Source of the DNA: a virus
Lineage: Duplodnaviria > Caudoviricetes
Length of the DNA stretch: 24,461 nucleotides
Direction: 5' to 3' (one strand)
IMG/VR virus record: IMGVR_UViG_3300035493_000011
Location: 1-24,461 of that record
Shown one piece after another: positions 1 to 24,461 of this stretch; within the stretch, counting starts at the first letter, position 1; the number at the start of each line of letters is the position of its first letter. Under the pieces are notes generated by a model that saw only the letters and a program-made list of their open reading frames with translations, did not search any database and had not been told where the DNA came from. The translations under genes and the position numbers were made by a program.

Positions 1-495
1 CAGGCTGATAGTGCGAGCGGTCTGTAGTTTAGTGGCGGACACCGCGTTGGCATTCGCGTTGAGTTTCAAATTCAACGCCGCCTGTTGTGCGGTTGATACC
101 GGCTTATCCAAGTCGCTGGTGTTATCGGCATTACCTAACCCAACCTGCGCCTTAGTGACGTTGTGCGGGTTTGCCATATCCGCCTTATGCGCTTCGGTAT
201 TATCCCATACACCCGCGATGCCACCTGCGGTCATACGCATCTCGATGGGCGTTGCGGCCGACCAATTCTGCGCGGTAGTCCCCTCTTGTGCGCGAACTAC
301 CGTTAGGTTATTGCCACTCACCCCGGTGACTTTCACAATCTCAACTGCGCCAGACGCGCGGTTCAATAAGGTCATCACATAGAACTCGTCAACCGCTAGT
401 GCGGCAGGCGGAGTATCGACGGTGATTGTGGTATACCCGGCGAAGATGGAAAACGACAGGCGAGAGGAGTAGTTGTTTAGGAACTTTTGTTTCAT
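1..495 (-). CDS. Tail fibre protein, N-terminal 165 aa (runs off the left edge)
   Basis: Not in the ORF track; translated by hand from ATG at 495, which overlaps the upstream TGA (ATGA). MKQKFLNNYSS...EIVKVTGVSGNNLTVVRAQEGT...NPHNVTKAQVGLGNADNTSDLDKPVSTAQQAAL...ATKLQTARTISL are common phage fibre anchor/shaft motifs. Frame is open to position 1. Confidence 0.85.
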   Translation of the reverse strand, partial: MKQKFLNNYSSRLSFSIFAGYTTITVDTPPAALAVDEFYVMTLLNRASGAVEIVKVTGVSGNNLTVVRAQEGTTAQNWSAATPIEMRMTAGGIAGVWDNTEAHKADMANPHNVTKAQVGLGNADNTSDLDKPVSTAQQAALNLKLNANANAVSATKLQTARTISL

Positions 496-767
496 TGTTC
501 AGTCACCACGATAAGGAAATTTACTTCTTTTGTACGGCCGCCCTTAGTATTGGCCAGTACCTTAAACGGATATGTATTGCCGGACGTACCGCCGCCGACC
601 CAAACCTTCACTCGGTCGTTGAATAGTTCTTTACCTTGGAACACGATGTCGGAATTGGCGTCGTAGACAACCGTAGCTGAATCCACTTCGTCCCCGGTGG
701 GGAGCCAGTCAGCTAATACAATGTCATAATCCAGTACGTCCTCGTCGGACTTCTTAAAAACTTTCAC
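492..767 (-). CDS. Small virion structural protein, probable fibre adaptor (91 aa)
   Basis: GTG start with GGAGG RBS. KxxEDVLDYDIVLADWL...VKVWVGGGTSGNTY resembles small beta-rich proteins commonly found beside fibre genes. Coupled to both neighbours. Confidence 0.7.
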   Translation of the reverse strand: MKVFKKSDEDVLDYDIVLADWLPTGDEVDSATVVYDANSDIVFQGKELFNDRVKVWVGGGTSGNTYPFKVLANTKGGRTKEVNFLIVVTEQ

Positions 768-2363
768 TTAGACCTCCAATGTTCTATCTTGTGCGTCGAC
801 CGACAGCAATCTATCTACGGCAAATACTGTGATAGTGCGGGTAGTAGGCGCTGACTTACTTGATGCGCGCAGGTAAGTTTCCCAGTACAACTCGGCAACC
901 ATAGTTGCTGTAGCGAACTGGGTGCGCTTCGCGCGAGATGTCAGAACTACTTCTGCTTTCATGTCGGTGCTGAACGGACGTACAGCGTACGCACTGCTAG
1001 TTGCCTGTGCCTCCCCGAACAAGTCGGATGCTACTTCGGCCTTACGCACGCCGTTGAATACTGCTTCACCCAATGTAACTACAGATTGCGAGCCTGCCTT
1101 CACCCAGCGTACCCATACAGCATCTACCGTGGCGGTAGCGTACATATCCGTCGTAGGTCTAGCCACCTTGTATGCAGTTACACGTCCGCCGGCCGATTGT
1201 AGTAGGCCGTAGCCATCGACCAAGGTTGACGCATTACGGCTACGCAACCCAAGCGCAGTAACCTCCGCCTCGCCAGACAGTAGACTCCCGGCATCCACTA
1301 AACGCACTGGGTCTGTTACGACCAGACCCTCGCCTGCAATATCAGTACCCGCTTTGGCGAATCGAATCGCGCTAGTAGACGCCGACAATTCCGCGTACAT
1401 ATCGCAGAAGGCCGCGCGTGCCGGTACGAGATATGGCATGAAGTCAGCCGTGACATACATCACAGACTTAGCGGCCTTGCGGTTGAACGCGTCGGCGGAT
1501 AATTCAACAGCGGTATCGACAAGCTGTACGTTAGAGATTGCATACCGAACTGGCGCAGTAACCAATTCCGCGGTTGCCTCTTGGACTGCATAGGCACTGC
1601 GGTATGTAACTCCGGCGTGTGTATAAGACGCGAACGCTAATACGTCGGCATCGGCAGTGATTGCGCTTAGTCCAGCCGCATAACGTGTGGCATCGGCGGT
1701 TATATCTACGTCACCGACCGTACCGGTAGCTAGACCTGCGCGGCGGACGAATGCCCCGGCAGTGAACTCCCCTTCCACCGCCAGCGTAGAGAATCCCATC
1801 TTGTCGTTGGCGTAGTTCCGTACCGAGGCTATACCATTGAAATAGCTTTTCGCCCGTACGAAATTGACACGGAACGTATTGATACGCGCCATGTCAGTGG
1901 TAAGTTCCGCGCGTCCGAATATGGTGCGTGGGTAGGCGTATGGTAGGCGCTCACCCAGCGCAGTAAGTTGTGCCTCGCCGAATGAATCGGCGGCGAGTGC
2001 AGATATGATTTGGACGCCAGTGGCCGTGACAGTTGCCTCACCATACAGTGAGGATGTCGGGTATGCCGTCAGTGTGGCCGAAGCTGTAGAGTCGGCAAGC
2101 GATACTACCGCCGTCTGCGGATGTGCAAAGCGTAGTGGCGTATCGGTTAAGTAGGCATCGCCATATAGCGACGCCAAAGAATTCGCGTAGCGCAGTGCGT
2201 CGGCCGATGCTTGGGCTTCCCCTGCGATAGAAGAAGTTGGCTTGGCTAGACGCAGTGCGCTGTTGGTAACGGACGCCTCTGCCGTCACCGAAGTGGCGAC
2301 ATACAGGGCTACCCCGGCGAAGACGCCGTGGAGGATTGCGCTGTTAAAGACGTCCCTATTCAT
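768..2363 (-). CDS. Ala-rich repetitive fibre-like structural protein (531 aa)
   Basis: GAGG RBS; ~20-aa periodic repeat (R-x-A...S-L-x-G-E-A-x-V-T-A); lies in the fibre module. Confidence 0.7.
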   Translation of the reverse strand: MNRDVFNSAILHGVFAGVALYVATSVTAEASVTNSALRLAKPTSSIAGEAQASADALRYANSLASLYGDAYLTDTPLRFAHPQTAVVSLADSTASATLTAYPTSSLYGEATVTATGVQIISALAADSFGEAQLTALGERLPYAYPRTIFGRAELTTDMARINTFRVNFVRAKSYFNGIASVRNYANDKMGFSTLAVEGEFTAGAFVRRAGLATGTVGDVDITADATRYAAGLSAITADADVLAFASYTHAGVTYRSAYAVQEATAELVTAPVRYAISNVQLVDTAVELSADAFNRKAAKSVMYVTADFMPYLVPARAAFCDMYAELSASTSAIRFAKAGTDIAGEGLVVTDPVRLVDAGSLLSGEAEVTALGLRSRNASTLVDGYGLLQSAGGRVTAYKVARPTTDMYATATVDAVWVRWVKAGSQSVVTLGEAVFNGVRKAEVASDLFGEAQATSSAYAVRPFSTDMKAEVVLTSRAKRTQFATATMVAELYWETYLRASSKSAPTTRTITVFAVDRLLSVDAQDRTLEV

Positions 2364-2375
2364 AGGCTACCTCGA

Positions 2376-2786
2376 TTAGCGGATAGCGATGTTGATTGCG
2401 CCGATGTCGTAAGACAATACGTCGCCAATCTCCAAAGTCTTGGTGCTAGTCAACGCGTTATGGAACAGCAAGTTGCCGCCAGTAGCCGCGTCGAATAGAC
2501 CGACGTGAGTGATAGTCACTGTGCCGTCTGCGATTGGAGGGAACTGTAGTAGCTTCGCGTTAGATGTCTGACCGTTAGACGGTGCAGTCCATCCAGTGGA
2601 AACTGCGTCACCCAAGGCAGCGTCGACACGAGCGTAGTTCGAGTCCGCCAACTCTAGGCCGGTGTTGGCGTCGGTTGGGTCAGACGTGAACAGTGCCACG
2701 TAGATAGTTGAAGGTGCGACAAGTGATTGACCACGCAGAATGGCGTTGACAATCTTATCTTCCATATAGTCACTAAAATGTGCCAT
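2376..2786 (-). CDS. Conserved phage structural protein of the fibre module (136 aa)
   Basis: AGGAG RBS. FSDYMEDKIVNAILRG...IYVALFTSDPTDA...YARV...ITHVGLFDAATGGNLLF is a widespread phage virion protein pattern. Confidence 0.8.
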   Translation of the reverse strand: MAHFSDYMEDKIVNAILRGQSLVAPSTIYVALFTSDPTDANTGLELADSNYARVDAALGDAVSTGWTAPSNGQTSNAKLLQFPPIADGTVTITHVGLFDAATGGNLLFHNALTSTKTLEIGDVLSYDIGAINIAIR

Positions 2787-2811
2787 AGTTCTTAATCTCC
2801 TAGATTAAAGT

Positions 2812-3423
2812 TTAAGATTGAGCCACTGGAGTGGCGCCTTGCACACCCAGCGAAGAAAGGAAAGTTTGGTAGGCCGAAGCCGACCGTTGGTCATTGGCCG
2901 CGTAGTCAGCGTCTTTCTGGTACGCACGATATAAGATGTAGTCAAGAATGGCCGGGGCGTATCTATCGTCCAACTTAATCGTTCCAATGTTCGTTGTATG
3001 TGGAGTAGGCACCGAGGAGAACACCACCTCGATAGATGCTCCAGCAGATGGCGGATACACATAGAAGACTTTCGGGTCTGCATCCACCACATAATGTTCA
3101 ATAGTCGCGCTTGGCGTAGCGGCGTGCCAATCTGGTATCTGGTCGTCCAGAATATCGCGCGCCACTTTGCGTACCGCCCGTCCGTTTAAATTACGAATGA
3201 CGGACAGGAACGCAGTCCCCTCGGTAGGGATATACTGCTTAGACCCGTCGACTAGCGTTAGCGTCGAGGTCTTAGCATTGGCATCCGGGCGAACCAGTAC
3301 GATTTGTTGGTAGGCTTCGTTCAGCCAGTTCAACAATTCAGCCTCCGACCAGCGGATGTTGGTTCTATCCTGAATGACAGTCGAGGCTTTCTCGATTAAA
3401 CTTTGTACGGTCGTAACTGCCAT
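2812..3423 (-). CDS. Head-tail adaptor / neck-type protein (203 aa)
   Basis: RWSEAELLNWLNEAYQQIVLVRPDA...FYVYPP...AILDYILYRAYQKDADYA is typical of podovirus adaptor-like proteins; AGGA RBS. Confidence 0.75.
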   Translation of the reverse strand: MAVTTVQSLIEKASTVIQDRTNIRWSEAELLNWLNEAYQQIVLVRPDANAKTSTLTLVDGSKQYIPTEGTAFLSVIRNLNGRAVRKVARDILDDQIPDWHAATPSATIEHYVVDADPKVFYVYPPSAGASIEVVFSSVPTPHTTNIGTIKLDDRYAPAILDYILYRAYQKDADYAANDQRSASAYQTFLSSLGVQGATPVAQS

Positions 3424-3425
3424 AA

Positions 3426-3438
3426 TTAGTCCTACTAA
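3426..3438. promoter_or_regulatory. Palindromic operator-like site (TTAGTCCTACTAA) over the RBS of the 203-aa gene
   Basis: One mismatch to TTAGTC-N-GACTAA. The minus strand reads AATTAGTAGGACTAATT-ATG. Confidence 0.7.
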
Positions 3439-3486
3439 TTTTTTACTTGTATTTTACACGAAAATACTGTATTGAAAAGCATTATC

Positions 3487-3499
3487 TTAGCCCGACTAA
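3487..3499. promoter_or_regulatory. Palindromic operator-like site (TTAGCCCGACTAA)
   Basis: Immediately after the stop of the 2085-aa gene and upstream of a possible -10 TAAAAT (minus, 3451-3456). Confidence 0.7.
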
Positions 3500-6400
3500 T
3501 TACATAGTCGGAGCCTGTCCATTCTCGATAGCGATGCGTCGTTCTACTGTTCGTTTGCCATGTGCATCGGCCATCTTGTTCGCCCCGAAGTAAACGCCGG
3601 CGGCGAGTAGCGCGTTATCGACATAGCCCTTCGGATTATCTGCGATACTCATTGCCATAGACATGGAAGGAATCCAGTTCTCCATCGCTAAGAATCCACC
3701 CGGGCGTTCCAGCATACCGATGTATGGTGACAGTGCTGTGGCCGATTGCAGTGTAGTGCTCGCCAATGTGCCTGCCATATCCACGCCGGTCATGTTGAAT
3801 AGATAGTGCGGAGGTGTTTGCGTACCCATCAACGCCGCCGGTAGGCCGTAAGCGATGGCGTGCTTGACGCCGAGTCCTAGCATACCCGTCGACATACCGA
3901 TAGTCAGTAGCCACGTCGCTTGTGATGCGGCGTCTTTATAGTTACCGTCTTTCAGGTTGTCCGTGATGCGTGGTAGGAAGTGACGGCCCGCCGCGTAGAA
4001 GAATCGCTTGAACTGCATCGCCAATTTACCAAGTGGTGTATCTGCCCAGAACGGTAAATCGCCCGGGTTAGCGTGGAGCACCCGGCTCTTTTGCCATTCG
4101 TACATGAACTTGGTGATGGCTTCTGCGGCTTGCGCGTGCTCGGCAGAATCCAACTGGCTAGGCTTGCCGGCGTCGACCCATGCTTTGTACTGCTCGGGGC
4201 TAATGCCCATCTCTTTGAACGCACGCCCATACTCGGCACGAGTAGCGTCACTCATACCGTCTTTGGTCATCGCTTCATAGGCCGCTTCCAGATACAACTC
4301 TGCGCCGCGAAGTGCGGTCATGCGCATGAAGTTGTTCCACATATGCAGACCCGCCCCTCGGTAGAAGCGCGAAGTAATTTCGTTGGCCCAACCTTCCACG
4401 CCTTGGGTGGCGCGTGCATCACTGAATAGTTGCAGGGCGAAATCCATCATGGAGTCTGTCAACAAGCCCAGCTTCTCCAGTTCCATCTTCTTGCGCTCAC
4501 GTTCCATCTTATTGATTTGTCCGAGCGACAATGCAACGCCCAGTGCTTCGCGCAGGGCTTTAGCTGATGCCTTGCGTTCTTCTGGGGTTTTTGCCGCCGC
4601 CATTTGGAACGCTGATTCCGTCAAGGACACGGGCACAATCAAAGCCATGAACGCGACAGTAGCGACCATACGTGCCACCGCCGCTGGGCCGCGAAGCCAC
4701 TGGGCCGAGCGCACTGCTGGTAGGCCCATGACCGCGTCGATAGCGCGAAGTGCTACCTGCTTCTGGTCTGCGCTCAAACGCCTATCATTCAAGAAGTCCG
4801 CCAAGTCGTTACCGTTAGAGGTAAGTATCGGCTTGCCTTCGTTATCAATTTTGAATGCTCCGAACTCTTTCACGAACTCGGTGTGTTGTACCGTGCGGTT
4901 CAAATATGGAGGGATTACTTTGGATGGGTCGCGTACGATATAGTCGCCGAATACCCAGTTGGGTAATTCGATAGAGCGGCGGCGCATATTCCCGGACTCA
5001 TTCACCCCGATAGTCTGCACCAATGAGCCGACCTGTTGAAACAACTGCCCGTCTTTCGCCATCAACAAATCATACAGCGCATATGCGTCACTCTCACTTA
5101 CGCCATCCACGAACGTGGAAGTGTTCTCCACCACTGTACGGACAAACCCCTCGCGGTCGTCTGCCATTTTTGAGAAGTCGAATATGCGTGGGGCGTGGCG
5201 CTTACGTTCTGAACTTAGAACCATGCTACCCTGACCCATAGGCACTTCGACGATTCGTCCATTGCGGTAGATGATGTTACCCTGCTCGCCCTCTTTAGGT
5301 TCACGCAACACTGGTGATGCCGCGTTGGTTTCCATCTCTTGCAGTTTCACTTCTAGGGTAGAAGTCAACTCCTCGTCGTTGGTGGCACGCGCGGCGCGCA
5401 GTTGCTCAACCAATGCTTTGTGCTCCGGCTTGGCGCGTGCCGCCTCAATCAAACGATTGGCTTCCGCTAAACCGGCTGCCTTGATGTGGACATCATAGAA
5501 CTCTTTATGTATTTTGCGGATGCGTTGTAGTTCCGTGCGCTGTGCATCAGTCAGCTTGTAATAGTCATCGGGGCGTTCCGAAATGAATGCATCCCAAGCC
5601 GCCTGTCTATCCTCTTTAGATAACGTGCTAAAGGTGGAGAAATAGCGCGAGCGGAATAGGTCAACACTACGCTTTACGTTATCCTCATACTTGGTTAGTC
5701 GGCGGCTTATAGGCCCGTTCGACATACCCAAAGCGGCTTCGATAGACTCGATGGTGCCGATTGCAGAGCGTACGAATGACGAGAACTGCAACGGGTACTT
5801 ATCGCCGAGTGTACGGTTCACTGCCTCGAACGCACGTGCAATCTTGGTCTTCTGCCCTACACCTACTGGGGTAGGCTCTGCGGTGGCCCTGCGGAATAAG
5901 AACCCGGCGTAGTCGGCTGGGTTGGTGCGAAGCTGTGCCCCGCTCTTAACTCCCTTGGCTATGTCCTCCACGATAGTGCGAAGTTCCGCTTTCGACTTGA
6001 TGCCTTTGATTAAACCGAAGCGGCGTAACACTTCGGACACCATGCGTACCACGCGGTCGAAGGCCTGACCCAATGCGCCACGTGATTCTTCGGCTACCAT
6101 TGCGAACACTTCCTCGGCACGTGTCGCCTCGTCTACGTTATTGTATCGGCGGTCAACGCTCTCCCAAACTTTCTTGAAGCCGGGTGCGTTGCGGGTTTTT
6201 GCGATAGCGTTTAGTAGAGCGGTCTTCTGCTCCGGCGAAAGAATGTTAAGGCCGAAGTGAGCATAGACTTCATGGCGGAAAGTACGCTCGGCTTCTTTTC
6301 TATTGCGGTTGTTCGCCGCGAATAGGATAAGGGTGTTCGTTGTCGGATTATATGCACCGAAGGACGTAGTCGCTTCTGGGCTACGGACAAGTGCGTCCGG

Positions 6401-9400
6401 GCCAAACGCCTGTTCAGGGGTGTCAAAAATAAGAACTTGGGCCTTATTAGTTTCCAGTCCGGTGTGGGCATCTTTCATACTCTGCAAGAAGGAACGAGCC
6501 TCGGATAATGACATATCCGATTTCTGTTGTCCATCCGCCTTACGGAAATCAAAGTCGTCCGGGTTGTATCCATCACGTTCGCTGGCCGTTGCTTCTGCCA
6601 CATCACGTTCTAGGTTTGCGTCTAGTTTCTTTTTGGCTCTGGCTTTATCGGCTACCTTTTGAGTTTTGGTGCTATCCGATGCCGTGCCTAATGCTTCCGG
6701 GAAAGTCGCTTCGATTTCATCCTTGACAGTCTTCAAGTCGTTAGGTACTTCATACCCACCGAAACCATCAGAGAAATGTTCGCGGATTGTAGCCGCATCC
6801 TTCGCATTGATACCCAACTCTTTGACGGCTTGGTTCACCATCGCTACCGCTTCTTCATCATATAGGGTAGCTTGCTTCGCCTGCTGGGTAGGTTCGGCTT
6901 TAGGTGGTTGTACCTGCTGGGTAGGTTCGGCTTTCGCCTGCACCTGCTGGGCAGGTTCGGCTTTAGTTGGTCGCGCCAATCTGCTCTGGGCTTCATCGAC
7001 TGCCGCTTGTGCGATATTGCGTGGGGACAACACTTGGCCAATATCAGTTAAATATTTATTGGCTGATTCGGCCACATCCGCTGGTACACGCTTCAAGGAA
7101 TCTAAGTAAGCCGCATAGTTTCTGTCTGTACCGAACCAAGTGCTTGACCTTGATGAATAGAATAGCTTCCCAATCGCGTTGCTTACATCATCAGCCGTCA
7201 CCTCGACCTGCACTCCTGCGTTCGCCAATCTCTCATTCAGGGCTTTGGCATAGGCATCGGCCTTACGCTGGATTCCCAACGCGAAGGAATGTACGTTGGC
7301 CGCGGTGGCGCGCGCCGCGTCTAGTTTCGCTTTATTGGTTGGGCCGACTGGTTTTGTAGCCTCGAACGAATCGAACGTCACCTGACTGGCCGGTTTTGCT
7401 ACTGGCTTGGTTGCCTGTGCTGGTGCCACTTCTTCTTTCGGCGTTGGCGCTTTTGCGGGTTCTTGTTGCGTCGCGGCATTGGCTACCTCCTGTACAGGTG
7501 AAGTAGGATTAAGTTTGCCCAGTTGTTCACGCAGTTGGTCGACCTCCATCTGTAGCATACCGATGTCGTCCTGTACCTTCTGGCCAGACGTACGAGCAAT
7601 GGCTTTGTTCTTAGCCTGCGCAACTAGGTTAGAAATCGTCTTGGACTGGATACCCTTGGCATTGACCAATGCGTTCTCGATGATGGGGTCTGCCTTATCT
7701 ACTGGGGTGCCTACCAGTTGGTCTACCAACTGACGCACCAATGGGGAGCGGCTTGGCGTCCCCAAATCTGCTTCGGTGAATACTGGGTTGCCGACTGTCG
7801 CCTTGAGTTGTTCTAACTCGGCTGTCTTCTTCTGCAACTCGGCCTGCTTAACTGCCGCGAGTGTCTGGGTCAGTTTAGCCAATGCACTGTCACGACGAGC
7901 GCCGCGTTTCTCTTGGCGTAGGCGCTGGGCTTCGGCTTCCTGTTGAGCGGCTTGCTCCTCCGCAATAGAGCGTTGACGATTGGCCGTAGCGGTGTCCATA
8001 GCCACCAACGATTCAGTAGCGGCATCCTCGACTCTCTGCTTACGCTCACGCAAGGCTTGGAATACATTGGTCAATGACCGTACCGCGTCTTTCTTATCGG
8101 CGGCGGCTTGCACCATCTCCCGTGCGGCGGCAGATGATTCGCGTCCAGATGCCATCTGTTCTGCCAGTCCGGGGTTAGCGTCTTCGTAAATCTGCCCGGC
8201 TGTACGTCCGGCCATATCGAATAGTTGCATCTGCGGGGCGGCGGTATCTGTAGTAGCAGGTTGCGGTGTTTGTTCGGGTAGCAATGAACCTCGCCCTCCA
8301 AACAAATCGTAATTCTCTCCGCGTGGCACTGCGTCGAACGGAGGTCTACCCGGTTGTGGCGGTACAGCAATCGCTTCGCCAGTAGCTTCTGGCGCGCTCG
8401 TCAAATCGCGGAGCATACCCAATACATTGACGCGTTGACGCCCTACGCGGCTCGCCTCGGCGTTGTAGGCCAATGCTGTGTTTTTCAATTCCGCCATCAA
8501 CCGGTCGAACTGCGCGCGATTCTCTGGCGTGGGCTTACTAACCATGTCGTCCTTAAGGATACGCGCACGCGAAGCTAGGGTCGTCAACTCGGATTGGAGG
8601 TTGTCCGCTGTGTTGTAGACATTCGGGTTGACGCCAATGCGAGGTACAACATTCGCCGTAGGTTGTCCGTTAGCATCGAACAAATCAAGCTGGATGCCAT
8701 TCTGTTGCACCTCCGGTAACGGCTGTGTAAGGTTGCGTGATGCCGCGTATTCTGCAATCTGTTGCTCGCGCATTGCATCTGCCGCGCCGGGTAGAAGTTG
8801 ACCAGCCCCGTCGAACATCTCGATGTTGGTTCCTTTCGGCGCGTCCCGCATACCGGTGTTGTCGGGTTGTTCCGCAACTTGTGGCGGCGCTTGCGTCTGC
8901 CCTCTAGCAAGTCCTGCTACTGCGGCTACTGGTGCGGCGCCAATCATCTCCTGCCACGCATCTTGCGCAATCATGTCCTGCCCGTAAGGGGACAACAGTT
9001 CGTAGTCGCGGTTTCCTTGGTCAACTGCGGCTCGGTTGATAACCCCCTGCGCGGCGCCAGTAGCCGCCTCACCCGCCAAGATTCCGCCTGTACGCGTCGC
9101 ATAGTTATCCGGTAGAGAGAATGGCGACCCATGACCCGCCGGTACATTATCGACTTTACCTGCCAAACGACCGGCCACGCCTGTATACGGAACCATATCC
9201 AGCGCGGTGTTCAGCATAGATGGGGCTACTGCGTTACGGATTGAATCCGCGTCAGACATACCATGCGATTGCTGGACATTGACGGATTCACCGAACGCAT
9301 ATGGATAATTGGCGATGGCGCCTGCCGCCAAGCCACCGACCGCTTTGGCGGTACTGCTAAGTCCTATCGAGCCAAGCGTAGCCCCTGCACCGATACCGGG

Positions 9401-9757
9401 GATAAGGGCTGTACCCAACTGCCCGACACCTTGGCCCATGATGTATGGGATAGAGTCGCTTGCCAGTCGTCCAGCCTGTTCGGTATTGAACTTCGCTTCG
9501 GCAACATTACGACGGAACCCGGCTTCATCATCCACCATCAGGCTTAGTCCGGCTTTCAAGTAATCCAACCCCGCGCCGAACTGGTCGGCCACCGATGCTA
9601 GACCGGAACCGAATGAGCCTATATGCCCCGGGTCTACTGCGGTACTACCCGCCTGTTGTGCAATCTGTTGGTTCTGTCGCGCTTGCGCTTGCGCCTGTTC
9701 ATCGGCGGCGCGTTGCTGGGCGAGTTGATTCAAATAGTCTAGTGGCGAAACTGGCAT
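3500..9757 (-). CDS. Very large internal virion / ejection protein (2085 aa) with a zincin-like metallopeptidase motif
   Basis: Last gene of the ejection cluster; helical and low-complexity segments. GAYNPTTNTLILF...RHEVYAHFGL...AEEVFA resembles the HExxxH peptidase-like domain of phage large polyvalent proteins. Confidence 0.75.
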   Translation of the reverse strand: MPVSPLDYLNQLAQQRAADEQAQAQARQNQQIAQQAGSTAVDPGHIGSFGSGLASVADQFGAGLDYLKAGLSLMVDDEAGFRRNVAEAKFNTEQAGRLASDSIPYIMGQGVGQLGTALIPGIGAGATLGSIGLSSTAKAVGGLAAGAIANYPYAFGESVNVQQSHGMSDADSIRNAVAPSMLNTALDMVPYTGVAGRLAGKVDNVPAGHGSPFSLPDNYATRTGGILAGEAATGAAQGVINRAAVDQGNRDYELLSPYGQDMIAQDAWQEMIGAAPVAAVAGLARGQTQAPPQVAEQPDNTGMRDAPKGTNIEMFDGAGQLLPGAADAMREQQIAEYAASRNLTQPLPEVQQNGIQLDLFDANGQPTANVVPRIGVNPNVYNTADNLQSELTTLASRARILKDDMVSKPTPENRAQFDRLMAELKNTALAYNAEASRVGRQRVNVLGMLRDLTSAPEATGEAIAVPPQPGRPPFDAVPRGENYDLFGGRGSLLPEQTPQPATTDTAAPQMQLFDMAGRTAGQIYEDANPGLAEQMASGRESSAAAREMVQAAADKKDAVRSLTNVFQALRERKQRVEDAATESLVAMDTATANRQRSIAEEQAAQQEAEAQRLRQEKRGARRDSALAKLTQTLAAVKQAELQKKTAELEQLKATVGNPVFTEADLGTPSRSPLVRQLVDQLVGTPVDKADPIIENALVNAKGIQSKTISNLVAQAKNKAIARTSGQKVQDDIGMLQMEVDQLREQLGKLNPTSPVQEVANAATQQEPAKAPTPKEEVAPAQATKPVAKPASQVTFDSFEATKPVGPTNKAKLDAARATAANVHSFALGIQRKADAYAKALNERLANAGVQVEVTADDVSNAIGKLFYSSRSSTWFGTDRNYAAYLDSLKRVPADVAESANKYLTDIGQVLSPRNIAQAAVDEAQSRLARPTKAEPAQQVQAKAEPTQQVQPPKAEPTQQAKQATLYDEEAVAMVNQAVKELGINAKDAATIREHFSDGFGGYEVPNDLKTVKDEIEATFPEALGTASDSTKTQKVADKARAKKKLDANLERDVAEATASERDGYNPDDFDFRKADGQQKSDMSLSEARSFLQSMKDAHTGLETNKAQVLIFDTPEQAFGPDALVRSPEATTSFGAYNPTTNTLILFAANNRNRKEAERTFRHEVYAHFGLNILSPEQKTALLNAIAKTRNAPGFKKVWESVDRRYNNVDEATRAEEVFAMVAEESRGALGQAFDRVVRMVSEVLRRFGLIKGIKSKAELRTIVEDIAKGVKSGAQLRTNPADYAGFLFRRATAEPTPVGVGQKTKIARAFEAVNRTLGDKYPLQFSSFVRSAIGTIESIEAALGMSNGPISRRLTKYEDNVKRSVDLFRSRYFSTFSTLSKEDRQAAWDAFISERPDDYYKLTDAQRTELQRIRKIHKEFYDVHIKAAGLAEANRLIEAARAKPEHKALVEQLRAARATNDEELTSTLEVKLQEMETNAASPVLREPKEGEQGNIIYRNGRIVEVPMGQGSMVLSSERKRHAPRIFDFSKMADDREGFVRTVVENTSTFVDGVSESDAYALYDLLMAKDGQLFQQVGSLVQTIGVNESGNMRRRSIELPNWVFGDYIVRDPSKVIPPYLNRTVQHTEFVKEFGAFKIDNEGKPILTSNGNDLADFLNDRRLSADQKQVALRAIDAVMGLPAVRSAQWLRGPAAVARMVATVAFMALIVPVSLTESAFQMAAAKTPEERKASAKALREALGVALSLGQINKMERERKKMELEKLGLLTDSMMDFALQLFSDARATQGVEGWANEITSRFYRGAGLHMWNNFMRMTALRGAELYLEAAYEAMTKDGMSDATRAEYGRAFKEMGISPEQYKAWVDAGKPSQLDSAEHAQAAEAITKFMYEWQKSRVLHANPGDLPFWADTPLGKLAMQFKRFFYAAGRHFLPRITDNLKDGNYKDAASQATWLLTIGMSTGMLGLGVKHAIAYGLPAALMGTQTPPHYLFNMTGVDMAGTLASTTLQSATALSPYIGMLERPGGFLAMENWIPSMSMAMSIADNPKGYVDNALLAAGVYFGANKMADAHGKRTVERRIAIENGQAPTM
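6880..6964. repeat. Three near-tandem 22-bp repeats encoding KAEP(T/A)QQ in a linker of the giant protein
   Basis: CCTGCTGGG(T/C)AGGTTCGGCTTT at 6880, 6913 and 6943. Confidence 0.9.
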
Positions 9758-9778
9758 AGCGCACCCTTACAATAATGA

Positions 9779-9799
9779 TTAGTCGGGCTAATTATAACA
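9779..9799 (-). promoter_or_regulatory. Extended -10 promoter (TGTTATAAT) with the palindrome over the predicted +1
   Basis: Minus strand TG-T-TATAAT (9799-9791) runs directly into TTAGCCCGACTAA (9791-9779), upstream of the 2085-aa gene. Confidence 0.7.
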
Positions 9800-10861
9800 T
9801 TAACGGTTCTGCTGTGACATATTGTAGTAATCGAGATTCGCAGCCGCCTCACGGAAATGGTTGAACCACGCCTGTTGCGGGTCATCCGCGTTATCTAGGT
9901 ACTGTTTGTACTCCTCCGGTGTCACGCCTAGCGCCTTTGAAATATCATTGATGAATCGAGAACTCATACCGATACGCAACGTGTCAGCATATTTCGTCGC
10001 GCCAGCCTCGTCCATCTTACCGTCCCCACGCTGGAATAATTTACCAACCATGTCTACGGTTCGGTTCCTCAACGCCTGACTATAATCCGTACCGGATTGT
10101 TTAGCCGACTGCGCCCCAATCCCGGCGAATAGACCGTTGGTTGGGTTGTCGCGTGTACCATCGGCGTCAAACGGCATGGTGCGTGCGCTACCTACCTGCT
10201 CCGAGAAAAGGTTGTACTGGTCTGGGGTGTACCCCATATAGGCGGCCTGTCGCGCTACTAATCTCCCGTACATAGCTGGGTTTGGTAACTTCTCGCCCGG
10301 CGTTCTATCGAAATTAATCGTCCAGCCGTAACTATCATCTACGGCTTTCTTGCCCAACTCCGCCAATGACGCGTTCGCGGTGACGGCGTCCGGTTGCAAG
10401 GTGCGGATAACATCACCTACATATGCCGCTTGTTTCTCGGCATCATCTGGGTACAAAGCCTTAGCTACATCCATGTGATAGGACATATTGGTATCGCGCA
10501 GGTCGAGTCGGCCTTTCTCAAAATCCATTGGATTCTTCACGCCCATCTCGTAGTTATAACGCCCTTGGTCGCGTCCCTCTTTATTGATAGCTATAGCCGC
10601 ATCAAGTGGGTTTTTGTTCTTGGTCGTGGAGGTTGTTGCGCCCGGCATCTGCAATGTGCTACCGACATTCGCTCCCATATATGCGCCGCCGCCGATTTGC
10701 GGTGAACCTGCCATGCCGCCGAGTTGTGTCTGGCTCTGGGCGGTCGGCAACGGTACGGCGAGTCCATATTCGCGCGCCAACACTGCGGCGGCGTGCGGGT
10801 CGTTGGCGGCTAGATTTGATATGGCCGCTAACTGTTCTGAATATAGATTGTATCCTGCCAT
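9800..10861 (-). CDS. Putative internal virion / ejection protein (353 aa)
   Basis: Long ORF in the ejection cluster, Gly/Ala/Gln-rich N-terminus, tightly coupled to the upstream gene. Function inferred from position. Confidence 0.6.
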   Translation of the reverse strand: MAGYNLYSEQLAAISNLAANDPHAAAVLAREYGLAVPLPTAQSQTQLGGMAGSPQIGGGAYMGANVGSTLQMPGATTSTTKNKNPLDAAIAINKEGRDQGRYNYEMGVKNPMDFEKGRLDLRDTNMSYHMDVAKALYPDDAEKQAAYVGDVIRTLQPDAVTANASLAELGKKAVDDSYGWTINFDRTPGEKLPNPAMYGRLVARQAAYMGYTPDQYNLFSEQVGSARTMPFDADGTRDNPTNGLFAGIGAQSAKQSGTDYSQALRNRTVDMVGKLFQRGDGKMDEAGATKYADTLRIGMSSRFINDISKALGVTPEEYKQYLDNADDPQQAWFNHFREAAANLDYYNMSQQNR

Positions 10862-10862
10862 A

Positions 10863-11534
10863 TCAGTTCCCCATCAAATCAATGGAATCAATAGTCGAGT
10901 TGTACGGGAACGTACTGCTACTACCGCGTTTTGAGAATTCTATATTCGCCTGTCCGTTTGCGAAGTCGGGCATTATATATCGCAAGAACTGTGGGCCAAG
11001 TGTTACCCCGGCTTGTTGCGGTTGCGGTTGTGGATGCACAGACGCCCCTAGTGCGCCCAAGCCTAGTGCTGTACCCTGTGAACCCGCGCACATAGAAGGG
11101 TTAGCCATGCAGTTCATAACTGTCTGCATATAACGATTCTGTAGGTTCTGACCGCCGGCTCTCTCTACGCCGTACATATTCGCTGGGTTCAGGTCGCTCA
11201 TACTCCAGTCCAATGCACCCCATTTATACTCCATCTCGTCGCCATGTATCTTCTCATTGGACGCGATTTTTTTATCCGTGTCCTTGGCGCCAGCTTCGAT
11301 TTGCATTTTGGTGCGCCCGTCCGCCCCGTTCTCGCGTAGCGTGGCTAGGAATTTATCAGCGGTGATGCGGTCATCGAACTGTCGTCTACCTTCATCGAAA
11401 CTTCTCTGCCAACGTGTCTGTGCTATCGCAGCGTCCTCGGCGTCGCGCTTGCCCTTGTAATACTGGTCAATCAGTGTACCTAGTCCAGCCAATGGGGAAA
11501 TGACTTGTCGTTGGGGGATTGCGTACTCTGCCAT
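10863..11534 (-). CDS. Putative internal virion protein (223 aa)
   Basis: Start overlaps the upstream stop (TAATG); GGAAGG RBS; coiled-coil-like QTRWQRSFDEGRRQFD. Confidence 0.6.
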   Translation of the reverse strand: MAEYAIPQRQVISPLAGLGTLIDQYYKGKRDAEDAAIAQTRWQRSFDEGRRQFDDRITADKFLATLRENGADGRTKMQIEAGAKDTDKKIASNEKIHGDEMEYKWGALDWSMSDLNPANMYGVERAGGQNLQNRYMQTVMNCMANPSMCAGSQGTALGLGALGASVHPQPQPQQAGVTLGPQFLRYIMPDFANGQANIEFSKRGSSSTFPYNSTIDSIDLMGN

Positions 11535-12427
11535 TACTCTTTACCTTCCTGTTTCTGTCCGGCCAGTTCTTTCACTGCCGAAATCAATAACCCAATCAAT
11601 CCGGTGTAGTTCACGCGCTTATAGCCATCGTTACCTTCCACCACAAACTCCGGTAGTACCGCTTCGACTTCCTGTGCGATTACGCCTGCGTCTGCTTCAC
11701 CGTTCTCTTTCCAGTTCCACGTTACGCCGCGGATGGCTTGCAGTTTCTCCAATGCGTTTTCAATCGGCTGGATGTTTTCTTTCAAACGCTCGTCCGACAT
11801 CATCAAGCCCATACCTATCATGGCTATGGCGCTCGATGCCATAGCCGCGTTCTGCTGTTGTGCCGCCTGCTCCTTGGCCAGTTCTGCCGAGCGTTCTTGC
11901 GCTTGACGGGAGGCCTCGTTCGCGGCCGCAGTACCGATACCATCAACTGCCTGATTCGATAGGCCTCGACCCAATGCCGCCATCTGTCCCAGCATGGCGA
12001 TGTTGCTATTACGTTCTGTCTGGGCGGTATCGGTCAATGCACTGGCCTTCCCTGCTGTCAAATTCAACAGGTCGGTTTTACTCCGCCCCATCGCTTGGCG
12101 CTGGTTGGGTTGTACCCCGTAGCGTTGGTTCATCCGGTCGCCGATAGTGAATAGCGGGGAATTGACCTTGTCGAAATACTTGCGGGCATCGGCAACGGCT
12201 GTCCCGTTCTTGCTCACCATGTCGATGATTGAGTTCTCGAACGGGATGTACTTGTCTTGGTAATACCCATACTGACTGCGCGCGATGTCCGCCATCATCT
12301 GGTCTGGCGTGGATTGCGTCTGCACAAACATCTTATCGGGATTCAATGCCGCTTGTCGTGCGAGGGTATCGGCTGATTGCGATGTCACGTTATTGGTTAG
12401 TAGGTTTGTATAATTTGGAACTGCCAT
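11534..12427 (-). CDS. Ejection/pilot-type protein with C-terminal peptidase S74 intramolecular chaperone domain (297 aa)
   Basis: C-terminus SDERLKENIQPIENALEKLQAIRGVTWNWK...GVIAQEVEAVLPEFV...VNYTGLIGLLISAVKEL is the classic S74 autocleaving chaperone signature. The N-terminus is helical and Ala/Gln-rich. Confidence 0.85.
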   Translation of the reverse strand: MAVPNYTNLLTNNVTSQSADTLARQAALNPDKMFVQTQSTPDQMMADIARSQYGYYQDKYIPFENSIIDMVSKNGTAVADARKYFDKVNSPLFTIGDRMNQRYGVQPNQRQAMGRSKTDLLNLTAGKASALTDTAQTERNSNIAMLGQMAALGRGLSNQAVDGIGTAAANEASRQAQERSAELAKEQAAQQQNAAMASSAIAMIGMGLMMSDERLKENIQPIENALEKLQAIRGVTWNWKENGEADAGVIAQEVEAVLPEFVVEGNDGYKRVNYTGLIGLLISAVKELAGQKQEGKE

Positions 12428-12429
12428 AT

Positions 12430-13068
12430 TTACCCCGTATATCCTACTGACCCGGCGAAGTTAGTATTCTGCGGTGTACTATACTTACGCATAGCCGCCG
12501 CGTTCTGTTGTGGGATGACATACTTATTCATGCCATAGGAAGTGCCGGCATCCATAATTGACGTAGCCATACTGGTATTGAAGGCTGAATTGGCTATGTC
12601 GCGGGATACTTTATCGGCGAACATCTGGTTGGACTTATCACGGGCCATATTCGCGGTCGTGTTGTACGCACCCAACGCTTGGTTGCTGATGCCGGAACCG
12701 AGGTCAGCCAGTGCTTTGGCTTGGGTTAAATAGTTCTGTCTAGCATCAGACAGACCCCCGGCAATACCGCCATACAAGGTGCCACCGATGTCGCCCAAGG
12801 ATTCGTACCCGCCATTACCCGTGGCCAGACGTAGTGCGTTGTTGCGAGAGATATTGCCTGCGGCTACTCCGCCTTGTGCAAGGTACGGCATGACAGCCGC
12901 GTTGCGTGCGGCTTCCGAATTCAGGTCGCCTACCCTAGCTTGCAACTCTGCCTCAACCGGCATATACCGTGTGATGAAGTCGTTCCACTTATCACGTGAT
13001 ATTTGTGCTTGTGCTACCTCGGCTTCTGTAATCGGGATGTCTACGCTCCCGCCGCCACCTCCAGCCAT
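12430..13068 (-). CDS. Putative ejection/pilot protein (212 aa), paralogous to the N-terminal part of the 297-aa protein
   Basis: AGGAG RBS; MAGGGGGS start typical of podovirus pilot proteins; shared motifs with the neighbour. Confidence 0.65.
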   Translation of the reverse strand: MAGGGGGSVDIPITEAEVAQAQISRDKWNDFITRYMPVEAELQARVGDLNSEAARNAAVMPYLAQGGVAAGNISRNNALRLATGNGGYESLGDIGGTLYGGIAGGLSDARQNYLTQAKALADLGSGISNQALGAYNTTANMARDKSNQMFADKVSRDIANSAFNTSMATSIMDAGTSYGMNKYVIPQQNAAAMRKYSTPQNTNFAGSVGYTG

Positions 13069-13069
13069 G

Positions 13070-13444
13070 TTAGACTCCTATCTGGTATGTGCGCCCTATC
13101 TCGGCGCCTTTAAATACTTTAGCCCACCCTTTCCGGGTGGAGTTGAATTGGATTCCTTGTGCCCCACATTCTTTCGCAAACTCGCGTAGAACCTGCAATA
13201 GCCAGCGTTGCGCGTTTTTGTTCGGTACGTCCGCATAATCCATGTGGACAAATAAATATCTCCCCCCAGACAACGGGGTCGAGATACTGAATAGCATGAA
13301 CGCCGGGTGTGATGGGTGTTGCAGGTAGAACAATACGCCGTCACTGATTAACTCAATCAACCAGTCGGCGTCGTACTCCATATTGAAACGTGCATTGATG
13401 TGCTGTACACCTTCACGTAATAGGCTGTAATCAGTATCCACCAT
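13070..13444 (-). CDS. GNAT-fold-like small protein (124 aa)
   Basis: RYLFVHMDYA...LREFAKECGAQGIQFNSTRKGWAKVF resembles acetyltransferase-like proteins encoded just before podovirus ejection genes. Confidence 0.55.
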   Translation of the reverse strand: MVDTDYSLLREGVQHINARFNMEYDADWLIELISDGVLFYLQHPSHPAFMLFSISTPLSGGRYLFVHMDYADVPNKNAQRWLLQVLREFAKECGAQGIQFNSTRKGWAKVFKGAEIGRTYQIGV

Positions 13445-14036
13445 AGACCGTCACCCCCACCACATTGCCGCGTTCGCGGAACGCTCGGCGTGATGCGCGT
13501 TCAATACCGGCTTTATACCGGTTGTAGTAATACTGACCCTTGCTCGCATTACCCCACTCTGCATTCTGCATGAGTAGGTTGGCGATAGTACCGTCGGTAA
13601 GTGTGGTGCGATGGATGCCGATTAGCTTGTCAGGTATGGCCGCGTCTATTGTCCGTGGATAATAGACGGCATTGACTTTACCGTTCGCGGTACGAAGTGG
13701 GGTTGGGTGTACCCGCAGACCATCTAAGGTTTCCGCGAAACGTAGAGGCTCGCCGGCCGCATCAGGTAGCGTATAGAAGTCACGCTCGGCAATAGCCGTT
13801 AGTTCCCGTTTATCGGAGGTAAGCCATACTACGCGGTAGATGTCAGCACCCTTGGGCGCCTCGACTTCCAACGTATCCAACCCTTGCAAGAACAATACTT
13901 CCGAGTTCGCATTCCACGTTTCAGTTTCTTGGAAGAACTCGCGTGCGATGTCGACCAAGTTCTGCTGGAGAATGAAGTCCGGCACCAATGGCGCCACACT
14001 CTTTATGCTCGGAAGTAGGTCGCGCAGGGTAGCCAT
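13431..14036 (-). CDS. Head-tail adaptor-like protein (201 aa)
   Basis: PDFILQQNLVDIAREFFQETETW...LRVHPTP...IANLLMQNAEWGN; lies just downstream of the capsid genes. Confidence 0.7.
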   Translation of the reverse strand: MATLRDLLPSIKSVAPLVPDFILQQNLVDIAREFFQETETWNANSEVLFLQGLDTLEVEAPKGADIYRVVWLTSDKRELTAIAERDFYTLPDAAGEPLRFAETLDGLRVHPTPLRTANGKVNAVYYPRTIDAAIPDKLIGIHRTTLTDGTIANLLMQNAEWGNASKGQYYYNRYKAGIERASRRAFRERGNVVGVTVYGGY

Positions 14037-14039
14037 TTA

Positions 14040-14234
14040 TCACTCGCCTGCTGGTACTGCTTTAGATTTTGATTTTGATTTTGTCGGTGCGGCTTTCTGC
14101 TCGACATGGGTTGCCCCCGCACGGATACACGCATCGACTAAGAATTCTGGTACATCACGTGGCTCGGTGCCGATGATGATAGTGTGTGCGCCTTGTGTGA
14201 CGCGGATGGTTTCTTTCGCTACGACTTTGGCCAT
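14040..14234 (-). CDS. Small hypothetical protein following the major capsid gene (64 aa)
   Basis: AGGAG RBS; Lys-rich tail; typical position. Confidence 0.7.
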   Translation of the reverse strand: MAKVVAKETIRVTQGAHTIIIGTEPRDVPEFLVDACIRAGATHVEQKAAPTKSKSKSKAVPAGE

Positions 14235-14255
14235 CTTTCTACTCCTGATAGATTA

Positions 14256-14275
14256 AGGGGCGGTTTCCCGCCCCT
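14256..14275 (-). terminator. GC-rich GAAA-tetraloop hairpin after the capsid gene (weak terminator or mRNA stabiliser)
   Basis: AGGGGCGG-GAAA-CCGCCCCT on the minus strand, with only a poor U-tract. Confidence 0.55.
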
Positions 14276-14289
14276 ACCGCTCCACTAAA

Positions 14290-15423
14290 TTACAGTGCAA
14301 CGTCCAGTGCTAATACACCGAAGTCTTCTACAGCACCAGAGTATGTGCTGTGGAACTTAGGCTTACGCAGGCCGAACAACTTGTTGACTGCGATACCGTA
14401 ACGGTTTTCGTAGTCGAAGTCTTTTTCAACCCAGTTAGGTGCGCCAAGGTCAACATAACCCAGTGCTTGTGCGCCACAGATTAGTACGCGAGCACCGTTT
14501 ACATCGCCTGCCGCACCCCACTTGTTACCAGCAGTAGCGCCAGCAGTGTTGAATACGTGGCGGTATTCGTGAACAATCAGGCCGTCAACAGTGATGTCAT
14601 CTGCACCTTTGAACAGTTCAGAATTCATACCCTGCTGTGTAGCCGCAGAACGTACGTTCGCCAAGTAGTCTGGGTCTAGGCGTAGTTTAGCCATCGCCAA
14701 TGGAGTAACGAACACGTGGAAGTATTCCTTACCGCCTTCCATGATTCCGCGAACACCTTGGTCTTTTAGATAAGCCTTGGCCAATACCAAACCTTTGTAA
14801 GACAGAGTGTCAGCAGGAACGATAGCAGTAGTATCGCCGGCGTCCAAATCACCAGTTGAGGCATTCCAACGCAAATGACGTCCGGCAGTCGGAGCAGATA
14901 CGTCTGCCGCGAATTCCAATGAAGTCACTTCCGATGCTACGTTACGCGCGGCACCGTTAGAGCGTAGAGAATAGTCAACACCAGACAGAGTCAGGAACGC
15001 CAACTCGTCGATGATGTTAGCCAAGCCATAAGACAACTGGTCTTTAGCTTCCTTACGGAACTGGATGATAGACTTCTGGTCAGACATACGACCGGTGTTG
15101 GCGTGTGCCAAACGGAACTGGTCGAAGCGGATGTCCATGTGGTAAGAAGTCATCGTGTCTTCTTTACCTTGTAGGACGTTGTCGCCTGCTACACCAGTGT
15201 AATCAGCGTTAGCCAACAAAGTCATAATGGCTTTGTTGCCGCCTTTGTGTGACGCGTTCAGTTCAGTGATTCGCTGAATCATTGAGTTAGAGCCAGTGCT
15301 CAAGAAACGAGTCAAGAAGGATTTGTTGCGAACCTCTTTCCAGAGTTCCATAGACCAAGCGGTACGTTGTTCAGGCTGTAGCGCCGCGAAGTTCGTACCT
15401 ACTGGGGTGTCATAAGCTGCCAT
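14290..15423 (-). CDS. Major capsid protein (377 aa; N4-gp56/DUF4043-like family)
   Basis: Start moved to ATG 15423 behind AGGAGG. TNFAALQPEQRTAWSMELWKEVRNKSF...MIQRITEL...GVAGDNVLQGKE...LICGAQALG...WVEKDFDYENRYGI...EDFGVLALD. Follows the scaffold gene and shows strongly biased codon use. Confidence 0.92.
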   Translation of the reverse strand: MAAYDTPVGTNFAALQPEQRTAWSMELWKEVRNKSFLTRFLSTGSNSMIQRITELNASHKGGNKAIMTLLANADYTGVAGDNVLQGKEDTMTSYHMDIRFDQFRLAHANTGRMSDQKSIIQFRKEAKDQLSYGLANIIDELAFLTLSGVDYSLRSNGAARNVASEVTSLEFAADVSAPTAGRHLRWNASTGDLDAGDTTAIVPADTLSYKGLVLAKAYLKDQGVRGIMEGGKEYFHVFVTPLAMAKLRLDPDYLANVRSAATQQGMNSELFKGADDITVDGLIVHEYRHVFNTAGATAGNKWGAAGDVNGARVLICGAQALGYVDLGAPNWVEKDFDYENRYGIAVNKLFGLRKPKFHSTYSGAVEDFGVLALDVAL

Positions 15424-15577
15424 AAGGCCTCCTAAAAATGCAGTAGTCAAAAAAGAAATTTTGGTGTACGGGGAATATCGCTTACCCTAGCGAGAACAAC
15501 AGGCTTTACAGAACCCGAAACTGTACGGTTCGCTCACCGTAAAGAGAGGAAGGATGTCGTCCCTACCCACTACGACA
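15424..15577 (-). other. Structured 5' leader of the capsid mRNA (four hairpins with pseudoknot potential)
   Basis: Stems at 15555-15577, 15524-15541, 15507-15525 and 15478-15493; purine-rich loops have adjacent complementary pyrimidine tracts. Confidence 0.55.
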
Positions 15578-15583
15578 ATTAGA

Positions 15584-15625
15584 ATGGTATAGGAAACTTA
15601 TGCGTATGTCAATTAGTCCGACTAA
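15584..15625 (-). promoter_or_regulatory. Sigma70 promoter for the capsid gene with a perfect palindrome abutting the -35
   Basis: TTGACA (15612-15607), 17 bp, TACCAT (15589-15584); TTAGTCCGACTAA at 15613-15625. Confidence 0.8.
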
Positions 15626-15636
15626 TTATTTTACAG

Positions 15637-15778
15637 AAAATAAGAAACCCCACTGACGGACGGCAATCTATCAGCGGGGCTATAGGAGTGATTAATGATA
15701 CTCCCCGCCGGTGCAACGGTGGGGAGTATGAAACTCATTTGTTATGGACGCAAATGAAAAACGACACTTCATAGAAGT
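15637..15778 (-). ncRNA. Candidate ~140-nt small RNA
   Basis: Has its own promoter upstream, hairpins at 15735-15757, 15698-15729 and 15647-15680, and a final TTCTTATTTT tract. A single-stranded anti-SD CACTCCTATA lies between hairpins. Confidence 0.5.
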
Positions 15779-15781
15779 GTC
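15757..15781 (-). terminator. Probable intrinsic terminator after the scaffold gene
   Basis: GACACTTC-TAT-GAAGTGTC-GTTTTT, about 30 nt after the stop. Confidence 0.5.
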
Positions 15782-15784
15782 TTT

Positions 15785-15813
15785 ATATTAGTCTGACTAA
15801 CCTTTAGTGTCAA
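15785..15813 (-). promoter_or_regulatory. Sigma70 promoter with a perfect palindrome in its spacer
   Basis: TTGACA (15813-15808, overlapping the scaffold TGA), 17 bp, TAATAT (15790-15785); TTAGTCTGACTAA at 15788-15800. Confidence 0.8.
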
Positions 15814-16769
15814 GCCAAGAACTGGTTCTTGATACTATCGGGTAGCGCCTCCCATTCATCCTGCGACATAGTGGCCGGATTGATTTTCACTGTTTCCGTA
15901 CTGCCGCGAGAAGAACCGGCGTTAGTCGATGGTGGCTGTTTGTTGATAGCGGCTACCTTACGCTCAAGGCCCGGGTCTGATGGTTTAGGGGCTTGTTCCT
16001 GTGCGGCTACCAACGGTTCTACCTGCTGTTGTGCCTGTGCTGGTGTCAGGATTCCAGCCTCTTGCAAGTCAATGATGGTGCGCTCAAGTGCCTGTGTACG
16101 CGTCATACCCTGCTGTGCCACATACGCATCGCCGATACGGACTGCCATCTGTGCCAATCGTGGATTGAATTGTTCGCTCGCCTCATTGAACACTGGGAAG
16201 TTGCTGACGATTTCATCCAAGCGTGCGTTGAACGCGATGTCATCGCGCACGCGAGTGTCCACCGTCTGGGTCTGCATCTGCATCTCCTGCAACAACGTGC
16301 GACGCTGGTACTCGGAAATCTCTCGACGGATGGCCAATGCCTTCTCGGTGTCGCCTTCAATCAAGGCATCATACTCTGCCTTAATCTTGGCGGCTTCATC
16401 GAACTCCTGTTGCGGCTGGGCCTGCTCCTGTTGCGGCTGTTTAGCTAAACGTGCAATGAACTCACGTAGGTTGGCTACTTCCTGTTCTGCCGTGCGGCGC
16501 TTGGAAATCTCGTCATCCAGTCGTGACTTCGGTACACGAATGTCATCGCGCGTTTGCTCCTGTTGCGGTTCGGGTTTAGGCTCCGCAGTAGGTTCGGGCT
16601 GTGGTTCTGGTTCTGGCTCTGGTTCTGGTTGTGGCTCGGGTTGAGGTTCTGGTTCAGGCTCCGGGTCGGCGACCATCAAATCATTACCGAAGTCCAACTT
16701 CGACGTGTCGATGTCGTCGATGTTGGCCATGTTGAATTCTTCCAAATCAAGTTTAAGTTGCTCGCTCAT
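15810..16769 (-). CDS. Capsid scaffolding protein (319 aa)
   Basis: Between portal and capsid; acidic, with a PEPEPQ linker, IRVPKSRLDDEI motif, coiled coil, and C-terminal INPATMSQDEWEALP typical of scaffolds. Confidence 0.85.
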   Translation of the reverse strand: MSEQLKLDLEEFNMANIDDIDTSKLDFGNDLMVADPEPEPEPQPEPQPEPEPEPEPQPEPTAEPKPEPQQEQTRDDIRVPKSRLDDEISKRRTAEQEVANLREFIARLAKQPQQEQAQPQQEFDEAAKIKAEYDALIEGDTEKALAIRREISEYQRRTLLQEMQMQTQTVDTRVRDDIAFNARLDEIVSNFPVFNEASEQFNPRLAQMAVRIGDAYVAQQGMTRTQALERTIIDLQEAGILTPAQAQQQVEPLVAAQEQAPKPSDPGLERKVAAINKQPPSTNAGSSRGSTETVKINPATMSQDEWEALPDSIKNQFLA

Positions 16770-16783
16770 TTTAGGCTCTCCTG

Positions 16784-18937
16784 TTAAAGTCCGTTCGCGC
16801 CGGCTTTGACGCTTTGTTGCTGGTTATATCGTCCGACTTGCCCTTGGTGTTGACGCATACGCCCGGCTTCTGCCTGCATCTGCGCTACCGTTAGCTTCGC
16901 CATCAATTCATTAGTCTTATTGGTCAGGTCTGTTTCAGATTTCATGCGCTGTTGTTTCAGGGCAAATGCCGGTGACAGACTGTCCGCTTGCGCCTTCGCC
17001 ACGTTGCGCATGGTTTCAGATTGTGTCTTACCAATCTCGGCACGCAGTTCCTCAAGTTCCAGCATCATGCGCTCCAACGCCATCTGTTGCTGGGCCTGCA
17101 TCATCTGCTGTTCTTCTGGGCTAGGCTGTCCTTGGCCCATCATCTGACGAACACGTTCCGCAATCTCGTACTTGTTCTCCAAGTGACTATGCTCGATGAC
17201 TGCGTCGTCTGGGATGATGACCCCAGCGTTGCGTAGCTGGATGACTTCCGCGAACTGTGACTCCTCGAAGGTTTCACGAGTAGGCACGGTGTCAATAACC
17301 ACGTCGTACTTACCGATAGACAAATCATTCAATACGCCGCTGGCGGTCATCATATTCAACTGCAACATTTCCGGCGTCGCATTAGGCGCGTTACTTGAAG
17401 TCACGCGTACGACGCGAGGCTCGGTGTAATACTGCTGGAACAGGTCGAGTACACGCTTGGCCAGCAAGTGACGGGAGTAGTCGAGGTTGTCGAACACCAC
17501 CTGCAACTGTGCAAGGTTCTGGCTGATACGACCCTCCAGCACCACGCCAGATACCTCTGGGCTACCCTCACCCAACATATACTCCGATACCCCGGAGATT
17601 TGGCGTAGACTAGACATCGCCATCTGCGCCAAGTCACGTACCCCTGTCGGAATCTGGTTAGGCTGGATTTTCTGCGGAGCCTGACGCCCGTGTGCAACCT
17701 CCATGACCAAACCCGTCTTGGCGCCGTGTGTGCGCAACTCTGCCGCTGTCATATTGACCAGCGAGCCTTCCTCCATAATCCAACCGCTATTAGCCGTGGT
17801 GTTGACGATGTGCAACGCCTGCGAACTAATCTTGTTGAACTGCTCCTGCGGGTCGAGTAGGTTACGCACCAGACCGAATGGACGGCCACGACGGAAGTAT
17901 GGGAAGAACGGTACGACTGTGAAGGCCTGATACGGCGACCAATCATCGTGCAATAGCACGCTGTCGGCTGAAATAGTCCAGCGAATCTGACTCTCGGTGC
18001 GCTCTACCACACGTAGGTTGAACTGCTCCTGCATAGCGAGGATGCGTTCTTCGTCCATATTATCGGGGATGACAGAGGTATCACCCGTCGTGAGGTCGAC
18101 GAAATACTTCATCACGCGCATCTTGCGATACTGGCGCTCGATGACACGTACCTTGCGCACTGACTTACCTTCGGAATCTACCCCGGCGGAGTTATAAGTG
18201 CTGGTCGTACCGTTGTCGGTGTCGCCGTACGTTTTGGAACTGGTGAATGTGACCGAGTCGTGGCCGTAGGTCGCGCTGGCGTTATAGGCTAGTGCGGCAA
18301 CTTCATTCGCCTTCTCCTCGCCATACAAGTCCTCGATGTCGTCAACTGACATCCAGCGTGAGATGAACACCTCTTTCCACTCGGCAGGGTCATACTCTTT
18401 GGCATCCGGGTCGATAAGGACTGACAGTGGGTCGAGGGTCTTGATGGACACGTCGCCTCGCAGGTTCTCGTCGAAGTCCATACGCACCTCGAAGAATCCG
18501 CGCTCCATAATCAGGCCGTCCTCGAATATCATGCGCTCGCGGCGGTCATACATATTCGCGTTACACACCTGCATATAGAGTTTGCTCAACGCATTGGCGA
18601 CGCCATCATCACCCTCACCCGCCGGAATGAAGCGTACGTTCTGGCGCTTGTTGACGTAGGCGCCGATAACTGCATTGACAATCGGCTGTACCATATTGAT
18701 AGTCAGCGCAGGGCGCTTCTCCTCGTCCAAAGCCTTACGCGTGTCGGCATCCCACTGCTCGCCGACATAAAAGTCCTCGCACTTCTGCGCCAATTTGACG
18801 TAGTCAGCGTGGCCATTATCCCGTGCGCGCAGGTAGCGGTCGTAGTTGTTACGCGCTATCTGGGTGCCATCGAACTTCTTTTTGGCATCTTCGACCGCAT
18901 CTTCGGTCAAGTCATTGCCTAATGGTTCTGGTTCCAT
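16784..18937 (-). CDS. Portal protein, P22-like (717 aa)
   Basis: DFYVGEQWD...RPALTINMVQPIVNAVIG...IDPDAKEYD...GRPFGLVRNLLDPQEQFNK...GKYDVVIDTVP with a Gln-rich C-terminal coil; follows TerL. Confidence 0.93.
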   Translation of the reverse strand: MEPEPLGNDLTEDAVEDAKKKFDGTQIARNNYDRYLRARDNGHADYVKLAQKCEDFYVGEQWDADTRKALDEEKRPALTINMVQPIVNAVIGAYVNKRQNVRFIPAGEGDDGVANALSKLYMQVCNANMYDRRERMIFEDGLIMERGFFEVRMDFDENLRGDVSIKTLDPLSVLIDPDAKEYDPAEWKEVFISRWMSVDDIEDLYGEEKANEVAALAYNASATYGHDSVTFTSSKTYGDTDNGTTSTYNSAGVDSEGKSVRKVRVIERQYRKMRVMKYFVDLTTGDTSVIPDNMDEERILAMQEQFNLRVVERTESQIRWTISADSVLLHDDWSPYQAFTVVPFFPYFRRGRPFGLVRNLLDPQEQFNKISSQALHIVNTTANSGWIMEEGSLVNMTAAELRTHGAKTGLVMEVAHGRQAPQKIQPNQIPTGVRDLAQMAMSSLRQISGVSEYMLGEGSPEVSGVVLEGRISQNLAQLQVVFDNLDYSRHLLAKRVLDLFQQYYTEPRVVRVTSSNAPNATPEMLQLNMMTASGVLNDLSIGKYDVVIDTVPTRETFEESQFAEVIQLRNAGVIIPDDAVIEHSHLENKYEIAERVRQMMGQGQPSPEEQQMMQAQQQMALERMMLELEELRAEIGKTQSETMRNVAKAQADSLSPAFALKQQRMKSETDLTNKTNELMAKLTVAQMQAEAGRMRQHQGQVGRYNQQQSVKAGANGL

Positions 18938-18951
18938 CTCTTACTCCTATA

Positions 18952-20451
18952 CTACGCGGATAGGTATCCGCTACCGGTTGAATTTTTGTTGATGTATTTG
19001 TGCAGGTCGTCCTTCCATGATTTCTTCTTAGGAGGCTCACGCTTCTGTGGTGGTATGACCATGTTGATGGCAAAGCCGCAATAGGCGAAGGCGTCGACTT
19101 GGTCGTCGTTACGTCCGTTGGGGAACTTCAACAGTTCCGCCTCGAAGTCTGTCAGCCACTCGGAGCGTTCCGGGAAGAACACTTTGCCCTGCTCCAGTCT
19201 GGCGACGATGTTCATCGCACGTCCGACCTTATTGGCACGTCCGGGTTTCAACTTCTCCAAGCGGATGAACGCCTTGCGCTCATTCATGCGCTTGACCAAC
19301 ATCGGCTCGATGGTCGCGGCAATTTGCCCGACCTCCAGCCCGGTCAACTGCGCCTTGTATTTCTGGTGCGTGTCGATGATGCGCTCGACCAACTCGATAG
19401 CCGAGAATCGACCACGTATCACGTCGAGGATATACAGGTCTTGATTGCGGTCTAGTGCGGCCACCACGCCCACCGAGTAGTCTGTGCTCTTACCGGTTGA
19501 CAAGTCCCATGTCACCATGACAGCGGTGTCCTCCTGCTCCGGGAAGTCGGCACGGGGTTTGTATTTGAAATTCGCCGCTTTGAACAGGTCGCCCTCTGCC
19601 GGTACTGGGTTCTGCTGGTACAGACTGTTCCAATCCCGCGTACCCACCGAGGAGCGGATACGGGCCAAGGCCTGCTCGTTATAGCGTTCAGGGTGCAAGG
19701 CCTCTCCCGCTTTGCGGTTCGGCTCGTCCTCCTCGGCAATGGCAGGGTAGCGGATGACTTTGAAGTTCTCATGCTCCAGCGCCTCAAGGTATCCGCCCAA
19801 GTCGTCCTCATGCCAGCGAGTGAATAGAACCAATAACCCTCCGCCGGGCATTAGTCGGGTGTATGCCGTGGAGGTAAACCAGTTGACCACACGTCGACGG
19901 TAGGCTTCTGACTCCGCAGACTCACGGTCTGGGTACAAGTCGTCCAGCACCATGATGTTCGCACCCTTACCGGTCAAGCCGCCACCTACACCTACCGCGG
20001 TGTAGCTTCCCATCTCGGTGGTTTTCCATGACTCGACAGCGGCCATGTCGGTATGCAGATGGGTGGCGGGGAAGATGGCGGTGTAGTCAGGCTCGCGTAG
20101 CATCTCGCGGGTCTTCTTCGAGAACTCCACTGACAGGTTGGCGGCGTAGGAGGTGACTACAATTTCATTTCGTGGGTTTTTACCGAGTGCCCATGCGGGG
20201 AAATTGATGGATGACAGGACTGATTTACCGTGACGAGGAGGCATATAAATAGCCAAACGTGGGGATTCCATCCGTTCGACGGCCTCATAGAATTCTTGCA
20301 ATGCACTGATTATCTCCTCATGCACCCACCCCATCTTATAGCCGGGGTTCATGTGAATGACGAAGTCGCGCAGGTTCCGGCGGGCCAATTCACGCTTGAC
20401 CAACTCCTGCATGGCTTTCTGTTTCAATGGCGGCTGGGATGGTTGTGTCAT
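18952..20451 (-). CDS. terL: Terminase large subunit (499 aa)
   Basis: Walker A MPPRHGKS, Walker B IMVLDD, TRWHEDDL, and nuclease motifs WDLS..DYS and FPNGRNDDQVDA. Confidence 0.96.
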   Translation of the reverse strand: MTQPSQPPLKQKAMQELVKRELARRNLRDFVIHMNPGYKMGWVHEEIISALQEFYEAVERMESPRLAIYMPPRHGKSVLSSINFPAWALGKNPRNEIVVTSYAANLSVEFSKKTREMLREPDYTAIFPATHLHTDMAAVESWKTTEMGSYTAVGVGGGLTGKGANIMVLDDLYPDRESAESEAYRRRVVNWFTSTAYTRLMPGGGLLVLFTRWHEDDLGGYLEALEHENFKVIRYPAIAEEDEPNRKAGEALHPERYNEQALARIRSSVGTRDWNSLYQQNPVPAEGDLFKAANFKYKPRADFPEQEDTAVMVTWDLSTGKSTDYSVGVVAALDRNQDLYILDVIRGRFSAIELVERIIDTHQKYKAQLTGLEVGQIAATIEPMLVKRMNERKAFIRLEKLKPGRANKVGRAMNIVARLEQGKVFFPERSEWLTDFEAELLKFPNGRNDDQVDAFAYCGFAINMVIPPQKREPPKKKSWKDDLHKYINKNSTGSGYLSA

Positions 20452-20876
20452 AGTTCCTCGAACTCTCCCTCGATGACTTCCTCGCCGGACGCGATGCGTC
20501 GCAATTCGTCATCGGTTAGTCGGGCTAATTCTTCCATTGAAGCACCGGCGTTGATGTTTATCTGTCGCTCCGGTGCATACAGACCGTTCATCTTGCCCAG
20601 TTCCTTCACGGCGGCGACGCGCTGTGCCGAGTTCTCGGCGGTATCGTAGGCGTCCAGTAGCATCTGATTCAGTAGTGGGCGGGTGATGCGCCCCATGTCT
20701 TTCAGCTTCTTGCGCGCTTCCTCTACAGTGACACGCCCGAAGTGTAGGTCAATCTCGTCGTCACTCACGCCGTTTGCTTTCGCCTGCAACGCCAAGCCCT
20801 GCTCCATCGTCAGAGGCGCTTGGTATCCTGCACTCTCCAGCAGGTCTACGGCATCTTTGAATGAACGCTTTGCCAT
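20448..20876 (-). CDS. terS: Terminase small subunit (142 aa)
   Basis: Overlaps the TerL start (ATGA); AAVKELGKMNGLYAPERQI...LARLTDDELRRIA helical pattern. Confidence 0.7.
   Translation of the reverse strand: MAKRSFKDAVDLLESAGYQAPLTMEQGLALQAKANGVSDDEIDLHFGRVTVEEARKKLKDMGRITRPLLNQMLLDAYDTAENSAQRVAAVKELGKMNGLYAPERQININAGASMEELARLTDDELRRIASGEEVIEGEFEEL
20516..20528. promoter_or_regulatory. Palindrome copy (TTAGTCGGGCTAA) inside terS, ~65 bp upstream of terL
   Basis: Identical to the copy at 9779-9791. Confidence 0.5.
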
Positions 20877-20883
20877 TATATGG

Positions 20884-20919
20884 TTAGTCCGGCTAATCTC
20901 ATAGTGGAATAATATAACA
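20884..20919 (-). promoter_or_regulatory. Extended -10 (TGTTATATT) and palindrome TTAGTCCGGCTAA over the terS RBS
   Basis: TG-T-TATATT at 20919-20911; palindrome at 20884-20896, 7 bp before the ATG. Confidence 0.65.
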
Positions 20920-20933
20920 CAACTTGCGCAGGG

Positions 20934-21155
20934 TTACTCGGGTTTGTAGCCATGCTTCTTCGCTTCTTCCATTAACTTGTCCTCCACGAACTGGCGGTAG
21001 TTGAACCCGCCGGGTGTGGTTGCCTTTAGGTAGTCGAACGCGGCTACGGTTTCTGGGGCGACGAGTGCGCTTAGGGTTTTCTTGCCTTCCCGACGGTACT
21101 TGTCGCGCATCCGTCCTACTGCTTCTAGTTGGGTTTGTGGTGTGAGTAGTGACAT
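20934..21155 (-). CDS. Small putative ribbon-helix-helix DNA-binding protein (73 aa)
   Basis: Start moved to ATG 21155 (GAGAG RBS, promoter upstream). Basic helix followed by strand KTLSALV and two helices (PETVAAFDYLK / YRQFVEDKLMEEAKK). Confidence 0.6.
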   Translation of the reverse strand: MSLLTPQTQLEAVGRMRDKYRREGKKTLSALVAPETVAAFDYLKATTPGGFNYRQFVEDKLMEEAKKHGYKPE

Positions 21156-21183
21156 AGGACTCTCGATATGTATAACTATGGTT

Positions 21184-21212
21184 ATTATAGTTAGATAGCG
21201 GGCGGAAGTCAA
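21184..21212 (-). promoter_or_regulatory. Strong leftward sigma70 promoter
   Basis: TTGACT (21212-21207), 17 bp, TATAAT (21189-21184); the spacer contains ATCTAAC. Confidence 0.85.
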
Positions 21213-21490
21213 CGGTGGATTTGTATAAGTAGAGTTATACCATATAACTAATTAAAGGATTACCGATGGATTTTTATGGAAATTTGTGCGTACTTTTTCT
21301 CCCCTGCTCACCCGCTCGCCGGCCCCCCTCACCGGAACTGGATTTTTGGCCGCCCACTTTTCCGGTTTGCAAATTGACGAAATCAGCAGTCGGCCCTTCT
21401 ATGGTCGGCGTGGCGCGGTCGTCCGCCCCCCACCCTTACCCATTGCCGCCTAGTCCTTGCCGCTTGCCGCCCGCCCGTTTGCATTAAAAC

Positions 21491-21519
21491 TTGACAATCT
21501 AACCCTAGTTAGATAAGAT
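21491..21519 (+). promoter_or_regulatory. Strong rightward (early) sigma70 promoter, copy 1
   Basis: TTGACA, 17 bp, TAAGAT; part of a perfect 33-bp direct repeat (21490-21522). Confidence 0.88.
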
Positions 21520-21575
21520 ATAGGCAAGTCGAAAGGAAAACCCTTGCGACTTAAGTCGGGCGGTTTGAATGCCGC

Positions 21576-21604
21576 TTGACAATCTAACCCTAGTTAGATA
21601 AGAT
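21576..21604 (+). promoter_or_regulatory. Strong rightward (early) sigma70 promoter, copy 2
   Basis: Identical to copy 1 (repeat 21575-21607). Confidence 0.88.
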
Positions 21605-21611
21605 ATAAACC

Positions 21612-22045
21612 AAAGCACCCATACCCATCAACGGGTAAGGCATCCGCGGCAATCGGGGTTAATATTGCCTAGTGTGTTTAGTGTTCGGATACAAGTATCG
21701 CAAGTTATTTGTATACGTGCCCTTGTTGGACACGCGAAACCCGTAGCGGGTACGCCGCCGCACGGGAGCGAATTTAAAAGCGTATAGGCTTTTAATATAA
21801 CAAGCGCGGGTTATCCCGCGGACGCGGACGCCACTGCAAGCGCGCTATAACCGCGTTTAGATTTAACAGTCTAAATTGGCTTGCCCGACGTCGATAGTTA
21901 AACTCTCTTAACCGTGACCTTTGCACGGTAACAGGGTTTAAGTAAACCCCGCCAATGCGGGAATAGCGGCAAATTAATTTGGCAATCGGTTATGGCTAAA
22001 GCGTGCGTTTACCTGTTAGCTTTACCCATTGCGGATTGCCGGATT
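21612..22045 (+). ncRNA. Candidate large structured non-coding RNA or structured early leader (~430 nt)
   Basis: No ORF in the track; directly downstream of two promoters; about ten local stems, nested closing helices and 5'/3' complementarity (21642-21654 with 22034-22044). Confidence 0.5.
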
Positions 22046-22075
22046 AAGGGTTAAGGATTAAGGATTAAGGATTAG
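22041..22075 (+). repeat. Five tandem heptamers GGATTAA (two variants)
   Basis: GGATTAA GGGTTAA GGATTAA GGATTAA GGATTAG. Confidence 0.92.
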
Positions 22076-22081
22076 TTAGAG

Positions 22082-22108
22082 TATGGGCATTGTGTAACAG
22101 TGCCCATA
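22082..22108 (+). other. 12-bp hairpin before the first early gene (RNase III-like processing or stability hairpin)
   Basis: TATGGGCATTGT-GTA-ACAGTGCCCATA with no U-tract. Confidence 0.55.
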
Positions 22109-22146
22109 TCATAACCAATCAACCACATGAAAAGGGGTAACACAAA

Positions 22147-22716
22147 ATGACCACTATCAAATCCGTTTCAGACTTCAACAAAAAGCTATCCGTTATCGGT
22201 AAAGCCGACGAAAAACTGCACGACGATATACAGGCCTGTATTGTGTTTGCGGTCAAACAAGTGAATGAGCATGAACAATTCACGCCGTTAAACGACCTTA
22301 TGGCCGCCGTCGGTGGGTTGCGCACCGCTTTGAATAAGGCCGTACGCCAATATCTAGTCTTGAAGCATAATATAGCGTTTGACGCTGAGAATAACACTTT
22401 CGGTAAAAAGGCTAAGGGCAAGCCGGTCGAGTTAGTCATGAAAGAGGGCGCGTTCTATGACGCCATTAAAACGGCGGCTGAGAAACGCGCTAAGGCGGCG
22501 GCTGAACGGAAAGCGGCAAAAGCAAACGACGCGGGCGAAAGCAATGGCGAAACTGGTGATGGCACGCCATTCAGTAATGTCAAAAAGTCTAAGAATGGCA
22601 CCATTGCGCAAGCTGAAAGGGCGGTGCTTGATGCATTGGCCAAGTACAGCCACGAAGAGAAGGTTGCCGCACTAAAAGCGGCGCTGGCCGATTTGGATAA
22701 AAAAGCGGCGGCGTAA
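22147..22716 (+). CDS. Early hypothetical protein (189 aa)
   Basis: AAGGGG RBS. The N-terminal domain (KLHDDIQACIVFAVKQVNEHEQFTPLNDLMAAV...R..AVRQYL) recalls a common first-early-gene family of podoviruses. Ala/Lys-rich C-terminus. Confidence 0.85.
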   Translation: MTTIKSVSDFNKKLSVIGKADEKLHDDIQACIVFAVKQVNEHEQFTPLNDLMAAVGGLRTALNKAVRQYLVLKHNIAFDAENNTFGKKAKGKPVELVMKEGAFYDAIKTAAEKRAKAAAERKAAKANDAGESNGETGDGTPFSNVKKSKNGTIAQAERAVLDALAKYSHEEKVAALKAALADLDKKAAA

Positions 22717-22729
22717 TTAGTCTAACTAA
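22717..22729. promoter_or_regulatory. Palindrome copy (TTAGTCTAACTAA) right after the stop of the 189-aa gene
   Basis: One mismatch to consensus; upstream of a possible promoter TTGCAT-16-TATAAT (22740-22767). Confidence 0.6.
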
Positions 22730-22757
22730 CAAATGCCAGTTGCATGACTGGCATTTG
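22730..22757 (+). other. Perfect 11-bp inverted repeat (hairpin)
   Basis: CAAATGCCAGT-TGCATG-ACTGGCATTTG. Confidence 0.65.
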
Positions 22758-22792
22758 CATTTATAATGCGCATTGTCACCAGTGCGTATCAT

Positions 22793-22909
22793 AAATGTGT
22801 ACCATGCAAATGTGTACCATGCAAATGTGTACCATGCAAATGTGTACCATGCAAATGTGTACCATGCAAATGTGTACCACGCACCATGCAAATGTGTACC
22901 ACGCACCAC
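22793..22909. repeat. Tandem 15-bp repeat AAATGTGTACCA(T/C)GC: five perfect plus two variant copies
   Basis: Units start at 22793, 22808, 22823, 22838, 22853, 22868 and 22890. Confidence 0.95.
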
Positions 22910-23183
22910 CAGAAAAAGTGCCCGGCACACATTTTGGAACAGATTTTTTGCATCGGCACACCCTCGGCACACCCAAATGCACACACTCCAGCCCGCTCCA
23001 GTAGCGGCCTGCACAACCTGCACAACTTTTTTTTCTATTGGTTGAATAAAATATATATAAATAGAGAAACAAACAAGCCGACAAAAAACTTGTTCCGCTT
23101 GTGCCGACGGTTCCACACAATCCACGGTTTCCCTTTAAATTCAACCACTTAAGCGCGGCACAACCCCTTTTTTCTGCACCAGC

Positions 23184-23251
23184 CCGCACAAAACACGGCA
23201 CCCGCCGCACAAAACACGGCACAGAAAGCCACGTTCCGCACAAAAATGCAC
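23184..23251. repeat. Direct repeat CCGCACAAAACACGGCAC x2 plus a degenerate third copy
   Basis: 23184-23201, 23205-23222 and 23236-23251. Confidence 0.85.
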
Positions 23252-23292
23252 TAATCGAAAAGCCCGCTTAACAAGTGGGCTTTTTCATTAGT
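23250..23292 (+). terminator. Long hairpin: intrinsic terminator or RNase III-like site
   Basis: ACTAAT-C-GAAAAGCCCGCTT-AAC-AAGTGGGCTTTTTC-ATTAGT. Confidence 0.6.
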
Positions 23293-23325
23293 ACAACCAA
23301 CCAACCACAAAAGAGAGGTGACATC

Positions 23326-24461
23326 ATGTCAGTTTTCAATCGTACGCAGTGCAACTTATCGAACCGGTGGAGCGCATTGGAATCAAGCCGCCGCGCTTTG
23401 GCGGTGAAACTAGATAATTACGCGATAATGGAATTGGGTATTGGTGCGTTCCACGACCCCATCACCACCGCCGCAGACGCGGCCGCACACCACCGCCGTA
23501 GTCGTATGCGCACAATCGACCGACTGGGTAAAGAATCCTATCAAGACTTATGCAAACTGCTGGCGCAATATGACGCCGGCGAAGCCGCGGTCGACGACGT
23601 ACAAAACCGCATCTATCACGAGTGGTTATCATCCTGCCATTCATATTGCCCCGACTTCCCGTCGGATACAACTGAAAGACTAGCGCACATGGGCGCCATC
23701 GTATACGTCGATTATTCGACCGACACGGACGGGTATTGTCCGAACGAATACTATCTATCCGGCTATGAGCCAGATGAAGTCGAGCCGTACGACGAGGATG
23801 AAGACTATTGCGGCGATGGTGAATATCTGCGTGATTACCACGATTACACGTGCCGGGCACTGCCCGGAACCGACTACTCTACGGCCACCTACGGCGTCGA
23901 GCTAGAACTATACCATGACGACCGACGAAACGAGATTGGCGCCGCCATCCGCCACCTAGACGGCGTGCGCGCCTGTAAAGACGGTTCATTGGACGATTAC
24001 CGCGGGGCCGAAGTCGTCACCGACTACGGCAACTTCGACCCACTGCGCACACACTTAGCAAAAGTCGTAAGCGCGCTGAAAGACAATAACGTCTACGCCC
24101 CACGCGATACCGACTACGGCCTGCACGTCCACCGAAGCCGCGATGACCTAGGCATCCGGGGATTAGTCCGACTATTCAATCTTATGAACGATTTAATAGA
24201 CCGCTCATTCCTGTCTAAAATCGCTGGCCGATGCACCACCTCCTATGCCGCACGTATGGACGAAAGCGACATCCGCCACGTACTGCGCTACGGTAAGCCG
24301 TCCGAACGCTATAAGGTCATCAACGCAACAGACCGTACGGTGGAGTTCCGTATGTTCCACACCACGATGAACGACGAGCGCCTAGCGTACCGCCTAGAGT
24401 TCGTGAAAGCGTCCTGTGAATTCGTCAAGGTGCGCGGTGTAGGGCTTAAGCCACGCACGAA
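23326..24461 (+). CDS. Putative amidoligase (COOH-NH2 ligase, glutamine-synthetase-like fold), truncated at the right edge
   Basis: Not in the ORF track; translated by hand from ATG 23326 (GAGGTG RBS) and open to the end. Motifs YGVELE, KDGSLD, GAEVVT, YGLHVH, RYKVIN and TVEFRMF. Confidence 0.88.
   Translation, partial: MSVFNRTQCNLSNRWSALESSRRALAVKLDNYAIMELGIGAFHDPITTAADAAAHHRRSRMRTIDRLGKESYQDLCKLLAQYDAGEAAVDDVQNRIYHEWLSSCHSYCPDFPSDTTERLAHMGAIVYVDYSTDTDGYCPNEYYLSGYEPDEVEPYDEDEDYCGDGEYLRDYHDYTCRALPGTDYSTATYGVELELYHDDRRNEIGAAIRHLDGVRACKDGSLDDYRGAEVVTDYGNFDPLRTHLAKVVSALKDNNVYAPRDTDYGLHVHRSRDDLGIRGLVRLFNLMNDLIDRSFLSKIAGRCTTSYAARMDESDIRHVLRYGKPSERYKVINATDRTVEFRMFHTTMNDERLAYRLEFVKASCEFVKVRGVGLKPRT
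24163..24175. promoter_or_regulatory. Palindrome copy (TTAGTCCGACTAT) inside the amidoligase gene
   Basis: 12/13 match to the copy at 15613. Confidence 0.4.

Follow-up and report, generated by a model that had tools for sequence, protein, structure and literature searches.

Bacteriophage T7 has three tandem host promoters, A1, A2 and A3, at positions 498, 626 and 750, and its first gene starts at 925. The untranslated stretch of 427 nt from A1 to gene 0.3 contains hairpins and has no terminator before the first early gene, and an RNase III site is located before gene 0.3. In the lambdoid phages, put of HK022 is a cis-acting antiterminator RNA of about 70 nt, which is composed of two stem-loops. 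In bacteria, a long RNA that is not translated is usually at a disadvantage, since it is subject to Rho termination and to degradation by RNases. Larger structured RNAs are known as well: GOLLD and ROOL are large, ornate RNAs (PMC12286853) of several hundred nucleotides, and they are often borne by phages or prophages. Moreover, an ONT-cappable-seq study of virulent Pseudomonas phages describes structured ncRNA candidates that are derived from 5' UTRs and are found in no family library. These candidates are shorter than 250 nt, their ends were mapped, and they are defined by premature termination (PMC10914365).

Here, we analysed a stretch of viral DNA of 24,461 nt, hereafter referred to as the window, which is an IMG/VR virus record of the linear class, estimated to be 39% complete. 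A sequence-only reading had proposed that its segment 21612-22045 encodes a discrete RNA of about 400 nt with a nested, multi-junction fold. This segment falls within a longer leader, which is located between two identical promoters and the first rightward gene:

21608-22146, plus strand: leader, ORF-free and strongly folding, 539 nt
22147-22716, plus strand: first rightward gene, encoding a protein of 189 aa

The locus resembles the early region of T7 in its tandem promoters, in its long untranslated stretch that has hairpins and no terminator before the first early gene, and in its ribosome-binding region, which is nearly identical to that of T7 over 14 nt. However, the T7 stretch is mostly taken up by further promoters, whereas the 539 nt of the window are promoter-free hairpins. 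T7 has a boxA-like word, while no rrn-type boxA was found within 3 of 13 mismatches in an ungapped search of 21400-22200, which includes the leader. The two phages are unrelated and share no sequence similarity. The locus is like put in that structured RNA is predicted in the promoter-proximal part of the early transcript, but the window has no predicted terminator that would need read-through before the first gene. Compared with the Pseudomonas phage candidates (PMC10914365), the window stretch is longer, with more than 500 nt, and has no predicted terminator.

The leader is an unclassified long structured stretch that matches no Rfam family. The search of the whole window with Rfam 15, which took in GOLLD, ROOL, riboswitches, ribozymes, RNase P and 6S, gave 0 matches at gathering thresholds. 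With E values of up to 10 allowed, region 21400-22250 gave four noise-level rows (E 6-10, 13-18 bits against thresholds of 35-100). The leader thus differs from GOLLD and ROOL in having no Rfam match even at this E value, and also in that its signal comes from local hairpins. ARAGORN found 0 tRNA or tmRNA genes, so that the absence of a tRNA, a tmRNA or a known family, as noted in the sequence-only reading, is borne out.

Our preferred reading is tentative, with a probability of about 0.45: segment 21608-22146 would open the first early mRNA as an untranslated 5' leader, made by the host RNA polymerase and acting mainly in cis. The host enzyme would produce a transcript whose first 539 nt stay untranslated, and the dense string of hairpins would shield this long untranslated RNA from Rho termination and degradation. 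The terminal hairpin, the ATAACCAA block and a C+A-rich tract, which are described below, may set the stability and the translation of the message of the 189-aa gene. Processing might occur at a long imperfect hairpin such as 21974-22047 or 22070-22120, as at the RNase III site of T7. We infer expression at the very start of infection from the type and the position of the promoters only, and the previously suggested roles in antitermination, as a decoy or as a scaffold are guesses. If the leader is cis-regulatory, it would be a compact, natural example of a leader that withstands Rho and RNases, with a possible use in expression design.

Gene arrangement and early promoters

The head and packaging genes of the phage are located on the minus strand, and the leader lies in a divergent region next to the terminase genes:

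14290-15450, minus strand: major head protein
16784-18937, minus strand: portal
18952-20451, minus strand: large terminase (TerL)
20448-20876: ORF of 142 aa that precedes the terminase
21212-22147: divergent intergenic region, adjoining the small and large terminase genes
22793-22897: array of six 15-nt repeats, within an iteron-like region (22716-23275)

An ORF of 92 aa precedes the terminase as well. On the plus strand, the 189-aa gene is followed by an ORF-free stretch of 560 nt, which includes the six tandem 15-nt repeats, and then by an amidoligase-like gene. By TerL, the nearest cultured relative is the Aeromonas phage phiA008 (43%), a phage of 65 kb that follows the same divergent plan, although its arms are only about 350 nt apart.

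The region upstream of the leader contains the promoter pair and a pair of repeats:

21434-21471, plus strand: two direct 17-nt repeats with a spacing of 21 nt, located 5' of the early promoters
21490-21522, plus strand: promoter P1, TTGACA-17-TAAGAT, 33 nt
21523-21576, plus strand: inter-promoter segment with two hairpins, 54 nt, -22.4 kcal/mol, z -3.14
21575-21607, plus strand: promoter P2, TTGACA-17-TAAGAT, 33 nt

Both promoters are of the sigma-70 type, and each matches the consensus at 10 of 12 positions. The 33-nt copies are 100% identical and are spaced by 85 nt; the stretch that follows them is free of genes except for a frame of 40 aa that starts with TTG, and the sequence-only reading was correct on both points. 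An inverted repeat, ATCTAAC..GTTAGAT, spans the spacer and the -10 region of P1. The inter-promoter segment would belong only to the transcript from P1. In one metagenome contig (run X4), position 21489 is joined to 21575, which leaves a single promoter copy. The promoter motif is common to the window and to the three promoter copies of the phage represented by contigs L082 and L002, its closest relative (see below), and the promoter pattern matched in IMG/VR only the L002 contig and one unrelated contig of 162 kb. The 17-nt repeats, which lie outside the transcripts from P1 and P2, are possibly a regulator site; L082 has an analogous pair, likewise with a 21-nt spacing.

Two further repeats were noticed around the promoters and the leader. 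The 11-mer YTTACCCRTTG has three exact copies in 24 kb, at 21435 (plus), 21629 (minus) and 22021 (plus), and the first two of them flank the promoter pair. An inverted repeat pair, 21629-21640 and 22020-22031, which matches at 11 of 12 positions, flanks about 400 bp.

Coding content and boundaries of the leader

On the plus strand between 21608 and the ATG (22147), no ORF of at least 25 aa is present other than the 40-aa TTG frame (21665-21787), which has no counterpart in the L082 leader. Conversely, the L082 leader has three short frames of at least 25 aa (29, 42 and 62 aa), none of which has a counterpart in the window leader, and no common peptide was found in any frame of the two leaders. 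Judged against L082, the leader contains no conserved small ORF with a ribosome-binding site, in agreement with its earlier description as non-coding. Apart from a run of heptamers at 22040-22075, the leader has no direct repeats (neither these nor iterons, taken as several direct copies of one word of 10-20 nt, were found in 21608-22040) and is therefore not iteron-like. The search of phage and plasmid records with blastn gave no match to the leader region.

No terminator-like site was found on the plus strand in 21608-22147. Likewise, under the criterion used for attenuators, no intrinsic terminator was found inside the 5' UTR (plus strand, 21608-22146). The first site on this strand downstream of the promoters is located after the 189-aa gene:

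22730-22757, plus strand: terminator-like hairpin

Since there is no terminator before the gene, the leader and the 189-aa gene belong to one mRNA, unless processing separates them. Furthermore, the last hairpin of the leader adjoins the ribosome-binding site. The discrete RNA of about 400 nt put forward in the sequence-only reading is not supported by these boundaries.

A separate RNA could still arise by processing. In this alternative, which we regard as rather unlikely, which follows the idea of the sequence-only reading, the part of about 450 nt at about 21608-22060 would be an accessory non-coding module that profits from the strongest early promoters, is released and acts in trans as a decoy or sponge for a host protein of defence or RNA binding, or as a scaffold. 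The long imperfect hairpins at its 3' side are candidate processing sites, and the candidates in virulent Pseudomonas phages (PMC10914365) offer a precedent for ncRNA derived from a 5' UTR. Yet this part of the leader has neither a terminator of its own nor a defined 3' end, it has no Rfam match, and no repeated binding motif is common to the window and L082 leaders. The evidence from folding and from related phages, which bears on the same question, is given below.

Folding of the leader

The segment of 434 nt (21612-22045) folds more stably than shuffled sequences, with z of -4.67 on the plus strand and -3.74 on the minus strand, and the 539-nt leader does so to a greater extent, with z of -5.92 (plus strand, 100 shuffles) and -4.80 (minus strand). 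The folding test proposed in the sequence-only reading was thus passed by both lengths. When the contig was tiled on the plus strand with 45 pieces of 539 nt and 25 shuffles each, the leader tile, with z -6.71, was the extreme of all 45. The next-strongest tiles were the two right of the leader (-4.59 and -3.15), and the remaining 42 ranged from -2.74 to +2.30. In a sliding scan of 120 nt, z was mildly negative all along, and the peaks coincided with the promoter pair and with 21960-22160.

About nine local hairpins account for the folding signal. The mean paired probability in the leader is 0.62, such that about 62% of its bases are predicted to be paired. From 5' to 3', the main parts are the following:

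21672-21735, plus strand: 64-nt hairpin with a GCAA tetraloop, -19.1 kcal/mol
21740-21766, plus strand: 27-nt G+C-rich hairpin, -15.3 kcal/mol
21774-21795, plus strand: A+U-rich hairpin, TTAAAAGC/GCTTTTAA
21805-21820, plus strand: 6-bp G+C hairpin with a UUAU loop, -10.8 kcal/mol
21857-21874, plus strand: 7-bp hairpin with a 4-nt loop
21895-21944, plus strand: 50-nt hairpin, -17.4 kcal/mol
21974-22047, plus strand: 74-nt imperfect hairpin, the most stable element, -33.8 kcal/mol
22040-22075, plus strand: five tandem heptamers, GGATTAA-like, each with AAGGA
22070-22120, plus strand: 51-nt terminal hairpin, -24.5 kcal/mol, which ends 27 nt before the start codon
22106-22146, plus strand: ATAACCAA block, C+A-rich tract and Shine-Dalgarno sequence

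The heptamer run is the only stretch of at least 12 nt in the leader that is predicted to be unpaired, and GGATTAA-like heptamers are absent from the L082 leader. No 78-nt window of the leader has an excess of C over G of 8 or more. By eye, L082 has a hairpin equal in size to that at 21857-21874, at a nearly equal distance from the start codon (about -290 to -273).

The local stems that the sequence-only reading had listed, 21689-21714, 21774-21795, 21805-21820, 21821-21857, 21856-21875 and 21911-21929, all fold as listed. The helices that it had placed around them fared differently. All four long-range complementary word pairs exist in the sequence, but their pair probabilities are at most 0.002. 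When all enclosing helices were forced, the energy was -134.8 kcal/mol compared with a minimum free energy (MFE) of -164.2 kcal/mol, while the mean of shuffled sequences was -136.5. The terminal helix, when forced, costs 5.8 kcal/mol, and its 3' arm (22034-22044) sits in the local hairpin 21974-22047. Neither the nested multi-junction layout nor the terminal helix is thus retained. Since the enclosing helices are disfavoured, the signal is that of a string of local hairpins.

The 10 sequencing runs listed with the sequence are all DNA. Strain contigs from four runs that belong to separate studies (X2, X4, X5 and X6) are nearly identical over the stretch, and therefore carry no covariation information. 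Their sole variant in the leader, 21702 A>G in run X5, turns the GCAA loop of the hairpin 21672-21735 into GCGA.

Both strands of the leaders fold well, as these are mostly Watson-Crick palindromes, and the antisense strands also beat chance, with z of -4.80 (window) and -5.15, which would be compatible with a cause that lies in the DNA or is neutral to the strand. The sense strand is nevertheless more stable than the antisense strand, at -199.6 vs -184.1 kcal/mol for the whole window leader and -169.9 vs -157.0 kcal/mol for that of L082. The same is seen when the nine main hairpins are summed, with -136.5 vs -113.9 in the window and -86.2 vs -75.7 in L082. The sense strand of the window leader contains 16 G-U pairs and its antisense strand 8, while L082 shows the reverse trend, with 16 in sense and 20 in antisense. 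The hairpin 21974-22047 alone has 5 G-U pairs in sense, and its antisense folds at only -24.0 kcal/mol. With DNA parameters, the two strands are equal (-98.4 and -99.3). In these models, the advantage of the sense strand would favour selection on RNA, and the better folding of this strand also agrees with release of a separate RNA.

The strand comparison bears equally on a function at the level of the DNA, where the palindromes would bind protein or the hairpins would form in single-stranded DNA, as part of a looping operator, a packaging or entry site, or a replication signal. The z of the antisense strands, from -4.8 to -5.15, and the likeness of the strands with DNA parameters are what such an element would predict; the stretch also lies in the divergent region beside the terminase genes, and YTTACCCRTTG has just three exact copies in 24 kb, two of which are located on either side of the promoter pair. 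However, the hairpins are all different, 21608-22040 has no iterons, and the G-U asymmetry in the window favours the transcribed strand. Furthermore, the arrangement of YTTACCCRTTG is not reproduced in L082, and its count with one mismatch was reached in 3 of 100 shuffles. We consider a DNA-level element improbable. An operator loop formed through YTTACCCRTTG was dropped for its failure to recur in L082.

Comparison with related phages

Relatives were collected by TerL. With the single protein as the query, 354 relatives came from IMG/VR and 520 from JGI and other metagenomes; with an alignment, GTDB genomes gave 466 and IMG/VR 574. Few of them are close, namely a phage with 73% identity, represented by contigs L002 and L082, and a group with 62-64% (L003, L004 and L005); every other relative is below 50%. 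L329, which was added by means of a conserved intergenic element of 27 nt, joins the 62% group.

L082 is the only relative with the layout of the window, in which promoters are followed by a long leader and the orthologous gene. It has three promoter copies of the window's type, followed by a leader of 548 nt, and its ortholog is 49% identical to the 189-aa protein over the 106 residues that are present. The L082 leader has z -5.26. In tiling, its z of -7.26 is the extreme of 13 tiles of the locus, with the others from -0.18 to -3.45. Nucleotide similarity between the two leaders is confined to the last ~30 nt. Both have a terminal hairpin, which in L082 has 52 nt and -22.8 kcal/mol, and both hairpins end about 25-27 nt before the start codon. 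The layout is thus known from two lineages, both of which are uncultivated phages.

The phages of the L003 type (L003, L004 and L329) have two identical promoter copies and reach the gene after about 85 nt. The gene at the orthologous position encodes 209-210 aa and was not found to be similar to the 189-aa protein by BLASTP. The short UTR of this type has retained a hairpin and, with it, the TAACCAA block, a tract rich in C and A, and the Shine-Dalgarno sequence, and the 3' ends of the window and L082 UTRs match this layout. The ATAACCAA block also precedes the orthologous gene in L082 and L381, while TAACCAA takes its place in the L003 type (L003 and L329) and in L385 and L386. By sequence comparison, the UTR is composed of a short conserved core, and one sublineage carries about 450 nt of additional predicted hairpins 5' of this core.

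The structures of the two leaders were compared by alignment of their base-pairing probability profiles, with a span of at most 150 nt. The profile distance was 117.0, whereas permutations of the block order in L082 had a mean of 140.7 (sd 8.3, minimum 121.8), and 0 of 200 were as good. Once the last ~86 nt were left out, the likeness in domain order was weak, as 10 of 150 permutations of the L082 blocks and 4 of 150 of the window blocks did equally well; much of it is therefore due to the shared terminal hairpin. In the profile alignment, 32 of the 168 window pairs are paired in both leaders, which does not exceed the permuted controls (25 +/- 12.5, maximum 61), and canonical pairing in L082 on this alignment was 88 against 67 +/- 9.9. 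These model-based comparisons suggest that the two leaders may have a common architecture.

Since the L003 type reaches its gene after about 85 nt, the long part appears dispensable for the expression of a first early gene. Because these phages manage without it, a leader that acts mainly in cis has serious rivals, namely a function that belongs to the module as such, either in trans or as DNA, and a selfish or decaying insertion. For release of a separate RNA, the pattern is that of an add-on: the module occurs in two lineages and is missing from the L003 type, which has the short 3' part of the UTR, and length and strong folding have been retained although the sequences have diverged beyond recognition. 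On the other hand, functional RNAs that act in trans usually keep a conserved block of sequence, and none was found here. It is unlikely, in our estimate, that the ~450-nt module is a new accessory RNA, placed between the strongest early promoters and the first early gene, that is abundant in the first minutes, is cut free at the long hairpins and acts in trans against the host as a decoy for a protein of defence or RNA binding. If it were, it would point to an undescribed habit of phages, the opening of infection with a large structured RNA; with any trans-acting function, the module would represent a class of early phage RNA that is new.

The same comparison could be taken to mean that the stretch has no function of its own and is either a decayed insertion, for instance of a mobile element that is small and palindromic, or a spacer in which palindromes are tolerated. 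This would account for its absence from the L003-type relatives, for the inverted repeat pair that matches at 11 of 12 positions around ~400 bp, and for the lack of conserved sequence between the window and L082 leaders. However, neutral sequence is expected near z 0, yet both leaders are the extreme tiles of their contigs or loci, and their lengths, 539 and 548 nt, are nearly equal. Phage and plasmid records yielded no further copy, and the near-identity of the metagenome strains gives no sign of decay. As length and extreme folding are kept in both diverged lineages, pure decay is argued against, and we hold absence of function to be quite unlikely. With more than 500 nt of putative untranslated RNA ahead of its first gene, and with length and folding kept after divergence, the phage probably pays for a function.

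The 189-aa protein and other candidate leaders

The 189-aa protein belongs to a family found only in viruses. Its AlphaFold model (mean pLDDT 78.9) is built of four helices, a sheet of four strands and long helices at the C terminus, and comparison with the Atlas gave only weak winged-helix-like matches. With this protein as the query, tblastn against phages found none, the search of IMG/VR found no relative, and the word-index protein search returned only the protein itself. A full HMMER scan gave 13 family proteins, of which the members beyond the window protein and the L082 type are distant (E 5.5e-8 to 9.5e-4); eight IMG/VR loci encode distant members of this kind. The regions upstream of the distant members at L380, L381, L382 and L383 are not unusually structured, with z of -1.94, -1.99, -2.35 and -1.70, respectively. 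The pattern ATAACCAA..CCACA..AAAGG occurs at 50 loci in IMG/VR, with the window and L082 contigs not among them.

An 18-nt word with 16 fixed letters, GAAACNNGTAGCGGGTAC, is present in the window and in L380, with stems that appear compensatory. It was rejected as being within chance expectation: the pair has a blastn E of 0.2, a 9-mer common to at least three lineages arises in 8% of shuffles, and 9 of the 10 IMG/VR matches to the word are found in unrelated surroundings, where no member of the gene family is present.

In the clade whose TerL identity is 45-48%, z falls below -7 in several gaps that have no ORF and are located upstream of TerL. The gap of L284, the one inspected, was set aside as a comparable leader, because it holds iterons and small ORFs and is thus a different thing from the leader of the window.

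Elements in and beside the divergent intergenic region

The divergent intergenic region separates the terminase operon, which is read leftward, from the first rightward gene, which encodes a protein of 189 amino acids. The following features were located in or at the edge of this region of the window and at the corresponding place in L082, a relative whose TerL is 73% identical.

Window 21184-21212, - strand: leftward promoter, TTGACT-17-TATAAT, near-consensus (11/12)
Window 21271-21297: 27-nt element GGAAATTTGNNNGTNNNTNNTCTCCCC, conserved in sequence among relatives
Window 21434-21471: direct repeat pair with 21-nt spacing, immediately 5' of the first early promoter
L082 1098-1132: direct repeat pair with 21-nt spacing, immediately 5' of the first early promoter

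The leftward promoter precedes a 92-aa gene and the terminase operon, and comparison with L082 suggests that the start of the 92-aa ORF is probably an internal ATG. The 27-nt element is kept between the divergent promoters in all lineages of the phage group, namely the window, L082 and the short-UTR relatives L003, L004 and L329. Its flanks have diverged between lineages, while the element itself is conserved, and the element could serve as a site for packaging or regulation. The repeat words of the 21-nt-spaced pair are not the same in the window and in L082; these direct repeats are possibly a pair of binding sites for a regulator. Exact matches to the 11-mer YTTACCCRTTG occur only three times within 24 kb (window 21435, 21629 and 22021), in each case in the divergent intergenic region. 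Two of the three stand on either side of the promoter pair, inverted relative to each other, an arrangement that is not reproduced in L082. In one contig from metagenome run X4 (depth 4.5), position 21489 is joined to 21575 and a single promoter copy is left; this reflects either a natural variant with one promoter or a repeat that collapsed during assembly.

The first early protein

The 189-aa gene has the ribosome-binding region GGTAACACAAAATG (window 22133-22149), which matches its counterpart in T7 gene 0.3, GGTAACACAAGATG (513-528 of the T7 record, L388), at all but one of 14 positions. This near-match is probably a convergence on a strong initiation region. The protein (22147-22716) belongs to a virus-only family, which has no Pfam domain and corresponds to PHROGs 14737 and 1448, where its function is unassigned. 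Its AlphaFold model (pLDDT 78.9) has a four-stranded sheet, four helices and, in addition, long helices, and the structural look-alikes, all weak, are winged-helix-like.

ORF-free stretches and a large ORF

Further features of the window lie outside the divergent intergenic region.

22716-23275: ORF-free stretch of 560 nt, 3' of the 189-aa gene
22793-22897: six 15-nt tandem repeats, AAATGTGTACCATGC, inside this stretch
3500-9757, - strand: ORF of 2085 aa

The 560-nt stretch also contains other short repeats and inverted repeats, its tile has a folding z-score of -4.59, and the equivalent position in L003 is an ORF-free, repeat-rich segment of 850 nt. The stretch resembles an origin of the iteron type. 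Marine phages whose TerL is 45-48% identical have ORF-free gaps of 450-1350 nt, situated upstream of the terminase gene at a distance of 1.5-2.5 kb, and seven of these (loci L252, L254, L261, L272, L278, L284 and L305) gave z-scores of -7.5 to -11.9. The L284 gap, the single one inspected, contains GTGGAACA iterons and small ORFs. The 2085-aa ORF, which has no match in PHROG, presumably encodes a large virion or tail protein.
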